Below are positions 1 through 42,369 of a stretch of 42,369 nucleotides of DNA, one piece after another. The stretch is from IMG/VR virus record IMGVR_UViG_3300045988_054763; one strand, given 5' to 3'. Positions within the stretch are counted from its first letter, which is position 1, and the number at the start of each line of letters is the position of its first letter. The translations under genes and the position numbers were made by a program. The notes under the pieces are model-generated. The model saw only the letters and a list, made by a program, of their open reading frames with translations, ran no database searches and was not told the DNA's origin. This DNA comes from a virus.

Positions 1-75
1 AAGCACTATGAGTTTTGCATCGGCGGCGGGGAGTTTGATCCCGCGGATGGGCTATGGAAACCCAACGAAAAGGGA
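1..75. repeat. Terminal direct repeat, left copy (identical to 42295-42369)
   Basis: Exact 75-nt identity read directly from the sequence (aagcactatgag...cgaaaaggga). Confidence 0.95.
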
Positions 76-120
76 CTTGGCTACGGTCGGGTTCTGGATT
101 ACATCGGAGTGAGGTATTGA
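1..120 (+). CDS. 3' end of PAPS-reductase-like gene exon 2 (continues from 42220-42369 through the circular junction)
   Basis: Frame 1 is open from base 1 (KHYEFCIGGGEFDPADGLWKPNEKGLGYGRVLDYIGVRY*) to TGA at 118-120. Bases 1-75 duplicate 42295-42369 in the same frame. Confidence 0.75.
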   Translation, partial: KHYEFCIGGGEFDPADGLWKPNEKGLGYGRVLDYIGVRY

Positions 121-121
121 G

Positions 122-436
122 ATGAATGGAGGAATTATGAGAGATACAAACCTCGTAAATGCGCTTAGATGCACTTCAACAGAAGACGGGCCAATGGGCG
201 ACTGCAAGAAATGTCCGTTTTACAAAACGGAGCCGGTCCCGGAAGATCTGGTGGGAAAAGTCAATTTGACAGAGTGGTTTTCCTGCGATGTTGACGCGGT
301 GGGGCTTGCCGCAGCCGACCGGATTGAAGCGCAGGCGAAAGAAATTGACGCCCTGCGGAACGAACTGTGCCTGAAATGCGAAAACTACACGCTGGCCCAT
401 GAGGGGGCCTGTAACGGATGTCGGTGGAGGAGGTAA
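122..436 (+). CDS. Hypothetical Cys-rich small protein
   Basis: ORF of 104 aa with CxxC pairs. The start lies 1 nt after the upstream stop (tgagATG). Confidence 0.6.
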   Translation: MNGGIMRDTNLVNALRCTSTEDGPMGDCKKCPFYKTEPVPEDLVGKVNLTEWFSCDVDAVGLAAADRIEAQAKEIDALRNELCLKCENYTLAHEGACNGCRWRR

Positions 437-440
437 GAAG

Positions 441-785
441 ATGGAAGCGTTAGAATTTTTGAAAGAAAGAAAAAGGATGTGTCGTTCTTTTGGTGGATCG
501 TGCGAGGGCTGCCCGCTTGAAGGGACTAAATGCGTCGTCAGCAGCATCGTACCTGATGAAGATTACAAGAGAATCATCGCTACCGTCGAGCAGTGGTCCA
601 AGGAGCACCCGCGCAAGACGCGGCAGAGCGTGTTTCTGGAGCAGTGGCCTAACTGTATGATGGACGATGACGACGTTGTCGGAATGTGCCCAAGAAATGT
701 TGACAAAATGTATGTCTGCAATTTAAGCCGATTTGGTGGGTGCACAGACTGCCGCCGCGAGTTCTGGATGCAGGAGGCGGAGTAA
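441..785 (+). CDS. Hypothetical Cys-rich protein
   Basis: ATG at 441 preceded by ggaggaggtaag. Several Cys clusters. Confidence 0.6.
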   Translation: MEALEFLKERKRMCRSFGGSCEGCPLEGTKCVVSSIVPDEDYKRIIATVEQWSKEHPRKTRQSVFLEQWPNCMMDDDDVVGMCPRNVDKMYVCNLSRFGGCTDCRREFWMQEAE

Positions 786-792
786 TGTGGCA

Positions 793-1110
793 ATGAAGAT
801 AGGATATATTAGAAAATACAGCGACCCTTGTGATACTAAACGCAACAGCTTTCGTTTCGTCGAATGTTCTTGCACACGTCGAATTTCCAGCAAAAGTGAC
901 AGAGTTTATTCAAAACAATTTATGCCCCTTGATTACGAGGAAATCGTGGAAAACGCGAACTTTATGCGCAACAATCCGCAGCTCATCCTCGTGCAGGAGC
1001 TGTTCTTACTGGACGGCGAGCTGCGCAAAAAAGCGACTATGTGGGTCGAGTGGGCTAACAAGGCAGACCCAAGTGAGTACGACCTGCTTGCAAAGCTGGA
1101 GGTGGAGTGA
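793..1110 (+). CDS. Hypothetical protein
   Basis: ORF with an internal ATG at 793 just after the upstream stop. Tightly packed in the operon. Confidence 0.5.
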   Translation: MKIGYIRKYSDPCDTKRNSFRFVECSCTRRISSKSDRVYSKQFMPLDYEEIVENANFMRNNPQLILVQELFLLDGELRKKATMWVEWANKADPSEYDLLAKLEVE

Positions 1111-1583
1111 TGGAACGACTGACGTACCGCGATAAAGAAGGATTCCCGATGATGAAAAAACGTGGTGGATTCAAACAGGGAGGCGTTGAGCGCCTCGCCG
1201 CCTACGAGGACACGGGGCGGACGCCGGAAGAAGTAACCGCGTTGGGAAACCTGTTTGATTATGTGCTGGAAGAATCGAAAACGCTGACGGGGCAGCTTGC
1301 ATTGCTCAATCGCATTCGCGAGCTGGCCAAGGCAGACAAGGACGGGCGCGTGGTGGTGCTGCCGTGCAAGGTGGGCCAGCGGGTATTCGCCTTACTGGAC
1401 ACGGACAAGCATCTAAGCGAGTGCGAGGTTAAGCAGATCGGATTGGGTAATGAGATTGGCTTTGTTGGCATCGAGCCAATAGGCGCTCGCGGACGGGAAT
1501 ACGGAGTATCGATAAAGGGCTTCGGCAAGACCGTATTCCTCACCCGCGAGGAGGCGGAGAAAGCATTGGGGGGCATGAAATGA
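1107..1583 (+). CDS. Hypothetical protein
   Basis: ORF of 158 aa whose start overlaps the upstream stop (ATGA-type overlap). Confidence 0.6.
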   Translation: MMERLTYRDKEGFPMMKKRGGFKQGGVERLAAYEDTGRTPEEVTALGNLFDYVLEESKTLTGQLALLNRIRELAKADKDGRVVVLPCKVGQRVFALLDTDKHLSECEVKQIGLGNEIGFVGIEPIGARGREYGVSIKGFGKTVFLTREEAEKALGGMK

Positions 1584-1750
1584 GCCGGCTATGGAATTGG
1601 TGCGCATTCTGCGGAAAGCGCATCGAAACGGGCGAAAAGCGCTACGGCTTGCCAAACGGAGAGAGCGTATGCACAGATTGCTGTGTTGAAGAAAACGAGG
1701 GCGCGGATGTATCCAACGGGGAGGAAAAACAGGAGGACGACAATGGCTGA
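1580..1750 (+). CDS. Small zinc-ribbon-like protein (56 aa, below the ORF-track cutoff)
   Basis: Hand-translated as MSRLWNWCAFCGKRIETGEKRYGLPNGESVCTDCCVEE... Start and stop overlap the neighbouring genes. Confidence 0.5.
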   Translation: MSRLWNWCAFCGKRIETGEKRYGLPNGESVCTDCCVEENEGADVSNGEEKQEDDNG

Positions 1751-1967
1751 ATACAAAATCTGCTTTAGCGTGGCTGGGGCGTTCGGCGCTCAAATCAGCT
1801 TTGAGGCAAAACCAGGCGTATCCTATGAAGACGCTGCGGCGTCTATTGACAAGGAAAAGCTGGTCCGGTTGATGTGCCTCGACACCTTGGGCTACTCCGC
1901 AAAGGACATTGAGGCTATCACTCCTGAACAGTACGAAGCGGAATTTGGAGGGGATGAAGATGGCTGA
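1743..1967 (+). CDS. Hypothetical protein
   Basis: ATG at 1743 after aggaggacgac (MAEYKICFS...). Confidence 0.55.
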   Translation: MAEYKICFSVAGAFGAQISFEAKPGVSYEDAAASIDKEKLVRLMCLDTLGYSAKDIEAITPEQYEAEFGGDEDG

Positions 1968-2226
1968 ATACATTGACCGGGAAGCGTTTAAGAAAAGCGT
2001 TGAGGAGCGTTATTGCAAGCCGTGCAAGGCGGAGGGGAAAGACCACAACGGATGCTGGTGCCGTGCCTGTTGGGTCGACGATATGCTCGATGAGGTAGGG
2101 TGTTTCCAGCCCTCTGATGTTGACCCGGTGACGCGGTGCAAGGACTGCGCGCATTACGACGGCGCTCGCAGGCATTACGAGACAAGCTATCGCGTGCTTG
2201 CCTGTCCGCAGTACGAGGTGGGATGA
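1960..2226 (+). CDS. Hypothetical Cys-rich protein
   Basis: ATG at 1960 after ggagggg. CKPC, CWCRAC and CKDC motifs. Confidence 0.55.
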   Translation: MAEYIDREAFKKSVEERYCKPCKAEGKDHNGCWCRACWVDDMLDEVGCFQPSDVDPVTRCKDCAHYDGARRHYETSYRVLACPQYEVG

Positions 2227-2227
2227 C

Positions 2228-2416
2228 ATGAGCTGCTTTAACTGTCAAGAGCGGCACGTCGGCTGTCATTCGACCTGTGAGCGATACGCTGCGTGGCTGC
2301 GAGAAAAGAAAGAGGCAAAAAGCAACGAAACGGCCAGCATAGTCGAAGAAAGCGCGATGATCAATTACATTCAGAGGTCAAAAGACCGATACAAACGGAG
2401 GGTGGGGAGAAAATGA
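2228..2416 (+). CDS. Hypothetical Cys-rich protein
   Basis: MSCFNCQERHVGCHSTCERYAAW... The start is adjacent to the upstream stop. Confidence 0.55.
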   Translation: MSCFNCQERHVGCHSTCERYAAWLREKKEAKSNETASIVEESAMINYIQRSKDRYKRRVGRK

Positions 2417-2628
2417 TTGAATTTCCCTATTGCGTCTATCCGGCGCTGAAGAAGGTTTTCTGCGAGAGGCAGTACACGCGCCGCCAGCTTGCCGATGCGG
2501 CAGGCATTTCCAAAAGCAATGTCTGGTGGTGGCTGTCGGGCAACAATCAGCACACCATCGACGTGATCAAAGGCATCCTCAGAGAGAGCGGCCTGACGTT
2601 CGAGGAAGCGTTTGGAGGTGCAAAATGA
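2413..2628 (+). CDS. Small helix-turn-helix protein
   Basis: YTRRQLADAAGISKSNVWWWLSG resembles an HTH. ATG after ggagggtgggg. Confidence 0.55.
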   Translation: MIEFPYCVYPALKKVFCERQYTRRQLADAAGISKSNVWWWLSGNNQHTIDVIKGILRESGLTFEEAFGGAK

Positions 2629-2735
2629 CAACGGGAATTTATGACGAACTGATTTACAGGAAACTGGATAGCATTGAATCTTTGCTAATCGAGATTTTGG
2701 CACAGATGAAGGAGAACGCACATGGCGGTCAGTAA
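2625..2735 (+). CDS. Possible 36-aa protein
   Basis: MTTGIYDELIYRKLDSIESLLIEILAQMKENAHGGQ*, with an ATGA overlap to the upstream gene. Confidence 0.35.
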   Translation: MTTGIYDELIYRKLDSIESLLIEILAQMKENAHGGQ

Positions 2736-2871
2736 GCAGGAACGTGAGATCGTGTACCAGAAATACAGCGGACGCTGTGCGTACTGCGGGCGCTCATGGT
2801 GGATGGCAAGGAGATCAAAGAGAGTTTCCGACCGGAGGAGGTGCTGGCATGAAATGCGAGTTATACCATGA
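2722..2871 (+). CDS. Possible small protein with an HNH-like N-terminal signature (remnant?)
   Basis: MAVSKQEREIVYQKYSGRCAYCGR... and then low-quality sequence. It overlaps the methyltransferase start by 23 nt. Confidence 0.3.
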   Translation: MAVSKQEREIVYQKYSGRCAYCGRSWWMARRSKRVSDRRRCWHEMRVIP

Positions 2872-3649
2872 CAATTTTCAGAATTTTAAGCGATACAATA
2901 TTCCAAAAGCGCAGCTTGTAATTGCGGATATCCCCTATAACATCGGCGTGGACGCCTATGCAAGCAATCCGATGTGGTACAACGGCGGAGATAACAAAAA
3001 CGGAGAAAGCAATCTTGCAAAGCAGAGTTTTTTCCACACGGACGGAACATTCAAAATTGCGGAGTATATGCACTTCTGTAATCGTATGCTGCGCAAGGAA
3101 CCGAAGGAAAAGGGGAAGGCTCCGGCAATGATCGTGTTTTGCGCGTTTGAGCAGATGCAGACCGTGATCGAATACGGAAAGCGCTACGGGTTCATGAAAA
3201 GCTATCCGCTGTTCTTCTGCAAAAACTATTCCGCACAAGTGCTTAAAGCCAACATGAAAATAGTAGGCGCAACGGAATTTGCGGTCGTCCTCTACCGGGA
3301 CAAGTTGCCGAAATTCCGTAACGTTGGTTCGGATGGTGAGCGGCACATGGTATTTGATTGGTTCGCGTGGGAGAGGGACAAACGCAGTCAATATCCAAAG
3401 GTGCATCCGACACAAAAGCCGGTTGCGGTATTGAAAAAGCTGATCTCCGTGTTTACAGACCCCGACGATGTTGTGATCGACCCGTGCGCGGGAAGCGGCT
3501 CTACGCTTCGCGCAGCTTATGAGATGGGGCGTAACGCCTATGGGTTTGAGGTGGACAAGGGGTTTTACGAGGCAGCGAAAGAAAAGATGCTTGCTCCCTT
3601 GTTTGCGAAGCCTGAATTTGAGCAGATCGGAATGGGGGATGTGGTATGA
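2849..3649 (+). CDS. DNA methyltransferase, N6-adenine/N4-cytosine, beta-class motif order
   Basis: Catalytic motif ADIPYNIG (DPPY-like) lies upstream of the AdoMet motif VIDPCAGSGSTLRAA. ATG follows ggaggaggtg. Confidence 0.8.
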   Translation: MKCELYHDNFQNFKRYNIPKAQLVIADIPYNIGVDAYASNPMWYNGGDNKNGESNLAKQSFFHTDGTFKIAEYMHFCNRMLRKEPKEKGKAPAMIVFCAFEQMQTVIEYGKRYGFMKSYPLFFCKNYSAQVLKANMKIVGATEFAVVLYRDKLPKFRNVGSDGERHMVFDWFAWERDKRSQYPKVHPTQKPVAVLKKLISVFTDPDDVVIDPCAGSGSTLRAAYEMGRNAYGFEVDKGFYEAAKEKMLAPLFAKPEFEQIGMGDVV

Positions 3650-3885
3650 GCGCGTTTCCCGAGCGCTTGAAGCGATTACGGGAGAGAAAGAGAATAAAGC
3701 AATATGTCCTATCTGAACTGTGCGGGCTGCACCGTGACGCGGTGAGGCGGTACGAGGCGGGGGAGGCTACGCCCACAACGGACGCATTGGAAAGCATCGC
3801 CGACAAGTTCGGGGTGTCGGTCGATTATCTGCTCGGACGGACGGATAATCCGATGACCGTGGACGATTATCTAAAAAAATTTTGA
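3646..3885 (+). CDS. XRE-family HTH transcriptional regulator
   Basis: FPERLKRLRERKRIKQYVLSELCGLHRDAVRRYEAGEATPTTDALESIADKFGVSVDYLLGRTD is a classic HTH_3 pattern. Confidence 0.8.
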   Translation: MSAFPERLKRLRERKRIKQYVLSELCGLHRDAVRRYEAGEATPTTDALESIADKFGVSVDYLLGRTDNPMTVDDYLKKF

Positions 3886-3931
3886 AAATTCCCCTTTTAA
3901 GGGGAAAAATAAGAAAAACCTATGCAAAAAT

Positions 3932-3972
3932 AGAGGCGTGATGGGGCGAGGCTCTTCACGCCTCTGCTTTTT
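3932..3972 (+). terminator. Intrinsic terminator of the early operon
   Basis: A 10-bp perfect stem (agaggcgtga / tcacgcctct) followed by gcttttt. Confidence 0.75.
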
Positions 3973-4538
3973 CATCTGTTTCCTCCTCCCTTGATAGCCC
4001 GCCCTTCGGGGCGGGCGGTTGAGGGCAAAAATGACAGGACTTCCCGCACCTCTCAACGATGTGGTCCAGGGGAGACATATACGGGCAAATGTACCAAGGT
4101 GGCGACGCGGTCTCCAAAACCGTGTGCGGTGGGTTCGATTCCCAACTGTCCGTGCCAGAGGCCGGGTAGCTCCCGGATGATGTGAGAGTACGCAGAACGC
4201 CTCACAGAGAATGACAATGCCTGCTGAAAACTGCGCGTGGGGATGCGTCCTCCTTGCCGTTACTGATGAAAGCGCTTGAAATGCTTGCGGGGCCTCAAGC
4301 GGGCATGAGCGTGTGACAATCTAAGCGGGAACTGCACATACGCGGCGTGCAGAAGCAGAAGCGAAAGCAATGGCTATAGGCAACATTGCGGACGTGTGGC
4401 GGCTCAATACCGCCTCGCCGCTCCAAGCGGTTTAGATGGAAGATCTATTCTGAGCATCAAGTGTATGCCCTTCGGGGCGGGTAAAGTCTGCTATGTAAGG
4501 CCAAGGGGCGGGGGCTGGTAGCAAATAGGGCGGGGCAT
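3973..4538 (+). ncRNA. Candidate large structured non-coding RNA region (ORF-free, hairpin-dense)
   Basis: No credible ORF on either strand. Many local hairpins, for example cccgccc-ttcg-gggcggg, ctgcac..gtgcag, gcaatg..cattgc and ggcgg..ccgcc. Confidence 0.35.
4081..4157 (+). tRNA. tRNA-like element, possibly a degenerate tRNA-Trp(CCA)
   Basis: It has a 7-bp acceptor stem (acgggca/tgtccgt), an anticodon arm gcggt-CTCCAAA-accgt, a T-loop GGTTCGATTCC and an encoded CCA, 77 nt in all. However, no D-stem can be drawn and the T-stem has an extra base. Confidence 0.3.
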
Positions 4539-5063
4539 ATGGCGTATGCAAACATTGAAGATCGACGGGCATATCACCGGGAATATATGCGCGAACGCCG
4601 AGAATGGTTTGCCGCGCATCACGTTTGTACAGAGTGCGGGAAAGAAGATGCCTATACAATGGTGGGAAAGCGCCATTGTGCCGAATGCCTCGAAAAAAGA
4701 CGTGGGCACCCACTCGAAATAAACCCCAATATGGGGCCAAAGAAAAGAACCTGGCAAAAACATTCTGTCCCTAAAAACCAATACTACGAAAACGGCCTAT
4801 GCGCCATTTGCGGGCAACATCCATATATCGAAGGGCATAGAACTTGCCAAGGCTGCTACGACAATGCGTGTAAAGCAGCGTGGCTTGGGAGAAAAGCTAA
4901 AGGCCCGCGCCATATTTATCCACCCACATCTGACACGCCAAAAGCCATTGCTGCTTATCAATACTGCGTACAGCACCGGCAAGAATACATCAAAAGATGG
5001 GAAGCAGAGTATGCCTGTGAATACGAAGAACGAGCCTCTAATCAAGAGCAAAGAACGGGTTAA
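4539..5063 (+). CDS. Hypothetical protein with two zinc-ribbon-like Cys4 clusters
   Basis: CTECG..CAEC and CAICG..CQGC pairs. It is the first gene after the non-coding region. Confidence 0.6.
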   Translation: MAYANIEDRRAYHREYMRERREWFAAHHVCTECGKEDAYTMVGKRHCAECLEKRRGHPLEINPNMGPKKRTWQKHSVPKNQYYENGLCAICGQHPYIEGHRTCQGCYDNACKAAWLGRKAKGPRHIYPPTSDTPKAIAAYQYCVQHRQEYIKRWEAEYACEYEERASNQEQRTG

Positions 5064-5436
5064 GAAGTTTGCCGAAGTGTTTACACCGGCGTGGCTGGTG
5101 AAAAAGATGTGCGATATGCTGGACGAGGAAAACGGCGGACACGCTTTCGACATTGAGAAAACCTTTTTGGAGCCGTGCGGGGGGACAGGCAACTTTGCTG
5201 TTGAGATCATAGAGCGGAAATTAAAGAAATGCAAAACTGAGGAAGACGCATTTATCGCCGTTTCTTCGTATTACACCGTTGAAATTCAGCAGGATAATGT
5301 TGACGAGCTAAAGGAGCGCGTTAAAAATCTTGTTGCGTCATATTTCCCGAGCATTGACGTATCGGATATTTTAGACAGAAACGTGGCTTGCGGTGATTTT
5401 TTGCATCCAAAGGGTATTTGGTTTATGGAAAAATAA
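5011..5436 (+). CDS. Methyltransferase-like protein carrying only the AdoMet-binding half
   Basis: FAEVFTPAWLVKKMCDML and FLEPCGGTGNFAVEII resemble motifs X and I of gamma-class N6 methyltransferases. There is no NPPY/F catalytic motif, and the ORF ends after about 141 aa. Confidence 0.5.
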   Translation: MPVNTKNEPLIKSKERVKKFAEVFTPAWLVKKMCDMLDEENGGHAFDIEKTFLEPCGGTGNFAVEIIERKLKKCKTEEDAFIAVSSYYTVEIQQDNVDELKERVKNLVASYFPSIDVSDILDRNVACGDFLHPKGIWFMEK

Positions 5437-5466
5437 ATGTGCGAGGTGGCGAAAGGATGTGAGCGT

Positions 5467-5880
5467 ATGGCTGGCGGAGCGCCAAGGAAATGGAAAAGCG
5501 TAAGCGCGATGCAGAAAGCTATTGACGTTTACTTCAAAAAGTGCGAGGGCGAACCGTTTATCGGAGATGACGGCTGCGCTGTGCGAGATAAGTACGGGGT
5601 GCCGATCATCATCAACGCAAAGCCGCCGACAATCACGGGGCTTGCATTGGCACTTGGATTCACAGGGAGACAAGCCCTGCTGGATTATCAAGCAAGGCCG
5701 GAGTTCGCGGACACGGTTACGCGCGCGAAGTCCCGCTGTGAGGAATACGCCGAATCTCGGCTGTACGACAAAGATGGTGCGAACGGCGCGAAATTCTCGC
5801 TTGGCTGCAATTTCGGCTGGCGTGAAGTGAACGAGACAAAAATAAGCACGGATTCCGTCAAGGTGGTTATTGATGTCTAA
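5467..5880 (+). CDS. terS: Terminase small subunit
   Basis: MAGGAPRKWKS... N-terminus and PPTITGLALALGF HTH-like segment. It lies directly upstream of and overlaps terL. Confidence 0.7.
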   Translation: MAGGAPRKWKSVSAMQKAIDVYFKKCEGEPFIGDDGCAVRDKYGVPIIINAKPPTITGLALALGFTGRQALLDYQARPEFADTVTRAKSRCEEYAESRLYDKDGANGAKFSLGCNFGWREVNETKISTDSVKVVIDV

Positions 5881-7111
5881 CATTCGCCTGTCTGAAAAAA
5901 TCGGCTCTGCGTTCTACGACGTGGCGCATGACGTGTTCCACCACGGTCACACGCACTATGATTTCAGCGGTGGGCGCGGATCACTGAAGTCCTCCACGGT
6001 TTCTGTACTTGTTCCCCTTCTACTGATAAACAATCCGGGTACACATGCGCTCGTGCTGCGCAAGGTGGCAAACACGATCCGCGATAGCGTGTACGCGCAG
6101 TATATCTGGGCAATCGGTGAACTGGGCATGGCGGCGTATTGGGAAGCCAAGGTTTCCCCGATGGAGCTGATCTATAAGCCGACAGGACAGAAGATCATGT
6201 TTCGCGGCGCTGATGACCCGATGAAGATCAAGTCTATCAAGGTCCCATTTGGCTACATTGCCGTGACGCACTTTGAGGAAAAAGACCAGTTTGCCGGACG
6301 TGCAGAAATCCGAAACATTTTGCAGTCGACCATGCGCGGCGGATCGGTGTTCTGGAATTTTGAGAGCTATAACCCGCCTATTTCGCGTGACAACTGGGCG
6401 AACAAGGACAGTTTAGAGAAACGCGCCGACCGCCTGTGCCACAAGTCAACGTATCTGCAAGCGCCGCCTGAGTGGCTTGGGCAGCAGTTTATCGACGAAG
6501 CGGAACACCTGAAAGAAACAGATGAGCGCGCATATCAGCACGAATATCTCGGTATCCCGGTTGGCACCGGCGGGAACGTGTTTGACAAACTGGAACTGCG
6601 GGAGATTACCGATGAAGAAGTCAAGAGTTTCGACCGCATCTATCAGGGGGTGGACTTTGGCTGGTTCCCAGACCCGTTTGCTTTTATCCGGCTGCATTAT
6701 GATCGGGCGCGAGAGACCATCTATCTGCTGGACGAGATTTACCAAAACAAATTATCCAACGAGCAAAGCGCGACCATGATTAAGCAGCGCGGATATAACA
6801 ACATTAGGACGATCTGCGACAGCGCCGAGCCGAAAAGCGTTGCTGACCTTCGCGCAATGGGGCTACCTGCGTATGAAGCGGTCAAAGGCCCCGGCTCTGT
6901 GGAATATGGCATGAAGTTTTTGCAGCGGAGAACGATTGTTATTGATAGGCGACGCACACCGCACGCTTACAATGAGTTTGTGGGATACGAATACGAAAGA
7001 AACAAAGACGGCGACATTATTAGCGGCTACCCTGACGCGAACAACCACCTGATTGACGCGACGAGATATGCGTTAGAGCCTGTCAGCCGCAGAATGGGAG
7101 TTATTGCATGA
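5873..7111 (+). CDS. terL: Terminase large subunit (PBSX-like family)
   Basis: Walker-A-like GGRGSLKSS, a nuclease-half pattern (DSAEPKS...NNHLIDATRYAL), and the expected size and position. Confidence 0.85.
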   Translation: MSNIRLSEKIGSAFYDVAHDVFHHGHTHYDFSGGRGSLKSSTVSVLVPLLLINNPGTHALVLRKVANTIRDSVYAQYIWAIGELGMAAYWEAKVSPMELIYKPTGQKIMFRGADDPMKIKSIKVPFGYIAVTHFEEKDQFAGRAEIRNILQSTMRGGSVFWNFESYNPPISRDNWANKDSLEKRADRLCHKSTYLQAPPEWLGQQFIDEAEHLKETDERAYQHEYLGIPVGTGGNVFDKLELREITDEEVKSFDRIYQGVDFGWFPDPFAFIRLHYDRARETIYLLDEIYQNKLSNEQSATMIKQRGYNNIRTICDSAEPKSVADLRAMGLPAYEAVKGPGSVEYGMKFLQRRTIVIDRRRTPHAYNEFVGYEYERNKDGDIISGYPDANNHLIDATRYALEPVSRRMGVIA

Positions 7112-8538
7112 GCAGTGCAGTTATCCAAAAGTTAAAAGAACTTGGCTATACGACAATCCCGGAAGAGTTTTACAGCCAAGTTGACCTCTGGAAGTCCTGG
7201 TATGTTGGGAAAGTAAAGGATTTTCATCAATACCGGCGATATAACGGGCATAAGTGGACAAAGTGCAACCGTGCAAGCCTCGGTATGGCGAAAAAGGTTT
7301 GTGAGGACTGTGCAAACCTCTTGATGAATGAGAAAGTTCAGATCACGCTTGAAGGGCAGAAGGAACAGGAGTTTATTGACAGGGTTCTAACGGCGAACAA
7401 CTTCACGGTCAAGGCGAACGAAATGCAGGAAATGAAGTCAGCGCTCGGAACCGTGGCGTACATTCCGCGTGTGGTTGGGCAGACCGTCAACGAAAGCGGT
7501 GAAATCGTTCCAGGCGATGTTTCCGGTCTCGCTCTTGACTATGTGACCATTGAGCACATTTTCCCGCTGGCTTGGCAGAATGGCTTTATTACAGAGTGTG
7601 CTTTTGACAGCGTGGTCACACGGGCTGGAAAAAACTATCTGTATTTGCAGATTCACCGGAAAGACGAAAACGGACTTTACGCCATCGAGAATAGTATTTA
7701 CAGATACGAAAACAAGACGCTTGCCGACGCGCTGCTCACCGATGTTCCGGGCTTTGAGCGAATCCCCCCTGTGGTACATACGGGAAGCGACAAGAGGCAG
7801 TTCGTCATCGACAGACCGAACATCGCAAACAATCTTGACTACCTGCTTCCGGTTGGTATCCCTGTGTATGCAAATGCAATCGACGTTCTGCGCGGCGTTG
7901 ACTGTGCCTATGACTGCTACGTCAACGAGTTCGAAAACGGCCCGATGATGATGATGGTCAAAATTCCCGCCACAAGGTGGGAAGACGGTGAACCGACGCT
8001 TGATAACCATGACAGGCGTTTCTATCTGCTTCCAGAGGATACGCAGCAAGGAAACGTCGTAGAGACAATTTCTCCGACGCTGAGAACCGAGCAGCTGAAT
8101 GTAGGACTTCAAGACCAATTGAACGTACTGTCCAGCAAGTGCGGCTTCGGTGAGACCTATTACCGCTTTGACGGTGGCAGCGTTGCAACTGCCACACAGG
8201 TCATCAGCGAAAACTCTACAATGTTCCGCACGATTAAGAAGCATGAGATTGTGCTCGAGCAGGCGCTCGTGGAGCTGTGCCGCATTCTGCTTCGGCTGGG
8301 CAACACGGCCATGAACGCTGGGCTTAATGAGGATGTAGAAATCTCCATCGACTTTGATGACAGCATCATTGAGTCAAAAGACACGGACTTCCAGCGGGAT
8401 ATGCAAATGCTGAACGCCGGAATTATGAATGATTGGGAGTTCCGTATGCGCTGGTTTAACGAGGATGAGGAGACTGCAAAGGCGGCTTTGCCAAAGATGC
8501 AGGACATGACTACGGAGCAGCAGAACGAAGTGGAATGA
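7108..8538 (+). CDS. Portal protein (SPP1 gp6-like)
   Basis: 476 aa, immediately after terL with an overlapping start. Acidic C-terminus. Confidence 0.8.
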   Translation: MSSAVIQKLKELGYTTIPEEFYSQVDLWKSWYVGKVKDFHQYRRYNGHKWTKCNRASLGMAKKVCEDCANLLMNEKVQITLEGQKEQEFIDRVLTANNFTVKANEMQEMKSALGTVAYIPRVVGQTVNESGEIVPGDVSGLALDYVTIEHIFPLAWQNGFITECAFDSVVTRAGKNYLYLQIHRKDENGLYAIENSIYRYENKTLADALLTDVPGFERIPPVVHTGSDKRQFVIDRPNIANNLDYLLPVGIPVYANAIDVLRGVDCAYDCYVNEFENGPMMMMVKIPATRWEDGEPTLDNHDRRFYLLPEDTQQGNVVETISPTLRTEQLNVGLQDQLNVLSSKCGFGETYYRFDGGSVATATQVISENSTMFRTIKKHEIVLEQALVELCRILLRLGNTAMNAGLNEDVEISIDFDDSIIESKDTDFQRDMQMLNAGIMNDWEFRMRWFNEDEETAKAALPKMQDMTTEQQNEVE

Positions 8539-8549
8539 GGTGACGGGAA

Positions 8550-9725
8550 GTGCCGAAATACCCATTCTCCCCTCCTGTTTTGGATGCGCTGCCGGAAGAA
8601 CTGGCAGAGCTGTACCGTGGACTTGAGGACACGCTGCTGATGGAGATATGCTCCCGCCTGAAACTTCGGGATGAGCTGAACGAGGTTACGGTGCAGGACA
8701 TCAAGGTGCTGCGGTCACACGGCATCGATCTGAAAGAGATTGAAAAGGCCATACGCCAGGCTACCGGCATCAGCGAGAAAAAGCTGAACGAGCTGATAGA
8801 CGATGTGGTGGAGCGCAACCAAAAGTATTACACCGAGGTCATAGACCTTGCCCGTGTAACACAGCCTGACGTGCTGGTGGATGCACCCACCATTGACGCA
8901 ATCAGGCGGCAGACGCAGGATGCGTTCCGCAACATCACTGCTTCGATGGGGTTTTTGGTAGACGCAGGGCGGACGATGCTGCCCCCCGCAAAGGCGTACC
9001 AGCACGCCTTAGATGCGGCGGAGATGATGATACAAAGCGGAGCAATTTCTTATAACGAGGCAATCAAACGCAGCGTTAAGGAACTGGCCGATAGCGGATT
9101 GAGGGTGGTTGACTACGAGAGCGGCCATCGAGATCAGATCGATGTAGCTGCACGCCGCGCCGTAATGACTGGCGTATCGCAGTTGTGTAGTAAGTACACG
9201 GAGCAAGCGGCGGAATACTTGGAAACGCCGTATTATGAAGTGTCTGCCCACGCCGGGGCGCGTGATGTACCAGGGCGGTCACCGTGGGCATCTCACAAGG
9301 AGTGGCAGGGCAAAGTGTACTCCACCCGCAGCGGCGACATCTACCCGAACATCTACGAGGTTTGCGGTCTGGGTGCTGTGGATGGTCTGGAAGGAGCCAA
9401 CTGTCGCCACCGCCGCAACGTTTGGGCTGAGGGCGTAAGCGAACGCACCTACACAGACGAACAGCTTTCCCACATTGACGATGGTTTGGGCTGTACGTTT
9501 GATGGCAAGACCTATACGGCATACGAGGCCACGCAGGAGCAGCGCAAGGTGGAGCGCACCATACGCAAGCTCAAGCGCGAGAAAGCCGCTTACAAGGCCG
9601 CAGGATTGCATGAAGAAGAACAGGCGGTAAACATACGGCTGCGGCGGTTAAACGCCAAATACAAGGCGTTCAGCGCGGCGGCAGGGCTGCCAGAGCAGCG
9701 GGAGAGAATGAAGGTGCTGTATTGA
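8550..9725 (+). CDS. Head morphogenesis / minor capsid protein (SPP1 gp7 / Mu F-like)
   Basis: It follows the portal gene. The segment HAGARDVPGRSPWASHKEWQGKVY...GANCRHRR is typical of the gp7 family. GTG start. Confidence 0.7.
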   Translation: MPKYPFSPPVLDALPEELAELYRGLEDTLLMEICSRLKLRDELNEVTVQDIKVLRSHGIDLKEIEKAIRQATGISEKKLNELIDDVVERNQKYYTEVIDLARVTQPDVLVDAPTIDAIRRQTQDAFRNITASMGFLVDAGRTMLPPAKAYQHALDAAEMMIQSGAISYNEAIKRSVKELADSGLRVVDYESGHRDQIDVAARRAVMTGVSQLCSKYTEQAAEYLETPYYEVSAHAGARDVPGRSPWASHKEWQGKVYSTRSGDIYPNIYEVCGLGAVDGLEGANCRHRRNVWAEGVSERTYTDEQLSHIDDGLGCTFDGKTYTAYEATQEQRKVERTIRKLKREKAAYKAAGLHEEEQAVNIRLRRLNAKYKAFSAAAGLPEQRERMKVLY

Positions 9726-9806
9726 ATTGGGAAGAAGTCAAAAAGGCAACTGAATTTTGTAATACGCAGCGGGGAATGACGCTGTGGAAATAAAAGGAGA
9801 GTAAAA

Positions 9807-10304
9807 ATGGCAGACGAAACTATGACTTTTGATGAAATACTGGCTGACCCCACCTATAAGGCGGAGTTTGACAGGCGAATCACAAAGGCACTTTCGACTG
9901 TTCAGAGCAAACTGGACGCGGAAGTGGAGAAGAACAAGCAGTTTGCAGCGAACGGCAGCGCGGAAACGGAAGCGCTCAAAAAGGAGATTGAGGGCTACAA
10001 GTCCAAGATCGCCGATTATGACTACGCAGATGTGATCCGTAAGACGCTTGCTGAAAAGGGCGTGAAATTCAGCTCTAAGGCTGCGGAAAAGGCGTATTTG
10101 GCAGACCTGAAAGCAAAGCACCTTGAAATCAAGGACGGTGCGCTTGATGGGTTTGACGAATGGCACAAGGCGCAAGTCAGCGCCGATCCGTCCGCGTTCC
10201 AAGACGGCGTAAAAATTGACTGGTCCGCTGCTGTTGGCGGCGGCGAAAAGAAAACAGATACCAATGCCGCGATGAACAACCTGATTCGCGGCGCACTGAA
10301 ATAA
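9807..10304 (+). CDS. Capsid scaffolding protein (DUF4355-like)
   Basis: MADETMTFDEILADPTYKAEFDRRITKAL, coiled-coil rich, immediately upstream of the capsid gene. Confidence 0.7.
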   Translation: MADETMTFDEILADPTYKAEFDRRITKALSTVQSKLDAEVEKNKQFAANGSAETEALKKEIEGYKSKIADYDYADVIRKTLAEKGVKFSSKAAEKAYLADLKAKHLEIKDGALDGFDEWHKAQVSADPSAFQDGVKIDWSAAVGGGEKKTDTNAAMNNLIRGALK

Positions 10305-10320
10305 AAAAGGAGAATCAAAA

Positions 10321-11532
10321 ATGGCAAGTATTGATCGTTCCGCACTTTCCGGCCTTATCCCGGAACCCGTAACCCGCGAAATCATGCAGGGCGCTATCGC
10401 CGAATCTGCTGTCCTTCGTATGGGCCGCAGGCTGGCGAATATGTCCAGCAAGACGCAGACTATCAACGTGCTCGACGCGCTTCCCTCCGCGTATTTCGTC
10501 AACGGCGAAGCGACCGGCGACGGCGCGGGCGACGCATTCAAGCAGACCACCAAAATGGCGTGGGACAAGAAGAAGCTGTATGCCGAGGAAATCGCGGTTA
10601 TCGTCCCCATTCCCGAGGCTGCTCTCGATGATGCGGACTATGACATTTGGGGCGAGGTCAAGCCCCGTCTGACCGAGGCTTTCGGCAAGGTCATTGACGC
10701 GGCTATCCTGTTTGGCACAAACAAGCCGAGCACTTGGCGCGCTGGAGTTGTTCCTGCTGCTGTCGCTTCTGGCAACGGTGTGCCCATCAGCTCCGACATT
10801 TTCAGCGACATCATGGGCGAGAACGGCCTGATCGCCAAGGTCGAGCTGGACGGCTTTAACCCCAACGGCGTGATGTCCGCCATCCAGATGCGCGGCAAGC
10901 TCCGTGGTCTGAAGGACACCACCGGCCAGCCTATCTTCAAGTCCGATATGCAGGGGTCTACGCGCTACGGCCTTGACGGTATGGACATGTACTTCCCCAT
11001 GAACGGCGCGTTCGATCCTGCGCAGGCGCAGATGATCGTCGGCGACTGGAGCCAGCTTGTCTACGCCATCCGTCAGGACATGACGTTCAAGATTTTCACC
11101 GAGGGTGTTATCCAGGATCCCACCACCAAGGCCATCACTTACAACCTGATGCAGAACGATATGGTCGCTCTCCGTGCGGTCATGCGTCTCGGCTGGGAGA
11201 TCGCGAATCCCGTTAACGCTTACAACGCGGATAAGGCTGACCCGTTCCCGTTCTCTGTGTACGGAAAGGGCGGCGACATCTCCGCTGTCACCGTCTCGCC
11301 CGCTACCGCGACGATGGCAAAGGGCGACAGCAAGGCGTTTACTGCTGCCGTTACCGGCGAGGGCATCATCAACGGCGAGGTCGAGTGGAGCCAGAATGGC
11401 ACGAAGTCCAAAATCAGCGAAGACGGCTTGCTGACTATCGACTCCGCTGAGACTAAGACCAGTATCACCGTCACGGCCAAGTCCAAGCAGGACGGCACCA
11501 AGACCGGAACTGCTACCGTTACCGTTTCTTGA
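10321..11532 (+). CDS. Major capsid protein with a C-terminal Ig-like (Big_2-type) domain
   Basis: Size and position fit. C-terminal VTVSPATATMAKGDSKAFTAAVTGEG...TATVTVS is an Ig-like repeat signature. Confidence 0.8.
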   Translation: MASIDRSALSGLIPEPVTREIMQGAIAESAVLRMGRRLANMSSKTQTINVLDALPSAYFVNGEATGDGAGDAFKQTTKMAWDKKKLYAEEIAVIVPIPEAALDDADYDIWGEVKPRLTEAFGKVIDAAILFGTNKPSTWRAGVVPAAVASGNGVPISSDIFSDIMGENGLIAKVELDGFNPNGVMSAIQMRGKLRGLKDTTGQPIFKSDMQGSTRYGLDGMDMYFPMNGAFDPAQAQMIVGDWSQLVYAIRQDMTFKIFTEGVIQDPTTKAITYNLMQNDMVALRAVMRLGWEIANPVNAYNADKADPFPFSVYGKGGDISAVTVSPATATMAKGDSKAFTAAVTGEGIINGEVEWSQNGTKSKISEDGLLTIDSAETKTSITVTAKSKQDGTKTGTATVTVS

Positions 11533-11552
11533 TCTGAAAGGAGCTGACCCGT

Positions 11553-11984
11553 ATGGCATACGCTGAATATACATACTACGCCGGAATCTATATGGGTTCT
11601 GTGAGCGAGGAGGATTTTCCGCGTCTGGCTGTTCGGGCCAGCTCCTTCCTCGACTACTACACGATGGGGAAAGCTGAAAGCCACGCCGATTTGGACGCGG
11701 TAAAGATGTGTTGCTGTGCGTTGATCGACCAGTACGCTTTGCTGGATGCGGCGCAGAAGGCGGCGACAAAAAGCCTTGCCAATGCAGGCGACCCGGAAAC
11801 CAAGAGCGAATCGGTAGGCAGCTATTCCCGCACGCTTACGACCGGTGGCGAAGCGGCAAAGTCTGTGCTGGATGTGGTAAGCACCAGTAAACAAATGCTT
11901 GCAAACCTGTGCAATGAGTATCTGGCGCATACCGGACTTTTGTATCGGGGAGGTGACTGCAAATGTACGCTCCCCACACTGTAA
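11553..11984 (+). CDS. Head-tail connector (gp6-like DNA packaging protein)
   Basis: YAGIYMGSVSEEDFPRLAVRASSFLDYYT pattern, placed after the capsid gene. Confidence 0.6.
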   Translation: MAYAEYTYYAGIYMGSVSEEDFPRLAVRASSFLDYYTMGKAESHADLDAVKMCCCALIDQYALLDAAQKAATKSLANAGDPETKSESVGSYSRTLTTGGEAAKSVLDVVSTSKQMLANLCNEYLAHTGLLYRGGDCKCTLPTL

Positions 11985-12412
11985 CGATCTACAACTCTGT
12001 CAAGGAAACCGACCCGGCAACCTTTAAGGACGTTACTAAGCTCTATGTCACGATTTTACGCGGCGTGCTGTGTGAAGCGTCAAAGGGCTCAAATGTGCGC
12101 AAGACCGGGTTAGAGGGCGCGGATGCGGTCAACCTGTATATCCCGTTTTCCGTAGAAGCAATAGACGGAACGACGGGTAAGCCCAAGAAGTACACCGGGC
12201 CGCAAGAGTTTTACCGCGCCACGGATAAGACCGGACTGTGGACGCTTTCAGTCAGCGGCAACGGTGGGGTTACGTTTTTCATCAAGGGCGTGTTTATCAC
12301 CGACAAGGAAGATGTGGCGCTTTCACAGGATAACTGTTGGAATCTGACAAAGGTAGACGCAATGGACTTTGGCAGCGAAGATATGCAGCATTGGGAATGC
12401 GGAGGCGTATGA
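11963..12412 (+). CDS. Head closure / head-tail adaptor protein
   Basis: Synteny between the connector and tail genes. Overlapping starts. Confidence 0.5.
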   Translation: MYAPHTVTIYNSVKETDPATFKDVTKLYVTILRGVLCEASKGSNVRKTGLEGADAVNLYIPFSVEAIDGTTGKPKKYTGPQEFYRATDKTGLWTLSVSGNGGVTFFIKGVFITDKEDVALSQDNCWNLTKVDAMDFGSEDMQHWECGGV

Positions 12413-12413
12413 G

Positions 12414-12824
12414 ATGGCGCTAAAATTTACCATCGACGTCTCTGGCATGGATGCAGTCAAAGAATCCATTGCAAGAGCTTGCAGTCGCGCAGAACACGCG
12501 CTTGCGGTACAGGTGGCAAAAGATACCGCGCCATTTGTCCCGATGCGCACAGGATCGTTGAGAACGCGGACGCGGGTATCCGGGAACGAGATTATCTACC
12601 CCGGCCCATACGCTCGGTATCTCTATTACGGCAAACTGTACGTTGATCCGCTGACGGGAAGTTCCTATGCGAGAAAAGGCGTAACAAAAGTTTCGGCGGT
12701 GCCTGAGAAAGACCTGAAGTTTTGGCATCCAAATACATCCTCGCACTGGTTTGAATCGTCGAAAGCTCAAAACCTCCCAAAGTGGCTACGCGTAGCAGAA
12801 AAGGCGGTAAAGAATGATCTCTAA
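12414..12824 (+). CDS. Minor capsid / tail-completion protein (HK97 gp10-like)
   Basis: Pattern KDTAPFVPMRTGSLRTRT...YARYLYYG, plus synteny. Confidence 0.55.
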   Translation: MALKFTIDVSGMDAVKESIARACSRAEHALAVQVAKDTAPFVPMRTGSLRTRTRVSGNEIIYPGPYARYLYYGKLYVDPLTGSSYARKGVTKVSAVPEKDLKFWHPNTSSHWFESSKAQNLPKWLRVAEKAVKNDL

Positions 12825-13278
12825 AGAAAAGCCCGTAACCCTTGCGTCAAGCGTTGAAAAATCCGATCTCGACCGCCTTGTATTGATTTGGGCGAACAAA
12901 TGCCCCAATATCCCCGATAACGTGGAGCTGATTAAGTATGAGTATTTCGCGGCGAAAACGGTAGGCATGGCGCTTTCGTCCGTGCAAGGCGCTGTTATTA
13001 CCAAGAAATACATCTGCGGCGGGTATCAGGCGGAATATTCGTTTGAAATCCACTACCAGATCGCGCCTCCGGGGACAAGCGATGACACGCGCTTAAAGGC
13101 AGTCGAGGCTTTGAACAAATTTGCGGACTGGGCTAACACACAGCGCCCGGACATTGGCGAGGGGAGACGCGCCCTCCGCGTAGAGACAGCGGCTTTTGCG
13201 TCGTATCTCGGCGCAACCAGCGACAAATACGAGGACTATATGGTTCCTCTTAAACTAACATACGAGGTGAATGTATAA
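12814..13278 (+). CDS. Tail terminator / minor structural protein
   Basis: Synteny, directly upstream of the major tail gene. Confidence 0.45.
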   Translation: MISKEKPVTLASSVEKSDLDRLVLIWANKCPNIPDNVELIKYEYFAAKTVGMALSSVQGAVITKKYICGGYQAEYSFEIHYQIAPPGTSDDTRLKAVEALNKFADWANTQRPDIGEGRRALRVETAAFASYLGATSDKYEDYMVPLKLTYEVNV

Positions 13279-13799
13279 TGGCAGATTTAACTTTTGCGAC
13301 CTCCGAAGGCCAGACCATTGACCGCGAGCTTTTGATTGCGTATCTGAATACTGGCACGCCATCGGCTCCCGTTTGGAGTGCCATCGGTAAGCGTGTGGAA
13401 GATTCCACCGAGGAAATGGACTGGGGACAGGAGAGCAAGCAGGACATCCTTGGTAACACCTTTACCACCATGAAAAAGCCCGTTATTACGCAGACGTTTG
13501 ACCCGATTCCTTTGGATGCGGGCGACGCGGCGGCGGTCAAGATGTGGAATCTTGCGGTCAAAGATCACGACGCGCAGGCGCTTGCCAATCAGGACATGAT
13601 GATTGGCCACTTCTACGCCACGAGCGGCGACGCGAAGTTTGCCGAGCGCTATGATTCCTGCGCTATTGCAGTGACGTCCATCGGCGGCGACGGCGGCGGC
13701 ACGCTCAACATCGCGAGCGAGATCACTTACGGCGGCAACCGGACGCTTGGCACGATTACCAAGAGCGCCAGCGGCGTGACCTTTACGGCAGATACTTAA
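13278..13799 (+). CDS. Major tail protein
   Basis: 173 aa, followed by a strong terminator and the chaperone pair and tape measure. Confidence 0.65.
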   Translation: MADLTFATSEGQTIDRELLIAYLNTGTPSAPVWSAIGKRVEDSTEEMDWGQESKQDILGNTFTTMKKPVITQTFDPIPLDAGDAAAVKMWNLAVKDHDAQALANQDMMIGHFYATSGDAKFAERYDSCAIAVTSIGGDGGGTLNIASEITYGGNRTLGTITKSASGVTFTADT

Positions 13800-13806
13800 C
13801 AGAAAA

Positions 13807-13831
13807 GGGCGGGAACCTTCCCGCCCTTATT
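13807..13831 (+). terminator. Intrinsic terminator after the major tail gene
   Basis: gggcggga-acct-tcccgccc followed by ttatt. Confidence 0.7.
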
Positions 13832-13841
13832 CGGAGGAATT

Positions 13842-14258
13842 ATGAAAAAAGTAATCATTGATTCCGGCGTGCAGGAATACAGCCTGAACGACAAGTGCAG
13901 CGTTTTTTTTAATCCGGCCGACACGGAATTTGCTGACAGAATTTATACGGCATTTGAAGAGCTGAGAAAAAAGCAGGAAAAACGCACGGTTGAGCTTGAA
14001 AAAATGACGACGCGGGAGACCTTTGACTATCTTAAACGGCTTGACAGAGAAATGCGCGATACTATTGACGGCGTATTTGGGCAACCTGTATGCGAGACTC
14101 TATTTGGCTCTATGAGTGTATACGCAAGCGCGGGCGGTACGCCTGTGTGGATGAATCTGATGCTTGCTATTATCGACGAGCTGGACGAAGGCGTGAAGCG
14201 TGAAAAGGCGTTTCACAGCGAAAAGCTCGCCAAGTATACAAAGAAATATCACCGATGA
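13842..14258 (+). CDS. Tail assembly chaperone
   Basis: Position between the major tail and tape measure genes. Acidic 138-aa protein. Confidence 0.55.
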   Translation: MKKVIIDSGVQEYSLNDKCSVFFNPADTEFADRIYTAFEELRKKQEKRTVELEKMTTRETFDYLKRLDREMRDTIDGVFGQPVCETLFGSMSVYASAGGTPVWMNLMLAIIDELDEGVKREKAFHSEKLAKYTKKYHR

Positions 14259-14800
14259 TGTATGACCTGCCGCGCACCGTGATGGTGTGTGGGACGAGCT
14301 ATGAGATCGAAACAAATTTTCGCGCGATCCTTGACATTTTTTCTCTGCTGGCGGATGCGGACCTGACAAACGAAGAAAAAGGCATCGGTATGCTTGGCAT
14401 TTTCTATAAGGATTTCTGCCAAATGCCAAGTGAGCATTTTCAGGAGGCCTTGCATCAATGCTTTTGGTTTATCAACGGCGGAAATGAAGAAATGCAGCAG
14501 AAATCACCGAAGTTAATGGATTGGGAGCAGGATTTCCCGTATCTGATCGCACCGATCAATCGTGTGGCAGGACAGGAGATTCGCGCGGTCGAATATCTGC
14601 ATTGGTGGACGTTTCTTTCGTACTACTACGAGATCGGAGATTGCTACTTTGCACAGATCGTTCGAATCCGCGACCTCAAGGCCCGCGGGAAACTGACGGA
14701 CAAAACGGACAAAGAGTTTTATCGCAAGAACCGAGAAGCGGTAGACCTAAAAATGCGCTACTCGGAAATGGAAGAGGACATTATCAAGGGCTGGGTATAA
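14255..14800 (+). CDS. Gp15-like tail assembly protein
   Basis: MMYDLPRTVMVCGTSYEIETNFRAILDIFSLL resembles the phage Gp15 family. ATGATG overlap with the upstream gene. Confidence 0.55.
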   Translation: MMYDLPRTVMVCGTSYEIETNFRAILDIFSLLADADLTNEEKGIGMLGIFYKDFCQMPSEHFQEALHQCFWFINGGNEEMQQKSPKLMDWEQDFPYLIAPINRVAGQEIRAVEYLHWWTFLSYYYEIGDCYFAQIVRIRDLKARGKLTDKTDKEFYRKNREAVDLKMRYSEMEEDIIKGWV

Positions 14801-14803
14801 AAA

Positions 14804-14825
14804 TCCGCCCTCCGAAGAGGGCGGA
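14804..14825. terminator. Hairpin between convergent genes; the T-run is on the minus strand
   Basis: A 9-bp stem (tccgccctc-cgaa-gagggcgga), with AAAAA on the + side giving a U-run for the minus-strand gene. Confidence 0.65.
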
Positions 14826-14830
14826 ACGGG

Positions 14831-15448
14831 TCAATTTGTTGCAATAAATGTGATGTCCTTCCCTGCCCAAAAGTCAGGGATAAACCGAATTTCCAATTCT
14901 TTCCAATCTTTTGAGACTTCATAACCAACAACACCGTTCATTTTTTTCCCGGCGGCAATCGAGCCATCAAGCTGTTTCTTGTCTGTTGATACTGTTCCTG
15001 TAAGGCTTAACGTTGTTGAATAATCATCGACATACGCATCGAAAGAAACAAGAGAACTTACAGCGATATCTTTTTCGGATTTGTTGTCAATAGAAAACTC
15101 GCATATCAAAAAGACGTTGCCATCTTCTGGCTCGAGGTATTGTTTTCCGTTAGATTCTGTACAGGAAACAAAAGTAACCTCAATATTATTTAAGGAAACG
15201 ACGTCACCAACATAAAACTCGGTTTTTTGTTCTTCCTGCTGCTTCTCCGGAGCATCAACTTCGCCAACTTTTTTAGGCTCGTTGTCTCCTCCGTTAATTG
15301 CTGCACCAATTAGACCAATGCCAAAGACAACAAGAATTATTCCAAGGATTGGATGCCGCTTTTTTTGCTTTGCGCCGCACTTAGGACAAATATTCGCTGA
15401 CTTTGCTATGGGTTCTCCACAAGTTCTGCAAGTAGTCATTTTATCCAC
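14831..15448 (-). CDS. Zinc-ribbon, single-TM, DUF4352-like extracellular domain protein (moron)
   Basis: CRTCGEPI..CPKCG zinc ribbon, TM segment HPILGIILVVFGIGLIGAAI, and a beta-rich C-terminal domain. Opposite strand and visibly AT-rich. GTG start after ggagggg. Confidence 0.7.
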   Translation of the reverse strand: MDKMTTCRTCGEPIAKSANICPKCGAKQKKRHPILGIILVVFGIGLIGAAINGGDNEPKKVGEVDAPEKQQEEQKTEFYVGDVVSLNNIEVTFVSCTESNGKQYLEPEDGNVFLICEFSIDNKSEKDIAVSSLVSFDAYVDDYSTTLSLTGTVSTDKKQLDGSIAAGKKMNGVVGYEVSKDWKELEIRFIPDFWAGKDITFIATN

Positions 15449-15527
15449 AATATTCCCCTCCTAAATTAAATTTTTGTGGTTTATTTAATATACCACATTG
15501 CAAATTCAAAAGCAAGCAGGTGATTTT

Positions 15528-17480
15528 ATGGCTGATGGTTCCGTTGTCATCAATACGGAAATAGACGCAAAAGATGCGCAGAAAAAATTAAGCTCGCTTG
15601 AAAAGAAAATTGATCGGTTAAATAACAAAGCATATCAGGCAAAGCAGGCAAAAATGCCGTTAGAGCAACAGTCGCTTGAGCTTGGCGCCGCACTTGATAC
15701 CGCAAAGAAGAAGCTCGATTTGCTCCAAAGCAGCAATGCCTCGTCTGATGCTATCAAGGATCAGGCCGAAACAGTAACGTCGATTCAGTACCGGTGGAAC
15801 CAGGTCAACAATCAGATTGAACGCTATGACAAGTCGATTTCCAACGCGAAAATAGAAATTGACTTCACAAAAGAAAAAGCCGGTGAGCTTGCCACATATC
15901 TGGCAGAATCCGGGGAAAACGCCGGGAAGATGAACGCAGGAGTCAAAAAGGCCGCCAAGAGTGCGGATGCATTTTCCAAGCGGATCAAGGCGGTCGTTCG
16001 TAGCGCATTGGTATTCACGGTCATTACACAGGCCCTCTCTAAATTGCGCAACTGGGCGGGCGACGTTATCAAGACAAGCCCTGAAGCGGCGGCCGCTATC
16101 GCGCAGCTCAAAGGCGCGCTGTTGACAATGGTACAACCATTGGTCGATGTTATTATTCCGGCGTTTACCGCGCTTGTACAAGTGCTTACGGCTGTTGTGG
16201 CAAAAATTGCGCAGTTTGTAGCTGCCATTTCCGGCAAAAGCCTTGCGGCGTCCACAGAATCCGCGAAAGCCTTAAACAACCAAACCAAAGCACTCAAAGG
16301 CACAGGAAAAGCAGCAAAGGATGCGAGCAAATCTTTTGCGTCGTTCGATGAAATCAATAAGCTATCCGGAACGAGCGACAATTCAGGAAGCGGCGCGGAT
16401 TCGGAAAGCATCGCGCCTAATTTTGATTTTCTTGATGGTGTTTCCGACCGTCTAAAAAGCATCGCTACGGCGGTTGCGCTGATCGGTACGGGCCTTGCTT
16501 TATGGAAGGTATCTGATTCGCTTCCAGGCACTCTTGGCCTTATCGCCACAAAGCTTGGCGGTATCGCAATCGCGGCAGGCGGGTTAGCCTTAATGTGGGA
16601 CGGCCTAAAAGACGCATGGGAAAACGGAATCGACTGGACAAATTTTCTCGAGATACTCGCGGGCGCGGGCGCTTTGGTTGGCGGCCTTGCGCTGGCGTTT
16701 GGTAAGGTCGGCGCGGGTATCGGCCTTGTGGTCGCCGGTGCAGCTCTGATCGTCACAGCGTTCCGCGACATAGAGAAGAACGGCGTCAACCTGAAAAATG
16801 TTTTGATGCTGATCGCCGGTCTGCTGGCCGCAGGGCTTGGCATTTCGGTTTTGACGGGTTCGTGGGTGCCGCTGATGATCGCCGCTATTGCTGGAATTGT
16901 TGTGGCAATGCTCGCGTGGACGGGCAACCTCAAAGAGTTTATAGACAGCATTAAGGGAATCTTTTCCGGCTTGATCGACTTTATTACAGGCGTGTTTAGC
17001 GGCGACCTTGATAAAGCGTTTAACGGACTGAAAAAGATGCTAAAAAACCTAATTAATGCCGACATCATTCTTGTGGAAAGCTTTATCAACACGATTATTC
17101 GCGCGGTGAATTGGCTGATCTCGCAACTGAATAAGATCCATTTTGAGCTGCCTGATTGGGTACCCGGGATCGGCGGGCTGTCTTTTGGTGTAAATATTCC
17201 TGCTATTTCAGAAAAGAAACTGCCACGGCTTGCACAGGGAGCGGTCATCCCTCCAAACCGTGAATTTCTGGCAGTGCTGGGCGACCAGAAACAGGGCACA
17301 AACATCGAAACACCGCTGCCTACTATGATTCAAGCGTTCAAACAGGCGCTTGCGGAAATCGGATACAACGGCAACAACGAGGCAGTATTGGTGCTTGATC
17401 GTGAAGTGCTTGGAAAGGTAGTGTACAAGCTCAACAAGGCAGAGAGCAAGCGTATTGGCGTGAATCTTGCGGGGGTGTGA
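15528..17480 (+). CDS. Tail tape measure protein
   Basis: 650 aa with a coiled-coil N-terminus and a long Gly/Ala-rich hydrophobic central region, in the expected position. Confidence 0.85.
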   Translation: MADGSVVINTEIDAKDAQKKLSSLEKKIDRLNNKAYQAKQAKMPLEQQSLELGAALDTAKKKLDLLQSSNASSDAIKDQAETVTSIQYRWNQVNNQIERYDKSISNAKIEIDFTKEKAGELATYLAESGENAGKMNAGVKKAAKSADAFSKRIKAVVRSALVFTVITQALSKLRNWAGDVIKTSPEAAAAIAQLKGALLTMVQPLVDVIIPAFTALVQVLTAVVAKIAQFVAAISGKSLAASTESAKALNNQTKALKGTGKAAKDASKSFASFDEINKLSGTSDNSGSGADSESIAPNFDFLDGVSDRLKSIATAVALIGTGLALWKVSDSLPGTLGLIATKLGGIAIAAGGLALMWDGLKDAWENGIDWTNFLEILAGAGALVGGLALAFGKVGAGIGLVVAGAALIVTAFRDIEKNGVNLKNVLMLIAGLLAAGLGISVLTGSWVPLMIAAIAGIVVAMLAWTGNLKEFIDSIKGIFSGLIDFITGVFSGDLDKAFNGLKKMLKNLINADIILVESFINTIIRAVNWLISQLNKIHFELPDWVPGIGGLSFGVNIPAISEKKLPRLAQGAVIPPNREFLAVLGDQKQGTNIETPLPTMIQAFKQALAEIGYNGNNEAVLVLDREVLGKVVYKLNKAESKRIGVNLAGV

Positions 17481-17481
17481 C

Positions 17482-17877
17482 ATGAGCTATATCAAGCTGA
17501 ATGGGATCACATTTGATGCGGATGTGGCGATTTCCAAATACACCCGTTATTTCAACGTGCTCGACGGGGAAAACGCTGGCCGCGTAATGACGGGACGCAT
17601 GGTGCGCGATGTTATCGGCACATACCTGGGGCACAAAGTAACCGTTTTCCGCAGGGGCGATAATCAAAAAGGTTTGGACGCATTTTGGGATTATCTCTAC
17701 GCGCATTCTGTCGATGATAGCGTGCAGCTGGAGGCGGCAGACGGGCAGACTACCATTTCCTACGAAGCATATTACACGAGCGCGTCGCAGGATATTGAAA
17801 AGGTCGAAAACGGCGTGAATTATTGGGGCGAAATTGAGATCAATTTTATTCCGATCGAAGCGCAGGTGACGCCATGA
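17482..17877 (+). CDS. Small tail protein (distal-tail position)
   Basis: Synteny directly after the tape measure gene. Confidence 0.45.
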   Translation: MSYIKLNGITFDADVAISKYTRYFNVLDGENAGRVMTGRMVRDVIGTYLGHKVTVFRRGDNQKGLDAFWDYLYAHSVDDSVQLEAADGQTTISYEAYYTSASQDIEKVENGVNYWGEIEINFIPIEAQVTP

Positions 17878-19337
17878 GCAAAACAACGGTCACCTATAAA
17901 GATGTTGCCGTTGGCGCGCAGGAGGATGCGGCATTTGCTGCTACCGGCGCAACAAATGAGAGCACTATTGCTAAGCTTGCAAAAGGCGTTGCCCCCGGGA
18001 AAATCATCACGCTTGAACAAGACCGCTGGGCGCTGGACGGAACCTTTGATAAATTCTACGAGCAAAGCGAGATCGCTTTCTGGTCGAGTGAGATTTCCGG
18101 CGCGGATGGGACGTTTGACGCTGACCCCGTTATTACCGTTACCTTTGACCAGCAATATTCCAGCATGGGCATCAGCTTTGTGTTTGATGATGCGACCAGT
18201 GAATATGTATCGCTTTTGAACATCAAGTGGTATCAGGGCGACACCCTAAAAGCCGATGAAGATTTTACGCCGGACAACGCTCGGTATTTTTGCTCAAAGC
18301 GCGTTGAAAGCTACGATAAGATTGTCATTACGCTTCAAAAAACAATGCCGGCTATGCGGCGCGCTAAGATCGACCGCATTATTTTTGGCGTGGAACGTGT
18401 TTTTGGCATGACGGAGCTGCGAAAAGCAAGCATTACAAACGAGATGGATGAGAGCTGTATTGAACTGCCGATCTCCACTTTTGCATGGACGCTTGACAGC
18501 TTAAGCAATGTGGATTACATGTTCCAGCTCAAGCAGCCGGTAGAGGTCCGGAACAACGAAAGCCTTTTGGGCGTGTACTATATCAACGGCGCATCGCGCG
18601 CTGCGGAGCGCGTCTATGATATTGACTGCCATGATGCGCTTGGAGTGCTTTCGGAATCACAGTTTGCTGGCGGCGCATACTTATCCGGTGCAAGCGCCAA
18701 ATCGCTGTTAGAAACGCTTTGTGCGCCGTTTTCGGTGGAATATGCAGAGGGCGTAATAGATACGATATTGAAAGGTGTTTTGGAACCGCAGCCCAAACGG
18801 GACGCCATTCGTCAGGTTGTATTTGCATGGGGCGTTTGTCTTGCAACAGATGGAGGCAGCACAATCCGCGTATTTACTCTGCCGAAAACAGCAAAGGCGA
18901 TACCCAAGGCCAGCACCTTTACCGGCGCAAGTGTAGAGACGACGTCCGTTGTAACAGCCGTAAAGCTCACGGCACACACTTATGCAGAAGATAACAATGG
19001 TGGTGTTACGATCAACGGGCAGTCTTACAGCGATACGGAATCCGTTTATACAGTCAGCAACCCAAACGTTACAGCCTCCGACCGTCAAAACATCATTGAG
19101 ATCACCGGTGCAACGCTGGTTTCGACCGATGCTGCACAGGCAGTTGCGCAGCGAGTTTACGACTATTATCAAAAGCGCGATACGATTTCGTCGAAAATCG
19201 TATACGGCGGCGAAAAGCTTGGAGACGCCTTGAGCGTTTACACGCCGTGGGACACGCTGGTGAGCGGGAATTTGAGCAAAATGGAAATAACACTTTCCAA
19301 CACTGTTGTTTATAAAGCCGAGGTGACAGGCGCATGA
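17874..19337 (+). CDS. Tail / baseplate protein (Tal-like position)
   Basis: 487 aa, overlapping start, synteny. Confidence 0.5.
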   Translation: MSKTTVTYKDVAVGAQEDAAFAATGATNESTIAKLAKGVAPGKIITLEQDRWALDGTFDKFYEQSEIAFWSSEISGADGTFDADPVITVTFDQQYSSMGISFVFDDATSEYVSLLNIKWYQGDTLKADEDFTPDNARYFCSKRVESYDKIVITLQKTMPAMRRAKIDRIIFGVERVFGMTELRKASITNEMDESCIELPISTFAWTLDSLSNVDYMFQLKQPVEVRNNESLLGVYYINGASRAAERVYDIDCHDALGVLSESQFAGGAYLSGASAKSLLETLCAPFSVEYAEGVIDTILKGVLEPQPKRDAIRQVVFAWGVCLATDGGSTIRVFTLPKTAKAIPKASTFTGASVETTSVVTAVKLTAHTYAEDNNGGVTINGQSYSDTESVYTVSNPNVTASDRQNIIEITGATLVSTDAAQAVAQRVYDYYQKRDTISSKIVYGGEKLGDALSVYTPWDTLVSGNLSKMEITLSNTVVYKAEVTGA

Positions 19338-19504
19338 GCGAGATCTATACAGTATTGGTCCCCAAGATCCTCGCCGCGGCGTTTGCTCCAAATCCCGCAG
19401 ACATCAACACCAAAACCAAGCTCACCGTCATCGTGACGGAAGAGACCGTCTACCTCGAACCGACAAAATACTACAGCGGCGAGATCTTCGCCGGGGAGGT
19501 CTAA
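19334..19504 (+). CDS. Small 56-aa protein (hand-called)
   Basis: MSEIYTVLVPKILAAAFAPNPADINTKTKLTVIVTEETVYLEPTKYYSGEIFAGEV*, with an ATGA overlap upstream. Confidence 0.45.
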   Translation: MSEIYTVLVPKILAAAFAPNPADINTKTKLTVIVTEETVYLEPTKYYSGEIFAGEV

Positions 19505-19507
19505 ACT

Positions 19508-20410
19508 ATGGCGATCAAAACAGTCCAAGCGATCATCAACGGCCAGAGCTACACCCTCGCGCTCAACAGCGCGACGGGCAAGTACGAGGCCACCATCACC
19601 GCGCCGGGCAAAACGTCCTACAACCAGTCCGGCGGCTACTACAACGTTCAAATCAAGGCGACCAACGACGCGGGCACCGTCGGCTCGGCGGACGCCTCCA
19701 CTCTCGACGGATTAAAGCTCTACGTCAAGGAAAAGGTCGCGCCGGTCATCACCATCCTCTCGCCGTCCTCCGGGGCGTATGTCAGCAACAGCAAGCAGCC
19801 GGTCGTGTTCACGGTCAAGGACGAGACGGACGGCTCCGGCGTCGACCTCTCGACGCTCGTGGTCAAACAGGACGGCGCGGCGGTCGCATCCTCTGCCCTT
19901 GCGAGCACGGCCATCGCCAACGGCTACCAGGTGACCTACACGCCCGCCTCGGCCCTCAACGACGGCAGCCACACCGTCGCCATCAACTGCAAGGACCACG
20001 ACGGCAACGCCGCGGCGCAGAAGTCCACCACCTACACGGTCGACACCGTGCCCCCGACGCTCAACGTCACCGCGCCCACGGATAATCTTATCACCAACAC
20101 AGCGGCTCTCACGGTGGCCGGTATCACCAACGACGCGACCTCCTCGCCTGTAACCATCAAGATCACGCTTAACGGAGCAGATCAGGGCGATGTCACGGTC
20201 GGCGCGGGCGGCGCGTTCAGCAAGGCCGTCACGCTGGCGGAGGGCGCGAATGCCATCGTCATCACGGCGACCGACGCGGCGGGCAAGGTCTCCACGGTCA
20301 CGCGCAATGTGACGCTTGACACCTCGGTGCCGGTCATCAAGTCGGCGACGATCACGCCGAACCCGGTCGACGCAGGCGCGACGATGGTCATCGCGGTGGA
20401 GATCGAATGA
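19508..20410 (+). CDS. Ig-like repeat tail fibre / adhesin protein
   Basis: Repeated T/A/V-rich beta modules (for example VDTVPPTLNVTAPTDN..., DTSVPVIKSATITPNPV). Confidence 0.55.
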   Translation: MAIKTVQAIINGQSYTLALNSATGKYEATITAPGKTSYNQSGGYYNVQIKATNDAGTVGSADASTLDGLKLYVKEKVAPVITILSPSSGAYVSNSKQPVVFTVKDETDGSGVDLSTLVVKQDGAAVASSALASTAIANGYQVTYTPASALNDGSHTVAINCKDHDGNAAAQKSTTYTVDTVPPTLNVTAPTDNLITNTAALTVAGITNDATSSPVTIKITLNGADQGDVTVGAGGAFSKAVTLAEGANAIVITATDAAGKVSTVTRNVTLDTSVPVIKSATITPNPVDAGATMVIAVEIE

Positions 20411-21021
20411 GCGCGCAGGTCCTAAGCGTCTCGCTGCCGAGCGAGATCATCTATGTGAGCGGCACGGTCAACGGCACGGCATACACATGGACGCTCATGG
20501 AGGGCGCGTGGACCGCTACGGTCGAGCGGGCGGCGGACGATACCTATGCCGTCGCCCTCACCGCCGTCACTGCAGCGGGGACAAGCACCAACTTTGAGCT
20601 GACGCTCTACTACGGCCTGCTGACGCTCATCACGGATCGGACGGCGGAGGACGTGGCAAACAAGACCGCGAAGGGCTTTTACAACGCGAGCGACCTCAAC
20701 CGCGTGGGCGCGGCGGTGCAGTACGTCGCGGAGCGCTTTGCCGCGCAGGGCTACGCGGTCACCGTCCACCCGAAAACGGACCGGACGGAGAAAGACATCC
20801 CCACAGCCTCCGAGCTGGAGACGTACCGACAGAACATCGCCACGCTGCGCGGCTTGATTGCGGTCCTGAAGTCCACGCCCGAGACGCCGGAAACCATGCG
20901 GTTTTTGGACTACATCAAGGCCAACGATATAGAGCGCATTTTGCTCGACCTCGACACGCTGCTGACCAATGCGGCGCTGGCGTGGTATCAGTCCGGCGAG
21001 CTCTACGCCGGAGAAGTCTGA
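20407..21021 (+). CDS. Tail fibre-associated protein
   Basis: Overlapping start and synteny. Confidence 0.45.
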   Translation: MSAQVLSVSLPSEIIYVSGTVNGTAYTWTLMEGAWTATVERAADDTYAVALTAVTAAGTSTNFELTLYYGLLTLITDRTAEDVANKTAKGFYNASDLNRVGAAVQYVAERFAAQGYAVTVHPKTDRTEKDIPTASELETYRQNIATLRGLIAVLKSTPETPETMRFLDYIKANDIERILLDLDTLLTNAALAWYQSGELYAGEV

Positions 21022-21034
21022 AAGGAGCGAGAAC

Positions 21035-22045
21035 ATGAAAGACAGAATCCCCCTTTACCCCGGCCGCGTGACATTGAATCCCGTGTCCGGTCAGCCAAAC
21101 ACCTTTGACCTTGTGCGCGCCGACCAGCCCACGCAGGAGGGCACGCCGCTGAACAAGGCAAGCCTGCTCAAGGACACCACGGCGGCGCTGTTCGGGCTGG
21201 GCACCGACGCCGTGCCGGACGATGTGCTATTACAAATATCTGCTTTTAAAAACAACCTCGGGAACATGTGGGTGTGGGCAAAGGCTGAGCCTGACTTTTT
21301 GGGACCCGGATCAAGTATTGATTACGGGGCGGAATGGAAGCCGATCTGCACACTTACAAATACGTCGTTGTATATATATTATTCAGATAGTTATACAATC
21401 GTTAATGGGAAAGCTGTTTTAACAAATCCCTCTTCGATTGCTGGTAAGGATTTTACCGGCAACGTTAATTATTTTAAGCCTCCTATAATTGGGAAATACA
21501 TTCAACTTATTAACTCTTCGACCTATCCAGCGGAAGGATATAAAGAAGTGTATAAGCAGGCACCGAACGGTGACTTCAAATATGAAGTTCCAGCTTCGTA
21601 TGGCAATTATTTAACGCTGTTGTCTAATTTCCGGAATATGCCTGGGAATGTTATCGGCTATGTGCTTACGCCAACAAACGAGGCACCTACTGAAAGCGGA
21701 TATGTATTTAAAAGTATGGGTCAGCTCGGCGACAAGGTGCGCATCGCCACGGGCTCGTACACCGGCACGGGAACGTACGGGAAGGCGAATCCCAATACGC
21801 TGACGTTTGGTTTTGAACCGAAGATGGTGTTTATCGGTGCGGAAAGGCAATCTTCGGCTGATTGTGCTTTTGTATTCAACGGGCAAACAACCTTCAGTCG
21901 CACTAACTCAGGTGGTGGTGGGGATTCTGCTGACTGTTCATTTAGCGGAAATACATTTACATGGTATTCCACAAGCAGTAGTTGGGGATCTGCGGCGCAA
22001 ATGAACTCAGCTAACGTGGAATATCTTTATTTCGCCATCGGTTAA
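21035..22045 (+). CDS. Tail fibre / receptor-binding protein
   Basis: The N-terminus MKDRIPLYPGRVTLNPV...GTPLNKASLLKDTTAALFGL is a common fibre anchor. The C-terminal two thirds are AT-rich. Confidence 0.6.
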   Translation: MKDRIPLYPGRVTLNPVSGQPNTFDLVRADQPTQEGTPLNKASLLKDTTAALFGLGTDAVPDDVLLQISAFKNNLGNMWVWAKAEPDFLGPGSSIDYGAEWKPICTLTNTSLYIYYSDSYTIVNGKAVLTNPSSIAGKDFTGNVNYFKPPIIGKYIQLINSSTYPAEGYKEVYKQAPNGDFKYEVPASYGNYLTLLSNFRNMPGNVIGYVLTPTNEAPTESGYVFKSMGQLGDKVRIATGSYTGTGTYGKANPNTLTFGFEPKMVFIGAERQSSADCAFVFNGQTTFSRTNSGGGGDSADCSFSGNTFTWYSTSSSWGSAAQMNSANVEYLYFAIG

Positions 22046-22060
22046 GAAAGGAGGAAACCC

Positions 22061-22435
22061 ATGAACATCATCCAAATCAACGCCAACGAAAACGGCGGTC
22101 GTCCGCCGATGCAAAGATGGAACGGCGCGCCGCCCGCGGGCTATGCGCTCGTGCCCGATACGCTCGACACCTCCGTGTTTTACAATTTCATGGGCTTTGT
22201 CACGCTGGAGCTGGACGGAAGCACCGTGACAGCCATGACCGGCAACCAAGAGGCGCTGGACGCCTATAAGGCGAGCCTGCCCGATCCGGTCGAGCCGCCG
22301 CCGACCACCGAGGAGCGCGTCGCCGCGCTGGAGGCGGAGAACAAGCTCCTCAAGGAACAGGTTAGCGCGCAGGCTGACCAAGCGGAATTTTACGAGGACT
22401 GCATCGCCGAAATGGCGACGGTCGTGTATGCGTGA
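22061..22435 (+). CDS. Hypothetical tail-module protein with a coiled coil
   Basis: ORF with an RBS (aaaggagg). EERVAALEAENKLLKEQV. Confidence 0.5.
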   Translation: MNIIQINANENGGRPPMQRWNGAPPAGYALVPDTLDTSVFYNFMGFVTLELDGSTVTAMTGNQEALDAYKASLPDPVEPPPTTEERVAALEAENKLLKEQVSAQADQAEFYEDCIAEMATVVYA

Positions 22436-22493
22436 GTTTATCGCCGAGCTGGCGTTAAACGTATATTTCACATTACAGAAAGGAAGTAAAGAA

Positions 22494-22658
22494 ATGATGG
22501 CAATGTTATTCGCACAGAGAGTGATCCTCGGCAAGACGGAGTTTGACAAGGTGCCGAACAAACTCAAGCCGCAGGTGGCGGACATCCTCATCAACGAGTG
22601 CGGCCTGCCCGAGCTGGTCCCCGAGGAATACGGCGGCACCGCGCCGAAGGCGGAGTAA
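22494..22658 (+). CDS. Small protein (CD1375/XkdX-position)
   Basis: MMAMLFAQRVILGKTEFDKVPNKLKPQVADILINECGLPELV. RBS gaaaggaag. Confidence 0.5.
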   Translation: MMAMLFAQRVILGKTEFDKVPNKLKPQVADILINECGLPELVPEEYGGTAPKAE

Positions 22659-22665
22659 CGAAAAA

Positions 22666-22683
22666 GCCGCCCCGTAGGGCGGC
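22666..22683. terminator. Hairpin terminator, usable on both strands
   Basis: gccgccc-cgta-gggcggc, flanked by AAAAA upstream, which gives a U-run on the minus strand. Confidence 0.6.
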
Positions 22684-22686
22684 AAA

Positions 22687-22716
22687 TTGACAAAGCGCGG
22701 CAGACTGTGCTATAAT
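22687..22716 (+). promoter_or_regulatory. Sigma-70/SigA-type promoter for the toxin mRNA
   Basis: TTGACA (22687-92), an 18-nt spacer, then TGcTATAAT (extended -10, 22708-16). Confidence 0.7.
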
Positions 22717-22770
22717 TCGCCTGCCAGTAAGAACGGCAAGGTTGTCCACTTCCTGCAAAGGAGGTGCGCG

Positions 22771-22860
22771 ATGGTTACATACGCTGATATGTTCACATAT
22801 TCGCTTGTGCTCATCGGTCTTGCGTCTCTGATCTTCACGGTCACAAGACATAAGAAATAA
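22771..22860 (+). CDS. Type I toxin, holin-like toxin family (29 aa)
   Basis: MVTYADMFTYSLVLIGLASLIFTVTRHKK* has a single TM segment and a basic tail. RBS aaaggagg sits 6 nt upstream. Confidence 0.65.
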   Translation: MVTYADMFTYSLVLIGLASLIFTVTRHKK

Positions 22861-22950
22861 CCGCCCACCATAGCGGTAAGCGGCGTTTCCTTCGAGCTAT
22901 AAACTCACTGAGGGACGACCGCCACCAGCAATGGCAGCCGTTCTTACTGG
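22856..22950 (-). ncRNA. Candidate antisense antitoxin RNA overlapping the toxin 3' UTR
   Basis: Its own minus-strand promoter lies at 22955-84. The minus-strand hairpin CCGCUUACC-GCUAU-GGUGGGCGG plus UUAUUUCUU (22861-83) forms G-U pairs only on this strand. Confidence 0.5.
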
Positions 22951-22954
22951 CCTA

Positions 22955-22984
22955 AATATAGCACACCTAAAGCCGCTTTGTCAA
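22955..22984 (-). promoter_or_regulatory. Minus-strand promoter, an inverted near-copy of the toxin promoter
   Basis: On the minus strand: TTGACA (22979-84), an 18-nt spacer, then TGcTATATT (22955-63). Confidence 0.6.
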
Positions 22985-23006
22985 GCACGACAAGGCGGCT
23001 TTTTTC
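22970..23006 (+). terminator. Intrinsic terminator of the toxin transcript
   Basis: gccgctttgtc-aagcac-gacaaggcggc followed by tttttt. Confidence 0.75.
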
Positions 23007-23033
23007 GCGCCGCCGGAAAGAGAGACAACGCCT

Positions 23034-23339
23034 ATGGAAAGTTTATCGAAATTGGCGGCGCTGTGCTCGGAGGTGACGGTCATTCTGGCCGCGCTGGCGA
23101 TGCTCATTAAGCCCATCCGGAGCAAGCTGCTGGGGCTGGACAAGCTGACCGACGCGCTCAAATGCCAGCTCCGGCACGACATGCTGCACACCTACTACAA
23201 GCACCGCGAAAGCCAGACGATCCGCCAGTATGAGCTTGAGGATTTCATCTACCTCTATCGGGGCTACAAGGCCCTCGGCGGCAACAGCTTTATCGACCGC
23301 ATCAAAAGCGAGATCGACGAGTGGGAGGTAATTTCATGA
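23034..23339 (+). CDS. Membrane-anchored lysis-cassette protein
   Basis: N-terminal TM segment LAALCSEVTVILAALAMLI. First gene of the lysis operon. Confidence 0.5.
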   Translation: MESLSKLAALCSEVTVILAALAMLIKPIRSKLLGLDKLTDALKCQLRHDMLHTYYKHRESQTIRQYELEDFIYLYRGYKALGGNSFIDRIKSEIDEWEVIS

Positions 23340-24043
23340 AAGACGTCAAGGGCTCAACCAGCGAAGAGGTGCGCATGATAAAGGCCATCCAGCGCTCCGT
23401 CGGCGCGCTGGACAACGGCTGGATCGGAAACCAGACCTTGAGCGACATCGCCGCCAAGCTCGGCGCGGACTGCTGGCCCCTCAACGTCGAGCTGTACGGC
23501 CAGCCCTGCATTCTCGCGCGGGACATCGAGCCCGTCAACATGAGCGGGCCGCTGCCGAAAAACGCCATCTCGGGGAGCTTTAGCTGGCAGGGCCAGCCCT
23601 GCTCCATCCTTGTGCGCGGCGGCAAGGTCGTGCGCGGCATGAGCTGCCACTACCCGACGCCCGAGAGCGTGCTCTACAAGACCACGGACGGCGCGGTGCG
23701 CATCGCCCGCGTGTCCTCGGTCTCCGCGCTCGACAATGTCGTGTGGGCAATCGGCGGGATGGGTCTGCTCGACCGCTATAACCCCGCGGCGGAGGGCTTT
23801 TCGGGCGCATACTCCGACGTGCTGCGCAAGACCAACCACACCGTCCTCGGCTACAAGGGCGGACTGCTCTACGGCGTCTACTGCCGCAGCATGACCGCGC
23901 AGCAGGTCAACGCCTTTTGTCGGGACAAGCTCAAGCTGGAATACGCCGTCATGCTCGACGGCGGGCACGTCGCCGCCATCAACGGCGCGTGTAACAAGAT
24001 CAACACACAGACGCGGCAGTTCTATGCCGTTCGGTTTCTGTAA
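23336..24043 (+). CDS. PG-binding-like N-terminus plus phosphodiester-glycosidase-like (NAGPA/DUF2233-like) domain protein
   Basis: IKAIQRSVGALDNGWIGNQTLSDIA resembles PG_binding_1. AVMLDGGHVAAING resembles the LDGGGS motif of the NAGPA domain. Confidence 0.4.
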   Translation: MKDVKGSTSEEVRMIKAIQRSVGALDNGWIGNQTLSDIAAKLGADCWPLNVELYGQPCILARDIEPVNMSGPLPKNAISGSFSWQGQPCSILVRGGKVVRGMSCHYPTPESVLYKTTDGAVRIARVSSVSALDNVVWAIGGMGLLDRYNPAAEGFSGAYSDVLRKTNHTVLGYKGGLLYGVYCRSMTAQQVNAFCRDKLKLEYAVMLDGGHVAAINGACNKINTQTRQFYAVRFL

Positions 24044-24057
24044 AGGAGGCTCAAAAA

Positions 24058-24240
24058 ATGCAAAATCGACTTGCCAATCTGCTCACGGTCAAGAGCATCG
24101 TGACCATCGCGCTCACGGCGGTTTTCTCGGTGCTTGCCCTGCGCGGCAGCATCAGCGGGACGGAGTTTCTGACGATCTTCACGACCATCATCGCCTTCTA
24201 CTTCGGCACCCAGACCGAGAAGAACAGGAAAAATGAATAG
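24058..24240 (+). CDS. Holin (two TM segments, charged C-terminus)
   Basis: 60 aa with TM1 IVTIALTAVFSVLAL, TM2 FLTIFTTIIAFYF and tail TEKNRKNE. It overlaps the endolysin start. Confidence 0.75.
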   Translation: MQNRLANLLTVKSIVTIALTAVFSVLALRGSISGTEFLTIFTTIIAFYFGTQTEKNRKNE

Positions 24241-24895
24241 GCTTCTTGACACGATGGCCGCGTGGGAGGGGGCCGTGCGCGGCGATGCGGTACATAAGCA
24301 GATCGTAGACGCCTACAACAGCTTCCTGCCCCACCCGCGCGGCTACAGGCTCACCTATTCGGACGACTACTGCGCGGCGATGGTGTCCGCGGCGGCGATC
24401 CTCTGCGGTCTGACAGAGGTCATCCCCATCGAGTGCAGCTGCGGCGAGCAGGTGAAATGGTATCAAGCGCGCGGCCAATGGATCGAGGACGACGCGCACG
24501 TCCCCACGGTCGGCGAGCAGGTGTTCTACTGCTGGAACGACCGCAAGGACTACGCCCTCACGGACTGCACCGGCGCGCCGAACCACACGGGCATCGTGAC
24601 CGCCTGCGACGGGCAGAAAATCACGGTGTTCGAGGGGAACAAGGGCAAAACCCACGAGTGCGCGTACCGCGTCATCCCCGTCAACGGGCGCTATATCCGC
24701 GGCTTCGGCGTGCCGAGATACCCCGCGGAAAAGCTCACGTTAGTGCGCGGCGACAAGGGCGCGGCGGTCGGCAAGCTGCAAGAGCTTCTCAACGCCTGCG
24801 GCTACGCGCTGGATGTGGATAACTCGTTCGGCCCCGCGACGCAAATGGCATGGGTTGAATATGTTTACGCGTACCTCGGGAAAATTCTAAAATAA
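24233..24895 (+). CDS. Endolysin: CHAP/NlpC-P60-like peptidase with a C-terminal PG_binding_1 domain
   Basis: Cys in DDYCAAMVS and His in PNHTGIVT. C-terminal GDKGAAVGKLQELLNACGYALDVDNSFGPATQMAW. Confidence 0.75.
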   Translation: MNRLLDTMAAWEGAVRGDAVHKQIVDAYNSFLPHPRGYRLTYSDDYCAAMVSAAAILCGLTEVIPIECSCGEQVKWYQARGQWIEDDAHVPTVGEQVFYCWNDRKDYALTDCTGAPNHTGIVTACDGQKITVFEGNKGKTHECAYRVIPVNGRYIRGFGVPRYPAEKLTLVRGDKGAAVGKLQELLNACGYALDVDNSFGPATQMAWVEYVYAYLGKILK

Positions 24896-24962
24896 CGAAA
24901 GGAAAACGGGCGGGAGGCGTGCCTCCCCTCGCGTGAGCGCTCTGCAAGCCCCGGCGCACAGC

Positions 24963-25199
24963 ATGGACAAGCAGCACCGAGCGATCCGGACAAAATTATC
25001 CTCTATGGCCCCGCGGCGGGCCGTGGCATACATTCGGTCTTTTGAGCTTCCGCCCGACGAAATGGCGTGCCTCGTCGAGTGCGACGTGCGCGGGCGATCC
25101 TGCGTACAGGTGGCATTTGAAATGAACTTGTCGCCGGATACGGTCAAAAAGTATCGCCGAAAGGCGTACCGCAAAATCGCATCGGAAGTCTTTGGATAG
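24963..25199 (+). CDS. Sigma-70 region-4-like HTH protein
   Basis: LPPDEMACLVECDVRGRSCVQVAFEMNLSPDTVKKYRRKAYRKIA. Confidence 0.5.
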   Translation: MDKQHRAIRTKLSSMAPRRAVAYIRSFELPPDEMACLVECDVRGRSCVQVAFEMNLSPDTVKKYRRKAYRKIASEVFG

Positions 25200-25202
25200 A
25201 AA

Positions 25203-25236
25203 AAGAGCTTCACCAAACGGTGAGGCTCTTTTCCTT
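25203..25236 (+). terminator. Intrinsic terminator
   Basis: A 12-bp stem (aagagcttcacc-aaac-ggtgaggctctt) followed by ttccttt. Confidence 0.75.
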
Positions 25237-25412
25237 TATTGGGGGGGTAGGAATGACGCATGGAGCACGTTGTGACAAAAAATAGCATATTCCGTCAGAA
25301 TTTGCAAGCGCAATCGTTCGACGAATTTCGCCGTACACTTTTCATCCTTTTTTCCGGCACTTTAAGAAAGGGGTTTTCTTGTACCATAGAGGCAGAAAAG
25401 GAGGTGCGCTGC

Positions 25413-25535
25413 ATGTACGAACGGCTTTTGGCATTGGGATTCACCGAGCAGATGGCGAGGGATATTTTGGTGCTGTTCCCCGAGCCGGACGAGCTGCGCA
25501 CCTATGTTTATTTCGCGGAGCTGCTACATGTATAG
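25413..25535 (+). CDS. Small 40-aa protein
   Basis: RBS aaaggaggtg. MYERLLALGFTEQMARDILVLFPEPDELRTYVYFAELLHV*. Confidence 0.45.
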   Translation: MYERLLALGFTEQMARDILVLFPEPDELRTYVYFAELLHV

Positions 25536-25908
25536 CTATTATAATCCGTCGCCTTATGGCAAGAACGTGGGGGACTGCACCGTTCGGGCGATCTCCAAAG
25601 CGACCGGAAAAGACTGGGGCGAAACGTATCTCGCGCTCGCCATACAGGGCTATTTGGACGGTGACATGCCGTCGGCCAACGCGACCTGGGGCGCGTATCT
25701 GCACTCCCTTGGCTATCGGCGCTACATCGTGCCGGACACCTGTCCTCTGTGCTATACCGTTGGGCAGTTTGCGGACGAGCATCCGGAAGGCACATACATT
25801 TTAGCCCTGTCCGGTCATGTGGTATGCGTGCAGGACGGGACGATCTTTGACTCGTGGGACAGCAGCAATGAGACTGTGATCTATTTTTGGGTAAAGGAGA
25901 CTGAATGA
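25528..25908 (+). CDS. Predicted papain-like (Cys-His-Asp) fold protein
   Basis: NVGDCTVRAIS (Cys), LSGHVVCV (His) and DGTIFDSWD (Asp). Confidence 0.45.
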   Translation: MYSYYNPSPYGKNVGDCTVRAISKATGKDWGETYLALAIQGYLDGDMPSANATWGAYLHSLGYRRYIVPDTCPLCYTVGQFADEHPEGTYILALSGHVVCVQDGTIFDSWDSSNETVIYFWVKETE

Positions 25909-25909
25909 C

Positions 25910-26341
25910 ATGGCTTTTAATCCGTACTATCAAAACCCTTATTATCCACAGCCGATGCCGGACAACCTCATGCAGATGCGGCAGCAGCAGATGATGCAGC
26001 CCGCTCCGCCTCCCGTGCCGCAGAATCCTGTCGCGACCGGCGGTGTGCAATGGGTGAGCAGCGAGCAGGAAGCGAGAGGCTACCTGATCGCGCCCAACTC
26101 TGCCGTTGCACTGTGGGACAGCTCCGCGCCGACGGTATACCTTAAGCAGTCCGACGCGAGCGGCAAGCCAACGCTCAAGATTTACGACCTCGTAGAACGC
26201 GCAGAAACGCCCTCTAACGCGCCGCAAAAGCCGGGTACGGAATTTGTCACCCGCGAGGAGTTCGACCGTCTGGCGGCGCTTGTTGGCGAATTAAAGGGCA
26301 AGAAGAAGCGCAAGATTGAGGAGGACGAGGACGATGAGTAA
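25910..26341 (+). CDS. Pro/Gln/Tyr-rich N-terminus protein with a small beta domain
   Basis: MAFNPYYQNPYYPQPMPDNLMQMRQQQMMQPAPPPVPQNP..., lysine-rich acidic tail. Confidence 0.55.
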   Translation: MAFNPYYQNPYYPQPMPDNLMQMRQQQMMQPAPPPVPQNPVATGGVQWVSSEQEARGYLIAPNSAVALWDSSAPTVYLKQSDASGKPTLKIYDLVERAETPSNAPQKPGTEFVTREEFDRLAALVGELKGKKKRKIEEDEDDE

Positions 26342-26546
26342 TCCGTTTATGGCCGCGCTTGGCGGCGGGCAGGGGCCTATGGGCAATTTTGCACAGATGG
26401 TGCAGCAGTTCAACCAGTTCAAGGCGAATTTTAAGGGCGACCCCAAAGCTGAGGTCGAAAAGCTCTTGCAGAGCGGTAAGCTGAACCAGCAACAGCTCAA
26501 CCAGCTTCAGCAGATGGCAAAGCAGTTTCAAAGCCTGATGCAGTAA
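26334..26546 (+). CDS. Gln-rich helical small protein
   Basis: MSNPFMAALGGGQGPMGNFAQMVQQFNQFKANFKG...QQLNQLQQMAKQFQSLMQ. Confidence 0.5.
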   Translation: MSNPFMAALGGGQGPMGNFAQMVQQFNQFKANFKGDPKAEVEKLLQSGKLNQQQLNQLQQMAKQFQSLMQ

Positions 26547-26612
26547 TCATCAACATAAATCAACATCGTGGCCACGATTTGATGAATAAAAATTTTTCAA
26601 AGGAGTGATACT

Positions 26613-27380
26613 ATGTCTCTTTCTGACGGCGGCGTTCAGGCCACTATGCCTGTTGCGCCAACCGGCATGATGAACAGCGGCTTTGGCGGCTTCGGCGGCG
26701 ATGGCGCGTGGTGGATCATCATTCTTTTCCTGTTTGTTTTCTGCGGCTGGGGCGGCAACGGCTGGGGAAACAACGGCAATTCCGGCGGCGTGGTCGACGG
26801 CTACGTGCTGACCTCTGATTTTGCCAATGTCGAGCGCAAGATCGAGAGTGTAAATCAGGGTCTTTGCGACGGATTTTACCAGCAGGCGCAGCTTGTCAAC
26901 GGCACCAACATGGCGATGGCAAACGGCTTTGCACAAGCCGAGCTTTCCCGCAGCAACCAGCAGGCGGCGCTGATGCAGCAGCTCAACGCCATGCAGATGC
27001 AGGCCGCTGATTGTTGCTGCGAAAACCGTGCAGCTATCGCCCAGGTGCGCTACGACATGGCGACGCAGGCGTGCGACACGCGCAACACCGTGCAGAACGC
27101 CACGCGCGACATCATTGACGCGATGAATTGCGGCTTCCGTAGCATCGACCAGCGTATGACCGCGCAGGAGATCGCCGCGAAGGACGCGAAGATTGCTGAA
27201 CAGAACCAGCAGCTCTTTGCGGCACAGCTGGCAGCTTCTCAGGCGGCGCAGAATGATACGCTCAAATCTTACGTGAGCGGTCAGTTTGCGTATTACAACC
27301 CGCGCCCCGTTCCTTCGTTTTCCGTTCCGGCCCCTTATCAGTATACCGGGTGCGGCTGCGGCTGCGGTTGCGGCTGTTAA
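26613..27380 (+). CDS. Gly-rich membrane protein with a Gln-rich coiled coil and a C-terminal (Gly-Cys)5 tail
   Basis: GFGGFGGDGAWWIIILFLFVFCGWGGNGWGNNGNSGG..., an internal CCC, and it ends TGCGCGCGCGC*. Confidence 0.6.
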   Translation: MSLSDGGVQATMPVAPTGMMNSGFGGFGGDGAWWIIILFLFVFCGWGGNGWGNNGNSGGVVDGYVLTSDFANVERKIESVNQGLCDGFYQQAQLVNGTNMAMANGFAQAELSRSNQQAALMQQLNAMQMQAADCCCENRAAIAQVRYDMATQACDTRNTVQNATRDIIDAMNCGFRSIDQRMTAQEIAAKDAKIAEQNQQLFAAQLAASQAAQNDTLKSYVSGQFAYYNPRPVPSFSVPAPYQYTGCGCGCGCGC

Positions 27381-27436
27381 GTGTTGATAAATGCAAATAC
27401 TCGTGCTATACTTGATGTATAGAAAGGGGTGTTTGC

Positions 27437-28276
27437 ATGGGAAAATCAATTGACTTGACGGGCAAAAGATATGGGAAGCTGACTGTTATTGAGAAAACTG
27501 ACGCACGTGATTCTGCTGGGTGTATAATGTGGAAGTGTCGGTGCGATTGTGGCAATGAAAAAAAATATTCCACAAATTCCTTAAACAGAGGGCTTGTTAC
27601 AAGTTGCGGATGCGGCCAAATCAAGTTGGAAGATTTGACCGGGAAAAGATTTGGGCGCCTTACCGTTGTCGAGTTGGACAAATATTCGCCCAAAAGTCAC
27701 GGAACAAGATGGTTGTGCAAATGCGATTGCGGGAAACAAAAAACCATTCTCGCTTCTTGCTTGAAGCGTGGATTAACTACGTCTTGCGGATGCTTTTCTT
27801 CTGAACAGAAGTCTAAGCGCACAAAAACGCATGGGTTTGGGAATGAGGACCGGCTTTATCGCATATGGAGCAACATGAAATCGAGATGTTATTCTCAAGC
27901 AGATCGCAACTTCAAACGATACGGGGCCAGAGGTATAGACATATGCCAAGAATGGCGAACAGATTTTTTGAAGTTTCGAGAATGGGCCGTTGCTAACGGC
28001 TATCAAGACAGATTGTCCATTGACCGCATTGACAACAACATGGGATATAGCCCCGATAATTGCCGCTGGACAGATACGATTACTCAAAACAACAACCGTC
28101 GCACAAATGTTCACATTACCTATTGTGGGGAAACGCATACAACTGCTGAATGGTCTAAAATAACAGGCATAAAACCAGCAACGCTTGTTTCTCGCAAAGC
28201 ACATGGCTGGAGCGACGAAGAGTGCATTGAGGTTCCCATATCGCAAAGCAACAATCAAACAACACGAAAAAAATAA
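27437..28276 (+). CDS. HNH-like / homing-endonuclease-like DNA-binding protein with duplicated Cys modules
   Basis: Two LTGKR[YF]G[KR]LTV...C[RK]CDCG...TSCGC modules, then SIDRIDNNMGYSPDNCRWT (an HNH_3-like core lacking the first His) and a C-terminal HTH-like TTAEWSKITGIKPATLVSR. AT-rich. Confidence 0.5.
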   Translation: MGKSIDLTGKRYGKLTVIEKTDARDSAGCIMWKCRCDCGNEKKYSTNSLNRGLVTSCGCGQIKLEDLTGKRFGRLTVVELDKYSPKSHGTRWLCKCDCGKQKTILASCLKRGLTTSCGCFSSEQKSKRTKTHGFGNEDRLYRIWSNMKSRCYSQADRNFKRYGARGIDICQEWRTDFLKFREWAVANGYQDRLSIDRIDNNMGYSPDNCRWTDTITQNNNRRTNVHITYCGETHTTAEWSKITGIKPATLVSRKAHGWSDEECIEVPISQSNNQTTRKK

Positions 28277-28409
28277 ACTGCATAGCATAGCTTCTCGGTC
28301 ACCATATTGGTGACGTTACCGAGATGGTCGGCCCCGTGCCGATACTGACACCAACGCGGCGGGGCTATTGCCTCGCCGCTGTATTTTAATTGCCTCGATT
28401 TCGAGGCAT

Positions 28410-28850
28410 ATGAAAGGACTGATTATTTTGGCAGAGTACACAAACGCGAATATTGTGAGCGTAGCCGCAGGCCAGAACGTTCCCCTGACCGAAACGGCGG
28501 TCAATAGCAAGCCCTGTATTGTGCATAGAGAAGGAAGCGGCCAGATCACGCTGCGCGGCATCACCAATCAAAACCGCGCCCTGTTTCGGGTCTCCTTTGG
28601 CGGCAACATCGCTATTCCCACCGGAGGCACGGTCGAGGCCATCACGGCGGCGCTTGCCATCAACGGAGAGCCGCTGACCAGTGCAACGGCGACTGTCACG
28701 CCCGCGGCGGTAGGAAACTACTTTAATATTTATGTTTCCGCGCAGGTCTGCGTCCCGAAAGGCTGCTGCCTGACGGTCGCAATGGAAAACACCAGCACTC
28801 AGGCCGTCAACTTCGCGAACTCGAATCTGACGGTTGAGAGAATCGCGTGA
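28410..28850 (+). CDS. Beta-sandwich protein, possibly C1q/TNF-like (BclA C-terminal-domain-like)
   Basis: AEYTNANIVSVAAGQNVPL...FRVSFGGNIAIPTGGTVEAITAALAINGEPL...CVPKGCCLTVAMENTS. The start is uncertain (ATG 28410 or TTG 28428). Confidence 0.4.
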   Translation: MKGLIILAEYTNANIVSVAAGQNVPLTETAVNSKPCIVHREGSGQITLRGITNQNRALFRVSFGGNIAIPTGGTVEAITAALAINGEPLTSATATVTPAAVGNYFNIYVSAQVCVPKGCCLTVAMENTSTQAVNFANSNLTVERIA

Positions 28851-28863
28851 AAGGAGAATGGAC

Positions 28864-29307
28864 ATGAGTAAGAAAGCAATGTATGAGCTTCGCAATATGC
28901 TTTGCGAAGAACTTGACGAGCTGGCTCGCAAGGGCGACCTGGGCGCGGGCGACCTTGAGATCGCGCACAAGCTGACCGACACCATCAAGAACATCGACAA
29001 GATCGAGATGATGGAGGACGACGGTTACTCTCGCGACGGAGACTATTCGCGTCGCTATTCCCGCGATGGCGATTATTCCCGCGATGGCGATTATTCTCGC
29101 GGCGGCGACTGGCAGGCCGATATGCGCGGCACTTACGGCAGGGGGAACTCCTATGCTCGCCGCGGCACGCATTACGTCCGCGGGCACTACAGCCGTGCCG
29201 ACAGCATGGAGCACCTGCGCGAGCAGATCAACGACATGATGCGCGAGACGGACGATGACCGCGTAAAGGAAGCGCTGCGGCGTGCCGCGAGCCTGATGGA
29301 GGGCTAA
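28864..29307 (+). CDS. Protein with tandem YSRDGD repeats
   Basis: RBS aaaggag. DDGYSRDGDYSRRYSRDGDYSRDGDYSRGGD is encoded by 18-nt tandem repeats. Confidence 0.6.
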   Translation: MSKKAMYELRNMLCEELDELARKGDLGAGDLEIAHKLTDTIKNIDKIEMMEDDGYSRDGDYSRRYSRDGDYSRDGDYSRGGDWQADMRGTYGRGNSYARRGTHYVRGHYSRADSMEHLREQINDMMRETDDDRVKEALRRAASLMEG

Positions 29308-29322
29308 AGGGGGTGCAACCCC

Positions 29323-29658
29323 GTGGTAGACGAAAACGAGGTCAAGCTGTGGATATCGCGGCTTGAGACGGAGGAATCGAGCTGGCCCAATTACCAGAAG
29401 CTGGCGGCGCTGTACATCATCCAAAATCAAAACGCGCCCAAAGAACCGGAAAGGCCGATGCTGTATTCGGCGGCTCCCGCGCCGGTCAAGACCTATGCGT
29501 CTGAAACGGTAGGCAGCTACGGCGACAGCGATTTTTTGCGGGCCGTCTCTAACATGGCTCCAGCAAGAGCGTGGGAGGTCATGGACGAGCTGATGGACAG
29601 CCTTAAAATCGTCAACGAGCGCGTGTACAACAGCGTGATGCGGAAGCTCGAAAAATGA
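29323..29658 (+). CDS. Hypothetical protein
   Basis: GTG start after aagggggtg. Last gene before the terminator and attP. Confidence 0.45.
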   Translation: MVDENEVKLWISRLETEESSWPNYQKLAALYIIQNQNAPKEPERPMLYSAAPAPVKTYASETVGSYGDSDFLRAVSNMAPARAWEVMDELMDSLKIVNERVYNSVMRKLEK

Positions 29659-29660
29659 GA

Positions 29661-29692
29661 ACACCCCCGTCGCAAGACGGGGGTGTCCTTTT
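29661..29692 (+). terminator. Intrinsic terminator of the cargo operon
   Basis: acacccccgtc-gcaa-gacgggggtgt followed by ccttttg. Confidence 0.75.
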
Positions 29693-29693
29693 G

Positions 29694-29733
29694 GGCATAG
29701 TTTACCTTTGGGAACACGAAGGTCAAATATGCC
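29694..29733. other. Candidate attP core for the serine integrase
   Basis: An imperfect inverted repeat in a 19-2-19 layout: ggcatagtttacctttggg AA cacgaaggtcaaatatgcc, with 15 of 19 arm positions complementary. It abuts the int stop codon. Confidence 0.4.
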
Positions 29734-31034
29734 TAACGTGGCGTTACAAAAAACGCGCCGTCGTCATCTGCGTCAATTCTCCGAATAAAGCGCGTCCAGA
29801 ATTCCTTTTTCTCTTCCCGGGAGTAAGTGTCATATTCAGCAAGTCCATTTCGCAGCGCGTCAAGGTTTGTCTTCGGCTTTTCCTCTACCGCTTCAAGGGA
29901 TTTTTTCAAGCTCGCATACTCCCGCTTGTATTCGTCCAACTCGATCAAATCATTCAGATAAAGCGTTTTTAGCTTGCTCATTTTCTTTCGTATCGCGTCC
30001 GCGCTTTGCGTGGCCTTTTTTTCTGCCTTTTTATAATAGCGATTATTTCGCTCAGCAATCCCCTCAAGCTCATGCAATAAATAATCTTCCAGCGCGTCTT
30101 CGCGAATCCTCTTTTTGTGTTGGCACGCGGAGTTGTCAAGCATTCGCGTCCGGCATCGGTAGTAGGTATAAATCTGCTTTGCCGTTTCCGACTGCATCGT
30201 TTTCCCACACTCTTTGCAATGTAATAAGCCGGAGAACAGATAAACGCGATCTGTCTCAACTCCTGCGCAGCGCTGCGACCGCTGGCGGAGGATATCATTT
30301 ACAATGTCAAAATCCTGCTTGCTTATTAGTGCGGGGCAAGCGTTTTCAATACCGTACACCTCGCCGATATAAAGCCGGTTGCGGAAATAGTTTACATATT
30401 TGGTATATGCCCGGTCAATCTTCCACGTCTCGAGCATATACTTTTTTACGCCAAGCACGCTTTGCAGTCTGATGTACGCCGCAAACATATCTCGTGCGGC
30501 ATCTACCGTGCCGTTATCAATCTGGTATTGCCTGTCCTTGACGATATACCCTAAAGGCGCTTTTGACCCTGCCGGTTGGCCTTTTGCCCGTTTGCCGTCG
30601 TTGATAAATTTGATTCGCTCGCTTGTGCGGTCGGCCTCGTCCTGCGCGACGGAAAGCATAATGTTGACCTTTAATCTCCCGGACGCGGTGCGCGTCTCGT
30701 AGTCCTCTTCCGTCGCTTGCCACGTCACGCCGTATTTGTCCAGCTGCGTCTGTACATCGTAGTACCCGGCAACGTTTCGAAACCAGCGATCGAGCTTGAT
30801 AAACAAGATCGTGTCTACCGTCCCTGCTTTGCAATCGTCCAGCAGACGCAGAAGCGCAGGACGCTTTTTATACGGCTTTCGCGCGGAGATGCCAGCGTCC
30901 TCATATATGCCCACCACGGTCATTTTATTCGCTTTTGCGTACCTTGTCAGCGTGTCCCGTTGCTCTTGCAGGGACAAGCCATGCCGCGCCTGCTCCTCGC
31001 TCGAGACGCGGATATACAATGCCACTCTCATCAT
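29733..31034 (-). CDS. int: Large serine recombinase (integrase)
   Basis: Resolvase N-terminus MMRVALYIRVSSEEQ...GLSLQEQ, a recombinase domain, and a zinc ribbon LLHCKECGKTM...YYRC. Confidence 0.9.
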   Translation of the reverse strand: MMRVALYIRVSSEEQARHGLSLQEQRDTLTRYAKANKMTVVGIYEDAGISARKPYKKRPALLRLLDDCKAGTVDTILFIKLDRWFRNVAGYYDVQTQLDKYGVTWQATEEDYETRTASGRLKVNIMLSVAQDEADRTSERIKFINDGKRAKGQPAGSKAPLGYIVKDRQYQIDNGTVDAARDMFAAYIRLQSVLGVKKYMLETWKIDRAYTKYVNYFRNRLYIGEVYGIENACPALISKQDFDIVNDILRQRSQRCAGVETDRVYLFSGLLHCKECGKTMQSETAKQIYTYYRCRTRMLDNSACQHKKRIREDALEDYLLHELEGIAERNNRYYKKAEKKATQSADAIRKKMSKLKTLYLNDLIELDEYKREYASLKKSLEAVEEKPKTNLDALRNGLAEYDTYSREEKKEFWTRFIRRIDADDDGAFFVTPR

Positions 31035-31447
31035 AGCCCCCTCCAAAATCCGTAATCTACACAATGAAAATCAATGTACACACACCACGCAGCGAGAAGA
31101 GCGATAATAACAAACATTACAGCAATCGCGCCGTTGCGGATATGGACACCGCGCCGCATGATCTCAATGGTATCGGCCTTTGCGTCAACATGGCGTTCCA
31201 GCTCATCGTTGCGCGCTTGCAAAGTTTCCTCGGTCGGCGTCAGGTGTTCGGAAATCCCGAACGCCTCATCAAGCGATATTCCAAGCGCTTTGCAGATCGG
31301 CGCAACGGTGTAGATCGACGGAGCTTTAGAAAACTTGGAAAAGAAGTTCTGCACGGTGGACAGCGGAACGCCGGAAACGTCGGAAATTTCCTGATAGGTC
31401 AGTTTCAATTCTTCTTTACGGATTCTACACACTTCTTGAATATTCAT
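31031..31447 (-). CDS. XRE-family HTH protein with a C-terminal transmembrane anchor
   Basis: HTH KLTYQEISDVSGVPLSTVQNFFS and TM segment GAIAVMFVIIALLAAWCVYI. Its stop overlaps the int start (cTATGATG). Confidence 0.7.
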   Translation of the reverse strand: MNIQEVCRIRKEELKLTYQEISDVSGVPLSTVQNFFSKFSKAPSIYTVAPICKALGISLDEAFGISEHLTPTEETLQARNDELERHVDAKADTIEIMRRGVHIRNGAIAVMFVIIALLAAWCVYIDFHCVDYGFWRGL

Positions 31448-31612
31448 TTATGCCACCTTAATTTTTTCCGATTTTCGCGCCGCAAAGTCGCAAGATGAGG
31501 TCTTGTCGAGCCATGTCGAACGCTGTTTTATTGCAATGTTTCGGTGTTGAATTGCCAAGGTAAAGAGGAGTATGGTCAAAACATGCAGCGGCGACCGCTT
31601 CTCGCTGGCTGC

Positions 31613-31651
31613 AAAAAGGCCCCGCCGTTTGTTGCAGAGGGCGGCGGGGCC
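31613..31651 (-). terminator. Intrinsic terminator downstream of the 336-aa gene
   Basis: A 10-bp perfect stem ggccccgccg/cggcggggcc, with a T-run on the minus strand (AAAAA at 31613-17). Confidence 0.75.
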
Positions 31652-31679
31652 GATCTAAGCTATACCGTCTTGCAACTTT

Positions 31680-32690
31680 TCAATTCTCCCGCTCTTCCCA
31701 TTCTGCGACCTCATCTAATGATTTAGGGATGGTATACCCCGCATCCTCAATCTTTTGTGCCAGTTTTTGATAATTTGTTGTGTTACCGTTTCGCATGCGA
31801 GAAAAGCCAGAAAGAGATTTTGGGAAGTCGTCGGGGAATTTAGGCTTGAACCAATAATAAATAATATGATTTAGATTCGGCTCATTGATCGGATTGTAAG
31901 ACTTTTCAACACGTTCTAACCAAAGTCTATAATTTTTCTTTTCTTCTTCCGTTCGGTCATCACGAAACGGTCGTTTGCTATACAGAGATGGACTAATGCA
32001 TTTGAAAGACGGCTCGGAAACACCATCAATATAGGCAAATATCCCAAGGGCACATTGAAAATGAAAATCATCTGGGAACTTTGGGAACTTCCAACTTTTC
32101 CCAGATAAGCTATATATTCGTCTCCGGTACTTCGCGCAAATTTCACAGCACGCGCTTGAATCGCCAACCTCTACTAAATCAGTTTTAAGTCTTTTACACG
32201 ATTCAAGCGTTCTTGCAAATGCGTCTTTTGCATAGTTTTCCGGAGATTCTGTATGGGCATCTATCCAGTCTTTCCACTCTTTTGCTTTTTTGAATCGCCC
32301 TAACTCAATGTAATAGTTGACGACCCTATAAAAGTCTTTTCGCTCCCACCCAAGAGTGGAATATGTCATCAACTGGCAAGATTTTTCAAGGCAAGCCATT
32401 GATAGCTGGTAATCTCCGGTATTCCACAGAAAACCAGCGTGCATTCTCAACACATATTCAAGATATCCTGTTGGGCCTAACTCTTTTGAAGGTGGTACAT
32501 TGCGTACTTTTGTATAGTCAGGAATGGCGATAGAATAAATCGATTGCTTATCGGTCAAATCGTATTTTATTCCATCAGACACTATATCAGTCGCCGCGTT
32601 GATCTTATCGCGCACGTCGTAATACGATTGATTTGGTTCCGGAAACAACTCCACAACGCGGCCGTGCTCAAAATATACGGTAATTGGCAT
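31680..32690 (-). CDS. Orphan 336-aa protein, AT-rich moron in the lysogeny module
   Basis: A long clean ORF with its own AT-rich upstream region (tataat, RBS taggtga) and terminator. I recognise no family. It has a TPR-like helix pair (FYRVVNYYIELGRFKKAKEW) and a Cys/His cluster (SSACCEICAKY...HFQC). Confidence 0.7.
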   Translation of the reverse strand: MPITVYFEHGRVVELFPEPNQSYYDVRDKINAATDIVSDGIKYDLTDKQSIYSIAIPDYTKVRNVPPSKELGPTGYLEYVLRMHAGFLWNTGDYQLSMACLEKSCQLMTYSTLGWERKDFYRVVNYYIELGRFKKAKEWKDWIDAHTESPENYAKDAFARTLESCKRLKTDLVEVGDSSACCEICAKYRRRIYSLSGKSWKFPKFPDDFHFQCALGIFAYIDGVSEPSFKCISPSLYSKRPFRDDRTEEEKKNYRLWLERVEKSYNPINEPNLNHIIYYWFKPKFPDDFPKSLSGFSRMRNGNTTNYQKLAQKIEDAGYTIPKSLDEVAEWEEREN

Positions 32691-32848
32691 ATCAAATTCA
32701 CCTAATTTTATATTTTAAATTATATTGGATCAATTAAAAATTAGTGCTATACTAATCCGCGATAGAACACTTGTTTTATTATATGAGAGCGAACGGAGGG
32801 AAGAGAGGATGACGACGGTAGAGGAATTGATTATTACAATTTCGAGAT

Positions 32849-33214
32849 TTACTCCCCAGCAACTTGACCTTTTTCGATCTGCTGCGCAACAGATAGTAGA
32901 GCAGCGGCAAGGTCAGGATTTGATTCGCAAATCCGAATGAGCTTTTGAATATCTTCGGGCAATTCAGAAATGAGCGCTTCACCATCGGTGGGGCGCTCTT
33001 TTTTTGCGGCTTTATCGGCTACAGAATAAGAAATTGAAATCCCCAAATATTCTTCAATAGTTTTAATATTAGCAGCAGAGGGGAAATAGATGTTATTTCT
33101 CCACTGTGAAAATGTTGCGCTTGATATTTTTGTTGCAGCATAAAATTCCGCCTTTTTTATATGTCGAGCAACGAGCTCGCGTTCGACGATATCAACAAGC
33201 GTAGGACCGTCCAA
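32849..33214 (-). CDS. CI-like repressor (XRE HTH)
   Basis: HIKKAEFYAATKISSATFSQWRNNIYFPSAANIKTIEEYLGISISY, divergent from the cro-like gene. Probable TTG start at 33214 after aagggagg. The upstream part of the ORF is occupied by a + strand promoter. Confidence 0.65.
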   Translation of the reverse strand: MDGPTLVDIVERELVARHIKKAEFYAATKISSATFSQWRNNIYFPSAANIKTIEEYLGISISYSVADKAAKKERPTDGEALISELPEDIQKLIRICESNPDLAAALLSVAQQIEKGQVAGE

Positions 33215-33271
33215 AATATTAAGCCTCCCTTTGTACAAACCGCCGAAACTGCACAAAATGCAAAGTTCAAC

Positions 33272-33300
33272 TTGACATATTAAGCTGAGCTTAGTATAAT
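33272..33300 (+). promoter_or_regulatory. Early rightward promoter (consensus)
   Basis: TTGACA (33272-77), a 17-nt spacer, then TATAAT (33295-300). Confidence 0.7.
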
Positions 33301-33434
33301 GCGAGCATAGGGCAATAAAAAGCAAGCCCCCTTGATACTTAGCGGACTGTCGAAATTATTAGTTTGTTGGCACTTCTTATAATATCACGGTTCGCTAAGT
33401 TGTCAAGCAAAACTTAGTATTTGGAGGTGAAAAT

Positions 33435-33626
33435 ATGAGTTTTCGAAGCGCTCGTCATAAAGCTGGATTCAGCGTCCAGCAAGTAGCGGACGCGCTGAAA
33501 ATCTCCGACGTAGCCGTGTATTACTGGGAGACCGGTCAGCAGGCCCCCCGCGCAAGCCGTCTGCCGGAGGTCGCCGCGCTCTACGGCTGCACGGTGGACG
33601 AGCTTTTGAAGCCTGATGAAAAGTAA
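33435..33626 (+). CDS. Cro-like XRE HTH protein
   Basis: GFSVQQVADALKISDVAVYYWETGQQAPRASRLPEVAALYGCTVDELL. RBS ggaggtg. Confidence 0.75.
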   Translation: MSFRSARHKAGFSVQQVADALKISDVAVYYWETGQQAPRASRLPEVAALYGCTVDELLKPDEK

Positions 33627-33643
33627 AGGAGGAAGGAGGACGC

Positions 33644-34087
33644 ATGATTTTTGCAGCATGGAAAAGCGGCTGCCGCATTTCCGCCGACGCGCAAAAGGTC
33701 GCTGACGAAATCTTGGCAATCGGCAGCTCCGCAACGACCGCCCAAATCCTCGACAAGGCGAGGGACGAGCAGACGGAACTGCACAAGTGCTTTGATTGGA
33801 ACGATGCAGAAGCCGCCGAGAAGTGGCGTTTGCAGCAGGCGCGGCACATCGTTTGTAACCTGGTTATCAAGGAGAAGAGCGATACACCCCGCCCCGAGGT
33901 TCGCGTGTTCTTTAAGACAGACACGGATAGCGGCTATAAGCCGACCGTCCTTATCATGCAGGATAAGGACGAATATCGGAAACTGCTCGACCTCGCTTTA
34001 GCGGAGCTGAACAGTTTCAAGGCGAAGTACAAAACACTGGTGGAGCTTGACGGCGTGTTTGACGCCATCGACAAGGTAGCCGGATAG
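33644..34087 (+). CDS. Hypothetical early protein
   Basis: ORF of 147 aa with an RBS (aaggaggaaggagg). Confidence 0.55.
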   Translation: MIFAAWKSGCRISADAQKVADEILAIGSSATTAQILDKARDEQTELHKCFDWNDAEAAEKWRLQQARHIVCNLVIKEKSDTPRPEVRVFFKTDTDSGYKPTVLIMQDKDEYRKLLDLALAELNSFKAKYKTLVELDGVFDAIDKVAG

Positions 34088-34094
34088 CAAAACG

Positions 34095-34403
34095 GCGGTA
34101 AGCGGAAACAGGGGCGCGTAGCTCCGAGTATAAAAAATAGCATGAGAAAATTAAGCTAACTATATTACGAAACAGCAAAATTCACTACAAAACATCACAC
34201 TACACGCTTCTGTTTCTGCTTACCGCAGACGATAGTACATGACCGCGCATAACAACAAATTACCCGACAGAACAAAACAACATCGTGCGCTTGCTGTGGC
34301 TTATGGCCGCAAAGAATTATTTAATACACACAACATTACTACAGAGAAGATTACTACAGAACAGCAAATGACAGTACAACGTAAGCCACAGCAAGCGCAC
34401 GAG
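34095..34403 (+). ncRNA. Structured leader or ncRNA: two long-stem hairpins with G-poor CA-rich loops
   Basis: Stem 1 pairs 34095-34111 with 34210-34226 (17 bp, one G-U). Stem 2 pairs 34283-34305 with 34380-34402 (23 bp, one U-G). The wobbles pair only in the + sense. Confidence 0.5.
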
Positions 34404-34423
34404 TATCAAGGAGGAAATGAAAG

Positions 34424-35059
34424 ATGAAAAAAGAGCGAATTATCGAAGTCCAGTCTTTAAAAATCGAACAGGCAACCATTTTGATCGAGGGCGACGGCGA
34501 CCTTGTGCTGAACAAGATGAATGCCCGCACCGTCCGAGAGCTGACCGCCGCCCGCGACGGCAAAAAGACCATCAAGGAAGTCCCCAACATTTGGGAGGAC
34601 ATCATCACGGCAATTCACTGGCGGGATGGCTACCCCGTGGAGGACACTTACCGCGATATGAACGAGGGAACCTTGCGCGATATGCTGACGAACAACGCGC
34701 CCTGCATTACGGGCTTTGGCTTGAAGAAGTCCTTCTGTCAAGCGGTCGTGCGAAACGAGATCGACACTTACGCGACGAAGTTTGACAACGCCATGAATGT
34801 TACGGCGCGGTTGGAACCCGTGAAATTCGTAGCACATTTTGTTGACAAAACGCTCATGTCTCCGAAGCGAGGCGCTCCGGTGTTGGTTTATATCAACCGT
34901 TTCTCCGGCTGGTCTTCCCAAGTCCATATCACCTACACCGAGAACGTCTACACGCTCGACCAGATCGTGAACATCATCAATATGGCAGGGTTTGGACTTG
35001 GCATCGGCTCTGGCCGTTCCAGTGGTTATGGCAGATACCATGTTGTCGGAGTTGAATAA
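34424..35059 (+). CDS. Protein with a RAMP/Cas6-like C-terminal glycine-rich loop; function unknown
   Basis: RBS aaggagg. The C-terminus ...TLDQIVNIINMAGFGLGIGSGRSSGYGRYHVVGVE* has the helix, G-rich loop and final strand layout of RAMP ferredoxin folds. Confidence 0.6.
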   Translation: MKKERIIEVQSLKIEQATILIEGDGDLVLNKMNARTVRELTAARDGKKTIKEVPNIWEDIITAIHWRDGYPVEDTYRDMNEGTLRDMLTNNAPCITGFGLKKSFCQAVVRNEIDTYATKFDNAMNVTARLEPVKFVAHFVDKTLMSPKRGAPVLVYINRFSGWSSQVHITYTENVYTLDQIVNIINMAGFGLGIGSGRSSGYGRYHVVGVE

Positions 35060-35165
35060 AAAATGCCCCGCCCAATGTTGCAGCATCGAGCGGGGCGGGT
35101 GGGACAAATCTTACCACAAGATATTGTGTCCGTGCTTATTGTAGCACGAGAGAAAGGAAAAGGCA

Positions 35166-35315
35166 ATGAGAAAAAAGCCAGAGTACAAGATCATTTGGGT
35201 CGCGCCCCCCGACCCTGTAAAGCTGGGGACGATCATAGGCGAGATTTACGCACGCGGTCGCGGCCTTGAGTTTGTCGGCCTTGTGCCGAACGAGAAGAAG
35301 GGAGAAAAGGCATGA
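35166..35315 (+). CDS. Small 49-aa protein (hand-called)
   Basis: MRKKPEYKIIWVAPPDPVKLGTIIGEIYARGRGLEFVGLVPNEKKGEKA*. RBS gaaaggaaaagg. Confidence 0.4.
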   Translation: MRKKPEYKIIWVAPPDPVKLGTIIGEIYARGRGLEFVGLVPNEKKGEKA

Positions 35316-35398
35316 TCACACTGTTTATCTTTATCGGCATCGGCACCGTGACGCATTGGTTTATGCGGGCGCTGGACAAGCTGGAGGGCAGGGCATGA
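35312..35398 (+). CDS. 28-aa hydrophobic peptide (hand-called)
   Basis: MITLFIFIGIGTVTHWFMRALDKLEGRA*, with ATGA overlaps at both ends. Confidence 0.35.
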   Translation: MITLFIFIGIGTVTHWFMRALDKLEGRA

Positions 35399-35919
35399 GG
35401 CGCGACCGACGCACCCGCGAGCAGCGCAAGGCCGACGCTTCGGCGCGCATCGCTGCCGCCTGCCTGTTCCTCGCGGCGCTGCTTATCATCGTCGCAACCC
35501 TAACGGTTAAAACCACCGGGCAGCCGTACAAGGGCGAGCCGCCGGTCATCGAGGACAAGCTCCCTGGCGAGGACAAGCCCGCAGAGGGGAGCGCGGTGCT
35601 CGACATCGGCGAACCGCTCGGTGAGTTCTGCTTGACCGCCTATTGCCCGTGCGCGAAGTGCTGCGGCAAGAGCGACGGCATCACCTCGACCGGCACGACC
35701 GCCGCCGAGGGGCGAACGATTGCGGTTGACCCTCGCGTGATCCCTTACGGCTCCTCTGTCACGATCTACTTTGCCGACGGAACGAGCCATACATACACCG
35801 CCGAGGATTGTGGCGGCGCGATCAAGGAGAACCGCATCGACGTGTTCTTTGACGACCATCAGGCCGCGCGGGAGTTTGGCGTACAAACCGCTTATGTTTA
35901 CATGGAGGTATCACCATGA
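35395..35919 (+). CDS. Membrane-anchored 3D-domain (MltA/RlpA-like DPBB) protein
   Basis: TM segment IAAACLFLAALLIIVATL, then LTAYCPCAKCCGKSDGITSTGTTAAEGRTIAVDPRVIPYGS...DCGGAIKENRIDVFFDD. Confidence 0.7.
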   Translation: MRRDRRTREQRKADASARIAAACLFLAALLIIVATLTVKTTGQPYKGEPPVIEDKLPGEDKPAEGSAVLDIGEPLGEFCLTAYCPCAKCCGKSDGITSTGTTAAEGRTIAVDPRVIPYGSSVTIYFADGTSHTYTAEDCGGAIKENRIDVFFDDHQAAREFGVQTAYVYMEVSP

Positions 35920-36221
35920 CAGACGATGTTATCACTCTGCGAAACCATCTTCGCGTTGGCGCTCAGAACGCGCTGCGCCGTTGGCAGCTCTGCGAAATGA
36001 CCGGCTGGACAGACCGGCACTTGCGCAAGGTGATTGAGGCGGCACGATGCGAGGAGGACGGCGAAGAATACTGCATTATGAACTTTGGCAAGGGCTACTA
36101 CTTGTCAAACGATCCGGCAGAAGCCGAGGTGCTCCGCAAGATCGAGATGGCGCGGATAGCGTCCATTGTCGGGCGGACATACGGCCTGTCGGAGATGATA
36201 CGGAAAGCGGGGAGGTCGTAA
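35916..36221 (+). CDS. Hypothetical protein
   Basis: ORF of 101 aa with an overlapping start. Confidence 0.5.
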   Translation: MTDDVITLRNHLRVGAQNALRRWQLCEMTGWTDRHLRKVIEAARCEEDGEEYCIMNFGKGYYLSNDPAEAEVLRKIEMARIASIVGRTYGLSEMIRKAGRS

Positions 36222-36226
36222 TTTAC

Positions 36227-36388
36227 ATGGTTTACAAATGCGAAGCCTGCCACGCGATCTTCTTTGAGCCGTACACTTATCAGATACGCGAGAACCTTGA
36301 CGGCGAGAACGGCATAGAAACGCGGACGGTCTCCGAGTGCCCGTTCTGCGGCGAAGAATGGTTTACGGAGGTGGAAGATGAAGCCTAA
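36227..36388 (+). CDS. Zinc-ribbon mini-protein (53 aa)
   Basis: MVYKCEACHA...CPFCGEEW. Confidence 0.5.
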   Translation: MVYKCEACHAIFFEPYTYQIRENLDGENGIETRTVSECPFCGEEWFTEVEDEA

Positions 36389-36578
36389 CGGAGTGACGGA
36401 ATACGCGCGTTGCACCGTGGACATCAATTTCCCGAACAAAGAGGTACGGTGTATGTACTGTCCGCTGCTGGAGACTTACGCGCGGAACCAATGCCGGAGG
36501 ACCGGCGAATACATCATAGACACGCGCGGCATCGGGATGTGGTGCCCGCTGAAAATGGAGGAAGATCATGGACTATAA
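36378..36578 (+). CDS. Cys-rich small protein
   Basis: 66 aa containing CMYCP, CRRTG and WCPL. Confidence 0.5.
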   Translation: MKPNGVTEYARCTVDINFPNKEVRCMYCPLLETYARNQCRRTGEYIIDTRGIGMWCPLKMEEDHGL

Positions 36579-37347
36579 CTTTGGCGAGAACGTAGAGGAA
36601 TACAGCCAAAAGCAGGGGAAGAAAATCCCAGTTTGGCAATCCGACAAGTATAAAGAGAGCAAGAAAAAGGCTTGCGAGATCATCGAAAGTGGGAAGTATG
36701 GACTATCCCCCGCAGACTTCTGGATACTTATGAACGAGACGAAAAGCGGCAAGATGGGGTACACGGGCCTGATTATCTCTCACAACGGCTGCTTGAAAAT
36801 CAACGACAAATTGGAAAAGCCGTTTAATCCGATGTCCGTTACCGAAGACAAGTGCGGATACGGCGGCGCGCTGGTTTTTACCTATTGCGATAAAGACCAG
36901 GGATTATATGAGGTTGGCGAAGTCACACAGAAAAATTGCAAGAACGATTATCCGTATGCGATGGCGTTTAAGCGGATGTTTGACCGCGTTGTGCTGAAAC
37001 TTTCCAAGCTCGCTTATTCAGGAATTTATAGCGAAGCGGAGAGTGATTCGTTTCGCGACCCGGTTGATGATACCAGGACCCCGAGCAATGGGGAATTAGA
37101 AAAACCGCCTAAGCAGGATAAGAAGCCAAGTAAGGAAGAGATGGACGCGTTTAACGCGCAGTACAAGCGCGAGGTTGAGAAAAACACCTGTAAGGACTGC
37201 GGCAAGCCCATCTACCCTGTGACGCACGGCGGCAAGAAATATTCCGTTGCCGAGATTGCGGAGAACGCGATAAATACCTATAAAGCGCCGCTCTGCTGGG
37301 CGTGCATGGCGGCAAGGAGAAAAGCCAATGAAAGCCCGACTGCATGA
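36568..37347 (+). CDS. Possible single-strand annealing / recombination protein with a C-terminal zinc ribbon
   Basis: NDYPYAMAFKRMFDRVVLKLSKLAYSGIYSEAESD resembles the conserved core of ERF/RecT-type annealases. It sits next to NinB-like, HNH and SSB genes. CKDCG...CWAC. Confidence 0.4.
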   Translation: MDYNFGENVEEYSQKQGKKIPVWQSDKYKESKKKACEIIESGKYGLSPADFWILMNETKSGKMGYTGLIISHNGCLKINDKLEKPFNPMSVTEDKCGYGGALVFTYCDKDQGLYEVGEVTQKNCKNDYPYAMAFKRMFDRVVLKLSKLAYSGIYSEAESDSFRDPVDDTRTPSNGELEKPPKQDKKPSKEEMDAFNAQYKREVEKNTCKDCGKPIYPVTHGGKKYSVAEIAENAINTYKAPLCWACMAARRKANESPTA

Positions 37348-37855
37348 TCTATCCCTCGCGCGGGATGGTGGGTATCTGCTCACCATCGCCACGCGGGAGA
37401 ATATCGGGCCGTTGTTTGACGAGCTGCACGAGACAGACGTTGACGTGACCGTGAAGAAGCACCGCGAGAAGCGGAGCTTGGATGCCAACGCCTACGCATG
37501 GGTTTTGCTGGACAAGCTCGCAGAGGCCACAGGAACGCCTACAAGCGAGGTTTACCGGCAGGCCGTGAAAGATGTCGGTGGGAACACGGAAACCGTCTGC
37601 GTGCGCGAGAAAGCCGTACAGAAGCTATGCGGCGGCTGGAACAAGAACGGTATCGGCTGGCAGACGGAAGTGATGGACAGCAAAATTGACGGCTGCAAGA
37701 ACGTGGTTCTGTATTACGGGTCGTCCACCTTTGACACAAGACAAATGTCGCGTCTGATCGACAACATCGTGCAGGACTGCAAGGCGGTTGGCATCGAGAC
37801 CTTGACCCCACAGCAGCTTGACGCGCTGAAGGAGGATTGGCGATGCACAAAATGA
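37328..37855 (+). CDS. NinB/Orf-like recombination mediator
   Basis: KKHREKRSLDANAYAWVLLDKLAE matches the lambda NinB RSLDQN signature region. Confidence 0.6.
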   Translation: MKARLHDLSLARDGGYLLTIATRENIGPLFDELHETDVDVTVKKHREKRSLDANAYAWVLLDKLAEATGTPTSEVYRQAVKDVGGNTETVCVREKAVQKLCGGWNKNGIGWQTEVMDSKIDGCKNVVLYYGSSTFDTRQMSRLIDNIVQDCKAVGIETLTPQQLDALKEDWRCTK

Positions 37856-38157
37856 CAAAGGCAACCTCTATCCCTAAAAGCGTCAAGGAGATTGTATACG
37901 AGCGCGACGGTGGGCGCTGCATTCTATGCGGGCGGAACAACGGAGAGCCGGTAGCGCACGTTATACGGCGCTCACAGGGCGGCAGAGGCATCGAACAGAA
38001 CATCGTAACGCTCTGCCCCTCCTGCCACCGAGCCTTTGACGAGGGGCCGCAGAGGACGGCGCTATACGCCTGCATCGTCGGCTACCTCAAAGCGAAATAC
38101 CACGGCTGGACACGGGAGAACATGATTTACAGGAAAAACAGGGAGGAATTGAAATGA
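37843..38157 (+). CDS. HNH endonuclease
   Basis: VYERDGGRCILCG...HVIRRSQGGRGIEQNIVTLCPSCH. Confidence 0.8.
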   Translation: MHKMTKATSIPKSVKEIVYERDGGRCILCGRNNGEPVAHVIRRSQGGRGIEQNIVTLCPSCHRAFDEGPQRTALYACIVGYLKAKYHGWTRENMIYRKNREELK

Positions 38158-38552
38158 GCTTGAACAGGATCAACGTCATGGGACGCATTGGAAAGGACCT
38201 TGAGCTGCGCCGCACGCAGAGCGGAAAGGCGGTCACCAGCTTTCCCATCGCCGTCGACCGCGACGGTAAGGATGCCGGAACGGACTGGTTTGATGTGGTC
38301 GCGTGGGAGCGCACGGCGGAGTTTGCCGCGCAATACTGCGCCAAGGGGCGCAAGGTAGTGGTAGACGGTCGCTTGCAGGCGCGAGACTGGACCGACAAGG
38401 ACGGCAATAAGCGCCGCTCGGTCGAGATCATTGCTAATAGCGTGTACTTTGCCGACAGCAAGCCGCAGGAGGAACCCGCCGCATACAGTCCCGCATCAAG
38501 CAGCTTGGGCGAGTTTACCGAGGTTGAGGATGACGGCAACCCCCCGTTTTGA
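38154..38552 (+). CDS. ssb: Single-stranded DNA-binding protein
   Basis: MSLNRINVMGRIGKDLELRRTQSGKAVTSFPIAVDR...WFDVVAWERTAEF...DDGNPPF acidic tip. Confidence 0.9.
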   Translation: MSLNRINVMGRIGKDLELRRTQSGKAVTSFPIAVDRDGKDAGTDWFDVVAWERTAEFAAQYCAKGRKVVVDGRLQARDWTDKDGNKRRSVEIIANSVYFADSKPQEEPAAYSPASSSLGEFTEVEDDGNPPF

Positions 38553-38564
38553 TGGAGGCGCGTT

Positions 38565-38732
38565 GTGAAGTACGACGCTTTGATTTACGATTGCGAGAAT
38601 ATCTTTGATGTAGATGATCCGGCACATAATATGATCCGCATCGACGGTCTCTCGCAATCAGAAGCAGATGACCTTTGCGACATTATGACCCAGCACGGCG
38701 TATCAATTTGCCTGCTTCCCTATAAGGAGTGA
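38565..38732 (+). CDS. Small acidic 55-aa protein (hand-called, GTG start)
   Basis: RBS gatggagg. VKYDALIYDCENIFDVDDPAHNMIRIDGLSQSEADDLCDIMTQHGVSICLLPYKE*. Confidence 0.4.
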   Translation: MKYDALIYDCENIFDVDDPAHNMIRIDGLSQSEADDLCDIMTQHGVSICLLPYKE

Positions 38733-38736
38733 GTGC

Positions 38737-39345
38737 ATGGCGGATATGACTTACATCAAGCTGTTTGTCGATTACTTAGACGCAATAGAGCCACTCGGTG
38801 ACGCTGAGAGGGGGAGGCTTTTCACTTCCTTGTTAGAATACGCAAGGACGGGCGAAGCCCCGCAGCTTGGCGGGAACGAACGGTTTCTTTTCCCTATGAT
38901 GAGGGCGCAAATCGACAGGGACAATGCTGCAATGGCGGGATTATCCGAGGCGCGAAGCAAGGCCGGGAAGATCGGAGCCGAGGCGAAACAAGCAAATGCA
39001 GGATTTGCCAAGCAAAACAAGCAAATGCCAAATTTGCCAAGCAAATCAAGCTATGACAAAGACAAAGACAAAGACAAAGACAAAGACAAAGACGAGAGTA
39101 TTACGCGCGCGAGGCGCTTTACCCCTCCCACTTTGGACGATGTTTTGGCTTATGTTCGGGAACGCGGTTCAGACGTAGACCCGCAACGGTTTCTTGATTT
39201 CTACGCATCCAAAGGCTGGATGGTAGGCAAGAATCCGATGAAGGACTGGAAAGCCGCCGTGCGAACATGGGAAAAGCGCGAGGATACGGGCAACCACTCC
39301 AATCCAACGCCTGGAAAAAATGCGTGGATGAAAGAATACCTGTGA
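38737..39345 (+). CDS. Replisome-organizer / DnaD-like replication protein
   Basis: N-terminus MTYIKLFVDYLDAIEPLGDAERGRLFTSLLEY and C-terminus VLAYVRERGSDVDPQRFLDFYASKGWMVGKNPMKDWKAAVRTWE. Confidence 0.6.
   Translation: MADMTYIKLFVDYLDAIEPLGDAERGRLFTSLLEYARTGEAPQLGGNERFLFPMMRAQIDRDNAAMAGLSEARSKAGKIGAEAKQANAGFAKQNKQMPNLPSKSSYDKDKDKDKDKDKDESITRARRFTPPTLDDVLAYVRERGSDVDPQRFLDFYASKGWMVGKNPMKDWKAAVRTWEKREDTGNHSNPTPGKNAWMKEYL
38988..39045. repeat. Two tandem 29-bp repeats, each with an internal inverted repeat (iteron-like)
   Basis: acaagcaaatgcaggatttgccaagcaaa / acaagcaaatgccaaatttgccaagcaaa, each with a GCAAAT-N5-ATTTGC core. Confidence 0.8.
39055..39093. repeat. Hexanucleotide microsatellite (GACAAA)6.5 encoding (DK)n
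   Basis: Read directly from the sequence: gacaaa six times plus gac. Confidence 0.95.
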
Positions 39346-39355
39346 GGAGGAAATC

Positions 39356-40600
39356 ATGAAACTCTTGATTGGCGGAAGCCCTTGCACGCACTGGAGTATC
39401 GCGCAGACCAAGAACCGCGAGACCGAGGCCAGCGGCATCGGCTGGGAGCTATTTTTAAACTACCGCATCGCCCGCGACAAGTACCAGCCGGACTATTTTC
39501 TCTACGAGAACAACAAATCCATGTCGCCCGCTATCCGGACGCAAATCACGGCGGAGCTGGGCGTGGAACCCGTGCTTATCAACTCCGCGCTGGTAAGCGC
39601 ACAAAACCGCCAGCGCCTGTATTGGGTGGGCAGACGGAACCCGGACGGCACATACAGCCAGGTGCCGGTGGAGCAGCCGGAGGACAGGGGTATTCTGCTG
39701 CGGGATATTTTGGAGACCGGCTTCCCGCTGCGCGAGAAGAGCTATGCGCTCCAAACAGGACACAGTGCGACGGCGGAGGATGCCGTTGCACGCAGGCAGC
39801 GGAACGCGGTAGCGGAGCCTGTTGCCATTAAGCCGCTGTCTGAGCGGGAAATGGATTACATGGTTGGTGAGCATGGCAAATACTCCGACCGTTGGACATA
39901 TCTGCAAAAGCCAGGAGAGGCAGACAAAGCGCTTTGCATCACCGCTAATGTACATCGCGGCGTTCCGTATAACATTTGCGCAGAGCCTGTACGAATCGGG
40001 ACCATCGAGAATGACGCGAAGAACCCGGACAATGACAGCCAGCAATACCGCGTCTATTCGCCGGACGGAAAGAGCGTGACCCTCTGCGGGAATGGCGGAG
40101 GCTTGGGAGCCAAGACGGGCCTTTATGCAACGCCGGTCGGCGGCCCGGATGGGAAAGCGTGGCCCGTATACAAAGTCCGCGACGGCTTTATCGCCATTAA
40201 AGGCAAGCGATACCCGATTAAACTGCGAGACGGCTTTTACATCATCCGCAAGCTGACGGTCCGCGAGTGTATGCGCCTCCAGACCGTGCCAGAGGAGTAT
40301 GTTTTCCCGGTGAGCAACAGCCAAGCCTACAAGATGCTGGGCAACGGCTGGACGGTGGACGTGATCGCCCACATTATGAGCCATTTTGAAGGGCTGACGA
40401 AAGAACCGGTGAAAGTGCTATCGATGTACGACGGTATGAGCTGCGGACATATCGCGCTGGACAAGCTGGGCGCGGAGATCGCCGCCTACTATGCGACCGA
40501 GATCGACAAGTACGCCATCCAGACCACGCAGCACAATTTCCCCGAGACCATCCAGCTTGGCGACGCATTTCAGGTGAGAGGGGAAGGGTGGACGCTATGA
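39356..40600 (+). CDS. DNA (cytosine-5) methyltransferase with circularly permuted motif order
   Basis: It starts at motif IV (MKLLIGGSPCTHWS), followed by ENNKSM (VI), SAQNRQRLYW (VIII), RKLTVRECMRLQTVPEEY (IX) and LGNGWTVDVIAHI (X). Only after these come motif I-III-like VKVLSMYDGMSCGHIALDKLG, YYATEID and LGDAF. Confidence 0.75.
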   Translation: MKLLIGGSPCTHWSIAQTKNRETEASGIGWELFLNYRIARDKYQPDYFLYENNKSMSPAIRTQITAELGVEPVLINSALVSAQNRQRLYWVGRRNPDGTYSQVPVEQPEDRGILLRDILETGFPLREKSYALQTGHSATAEDAVARRQRNAVAEPVAIKPLSEREMDYMVGEHGKYSDRWTYLQKPGEADKALCITANVHRGVPYNICAEPVRIGTIENDAKNPDNDSQQYRVYSPDGKSVTLCGNGGGLGAKTGLYATPVGGPDGKAWPVYKVRDGFIAIKGKRYPIKLRDGFYIIRKLTVRECMRLQTVPEEYVFPVSNSQAYKMLGNGWTVDVIAHIMSHFEGLTKEPVKVLSMYDGMSCGHIALDKLGAEIAAYYATEIDKYAIQTTQHNFPETIQLGDAFQVRGEGWTL

Positions 40601-41487
40601 GCCTTTCCGGTTACACCAACACGCCGATCCTGCCCGAGAAAGCAAAAGAGCTGATGTCCCTTGACGCCGAGGACAAGGAGATCATCACCTACGGCAAGAT
40701 CGAGGAGTGGTTCACAGCATGGGACGGGAAAGTCTATGTGAGCTTTTCCGGCGGCAAGGATTCAACCGTGCTGGCTTACCTTGCCGCAAACTGGCTCTCA
40801 CATTTCCGCACGCCGCCGTGGCCGCTGGACCTCGTATTTGTCAATACGGGGCTGGAATATCCAGAAGTTCAGAAGTTCGTAAACGAATATACGGACTGGC
40901 TGCGGAGGGAGTTTCCCCGTGTGACCGTCAACCTACACCGTCGGCGTCCGAAGATGAACATTCGGCAGGTGGTGCGGAAGTACGGGTATAGCATCGTGAG
41001 CAAAGAAGTGTCCGCATACGTAGGAAATGCTCGAATCAATCCAGATGGGAAATCGGCACAGCGTTTACGCGGGGAATACCTCGATAAAAATGGAGAAAAA
41101 TCCCCGTACAACTGCGAAAAGTGGGGGGATTTAGTTCATGCGCCGTTTCTCGTGTCGGATTCATGCTGCAAGGTGATGAAAAAGGGACCCATGCACAAGT
41201 TCGAGACCAAAACAGGGTTCCACCCCATGACAGCGTTGATGGCGGAAGAAAGTCGGCTGCGCATGCTGAAATGGCAACGCACAGGCTGCAACGCCTTTGA
41301 GGGCAAGCACCCGAGGGGAAAGCCCATGAGCTTTTGGGCGGAGCAGGACGTACTACGGTTTATCGTAGATCGGCAAATCCCTATCGTTAGCGTGTACGGC
41401 GATATCGTAGCCAGTGACGGCGAGAACGACTATGCGAAAACGCTGATCGACTGCAAGCTGCACTGCACGGGCTGCCAGAGAACAGGT
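40597..41487 (+). CDS. PAPS-reductase-like (PP-loop ATPase) protein, exon 1
   Basis: The PP-loop VYVSFSGGKDSTVLAYL. ATGA overlap with the methyltransferase stop. The unspliced frame stops at 41506-08. Confidence 0.8.
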
Positions 41488-41676
41488 CAGAGTATAACGG
41501 CCGCTTGATGGGGCGACTCATCATGTAATAACAGTGTGAACCCTATTACTCAGGGGTGTGCCGCCACAAGGCGGGGCTAACGGGGAAGCCCTAACGTAAA
41601 GACGAGGGTAATCCCGTGCTGGGCTAATCGTGATAGCGTATTTTGTGTTTATAAATTTGAGGTCTTGATTTGAGGT

Positions 41677-42051
41677 TTATGGATTTTTTAATTCTGTAGA
41701 ACACGGTTTTGTGATGCCAAATTTATCACAAAGCTCCTGCATCGGCATTTGAGCATTATAAGCATCAACGATGGCGGAAATGTTTAGATCGTCGCGGTTA
41801 TTGATGGGTACACGGTGCTTTCGCGAGCCAGCTTTATCTAAAGCGCGACAAACGGTGTATGTGTGGCATCCAAGAGATTTGTCTCTGCCGTATTTGGTTA
41901 CGGCATTGTAAAGTTTGTAGTTACGCCTGAGCTTTGCGGTGCTGGGCTTCATGTGAACCATAAATCTTTCGTGTACAGCCATTGTCGTTTGCCCGATGTA
42001 AACTTTATCGTTTACCGTGTTTTTGATGATGTAAATAGAACCTGTACGCAT
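41677..42051 (-). CDS. GIY-YIG homing-endonuclease-like protein, truncated catalytic domain plus HTH
   Basis: SIYIIKNTVNDKVYIGQT (GIY...YIG) and HERF (Arg) are present, but the downstream catalytic Glu region is absent. C-terminal MPMQELCDKFGITKP is an HTH. RBS gaggtga. Confidence 0.7.
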   Translation of the reverse strand: MRTGSIYIIKNTVNDKVYIGQTTMAVHERFMVHMKPSTAKLRRNYKLYNAVTKYGRDKSLGCHTYTVCRALDKAGSRKHRVPINNRDDLNISAIVDAYNAQMPMQELCDKFGITKPCSTELKNP

Positions 42052-42068
42052 ATTATCACCTCAATAAT

Positions 42069-42097
42069 ATTATACACCAAAGGCGCAAAAAGCGCAA
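42069..42097 (-). promoter_or_regulatory. Promoter for the antisense GIY-YIG gene
   Basis: On the minus strand: TTGCGC, a 17-nt spacer, then TATAAT, followed by gaggtgataatATG. Confidence 0.5.
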
Positions 42098-42219
42098 GTT
42101 CAGTGTAACGACTATGGGGGTTGCCCCAGTAGGCCAGAGGATGAGTTGCTGGTCGAAGCGCACTGCATCTCATTGAGATGAAGAGATAGTCTGGGCCATT
42201 GGAAACAATGGAATAACTG

Positions 42220-42369
42220 TGTATGTTTTGCGCGTTTGGGGCGCATCTCGAAAAGGGAGAAAACCGGTTTGAGCGCATGAAACACACGCACCCAAAGCAC
42301 TATGAGTTTTGCATCGGCGGCGGGGAGTTTGATCCCGCGGATGGGCTATGGAAACCCAACGAAAAGGGA
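42220..42369 (+). CDS. PAPS-reductase-like protein, exon 2 (continues at 76-120 through the circular junction)
   Basis: CMFCAFGAHLEKGENRFERMKHTHPKHYEFCIGGGEF... is in frame with exon 1 and preceded by an in-frame TAA at 42214-16. Confidence 0.7.
42295..42369. repeat. Terminal direct repeat, right copy (identical to 1-75)
   Basis: Exact 75-nt identity with the window start. Confidence 0.95.

What the first reader, a model, noticed from the sequence alone, without database searches (positions are those of the whole stretch)
34424..35059. Early-operon protein with a RAMP (Cas6/Cas5/Cas7-type) glycine-rich loop
The 211-aa protein ends ...VLVYINRF-SGWSSQVHITYTE-NVYTLDQIVNIINMAGF-GLGIGSGRSSGYG-RYHVVGVE. 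By eye this reads as strand, strand, helix, G-rich loop and final strand. The loop matches the G-h-G-x(4-5)-G-[FY]-G pattern that defines RAMP ferredoxin-like RNA-binding proteins. There are no CRISPR repeats or other cas genes in the genome. A solitary phage RAMP-like protein directly behind a highly structured RNA leader suggests an RNA-processing or anti-CRISPR function. Examples would be sequestering or cleaving host crRNA, or processing a phage RNA decoy.
Basis: inference. Interest (0 to 1): 0.65.

Follow-up and report, generated by a model that had tools for sequence, protein, structure and literature searches.

The report
Phage solo-RAMP guide system, ACA-type
The flagged protein is a stand-alone relative of CRISPR backbone proteins, and together with the structured RNA in front of it and a linked small gene it most likely forms a phage-borne RNA-guided DNA-recognition system of the VIPR kind first reported in 2026, here using a different RNA repeat code.

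Summary
ORF 34424-35059 encodes a 211-aa protein with a near-invariant C-terminal glycine-rich loop. Its AlphaFold model (pLDDT 87.7) matches CRISPR effector RAMP subunits, mostly Cas7-type, over its whole length (Foldseek E 1e-5, prob 1.0). No CRISPR array was found, and no cas family among the neighbouring genes scanned.

The anti-CRISPR/RNA-processing reading is not what the evidence favours. In 93 of 98 related phage and prophage loci (gut Clostridia) the gene follows a 147-aa partner gene and a 249-1097-nt non-coding gap. That gap is an array of 1-7 hairpins, with 24-38-bp stems closing 40-190-nt loops. Loops and linkers are 5-nt repeats, A-N-N-A-H (AC periodicity z up to 32).

This matches VIPR systems (two 2026 bioRxiv preprints): a solo RAMP polymerises on pentamer-repeat guide RNA, and the two variable bases read DNA while skipping one target base per repeat. 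One relative's guide spells the RAMP gene's own G-loop under exactly that rule, in frame (21/22; 2e-3 expected by chance).

It differs from described VIPRs in the fixed triplet (A-H-A, not GGY), two changed G-loop reader residues, stem-closed guide loops and an unrelated accessory gene. No target was verified for the window's own guides. Verdict: new variant of a known kind.

The parts
33644..34087 (+). p147, candidate accessory gene (vap-like by position only), 147 aa, mostly helical, function unknown
   Evidence: A homolog lies directly upstream of the array and RAMP gene in 93 of 98 family loci, down to about 40% identity; it lies downstream in 1 locus and is absent or truncated in 4. It hits phrog_15946 (unknown function). 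It has no Pfam hit and no similarity to SUSP1 vap1 by BLASTP or hhalign. The AF2 model is low confidence (pLDDT 62.8) and has no fold match.
34088..34423 (+). Non-coding guide-RNA array (candidate vrRNA array): two stem-closed loops plus one linker tract, sense strand about 40% A
   Evidence: No conserved ORF and an A-rich, G/T-poor sense strand in all loci. RNAfold z = -7.8. The hairpin-array architecture is present in every relative, with the number of units scaling with gap length. AC 5-nt periodicity in the window alone: 33 in-phase pairs against 8.1 expected, 0 of 1000 shuffles. Stem mismatches are G.U-type 388 against A.C-type 193, p = 4e-16, which favours pairing in the sense-strand RNA.
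34093..34121 (+). Hairpin 1, 5' arm
   Evidence: Pairs with 34200-34228; 27 of 29 positions paired counting G.U. The arm is conserved at 84% mean identity across 24 arrays of the window's clade.
34122..34199 (+). Hairpin 1 loop, 78 nt: candidate guide of about 15-16 pentamer units (in register from 34124), canonical in its 3' half (ATTAC GAAAC .. ACTAC AAAAC ATCAC)
   Evidence: Register parse. Loops in the clade are 62% identical, the same as the shuffled baseline of 57%, and 22 of 24 are distinct.
34200..34228 (+). Hairpin 1, 3' arm
   Evidence: 86% mean identity in the clade. The pentamer register is phase-locked to the 3' arm across 146 loops.
34229..34278 (+). Inter-hairpin linker with a 9-unit pentamer tract (34234-34278: AGTAC ATGAC CGCGC ATAAC AACAA ATTAC CCGAC AGAAC AAAAC), conserved among close relatives
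   Evidence: Linkers show the same 5-nt periodicity as loops (z 16-23).
34279..34305 (+). Hairpin 2, 5' arm (perfect 21-bp core 34283-34303)
34306..34379 (+). Hairpin 2 loop, 74 nt: candidate guide of about 15 units (in register from 34308)
   Evidence: This loop is identical in L002, while the hairpin-1 loops of the same two phages are unrelated.
34380..34406 (+). Hairpin 2, 3' arm (perfect core 34382-34402), ending 3 nt before the ribosome-binding site of the RAMP gene
34424..35059 (+). Solo RAMP (Vipr-like), 211 aa, Cas7/Csm3-like fold, G-loop at residues 188-206
   Evidence: AF2 pLDDT 87.7, pTM 0.81. Foldseek against PDB: all top 50 matches are RAMP subunits of CRISPR effector complexes, best E 1e-5, prob 1.0, TMq about 0.5. 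BFVD: a 56%-identical uncharacterised viral protein (TM 0.90) and a phage 'Cas system-associated RAMP superfamily protein'. hhalign to SUSP1 Vipr: 62 C-terminal columns, 31% identity, E 4.7e-4.
34976..35008 (+). Predicted target site, inside the window's RAMP gene, of a rival phage's guide (L051): ATC AAT ATG GCA GGG TTT GGA CTT GGC ATC GGC, 19 of 22 NN bases matched, with the skipped bases on wobble positions

Best explanation
Genes 33644-35059 form a three-part VIPR-like module in the early operon of a temperate phage of gut Clostridia. The parts are a small accessory protein (p147), a non-coding array encoding guide RNAs, and a solo Cas7-like RAMP.

Inferred mechanism, by analogy with the VIPR systems characterised in two 2026 preprints: the array is transcribed with the early operon, and its long stems define each unit. 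RAMP protomers polymerise one per pentamer along the single-stranded A-N-N-A-H repeats. Each protomer sequesters the fixed A-H-A triplet through its G-loop, thumb and helix-1, and exposes the two variable bases. The exposed dinucleotides pair with double-stranded DNA of a competing phage or prophage while skipping one target base per repeat. NN therefore reads codon positions 1-2 and ignores the wobble position. The bound filament represses transcription of the target.

Shown here: the RAMP fold; the conserved three-part architecture; pairing on the sense-strand RNA; the pentamer periodicity and its consensus; constant stems with unrelated loops; and one guide-target pair that obeys the 1-nt-skip, wobble-aligned rule.

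Inferred, not shown: that the RAMP binds this RNA; filament formation; DNA rather than RNA as the target; repression as the outcome; the role of p147; and how the units are processed.
For: (1) Fold: the AF2 model is confident. Its top 50 PDB matches are all RAMP subunits of CRISPR effector complexes, mostly Cas7-type, aligned over the whole protein.

(2) Context: the module sits after the repressor/cro pair in a phage. Relatives are found in 80 IMG/VR contigs and 18 gut Clostridia MAG loci. No CRISPR arrays occur in 1.16 Mb of family loci.

(3) Architecture: p147, a gap and the RAMP gene are conserved in 93 of 98 loci. The gap is always a hairpin array whose unit number scales with its length.

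(4) RNA: G.U-type mismatches exceed A.C-type 388 to 193.

(5) Pentamers: AC periodicity is about 4x expected at lags 5, 10, 15 and 20, z 17-32, and there is no 5-nt periodicity in the stems. It replicates in 14 independent genome loci (z 13-15) and in the window alone. The cross-validated consensus is A .79 / N / N / A .75 / H, with G largely confined to the NN positions. Tracts run 9-19 units.

(6) The same 3-fixed + 2-variable pentamer logic, solo RAMP, single accessory gene and phage context define VIPR (10.64898/2026.04.26.720920; 10.64898/2026.04.26.720927). I verified the reference SUSP1 locus in KT454805.2.

(7) hhalign aligns the G-loops. Window S196-G197-R198 fall opposite SUSP1 D177-W178-R179, the readers of G1, G2 and Y3. 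The Arg is kept, and the two guanine readers are changed, in line with a different fixed triplet.

(8) Targeting rule: the loop of hairpin 5 in L051 decodes at skip 1 to INYAGFGLGI, the G-loop of the RAMP genes, in frame with the skips on wobble positions. It matches 21/22 in L036, 20/22 in L056-58 and 19/22 in the window. Skips 0, 2 and 3 give 16-17. 600 shuffles never exceed 19. The expected count for the whole experiment is 2e-3. The preprint also reports vrRNAs that target other VIPR systems.

(9) Stems are conserved (84-86%) while loops are at the shuffled baseline. This is a constant-handle, variable-guide pattern.
Against: No convincing target was found for any of the window's own three tracts. 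Exact 10-unit scans of IMG/VR found nothing. Seed hits were at chance frequency or lay in 65-71% GC phages that are unlikely competitors.

Only one guide of 51 has a verified-looking target, and all its matches are homologous sites, so they count as one event. A second candidate (L140) has its skips on codon position 2. No enrichment for skip 1 is visible in the bulk statistics of the small local database.

The window's tracts are degenerate; only about half of the units end in AC.

Sequence similarity to an experimentally validated Vipr is weak and C-terminal only (hhalign probability 32%). VIPR structures are absent from the PDB copy used, so the best structural matches are CRISPR Cas7 proteins.

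The fixed triplet differs from every consensus listed in the preprint, so the binding mode is extrapolated. p147 has no detectable relation to any described vap, and no confident fold. VIPR itself rests on two preprints from one laboratory.
Confidence: 0.78

Rival explanations
1. Cis-regulatory leader. The pentamer-repeat hairpins are simply the RAMP's binding sites in its own 5' UTR. Binding autoregulates translation or stability (TRAP-like or CsrA-sponge-like logic), with no trans target.
For: The array lies directly upstream of the RAMP gene. Hairpin 2 ends 3 nt before its ribosome-binding site. No target was verified for the window's own tracts. L051's guide also matches its own RAMP gene at 18/22.
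Against: A pure binding platform would not need two information-rich variable positions per unit. It would also not need loops that are unrelated between near-identical phages while the stems stay constant. Arrays expand to 7 units and 1 kb. The L051 guide matches a coding sequence only at skip 1 and in the wobble phase. In the reference VIPR system the equivalent RNAs act in trans.
Confidence: 0.08
2. RNA-targeting effector. The filament pairs with complementary RNA (phage or host transcripts) and silences or cleaves it, as Csm3/Cmr4 backbones do in type III CRISPR.
For: The closest solved folds are Csm3 and Cmr4, the RNA-cleaving backbone subunits. Invariant acidic residues follow strand 1 (G23, D24). 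The VIPR cryo-EM work shows that vrRNA can also pair with ssRNA.
Against: In VIPR, RNA targets gave mostly incomplete filaments, and silencing worked on either DNA strand. The catalytic-Asp equivalence with Csm3 was not tested here. The L051 target match is to the coding-sense strand. A guide with the same sense as the mRNA would pair with the template DNA strand and not with the mRNA.
Confidence: 0.08
3. Anti-CRISPR or decoy. The solo RAMP poisons host type I or III complexes or sequesters host crRNA, and the RNA acts as a decoy.
For: It is a phage-encoded RAMP in an early operon. RNA anti-CRISPRs that mimic CRISPR repeats exist in phages (PMC10651486, seen only as title and abstract).
Against: The RNA has no CRISPR-repeat-like element and no Rfam hit. 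Its repeats are 5-nt units unlike any crRNA handle. The architecture matches VIPR feature for feature. A decoy does not explain hypervariable NN positions or the skip-1 match to a phage gene. PADLOC shows no meaningful hit.
Confidence: 0.03

Closest known systems
VIPR systems (Vipr solo RAMP + vrRNA + vap), type II exemplified by Escherichia phage SUSP1 (bioRxiv 10.64898/2026.04.26.720920 and 10.64898/2026.04.26.720927)
   Same: A phage-encoded RAMP of about 20 kDa outside any CRISPR locus. A minimal two-gene locus. Flanking intergenic array RNAs made of 9-19 tandem pentamers with one fixed, two variable and two fixed positions. A structured element at the 3' side that sets the register. Homologous G-loop (AG-x3-G-[VI]-G-x2-R-x2-3-[FY]-G-R-[FY]). 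One guide that obeys the 1-nt-skip, wobble-aligned rule and targets another phage's vipr gene.
   Different: The fixed triplet is A-H-A (ANNAH), not GGY (YNNGG) nor the listed variants NNNGG, YNNNG and NNNNG. The G1 and G2 reader residues D177 and W178 are S and G here. Each guide tract is the loop of a 24-38-bp stem, where SUSP1 has a linear tract with a 3' pseudoknot tail. Further tracts lie in the linkers between hairpins. The array sits between the accessory gene and the RAMP gene. The accessory protein is unrelated to vap1. The hosts are gut Clostridia. Whether the preprint's seven types already include this clade could not be checked, because its supplementary tables are not held.
Type III CRISPR-Cas backbone subunits Csm3/Cmr4 (Cas7 family)
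   Same: Best structural matches over the full length (E 1e-5, TM about 0.5). RRM core, G-rich loop and similar size (about 200 aa). They polymerise along a guide RNA with a fixed nucleotide period and flip out bases at each step (established knowledge of the family).
   Different: There is no Cas10, Cas5, Cas11, Cas6 or CRISPR array nearby. The RNA period is 5 nt with 3 bases sequestered, where Csm3/Cmr4 have 6 nt with 1 flipped. The RNA is sequence-specific. Pfam RAMPs is below threshold. Catalytic residue equivalence was not established.
CRISPR arrays (repeat-spacer logic)
   Same: Constant elements (here the stem arms, 84-86% identical in the clade) bracket variable, information-carrying segments (loops at baseline identity). 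The number of units per array varies from 1 to 7. Individual units differ between otherwise near-identical phages.
   Different: The constant elements differ from unit to unit within one array and pair with each other across the variable segment. The variable segment is not a contiguous copy of a target; it is a 2-in-5 interleaved code. There are no Cas1/Cas2 genes and no known acquisition mechanism.
TRAP-type proteins that bind periodic RNA triplets (from general knowledge)
   Same: An oligomeric protein reads a short fixed triplet repeated with 2-3-nt spacers on single-stranded RNA.
   Different: Unrelated fold. TRAP acts in cis on a leader to control attenuation, and its spacers carry no information.

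Membership tests
VIPR (Vipr + vrRNA) | Stand-alone RAMP of about 20 kDa with RRM core, G-loop and thumb | tested here: met
   211 aa. Confident AF2 model. Full-length Foldseek matches to Cas7-family RAMPs. Invariant G-loop. The thumb and the single-RRM status are inferred from secondary structure and size; they were not inspected in 3D.
VIPR (Vipr + vrRNA) | Not part of a CRISPR-cas locus (no array, no further cas genes); minimal locus with one accessory gene | tested here: met
   No CRISPR-like array in the window or in 1.16 Mb of family loci; the flagged repeats are coding tandem repeats. Neighbours are phage lysogeny and replication genes. A single linked partner gene is present in 93 of 98 loci. 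The whole window was not exhaustively screened for cas genes.
VIPR (Vipr + vrRNA) | Adjacent intergenic RNA made of tandem pentanucleotide repeats with three conserved and two hypervariable positions, 9-16 units | tested here: met
   5-nt periodicity z 17-32, replicated. Cross-validated profile A/N/N/A/H. Tracts of 9-19 units. The window's own tracts are partly degenerate.
VIPR (Vipr + vrRNA) | Repeat consensus GGY/NN (YNNGG) or the listed variants NNNGG, YNNNG, NNNNG | tested here: not met
   The consensus is A-N-N-A-H. G is 7-9% at the three fixed positions. The geometry is the same and the bases are different.
VIPR (Vipr + vrRNA) | Structured, conserved element capping the 3' end of the repeat tract | tested here: inconclusive
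   Each loop tract is closed by a conserved 24-38-bp stem, and the register is phase-locked to the 3' arm (201 against about 100-118; 25% of loops end in ACA). This is a closing stem, not the described tail or pseudoknot. RNA ends are unknown without RNA-seq.
VIPR (Vipr + vrRNA) | NN dinucleotides specify a DNA target with one skipped base per repeat, skips falling on codon wobble positions | tested here: inconclusive
   One strong pair: the L051 guide against the RAMP-gene G-loop, 21/22, in frame, only at skip 1, with 2e-3 expected by chance. No verified target for the window's tracts and no bulk enrichment in the 2.3-Mb local database.
VIPR (Vipr + vrRNA) | Sequence homology to an experimentally characterised Vipr | tested here: inconclusive
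   hhalign of A1 against SUSP1 Vipr: 62 C-terminal columns, 31% identity, E 4.7e-4, probability 32%. tblastn against INPHARED phages finds nothing.
VIPR (Vipr + vrRNA) | Vipr-vrRNA ribonucleoprotein filament, one protomer per repeat; transcriptional silencing | not testable with these tools
   Needs pull-down with sRNA-seq, cryo-EM and reporter assays.
VIPR (Vipr + vrRNA) | Viral or proviral context | tested here: met
   The module sits in the early operon next to the repressor/cro pair of a 42-kb phage. Relatives occur in 80 IMG/VR contigs and in gut Clostridia MAG contigs, read as prophages.
CRISPR-Cas type III Cas7 (Csm3/Cmr4) | Encoded in a cas operon with Cas10, Cas5 and Cas11, next to a CRISPR array | tested here: not met
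CRISPR-Cas type III Cas7 (Csm3/Cmr4) | Cas7 RAMP fold | tested here: met
   (prob 1.0, E 1e-5 to 1e-3 for 42 chains).
CRISPR-Cas type III Cas7 (Csm3/Cmr4) | Passes the curated RAMP family threshold (Pfam PF03787) | tested here: not met
   14.5 bits against a 22.1 cutoff. The best of 36 members has E 0.0036.
CRISPR-Cas type III Cas7 (Csm3/Cmr4) | Catalytic Asp after strand 1 that cleaves target RNA at 6-nt intervals | not tested
   An invariant G23-D24 follows strand 1, but no residue-level structural superposition was available.
Cas6 endoribonuclease | Two tandem RRM/ferredoxin domains; cleaves within CRISPR repeats | tested here: not met
   At 211 aa the model shows one RRM-type core. No entry in the top 50 fold matches is titled as a Cas6 structure. 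There are no CRISPR repeats.
Anti-CRISPR protein or RNA (Acr/Racr) | Solitary CRISPR-repeat mimic, or a protein with demonstrated CRISPR inhibition | tested here: not met
   No repeat-like element and no Rfam family. Inhibition itself cannot be tested here.

The most novel reading that the evidence does not exclude
This is an undescribed VIPR lineage, in effect an eighth type, widespread in phages of gut Clostridia (over 2,300 RAMP sequences). It has its own RNA code, A-H-A/NN, read by a re-wired G-loop. Its guides are displayed as loops closed by long constant stems. Because near-identical phages carry unrelated loops between identical stems, and exchange individual loops independently, the stems may also serve as recombination handles. 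That would let guides be swapped as cassettes, a guide-renewal route functionally analogous to CRISPR repeats but without Cas1-Cas2.
Probability: 0.3. Interest if true: 0.85.

Novelty: new variant of a known kind. Interest (0 to 1): 0.68.

Why it matters
VIPR was reported only in 2026 as a minimal RNA-guided DNA-binding system (one small protein and one guide under 100 nt) and as a candidate ancestor of CRISPR RAMPs. All consensi named in that report are anchored on guanines.

A large clade that keeps the same 1+2+2 pentamer geometry but uses A-H-A would show that the fixed triplet and its protein readers co-evolve. Here two of the three base-reading G-loop residues are replaced. That gives a natural experiment on how the code is read. 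It also offers an orthogonal protein-RNA pair that could work beside GGY-type systems in one cell. Finally, it extends inter-phage RNA-guided conflict to abundant temperate phages of human and animal gut Clostridia.

The stem-closed guide loops and the constant-stem, variable-loop pattern bear on how guides are processed and renewed, which is an open question for VIPR. The anti-vipr guide suggests that these phages silence each other's VIPR genes at their most conserved codons.

Tried and rejected
(1) Sequence-only annotation led nowhere. Pfam, NCBIfam, PADLOC and PDB sequence searches gave only sub-threshold or irrelevant hits. PHROGs gave an 'unknown function' family. tblastn against INPHARED found nothing.

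(2) I considered a DNA-level reading of the inverted repeats (origin or cruciform). I rejected it because the stem mismatches are asymmetric G.U-type on the sense strand and the single-stranded parts have strong A>>T strand asymmetry.

(3) While interpreting the periodicity result I considered ACA-rich RNA as a MazF/ToxN-type decoy, an Hfq/CsrA sponge or a Rho site. I dropped these once the strict 5-nt, 3+2 periodicity and the RAMP linkage matched VIPR.

(4) Target searches for the window's and close relatives' guides found nothing exact. Three exact scans of 9-10 units of IMG/VR gave 0 hits, and the cleanest 11-unit guide of the L072 group gave 0 hits.

(5) Seed-and-extend produced three leads, all unproven:
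- L114: 27/32, about 0.01 after correction, but from a 65% GC phage.
- L136/L138: 20/20 in the N-terminus of what looks like a terminase large subunit (VCAYTFRDKT; by eye, no family search run). The hit count equals chance, the held-out score is 4/8, and the GC is 65-71%.
- L140: 23/24 for an L071 guide, but the skips fall on codon position 2 of the plausible gene and the GC differs.

(6) A metagenome scan for other arrays spelling A-G-F-G-L-G-I returned only the same phage plus two non-array chance hits.

(7) An unrestricted all-register scan of the arrays against RAMP and p147 genes gave only low-complexity noise apart from the L051 guide.

(8) p147: no Pfam hit, no similarity to vap1, a low-confidence model and no fold match.

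(9) My crude CRISPR-array screen flagged 14 loci. The periods (24, 27, 30, 54, 60 nt) are multiples of 3. The one example I checked, the most CRISPR-like (L058), is a 95%-identical coding tandem repeat.
Full report
**1. The observation**

The ORF at 34424-35059 (+) exists. The protein belongs to a large, wholly unannotated family: 2349 proteins at E<=1e-3 in the 5.8-billion-protein set, and 750 representatives at 50% clustering. In a 36-member alignment spanning 63-92% identity, the C-terminal AGFG-x-G-x-GSGR-x-S-x2-GRYH is invariant or nearly so.

Sequence libraries alone do not settle what it is. Pfam RAMPs (PF03787) scores 14.5 bits against a cutoff of 22.1, although 31 of 36 members give the same sub-threshold hit. 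PHROGs gives an unknown-function family. NCBIfam, PADLOC and PDB sequence searches give nothing useful.

**2. The fold**

An AlphaFold2 model built on the alignment is confident (mean pLDDT 87.7, pTM 0.81). All of its top 50 Foldseek matches in the PDB are RAMP subunits of CRISPR effector complexes. Judging by entry titles and chain sizes, most are Cas7-type backbone subunits: Csm3 from several type III-A complexes, Cmr4, type VII Cas7 and type IV Csf2. The best E-value is 1e-5, the probability is 1.0, TM is about 0.5, and about 212-250 aligned columns cover the whole protein, not only the G-loop. Among predicted viral structures, the model matches an uncharacterised 56%-identical protein (TM 0.90) and a phage protein named 'Cas system-associated RAMP superfamily protein'.

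**3. The surroundings**

The gene lies in the early operon of a temperate phage. Upstream are a divergent repressor (32849-33325, -), a cro-like HTH protein (33435-33626, +) and a 147-aa protein of unknown function (33644-34087, +; phrog_15946). Then come 336 non-coding bases and the RAMP gene. Downstream are a 3D-domain protein, NinB and SSB. There is no CRISPR-like array and no Rfam family in the window.

I fetched 80 IMG/VR loci and 18 loci from GTDB species genomes that encode relatives at 50-99% identity. The genome loci come from gut Clostridia MAGs: Lachnospiraceae, Oscillospiraceae, Blautia, Ruminococcus, Eisenbergiella and Faecalimonas.

In 93 of these 98 loci a homolog of the 147-aa protein lies upstream of the RAMP gene, separated from it by 249-1097 nt. 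In one locus it lies downstream. In the remaining four it is absent or the contig is cut. The linkage holds down to about 40% identity of p147.

**4. The gap is a structured RNA array**

In every locus the sense strand of the gap is A-rich (36-54% A), with A far above T and little G, whatever the overall GC. No sense-strand ORF is conserved. In the window the gap folds at -92.2 kcal/mol, z = -7.8. It contains two long-range stems, 34095-34121/34200-34226 and 34283-34303/34382-34402. The second is a perfect 21-bp helix. Each stem encloses 78 nt.

The same design recurs everywhere. Each gap holds 1-7 tandem hairpins with stems of 24-38 bp and loops of about 40-190 nt (mostly 55-90). Two units occupy about 330-410 nt and seven occupy 1003 nt.

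Stems defined by Watson-Crick pairs alone contain 388 G.U-type mismatches against 193 A.C-type (p = 4e-16). This asymmetry is expected if the sense-strand transcript is what pairs.

Within the window's own clade (24 distinct arrays) the stem arms are 84-86% identical. The loops are 59-62% identical, no better than shuffled loops (57%), and 22 of 24 hairpin-1 loops are different sequences of 57-107 nt. Loops also change independently: the window and L002 share the hairpin-2 loop but have unrelated hairpin-1 loops.

**5. The single-stranded parts are pentamer repeats**

In loops and in the linkers between hairpins, AC dinucleotides recur at lags 5, 10, 15 and 20 at about four times expectation (z = 17-32). 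The stems show no 5-nt periodicity. The signal replicates in the 14 usable genome loci (z = 13-15) and in the window's gap alone (33 in-phase pairs against 8.1 expected; 0 of 1000 shuffles).

A cross-validated profile, with the phase set on odd units and the composition read on 970 held-out even units, gives A 0.79 / N / N / A 0.75 / C 0.44, A 0.28, T 0.22, G 0.07. G is largely confined to the two variable positions, and a shuffled control is flat. The unit is thus A-N-N-A-H: a fixed A-H-A triplet alternating with two variable bases.

Tracts run 9-19 units. The register is locked to the 3' arm of the stem and not to the 5' arm.

In the window, the cleanest tract is the 9-unit linker at 34234-34278. 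The two loops read as about 15-16 units each, but only about half of their units are canonical.

**6. What this corresponds to**

A literature search found two 2026 bioRxiv preprints from one laboratory that describe VIPR systems. In these systems a phage-encoded solo RAMP (Vipr, about 20 kDa) has a single accessory gene (vap) and flanking arrays of roughly 100-nt vrRNAs. Each vrRNA is made of 9-16 YNNGG pentamers and capped by a structured 3' tail. Vipr polymerises one protomer per repeat and flips out and holds the GGY triplet. It presents the NN dinucleotides, which pair with DNA while skipping one target base per repeat. Natural targets are mostly coding sequences of competing phages with the skipped base on the wobble position, and some target other VIPR systems. 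The outcome is transcriptional repression.

I verified the reference locus directly in Escherichia phage SUSP1 (KT454805.2). It has a 195-aa gene with H17 and a ...GVGDWRPRFGRF G-loop, a 146-aa gene, and YNNGG tracts of 12, 16, 15 and 7 units in the flanking gaps.

A profile comparison aligns the C-terminal 62 residues of the two RAMPs (31% identity, E 4.7e-4, but probability only 32%). It places window S196-G197-R198 opposite SUSP1 D177-W178-R179, the residues reported to read G1, G2 and Y3. The Arg is retained and the two guanine readers are replaced, which fits a changed fixed triplet. p147 has no detectable similarity to SUSP1 vap1. Its model is of low confidence and has no fold match.

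**7. Testing the targeting rule**

I decoded all tracts of at least 9 units (51 distinct guides). I scanned 2.3 Mb of window plus fetched loci, with the arrays masked, under skip lengths 0-3 and with unit-shuffled controls. Bulk statistics show no enrichment for any rule, so the database is too small and too narrow to be informative.

There is one outlier, and it falls in the skip-1 class. The loop of hairpin 5 in phage L051 (AATAC CAAAC ATAAC AGCAC AGGGT ATTAT AGGAC ACTCA AGGAC AATAT AGAAC) matches 21 of 22 NN bases in L036. The match is inside L036's RAMP gene, at an offset of 552 from the start codon. NN therefore falls on codon positions 1-2 and every skipped base falls on a wobble position. 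The decoded peptide is INYAGFGLGI, the G-loop itself.

The same guide matches 20/22 in L056-58, 19/22 in about 40 other RAMP genes including the window's (34976-35008), and 18/22 in its own gene. The wobble bases differ freely among these genes.

With the database composition, the expected number of matches at 21/22 or better over the whole experiment is 2e-3. 600 unit-order shuffles of the guide never exceed 19. The real guide scores only 16-17 at skips 0, 2 and 3. All these matches are to homologous sites, so they count as a single guide-target event, but it behaves exactly as the published rule predicts.

**8. What could not be shown**

No target was established for the window's own guides. 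Exact scans of IMG/VR with 9-10 guide units found nothing. Seed searches gave hit counts at chance level. The best extensions were L114 (27/32), L136/L138 (20/20 in what looks like a terminase large subunit, by eye) and L140 (23/24 for an L071 guide). These lie in phages of 55-71% GC or have the skips off the wobble position, so I treat them as unproven.

A metagenome scan for other arrays spelling the G-loop motif recovered only the same phage. RNA ends, RAMP-RNA binding, filament formation and repression are inferred by analogy and cannot be tested with these tools.

**9. Comparison and membership**

The locus meets these VIPR features:
- a solo RAMP;
- no CRISPR context;
- a two-gene minimal locus;
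- phage context;
- adjacent pentamer-repeat RNA with three fixed and two variable positions, in tracts of the right length.

It fails one listed feature, the repeat consensus. The preprint names YNNGG, NNNGG, YNNNG and NNNNG, all anchored on G, whereas this clade uses A-N-N-A-H.

Three features are inconclusive: the 3' cap (here a closing stem), sequence homology to a validated Vipr, and the skip rule (one strong case).

It is not a CRISPR Cas7 in the operational sense, because there is no cas operon or array and Pfam is below threshold, although the fold is shared. I therefore file it as working like a VIPR and as a new variant of that kind.

Its distinctive points are the A-H-A code, the altered G-loop readers, the stem-closed guide loops with further tracts in the linkers, the gene order (accessory gene, array, RAMP) and an unrelated accessory protein. 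Whether the preprint's seven types already contain this clade cannot be decided, because its supplementary tables are not held. Its text mentions neither an ACA-type consensus nor hairpin-enclosed units nor Clostridia.

**10. Verdict**

The functional guess (anti-CRISPR or RNA processing) is not supported.

The best explanation is a VIPR-like RNA-guided DNA-recognition module used in conflict between phages (confidence 0.78 for the module as such). I hold the DNA-targeting and repression details with lower confidence, although I did not estimate that separately.

Interest is fairly high for a specialist. The kind is only months old in the literature, and this clade, abundant in gut phages, shows that the fixed part of the code and its protein readers can be exchanged wholesale.

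Noticed in passing
window 35065-35096: A GC-rich 13-bp hairpin lies directly after the RAMP stop codon. It is followed by a T-run only on the minus strand (GCCCCGC...GGCGGGGC ATTTTTTATT). It therefore looks like a terminator for antisense transcription running into the RAMP gene, not a terminator of the RAMP transcript.
   Followed up: no
L051 5845-5899 vs L051 RAMP gene (offset 564): The anti-G-loop guide also matches its own phage's RAMP gene at 18/22 (82%), just above the 80% threshold used in the preprint. Two of the mismatches fall in one NN (Leu instead of Tyr). This could be self-avoidance through a single codon, or autoregulation.
   Followed up: partly
L093 (RAMP 779-1375; p147 homolog 1629-2033); L001 and L087: There are exceptions to the gene order. 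In L093 the p147 homolog lies downstream of the RAMP gene. L001 and L087 have a RAMP gene with no detectable p147 homolog nearby.
   Followed up: no
window 34229-34278 and the same linker in L002, L007, L017, L021: The linker tract between the two hairpins is conserved among close relatives, while both loops are hypervariable. Decoded at skip 1 it reads V-C-A-Y-T-F-R-D-K-T. This matches 20/20 NN in the N-terminus of a terminase-large-subunit-like protein in two high-GC IMG/VR phages (L136, L138) that use different wobble bases. The hit count is at chance level and the hosts look wrong.
   Followed up: partly
window 38986-39093: Two adjacent tandem repeats (29 nt x 2.3 copies, then GACAAA x 6.5 copies) lie inside or next to ORF 38737-39345 (phrog_15768, unknown function), just downstream of SSB. 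They could be origin iterons or a coding repeat.
   Followed up: no
window 31680-32690 (-): The 336-aa gene occupies the position where an integrase would be expected, beside the repressor. It gives only a weak 'minor head protein' PHROG hit and a sub-threshold TPR hit, and no integrase family appeared among the hits listed.
   Followed up: no
L058 3875-4140 (also L056, L057): A 60-nt head-to-tail repeat (4.4 copies, 95% identical) encodes 20-aa leucine-rich-type repeats (LNLSGTGITALPDNLTVGGW) in a 259-aa protein about 2 kb upstream of the RAMP module. Other family loci carry coding repeats of 24-30 nt.
   Followed up: partly
L083 (Muribaculaceae MAG) and L093 (Prevotella MAG): Two family loci are binned to Bacteroidales, while all the others are Clostridia. 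L083 also has the shortest and most A-rich gap (249 nt, 54% A, one weak hairpin). This could be a binning artefact or a real host jump.
   Followed up: no

Follow-up and report, generated by a model that had tools for sequence, protein, structure and literature searches.

The stretch of viral DNA analysed here (the window; 42,369 nt, IMG/VR record IMGVR_UViG_3300045988_054763) encodes a C5-cytosine DNA methyltransferase in which the conserved motifs are circularly permuted, running IV–VIII, variable region, IX–X and then I–III; the canonical I–X order is absent. The swapped order, pointed out in a preliminary description of this DNA, is confirmed. On sequence grounds the protein (the query) is very probably a real and functional permuted C5-cytosine DNA methyltransferase, and with moderate confidence it can be regarded as the first example to be recognised of a third natural topology among these enzymes, represented by an abundant clade of single origin carried by temperate phages that infect gut Clostridia. 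The features of the locus are given below, with residue numbers referring to the encoded protein.

39344–39350, + strand: ribosome-binding site GAGGAGG, 5 nt ahead of the ATG
39356–40600, + strand: methylase ORF, complete, 414 aa, circularly permuted C5-cytosine DNA methyltransferase
39365–39397, + strand: motif IV, LIGGSPCTHWS, residues 4–14, with catalytic Cys10; strand beta-4, first in the chain
39497–39514, + strand: motif VI, FLYENN, residues 48–53; Glu51 and Asn52 invariant; ENN instead of ENV
39602–39622, + strand: motif VIII, QNRQRLY, residues 83–89; Q83, R85 and R87 invariant
39623–40138, + strand: variable (target-recognition) region, a lead-in and three segments ending in A-x-P-V
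40139–40270, + strand: bridge (residues 262–296) and motif IX (IRKLTVREC, residues 297–305)
40334–40378, + strand: motif X, MLGNGWTVDVIAHIM, residues 327–341; G329 and N330 invariant
40379–40408, + strand: new junction, SHFEGLTKEP, residues 342–351, joining the canonical C- and N-termini
40409–40447, + strand: motif I, VKVLSMYDGMSCG, residues 352–364, the AdoMet loop; D359 and G360 invariant
40487–40507, + strand: motif II, YYATEID, residues 378–384; E382 invariant
40550–40597, + strand: motif III, IQLGDAF (residues 399–405), and the tail QVRGEGWTL
40597–41508, + strand: PP-loop / PAPS-reductase-like gene, downstream, with an ATGA overlap with the methylase stop, translationally coupled

An N-terminal extension of the methylase ORF is ruled out by an in-frame TGA at nt 39329–39331, 27 nt upstream of its ATG, and the stop codon of the upstream gene lies at nt 39343–39345. 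Pfam scans of the neighbouring ORFs identified the upstream neighbour as a DUF6291 protein, not a methylase, the gene order in the window being HNH, SSB, DUF6291 protein and methylase. A tblastn search of the whole window with canonical enzymes gave no match outside nt 39350–40597, so motif I is not supplied by an upstream or distant ORF. The earlier statement that no motif I lies 5' of motif IV is borne out by the upstream stop codon and by the lack of a further methylase fragment anywhere in the window. The Pro-Cys pair is preceded by eight residues rather than by the five originally counted; five is the number ahead of GGSPC.

The query matched the Pfam DNA_methylase profile (PF00145) in three stretches (E = 1.6e-29; 103.8 bits against a cut-off of 22). 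The score with TIGR00675, 87.4 bits, is under the whole-length cut-off of 100.65, as is expected of a non-colinear match. The profile comparison suggested at the outset had envisaged two segments in swapped order; three stretches were obtained, and the swap itself is seen in pairwise alignments, where canonical enzymes align with IV–X ahead of I–III. In DNMT3C (8tci), chain residues 3–49 (motifs I–II) correspond to residues 349–393 of the query, 75–169 (IV–VIII) to 3–92, and 234–275 (IX–X) to 303–342. Residues 4–57 of the Vibrio phage 1.147.O enzyme match residues 355–408 (52% identity, E = 7e-17) and its residues 66–401 match 1–344 (E = 2e-32), while residues 1–56 of the Bacteroides phage BT19 enzyme match 352–407 (57%, E = 2e-17). 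The C-terminal 60–70 aa, on which the permuted reading depends, therefore align with motifs I–III of canonical relatives at 52–57% identity. The best relatives of solved structure were DNMT3A/B/C, M.HhaI, M.HaeIII and DRM.

The catalytic set of the query comprises P9-C10 (motif IV), E51 (VI) and Q83, R85 and R87 (VIII), and the AdoMet-binding set consists of the SMYDGMSCG loop, E382, G402-D403 and G329-N330. Across 24 permuted proteins, reaching down to 47% identity, residues E51, N52, Q83, R85, R87, G329, N330, D359, G360, E382 and G402 are invariant, and P9, C10 and D403 show conservation of at least 90%. This pattern indicates that the catalytic and cofactor halves are both under purifying selection. 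The bridge also has a conserved consensus, PVYxVxDGxIxIKGKxYPIKLxDGFYI. The forms of motifs IV and VI (PCTHWS and ENN) had been remarked upon as unusual, and they do depart from the usual PCQ and ENV, but they have no link to the permutation: PCT(H/Y)WS and ENN are found both in 37–38 of 42 canonical relatives and in 54–56 of 58 permuted sequences, so these variants are not tied to the permuted order and appear to be older than it.

An AlphaFold model of the query, built from a shallow input alignment (proteins 54–94% identical to it), was poor overall (mean pLDDT 58.9; residues 112–299 below 50, with the variable region poorly modelled), while the core, contributed by both ends of the chain, had pLDDT values of 70–96. 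Seven strands were modelled, at residues 2–7, 47–53, 72–76, 86–94, 352–357, 375–381 and 398–402. In Foldseek comparisons the permuted plant DRM enzyme gave the longest alignment and the best superposition (392 columns, TM 0.38/0.47), and canonical DNMT3 chains aligned over about 125 columns (TM 0.22), the method being sequential and hence giving only partial matches with canonical enzymes. The fold should be an ordinary seven-stranded methyltransferase sheet in which the chain break alone has moved. This break falls within the 16-residue stretch connecting strand 3 (III) to strand 4 (IV), and the former termini are linked. New termini between III and IV, at a site different from that of M.BssHII, had been proposed, and this placement holds, as BssHII-type enzymes start with IX–X. 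The 12-residue linker given for the junction needs correction: the X-to-I connector is about 7–10 residues (SHFEGLTKEP), and the distance from GNGW to LSMYDG is 22. In 34 of 40 canonical relatives the III-to-IV spacing is 16 residues; permuted forms have at least 11 residues after GD and 5–6 before GG, so the severed connector retains its length (unit-length termini). The tail QVRGEGWTL of the query represents the first 9–11 residues of this connector. Of 56 permuted representatives, 53 have an X-to-I spacing of either 22 or 24 residues.

The variable region has a conserved lead-in (about residues 90–127), and its three segments ending in A-x-P-V occupy residues 90–156 (lead-in and first cassette), 157–212 and 213–261. 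Cassettes are 42–57 residues in length; their number and order differ between proteins whose cores are near-identical, and relatives have up to seven or more. No similarity of the cassettes to characterised recognition domains was detected, and comparison with known phage enzymes gave matches only in nd4 and one fecal phage. Shuffling of these cassettes could tentatively be taken to give the query several recognition specificities. Solitary, multispecific enzymes with tandem recognition modules between motifs VIII and IX occur in Bacillus phages (M.SPRI, M.Phi3TI and M.Rho11sI), but these have the canonical motif order, and the cassettes of the query show no detectable similarity to theirs.

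Among the matches listed, 235 of 235 relatives had the order IV–VIII / IX–X / I–III, and permuted forms account for 66 of the best 150 representatives at 50% identity. Species-representative bacterial genomes carried a permuted ORF at no fewer than 60 of 77 loci, mostly in Oscillospiraceae, and permuted ORFs are present in cultured isolates of Oscillibacter, Flavonifractor, Acutalibacter and Robinsoniella. The exact query protein is found on three public contigs, and its 90% cluster has 138 members. Judged by these matches, permuted methylases form a very large conserved clade of thousands of sequences, and the query is not a one-gene oddity. The enzyme of phage nd4 was the sole shown case of permutation among the phage-collection records inspected; in addition, a fecal-metagenome record (MT836645.1) gave a full-length match as a single colinear piece, implying that its order is permuted as well. 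The tblastn rows with "1-408 coverage" do not show the enzymes of Vibrio, Bacteroides, Cellulophaga and E. coli phages to be permuted, as the pieces had been joined regardless of order; those of Vibrio phage 1.147.O and Bacteroides phage BT19 were found to be canonical on translation.

Also present in the permuted clade are inteins whose N-extein is 10 residues long, and homing endonucleases located at the codons that specify the catalytic Cys; in one relative the protein is fused with a DNA adenine methylase of Dam type. At one locus with an HNH insertion (L122) a group I intron was considered and judged unlikely, since the endonuclease ORF takes up nearly all of the insert, so that a ribozyme core would not fit. 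The pairing of the methylase with a PAPS-reductase-like gene recurs at this locus.

A tree was calculated from a 207-column core re-ordered to I–III + IV–VIII + IX–X, and in it the 58 permuted sequences formed one exact split, nested among canonical phage enzymes. Exact monophyly of the permuted set was recovered in 144 of 200 bootstraps (72%, moderate; mean Jaccard 0.98), figures to be read with the caveat that columns near the segment ends could hold alignment signal correlated with topology. A single origin of the permuted order is likely from this tree. The layout had been ascribed in the preliminary description to a tandem duplication trimmed at both ends. The starting point would be a canonical phage subfamily already possessing PCT and ENN; two copies or paralogues would fuse head-to-tail and in frame, and trimming after the fusion would remove the first I–III and the last IV–X. 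Such an origin fits the unit-length termini, the existence of head-to-tail double enzymes and a half-trimmed form (P0255), but is not proven by them; fusion and trimming is the most probable, though by no means certain, route to the permuted order. The double enzymes (I–X + I–X), confirmed by cluster look-up and protein search, fall into eleven 90% clusters of 774–971 aa, on contigs of about 210 kb. Their halves are paralogues 46–49% identical, and the fusions fall outside the permuted clade and did not give rise to it directly, so that they show the route to be plausible without proving ancestry. The half-trimmed form (IX–X + I–X) has the junction KEPINVLS, compared with KEPVKVLS in the query; P0255, like P0243, is a singleton from a short contig. 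Scans of IMG/VR for tandem-fusion (P0126) and half-trimmed (P0255) forms recovered only canonical relatives.

No cognate restriction endonuclease gene adjoins the methylase, its neighbours being HNH, SSB, DUF6291 and PAPS-reductase-like genes; the query is a solitary methylase and not a member of a restriction-modification system. The PAPS-reductase-like gene is considered a neighbour only. A relative (P0292) has SSB, DUF551 and YopX as neighbours. A relative 55% identical to the query lies in a different phage background without a second methylase gene nearby. As predicted for the query, the catalytic Cys would attack C6 of a flipped-out cytosine and the methyl group of AdoMet would then pass to C5. 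The setting would be the replication or early module of a temperate phage of a gut Clostridia host, in which a solitary methylase may shield phage DNA from host restriction; a protective function of this type is the most likely one for the enzyme. The best overall explanation, and in our view a highly probable one, is a complete and self-sufficient permuted methylase with the chemistry, origin and role proposed here.

Loci at which methylases are split or frameshifted do exist, and raise the question whether the I–III segment is a dead remnant of an adjacent second methylase, the protein being inactive or needing an AdoMet-binding subunit. M.AquI is a split enzyme, two loci (L035 and L037) have an I–III ORF followed by a IV–X ORF, and a third (L097) has a IV–X ORF followed by an I–III ORF. 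A remnant is extremely improbable in the present case, however, because the window has no other methylase fragment, D359, G360, E382 and G402 are invariant in permuted proteins down to 47% identity, the order is kept across thousands of sequences in differing phage backgrounds without a second methylase nearby, and unit-length termini are unexpected from a random remnant. An artefact of assembly or gene calling, such as a gene running across the misjoined ends of a circularly permuted contig, is not without precedent: some phage records have a canonical methylase across their ends, and that of Cellulophaga phage phi18:1 appears to be one of them (a match at 7–852 and a second place in the record). 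For the query this is effectively refuted, given that the gene is internal to the window with well-formed neighbours on both sides, that the identical protein comes from four independent sources on three contigs, and that the same order occurs in genomes of cultured isolates, on contigs of up to 813 kb.

It is also very improbable, if slightly less so, that a permuted methylase fold has been kept while its function has changed to that of a DNMT2-like RNA m5C methylase, a non-catalytic DNA binder or an enzyme of non-methyl transfer. Motif IV has PCT and not PCQ, motif VI has ENN and not ENV, and the PP-loop/PAPS-reductase-like gene is translationally coupled downstream; against this, PCT and ENN occur in canonical relatives too, the residues of the classical mechanism are all conserved, the best relatives of solved structure are bona fide DNA methyltransferases, and the Dam-type fusion partner of one relative is a DNA adenine methylase. 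A less improbable alternative, although still unlikely, concerns the origin of the order: gene fission in the III–IV connector followed by reversed re-fusion, or recombination by a homing element at the DNA of the PC motif. ORFs split at the III/IV boundary do occur (L035, L037). Insertions of inteins, and of a free-standing HNH endonuclease, lie within a few codons of the new N-terminus, and that of the endonuclease duplicates the first 12–13 codons, so that a further start arises, preceded by a ribosome-binding site of its own. Split ORFs are rare, however, and may be sequencing frameshifts, and an intact adjacent pair of IV–X and I–III genes, in that order, was not seen except at L097. Fusion and trimming, by comparison, can draw upon stable I–X + I–X fusions within the same subfamily and upon a half-trimmed IX–X + I–X form with a query-like junction.

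Among known systems, the canonical phage relatives (BT19, XXJ49786; Vibrio 1.147.O, AUR90578; metagenomic PCT/ENN forms such as P0143) have all ten motifs in common with the query, with core identities of up to 67% (52–57% over I–III in distant members), and like the query are located in phage early or replication modules. They differ in their I–X order and 16-residue III–IV connector; in the query the connector is cut and the old termini are joined. The natural prokaryotic permutants M.BssHII, M.Alw26I, M2.Eco31I, M.Esp3I and M2.BsaI resemble the query in having motif X joined to motif I. This BssHII/Eco31I type is Type H of Albert et al. 2018 (PMC5944983) and class F or zeta in a topology classification (bioRxiv 10.1101/2023.12.13.571470). 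Its break is in the variable region, so that IX–X precede I–VIII and both structural domains stay intact, whereas that of the query is within the large domain, between III and IV. Natural prokaryotic permutants are all reported to be cut in the variable region (PMC5944983, PMC7544214, bioRxiv 10.1101/2023.12.13.571470). The 2018 survey of REBASE contained variable-region permutants only (27 sequences), from which it was concluded that evolution prefers routes keeping the two domains intact (PMC5944983), and a review from 2020 refers to "one alternative permutation" (PMC7544214). Published surveys list the BssHII/Eco31I type as the sole prokaryotic permutation, with the DRM type in plants, and no description of a natural III/IV permutant was found in the open full-text literature (subscription-only papers and REBASE lying outside this scope).

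The plant enzymes DRM2 and NtDRM are natural permutants with an X-to-I junction and, like the query, are DNMT3-like in sequence; residues 319–405 of the query are colinear with DRM across the junction (E = 4e-6 to 3e-5). The order in DRM is VI–X followed by I–V, the break lying between V and VI. These enzymes are eukaryotic, carry UBA domains and have a different biology, and their PC motif is 3' of motif I, whereas that of the query is at residues 9–10. The class beta amino-methyltransferases (M.PvuII, M.RsrI, CcrM) have the same linear order as the query, motif IV, TRD, motif I (defined in PMC7544214), but their chemistry is N4/N6, their motif IV is of DPPY type, and they are unrelated to it in sequence at this level. 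The orientation of the beta TRD has been proposed to enforce dimerisation; the TRD of the query is at the canonical C5 insertion point between VIII and IX, and so gives no hint of dimerisation of the beta type.

Parallels in topology also come from the laboratory. Permutants of M.HaeIII (cpM.HaeIII) starting between III and IV are described as active in PMC5944983, citing Peisajovich et al. 2006. As summarised in that citing source, cpM.HaeIII (Peisajovich, Rockah and Tawfik 2006) and cp122 M.MpeI have the topology of the query and derive from trimmed tandem duplicates, as is proposed for the query, but are artificial. Type C cp122 M.MpeI, cut in the same interval, had low activity, was poorly expressed and was undetectable on gels (PMC5944983). 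By analogy with cpM.HaeIII, the III/IV-cut topology is taken to be viable.

C5-methyltransferases are a textbook case of fixed motif order, and a natural III/IV-cut clade departs from the published rule; the existence of a large and conserved clade of this type makes the generalisation that natural permutants have their break in the variable region alone incomplete. The clade would be a natural counterpart to permutation by duplication as carried out in the laboratory, with the double enzymes as candidate analogues of the fusion step. A natural enzyme whose chain begins 8 residues ahead of the catalytic Cys may also serve in the design of split or engineered methyltransferases. Annotation by profiles is weak on permuted forms (the phage nd4 enzyme is a "hypothetical protein", the JGI annotation is "DNMT3A", and TIGR00675 scores below cut-off), and searches of REBASE-type data by motif order can overlook permuted methylases. 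In gut Oscillospiraceae, these enzymes are probably a major source of the m5C patterns of phages and prophages.

The 414-aa C5-methyltransferase carries its motifs in the order IV–VIII, variable region (TRD), IX–X, I–III, and this permuted feature is real and conserved; the preliminary description and its interpretation both find support.

Features of the methylase region
37837–38157, + strand: HNH endonuclease ORF, flanking the replication/methylase module
39329–39331, + strand: in-frame TGA 5' of the methylase start
39343–39345, + strand: stop codon of the upstream gene
39344–39350, + strand: GAGGAGG preceding the methylase ORF
39356–40600, + strand: C5-methyltransferase ORF, 414 aa
40597–41508, + strand: PP-loop/PAPS-reductase-like gene with SGGKDS motif, overlapping the methylase stop (ATGA)
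41677–42051, - strand: GIY-YIG ORF, flanking the same module

Because of the in-frame TGA, the methylase cannot begin further upstream. The preliminary description placed motifs IV–X before I–III, and alignments to three enzymes bear this out. In DNMT3C (8tci), chain residues 75–169 (IV–VIII), 234–275 (IX–X) and 3–49 (I–II) correspond to query residues 3–92, 303–342 and 349–393. The phage-enzyme alignments are statistically stronger: residues 66–401 of the canonical Vibrio phage 1.147.O enzyme match query 1–344 (E 2e-32) and its residues 4–57 match 355–408 (52% identity, E 7e-17), as do residues 1–56 of the canonical Bacteroides phage BT19 enzyme with 352–407 (57%, E 2e-17). The Pfam C5-methylase model, a check proposed at the outset, matches in three stretches (E 1.6e-29), and the NCBIfam full-length dcm model scores 87 bits, under its cut-off of 101, as expected from a non-colinear match. 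That the C-terminus might not align to motifs I–III is contradicted by its 52–57% identity to the canonical phage enzymes. An upstream ORF supplying motif I is equally at odds with the data, as tblastn of both phage enzymes against the whole window found no methylase sequence outside 39350–40597 and the upstream gene encodes a DUF6291 protein. The latter ORF (38737–39345) contains an (Asp-Lys)n run (DKDKDKDKDKDKD) at 39055–39095, for which a GACAAA repeat codes.

Among 24 aligned permuted proteins, down to 47% identity, E51-N52 (VI), Q83/R85/R87 (VIII), G329-N330 (X), D359-G360 (I), E382 (II) and G402 (III) are invariant, and P9-C10 (IV) and D403 are kept in at least 90%; such conservation in both halves is not the behaviour of a decaying remnant. 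A 55%-identical relative occurs in another phage background (gene order SSB, DUF551, methylase, YopX, HNH), where no other methylase gene lies close by, indicating that the enzyme is solitary and self-contained. No restriction gene adjoins the methylase at that locus or in the window. All residues of the classical mechanism are present: Cys10 would serve as nucleophile, with Glu51 and Arg85/87, and motifs I–III and X would form the AdoMet pocket. The permuted enzyme is probably functional. An AlphaFold model, from a still shallow alignment of 78 sequences, was poor overall (mean pLDDT 58.9, residues 112–299 outside the modelled part), yet the core built from both chain ends was confident (pLDDT blocks of 70–96), with seven strands (2–7, 47–53, 72–76, 86–94, 352–357, 375–381, 398–402). 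Foldseek aligned the model with permuted plant DRM over 392 columns (TM 0.38/0.47) and found no more than about 125 alignable columns in canonical DNMT3 chains (TM about 0.22). The predicted core and these matches, which do not address strand pairing, are consistent with the expected fold.

The architecture is not a one-off. A first protein search gave at least 8000 candidates (all E ≤ 0.001), the best 120 of which are 64–96% identical to the query and nearly all begin MK[IL]LIGGSPCT[HR]WS and finish just past LGDAFQVR..W. A profile search with diverse members added 115 proteins, and the order IV–VIII / IX–X / I–III holds in 235/235 proteins listed by both searches together. Exhaustive phmmer against 1.84 billion cluster representatives yielded 8974 matches (1771 with E < 1e-30); the best 150 comprise 66 permuted and 43 canonical forms, the remainder being fragments or special forms. 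A bacterial scan, one genome per species, found 208 related loci, and at least 60 of the 77 retrieved have a permuted ORF, mainly in Oscillospiraceae and other gut Clostridia; cultured carriers include Oscillibacter sp. 1-3, Flavonifractor sp. An92, Pseudoflavonifractor, Colidextribacter, Acutalibacter caecimuris and Robinsoniella peoriensis. Four public sources, on three contigs of up to 43 kb, already contain a protein identical to the query, in one of them labelled "DNMT3A"; its 90% cluster has 138 members. The window is similar to uncultured human fecal phages. The architecture is uncommon in the curated phage collection, occurring in phage nd4 (annotated "hypothetical protein") and one or two fecal-metagenome phages. 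The database entry of the query (P0272) and its relatives P0072, P0093 and P0469 carry the JGI label "DNA (cytosine-5)-methyltransferase 3A".

From the motif III GD to the motif IV GG there are 16 residues in 34 of 40 canonical relatives; permuted proteins have at least 11 after GD and 5–6 before GG, which places the cut inside the III–IV connector and means that hardly any of its residues are missing or present twice. In 53 of 56 permuted representatives, motif I follows X at a spacing of 22 or 24 residues. Both motif variants described as unusual, PCT and ENN, are indeed present, but are not tied to the permutation: 37–38 of 42 canonical relatives share them, so they are older. Three core segments, re-ordered I–III + IV–VIII + IX–X (207 columns), from 58 permuted, 42 canonical and 4 half-fusion sequences gave a neighbour-joining tree in which a single exact split sets the permuted sequences apart (exactly monophyletic in 144/200 bootstraps, mean Jaccard 0.98). 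The query's nearest canonical relative has 67% core identity. Simple as the method is, and with segment-end columns that might hold topology-linked signal, the tree fits a single origin within a canonical phage subfamily.

Tandem duplication trimmed at both ends had been suggested as the route. Complete double enzymes (I–X + I–X) form 11 distinct 90% clusters of 774–971 aa on phage-like contigs of about 207–213 kb, with PCT/ENN in both halves. Their existence means that the subfamily tolerates the first step of duplication and trimming, without implying ancestry: their halves lie outside the permuted clade and share only 46–49% identity, marking fused paralogues rather than fresh duplicates. 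Two singletons are a further, unrelated double enzyme (P0243) and an IX–X + I–X protein (P0255) whose junction, ...NQKEPINVLS..., is similar to the query's ...LTKEPVKVLS.... The suggested route is thus plausible. As outlined in PMC5944983, evolving M.HaeIII in the laboratory from tandem copies gave active enzymes whose chain begins in the III–IV interval; cp122, an M.MpeI permutant designed with its cut in that interval, had weak activity.

On viral contigs L035 and L037 the methylase lies in two overlapping ORFs, I–III then IV–X, broken at III|IV, and on genome contig L097 a permuted methylase is broken between X and I; either sequencing frameshifts or naturally split enzymes may explain these breaks. 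Contig L123 (about 212 kb), bearing double methylase P0403 (I–X + I–X) and many short same-strand genes, has the appearance of a jumbo phage. Among its other genes are one for an N6_N4 methylase and, about 3.6 kb further downstream, one for another C5-methylase, which adjoins an Eco47II-type restriction gene.

The gene has no restriction partner and belongs to a temperate phage's replication/early module, and the query is best read as a putative solitary protective methylase. Its variable region consists of cassettes of 42–57 residues, each closing with A-x-P-V; the query has three segments that close in this way, and relatives with >85% identical cores have up to seven, with exact duplications and varied order. 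In this the region is reminiscent of multispecific methylases from Bacillus phages, with their recognition modules in tandem. Since a similarity search with the cassettes detected no characterised enzyme, multispecificity is no more than a guess, slightly less likely than not.

Inteins (Pfam Intein_splicing, Hint_2, LAGLIDADG_3) interrupt motif IV of canonical P0153 and P0189 and permuted P0236 and P0152 precisely where the Pro joins the catalytic Cys (GGSP|C...VHN|CT[HY]WS), leaving the permuted hosts an N-extein of just 10 residues, MKRILIGGSP. Inserts at this site occur in at least 14 of the best 150 representatives. In L122, which carries a relative of the window gene, a free-standing NUMOD4/HNH homing-endonuclease ORF (931–1520) opens with the initial 13 codons of the methylase itself (MKLLIGGSPCTRW). 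After this ORF come a ribosome-binding site and another copy, MVKLLIGGSPCT, terminating in a stop; the remaining methylase is in the -1 frame (product P0009, starting MHLAHWS). Such insertions, present in 12 of 121 close homologues, either inactivate the gene or make it dependent on a -1 frameshift yielding PCT-LA-HWS. The HNH and GIY-YIG ORFs of the window are possibly free-standing homing endonucleases, matching this traffic. L122 also pairs the methylase with the PP-loop/PAPS-reductase-like gene, so the two may be functionally linked. The permuted enzyme of P0296 and P0297 (787 aa) continues at its C-terminus into a fused Dam-type N6-adenine methylase (PF02086, DPPY motif); in phage nd4 and P0173 the C-terminus is instead extended by an acidic stretch of about 100 residues.

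Plant DRM, the other known permuted case, has the order VI–X then I–V; the X-to-I junction, through which both proteins can be aligned colinearly, is all that it has in common with the query. The query's best solved-structure matches are DNMT3A/B/C, ahead of bacterial M.HhaI, so the phage subfamily may count among the prokaryotic-virus proteins most closely related to the DNMT3/DRM lineage. The cut between III and IV does differ, as the preliminary description stated, from the M.BssHII type, which is cut in the variable region with IX–X first. All 27 natural permuted C5-methyltransferases in REBASE analysed by Albert et al. (2018) are of that kind, and these authors concluded that nature prefers routes keeping both domains intact (PMC5944983). 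Woodcock et al. (2020) speak of "one alternative permutation" (PMC7544214), and the 2025 version of a topology-based classification recognises just two m5C topologies (10.1101/2023.12.13.571470). Full-text searches confined to openly readable literature brought up no account of a III|IV permutant in nature. Class beta amino-methyltransferases are defined by this linear order of catalytic half, TRD and AdoMet half (PMC7544214), but the TRD of the query stays at the usual C5 insertion point, between VIII and IX. The interest of the permuted enzyme lies not in new chemistry or biology but in the evolution of protein topology, where it corrects a published generalisation.

Follow-up and report, generated by a model that had tools for sequence, protein, structure and literature searches.

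An IA2-like group I intron, probably self-splicing, with a decayed antisense endonuclease gene in the PAPS-reductase-like gene of a phage

The stretch of DNA analysed here, which we call the window, comprises 42,369 nucleotides (IMG/VR virus record IMGVR_UViG_3300045988_054763) and is a circular contig, positions 1-75 being a repeat of positions 42295-42369. The genome is that of a temperate siphovirus-like phage with terminase, portal, major head, tape-measure and serine-integrase genes, and its source is a gut phage. A PAPS-reductase-like gene directly follows a C5 DNA methyltransferase gene and is interrupted by an insert:

40597..41487, + strand: exon 1 of the PAPS-reductase-like gene, 297 codons from the ATG at 40597, colinear with the uninterrupted gene of L001 (MT835537.1, a human-faecal phage scaffold)
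41488..42219, + strand: proposed group I intron, 732 nt, ending in G42219, with an in-frame stop at 41506-08
42220..42369, + strand: first 50 codons of exon 2, which continues at 76-117 of the window and stops at 118-120

Regarding the host gene, exon 1 contains the Pfam domain PAPS_reduct (PF01507; 50.1 bits, cut-off 22.5) and its product has the PP-loop SGGKDS. An alternative start codon of exon 1 is the GTG at 40588. The host protein belongs to phrog_424, 'phosphoadenosine phosphosulfate reductase' (E = 4.9e-41), and so does L003, a full-length uninterrupted protein of 358 aa with the PAPS_reduct/PP-loop domain. A PDB sequence search with the host protein gave no match. The host gene may act in sulfate assimilation or in DNA modification; the latter role is a guess, for which the evidence consists of the domain and the neighbouring C5-methyltransferase gene.

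At its C-terminal end exon 1 reads ...CKLHCTGCQRTG, and the translation goes on into the insert as QSITAA before reaching the TGA at 41506-41508, 21 nt into the insert. The last codons of exon 1 are ACA GGT, so that its final base, 41487, is a T (U in the RNA); the last base of the insert, 42219, is a G. From 42220 onwards the frame translates as CMFCAFGAHLEKGENRFERMKHTHPKHYEFC..., with an in-frame TAA at 42214-16. An earlier note on this DNA, made from the sequence alone, had already described the stop 21 nt after exon 1 and the resumption of the same frame at 42220, and both agree with the position of the TGA, the translation and the colinearity with L001; it had also placed the TAA immediately before exon 2, and the codon is there, but one codon (CTG) away rather than adjacent. 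The spliced conceptual product has 361 aa (297 + 64 codons), as had been claimed, and this length holds only on a circular contig, where exon 2 extends to its stop at 118-120. The predicted ligated-exon junction is ...GAACAGGU joined to UGUAUGUUUUGC.

Uninterrupted homologues locate the insert to the base. The gene of L001 is uninterrupted and reads ...CKLHCTGCQRTGCMFCGFGSHLEKG..., and at the nucleotide level window position 41487 corresponds to L001 position 3186 and window position 42220 to L001 position 3187. Furthermore, a scan of IMG/VR gave 80 homologues with 73-93% amino acid identity, each of them matched as one unbroken stretch. All 81 intron-less homologues (80 from IMG/VR plus L001) read through the junction as L[HR]CTGC[QR]R[TS]GC[MV]FC, which answers the question of colinearity that the earlier note had raised as a check. 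The insertion point lies inside a conserved Cys cluster, between CTGCQRTG and CMFC.

The same intron was found at the same site in eight other contigs, which are independent, public and come from several projects. Six of these copies are complete (L198, L205, L210, L215, L216 and L217) and each of the six is a 1063-nt form, whereas two are partial (L203 and L214). An assembly chimera or a chance resemblance might be suspected in a single metagenomic contig, the more so as one feature of the insert, a deletion of 330 nt, occurs in the window copy only; nevertheless, eight independent contigs with the same insert at the same site leave such an artefact with hardly any probability and, for the intron itself, effectively refute it, so that only the 330-nt deletion is at issue.

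When the window was compared with four other alleles, the intron was 95-98% identical and the flanking exons were only 73-91% identical, and this contrast is the signature expected of a recent horizontal spread by homing. The exon sequence next to the insert also differs between the two types of allele. Exon 1 ends with ACAGGT in each of the nine alleles that have the intron, and this hexamer precedes the site in none of the 81 alleles without it; a T at position -1 is present in 9/9 of the former and 1/81 of the latter. In IMG/VR there was no intron-less allele with the intron-type flank, that is ACAGGT directly followed by TG. The ACAGGT flank fits both the need for a U·G pair in P1 and co-conversion during homing.

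Reading the insert as a group I intron, we assigned the following elements, all on the + strand:

41483..41507, + strand: P1 with the internal guide sequence (direct reading and minimum-free-energy fold)
41492..41496 with 42220..42224, + strand: P10 candidate, GUAUA (41492-96) with UGUAU of exon 2 (42220-24) (direct reading)
41507..41522, + strand: P2 hairpin GAUGGG-GCGA-CUCAUC with a GNRA loop (predicted fold)
41532..41538, + strand: P3 5' strand CAGUGUG, pairing with 42159-42165
41541..41574, + strand: insertion of two hairpins between P3 and P4 (fold and conservation in the subfamily)
41580..41617, + strand: P4 (ACGGGG/UCCCGU) around P5 (CCCU/AGGG) (homology and covariation)
41618..42104, + strand: P6 (GCUG 41618-21 / CAGU 42101-04), covarying, with the endonuclease gene in its loop
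42105..42115, + strand: J6/7 GUAAC (42105-09) and P7 5' strand GACUAU (42110-15) (RF00028 alignment)
42116..42154, + strand: P7.1 (GGGG-GUUG-CCCC) and P7.2 (GGCCAG...CUGGUC), joined by an invariant AGUA
42159..42165, + strand: P3 3' strand CGCACUG (covariation)
42167..42191, + strand: P8 AUCUC-AUU-GAGAU (within 42167-79), J8/7 GAAGAG and P7 3' strand AUAGUC (42186-91)
42196..42219, + strand: P9 hairpin CCAUUG-GAAA-CAAUGG (42196-42211), then AAUAACUG and the terminal G42219

P1 is a short helix of 4-5 bp that can be drawn in either of two registers. In one register CAGGU (41483-87) pairs with GCUUG (41503-07); in the other, chosen by the minimum-free-energy fold, GGUC (41485-88, spanning the splice site before its C) pairs with GGCC (41499-502). 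Both registers set U41487 opposite a G. Thus the boundaries of a group I intron are present, with a U at the end of the 5' exon opposite a G of the guide and a G as the terminal base of the intron. One pair of P2 changes from G·U to G-C in L198.

The boundaries, P4, P5, P7, P9, the U/G rule and the junction had all been part of the earlier group I claim; they check out, and the comparative data agree with it. The P4 strings AACGGGGAA and AATCCCGT are present at 41579-41587 and 41610-41617, one base off from where they had been placed. The P5 pairing GCCCU/AGGGU was found as proposed (GCCCT 41588-92, AGGGT 41605-09), the P7-region strings GTTCAGTGTAACGACTAT (42098-42115) and AAGAGATAGTC (42181-42191) lie exactly where the earlier note had put them, and its GAAA-capped hairpin near the 3' splice site is CCATTG-GAAA-CAATGG at 42196-42211. 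In addition, 42167-42191 aligns to the RF00028 consensus UGAAGAUAUAGUC.

Between P3 and P4 there are two hairpins that we provisionally call P3.1 (CCCU-AUUACUC-AGGG) and P3.2 (CCGCC-ACAA-GGCGG), separated by a GUGUG spacer. Both are kept, with differing sequences, in L197, L094, L211, L206, L204 and L208, six introns from unrelated genes which together with the present one form a small subfamily. The textbook group I core has no insertion of about 35 nt at this position and, to our knowledge, a two-hairpin insertion at this place is absent from the IA2 scheme.

In order to compare the structures we built a table by hand with eight copies representing seven intron types, namely the present intron and these six. 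Standard pairs accounted for 440 of its 443 pairs and for all 47 pairs of P3 across the seven types, although such pairing percentages are inflated, those of local hairpins especially, because the helices were hand-assigned from the same sequences. Compensatory changes were found in P3 (at 4 positions), P4, P6, P7, P7.2, P8 and P9. P3 occurs as CAGUGUG/CGCACUG, CCUUGUG/CGCAAGG, CCCGGUG/CGCCGGG and CUCGGUG/CGCCGAG, and further as CACAUUG/CGGUGUG, CACACC/GGUGUG and UACACC/GGUGUA. In P4 a G-C pair is compensated by U-A, P6 covaries as GCC/GGU, GUC/GAU, GCU/AGU and GUG/CAU, and P7 is GAGCA/UGCUC in L206. As a control, the 3' strands of P3, P4, P6 and P7 were moved by 1-3 bases, and the pairing fell from 100% to 18-73%. 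The whole P3-P9 core, including the P3/P7 pseudoknot, was thus found with covariation in helices that were assigned by hand, and the long-range compensations in P3, P4, P6 and P7 of the proposed core would be hard to explain otherwise.

A MAFFT alignment of the ORF-excised cores was dropped, since it misaligned P3, P3.1 and P8; we therefore used the hand-segmented table with its slide control. Two other helices were tried and rejected. An alternative P3 through the second GUGUG (GUGUGC/GCGCAC) shrinks to 4 bp in L197 and L094, whereas the pairing CAGUGUG/CGCACUG shows covariation in every intron type; a helix GUAAUA/UAUUAC around the P3 strand would compete with P3.1, and L094, L206 and L204 do not conserve it.

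With the Rfam group I model RF00028, the whole window gave no match at the gathering threshold (50 bits). In E-value mode the insert scored 24.6 bits (E = 6.8e-4), below that threshold, and the alignment was convincing only for P7, J8/7, P7' and P9. However, the Twort terminase intron, an ORF-bearing intron known from experiment, had no RF00028 match at E <= 1 either and, among ORF-less members of the subfamily, L197 scored 33 bits and L204 gave no match. Relatives that lack both an ORF and the P3-P4 insertion scored 84-97 bits. Therefore the sub-threshold score is not counter-evidence, because the Twort intron and the ORF-less members of the subfamily miss the threshold as well. The earlier note had counted a failed covariance-model hit against the intron; the hit did fail (24.6 bits versus 50) but, given these controls, the failure is invalid as a refutation. 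A limitation of this type has been reported for RF00028 with phage introns split by nuclease loops (PMC11878797).

Sequence homology leads to the Twort-like introns. In a search of GenBank phages the P4-P5-P4' segment (41579-41620) was 93% identical over 42 nt to Twort-like terminase introns, whereas blastn (E <= 1e-5) gave no match to T4 td. The core had been likened to that of the td intron, and the core motifs are indeed similar, although the closest GenBank phage relatives are the Twort-like ones. An 18-nt P5 motif was found in over 120 IMG/VR contigs, and dozens of introns in IMG/VR have an identical 32-nt P4-P5 stretch; eight introns sharing this stretch were scanned with RF00028, and they scored 84-97 bits. 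No GenBank phage record matched the P3-P3.2 portion when L197 was used as the query. P7.1 and P7.2 are the hallmark of subgroup IA. Both are present and covary in the insert and, judged by them and by its sequence, the nearest group would be the phage IA2 (Twort-like) introns, so that we call the intron IA2-like, provisionally, as the two hairpins between P3 and P4 do not belong to that scheme.

The loop of P6 contains a gene on the opposite strand, which is missing from the earlier note:

41677..42051, - strand: remnant of a GIY-YIG homing endonuclease, 124 aa (Pfam GIY-YIG, 27 bits)
41707..41710: T-run of 4, against 5 in the long form; the loss of 1 nt frameshifts the C-terminus of the endonuclease
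41876..41877: scar at which 330 nt of the 1063-nt form are missing, an in-frame deletion (alignment with L198)
42056..42097, - strand: putative antisense expression signals, conserved in the five copies compared

The 124-aa ORF covers only positions 2-42 of the 78 in the Pfam GIY-YIG profile and retains the N-terminal half of the nuclease domain plus one helix-turn-helix module. The deletion, which is known from a single assembled metagenomic contig, takes away residues 59-168, including the second half of the GIY-YIG domain, and therefore the window ORF has no complete domain; by comparison with I-TevI, the region of the catalytic Glu and Asn would have gone with it. The antisense protein is intact, with 252 aa, in the translated copies L198, L205, L215, L216 and L217, and the ORF survey found a 252-aa antisense ORF in L210 too. 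The long form of L198 has the complete domain (Pfam GIY-YIG positions 2-77 of 78) plus helix-turn-helix modules, it passes the NCBIfam model TIGR01453 'group I intron endonuclease' (61.7 bits, cut-off 56.05), and it aligns to the catalytic domain of I-TevI (1mk0). Ahead of the gene, on the minus strand, there are a putative Shine-Dalgarno sequence GAGGTGA (42056-62), a -10 element TATAAT (42069-74) and a weak -35 element TTGCGC (42092-97). A consensus promoter scan did not call a promoter here, and for this reason we infer an antisense promoter and claim nothing stronger.

We surveyed 64 distinct introns that share the P5 motif: 49 had no ORF, 12 had an ORF on the sense strand, one insert had no ORF of at least 100 aa, and two entries were variants of the present intron, which is the only case with an antisense ORF among the 64.

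Some phage genes that are split by endonucleases give separate polypeptides, and the locus might likewise be a gene broken by a free-standing endonuclease cassette, with no splicing and two polypeptides, the second one starting at ATG 42223. The antisense endonuclease with its own apparent signals does resemble a free-standing gene, and exon 2 has an in-frame ATG as its second codon. Nevertheless, there is no convincing ribosome-binding site ahead of 42223, the break interrupts a Cys cluster that is otherwise contiguous, the site obeys the U/G boundary rule and has the ACAGGT flank specific to alleles with the intron, and around 300 nt of non-coding sequence flanking the endonuclease gene form a full group I core that covaries and has homology to introns already validated. 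We consider a split gene of this kind highly improbable.

A further possibility is a real intron that no longer splices efficiently, in which case the host gene would effectively be a pseudogene and the element would be decaying together with its endonuclease. P1 is weak, the window copy has already lost a working endonuclease gene and, in the L198/L215 lineage, which has the intron with a live endonuclease, the host gene has decayed, with the PP-loop lost and exon 2 frameshifted; thus the carriage of the intron is no guarantee of a working gene. However, in the window copy all the core helices are intact, and its differences from the copies with a live endonuclease lie in loops and joining segments apart from one G-C to G·U change. 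Both exons are open as well. In exon 2 the window and L210 differ by 22 synonymous and 1 non-synonymous codons, and the window and L216 by 16 synonymous and 3 non-synonymous ones. Exon 2 is therefore translated in the frame of exon 1, because synonymous differences dominate, and this pattern of selection argues for efficient splicing. An inefficient intron in a pseudogene thus seems very unlikely to us, and the window intron is probably splicing-competent.

Very probably, then, 41488-42219 is a mobile IA2-like group I intron in a PAPS-reductase-like phage gene, self-splicing and with its endonuclease lost. The host gene would be transcribed through the intron, and the ribosomes would stop at the in-frame TGA 41506-08, protecting the folding of the intron RNA into P1-P9. 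An external guanosine would attack after U41487, which the internal guide would hold through a U·G pair; once released, exon 1 would in turn attack after the terminal G42219, and the joining of U41487 to U42220 would give the message for the 361-aa protein. Homing between diverged alleles would be driven by the 252-aa I-TevI-like GIY-YIG endonuclease, whose activity and target we infer from the sequence; encoded antisense in the P6 loop, it would be expressed from what appear to be its own -10 element and ribosome-binding site. The window endonuclease would have been disabled by the 330-nt deletion and the frameshift with the ribozyme core left intact. With its endonuclease gene disabled, the window intron would no longer be mobile alone, and it may now persist by vertical descent or with an endonuclease supplied in trans.

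The Twort-like Staphylococcus phage terminase introns (IA2) have P7.1/P7.2 in common with the present intron, as well as the same R/S elements, and in both cases an intron in a protein-coding phage gene carries an endonuclease ORF in a peripheral loop. However, between P3 and P4 Twort has just AAA, where the present intron has two hairpins; the Twort ORF (IepA) is on the sense strand and the present one is antisense; and the host genes differ. The T4 td intron shares with the present one a GIY-YIG gene in the P6 loop, similar P/Q/R/S motifs and an early in-frame stop inside the intron. Nevertheless, I-TevI is encoded on the sense strand, unlike the present endonuclease, and the DNA-binding architecture of I-TevI is of the zinc-finger/linker type, whereas that part of the present long form consists of helix-turn-helix modules.

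Regarding the decay of the endonuclease, sister copies of the group IA intron in nrdF of the Bacillus cereus group, which has a GIY-YIG endonuclease, differ by the loss of most of the endonuclease gene and retain splicing (PMC2248736). This pair of a long and a short form is the situation found here, although the nrdF intron belongs to a bacterial chromosome and has its ORF on the sense strand. Regarding the orientation, in a group I intron of Didymium iridis rDNA the endonuclease I-DirII is antisense to the host transcript and has its own promoter (PMC3073962). The arrangement is shared with the present intron, but the Didymium one lies in the nuclear rDNA of a eukaryote and comes with a Pol II promoter and a spliceosomal intron; the two group I introns are evolutionarily unrelated. 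In literature searches of incomplete coverage, we found no precedent for an antisense endonuclease in a phage or bacterial intron, for a PAPS-reductase gene as the host of an intron or for an element of the P3.1/P3.2 type. The eukaryotic I-DirII is the only antisense-endonuclease precedent that we found in the literature.

The earlier note had called the host gene unusual for an intron. We found no earlier report of such a host, but terminase and DNA polymerase genes of phages are established hosts of group I introns, which also occur in lysin, structural, recA and psbA genes; the surprise is therefore modest. Peripheral insertions and odd endonuclease arrangements are within the known plasticity of group I introns. 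We put forward only tentatively, as a doubtful possibility, that the present intron stands for a structural subfamily of phage group I introns not described before, in which a conserved two-hairpin J3/4 domain would hide the intron from RF00028 even when it has no ORF, and that the present intron would also have captured an antisense GIY-YIG endonuclease together with its own promoter.

Thus, the annotation of this locus would be corrected from two gene fragments and a 'hypothetical' ORF to one 361-aa gene, a ribozyme and a dead endonuclease gene, and phrog_424, a widespread phage PAPS-reductase-like gene, would be added to the hosts of introns. Surveys of introns in gut viromes at the Rfam threshold undercount them, because both this subfamily and known ORF-bearing phage introns are missed. 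The features that distinguish the present intron are its host gene, the antisense endonuclease gene and the covarying two-hairpin insertion between P3 and P4 in a small subfamily; for ribozyme specialists the last two are modest, testable curiosities. If it is true that the antisense endonuclease has its own promoter, the arrangement would decouple the translation of the endonuclease from the folding of the ribozyme, and antisense transcription could modulate the splicing of the host gene. Finally, the nine intron-bearing alleles against the 81 empty ones would give a snapshot of the homing cycle, from invasion and spread to the decay of the endonuclease and of the host gene.

The first 75 nt of the window (1-75) are identical to its last 75 nt (42295-42369). 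Since the same sequence stands at both ends, this is a phage genome of about 42.3 kb that is circular or was circularly assembled, and exon 2 of the intron-bearing gene therefore wraps round to a stop codon at 118-120. Four further features of the window concern us here:

4081-4157, plus strand, tRNA-Trp (CCA) gene
29733-31064, minus strand, serine-recombinase integrase gene
39356-40600, plus strand, C5 cytosine DNA methyltransferase gene (103.8 bits against Pfam DNA_methylase)
41602-41617, minus strand, terminator-like hairpin, i.e. P4-P5 of the intron core read on that strand

The tRNA and integrase genes are consistent with a temperate phage. Regarding the possible host, another contig with the same intron (L214, SFFY01000016.1) is binned in a 'Bacteroidales bacterium' MAG, which could point to a Bacteroidales host or be a misbinned phage contig.

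The 3'-end of the methyltransferase gene overlaps the start of the intron-bearing gene by 4-13 nt, and this overlap suggests that both genes form one operon. It is no proof of a role in DNA modification.

The minus-strand hairpin lies just downstream of the end of the antisense endonuclease ORF of the long-form intron and might help to terminate the antisense transcript; its T-tract is poor.

Regarding the introns of the same subfamily in unrelated genes, those of L094 and L211 carry an HNH-like endonuclease gene in the P8 loop (recognised by eye, from translation), whereas that of L208 carries a GIY-YIG gene in the P6 loop, all on the sense strand. As both the kind of gene and the loop differ among these members, independent capture of endonuclease genes is indicated. 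In L206, a second group-I-like core (CGGGGGAA...AAUCCCGAG...GUAACGACUAC...GGUAUAGUC, around 4160-4330) follows the first intron at a distance of about 100 nt and may be a tandem intron.

The same intron at the same site also occurs in L198 and L215, which share one host-gene allele:

L198, 5551-6357 and 7400-7519, intron-bearing host-gene allele

The endonuclease within the intron is intact, whereas the host gene has lost the N-terminal PP-loop (SGGKDS) and carries a frameshift in exon 2. In this lineage the host gene is outlived by its selfish element.
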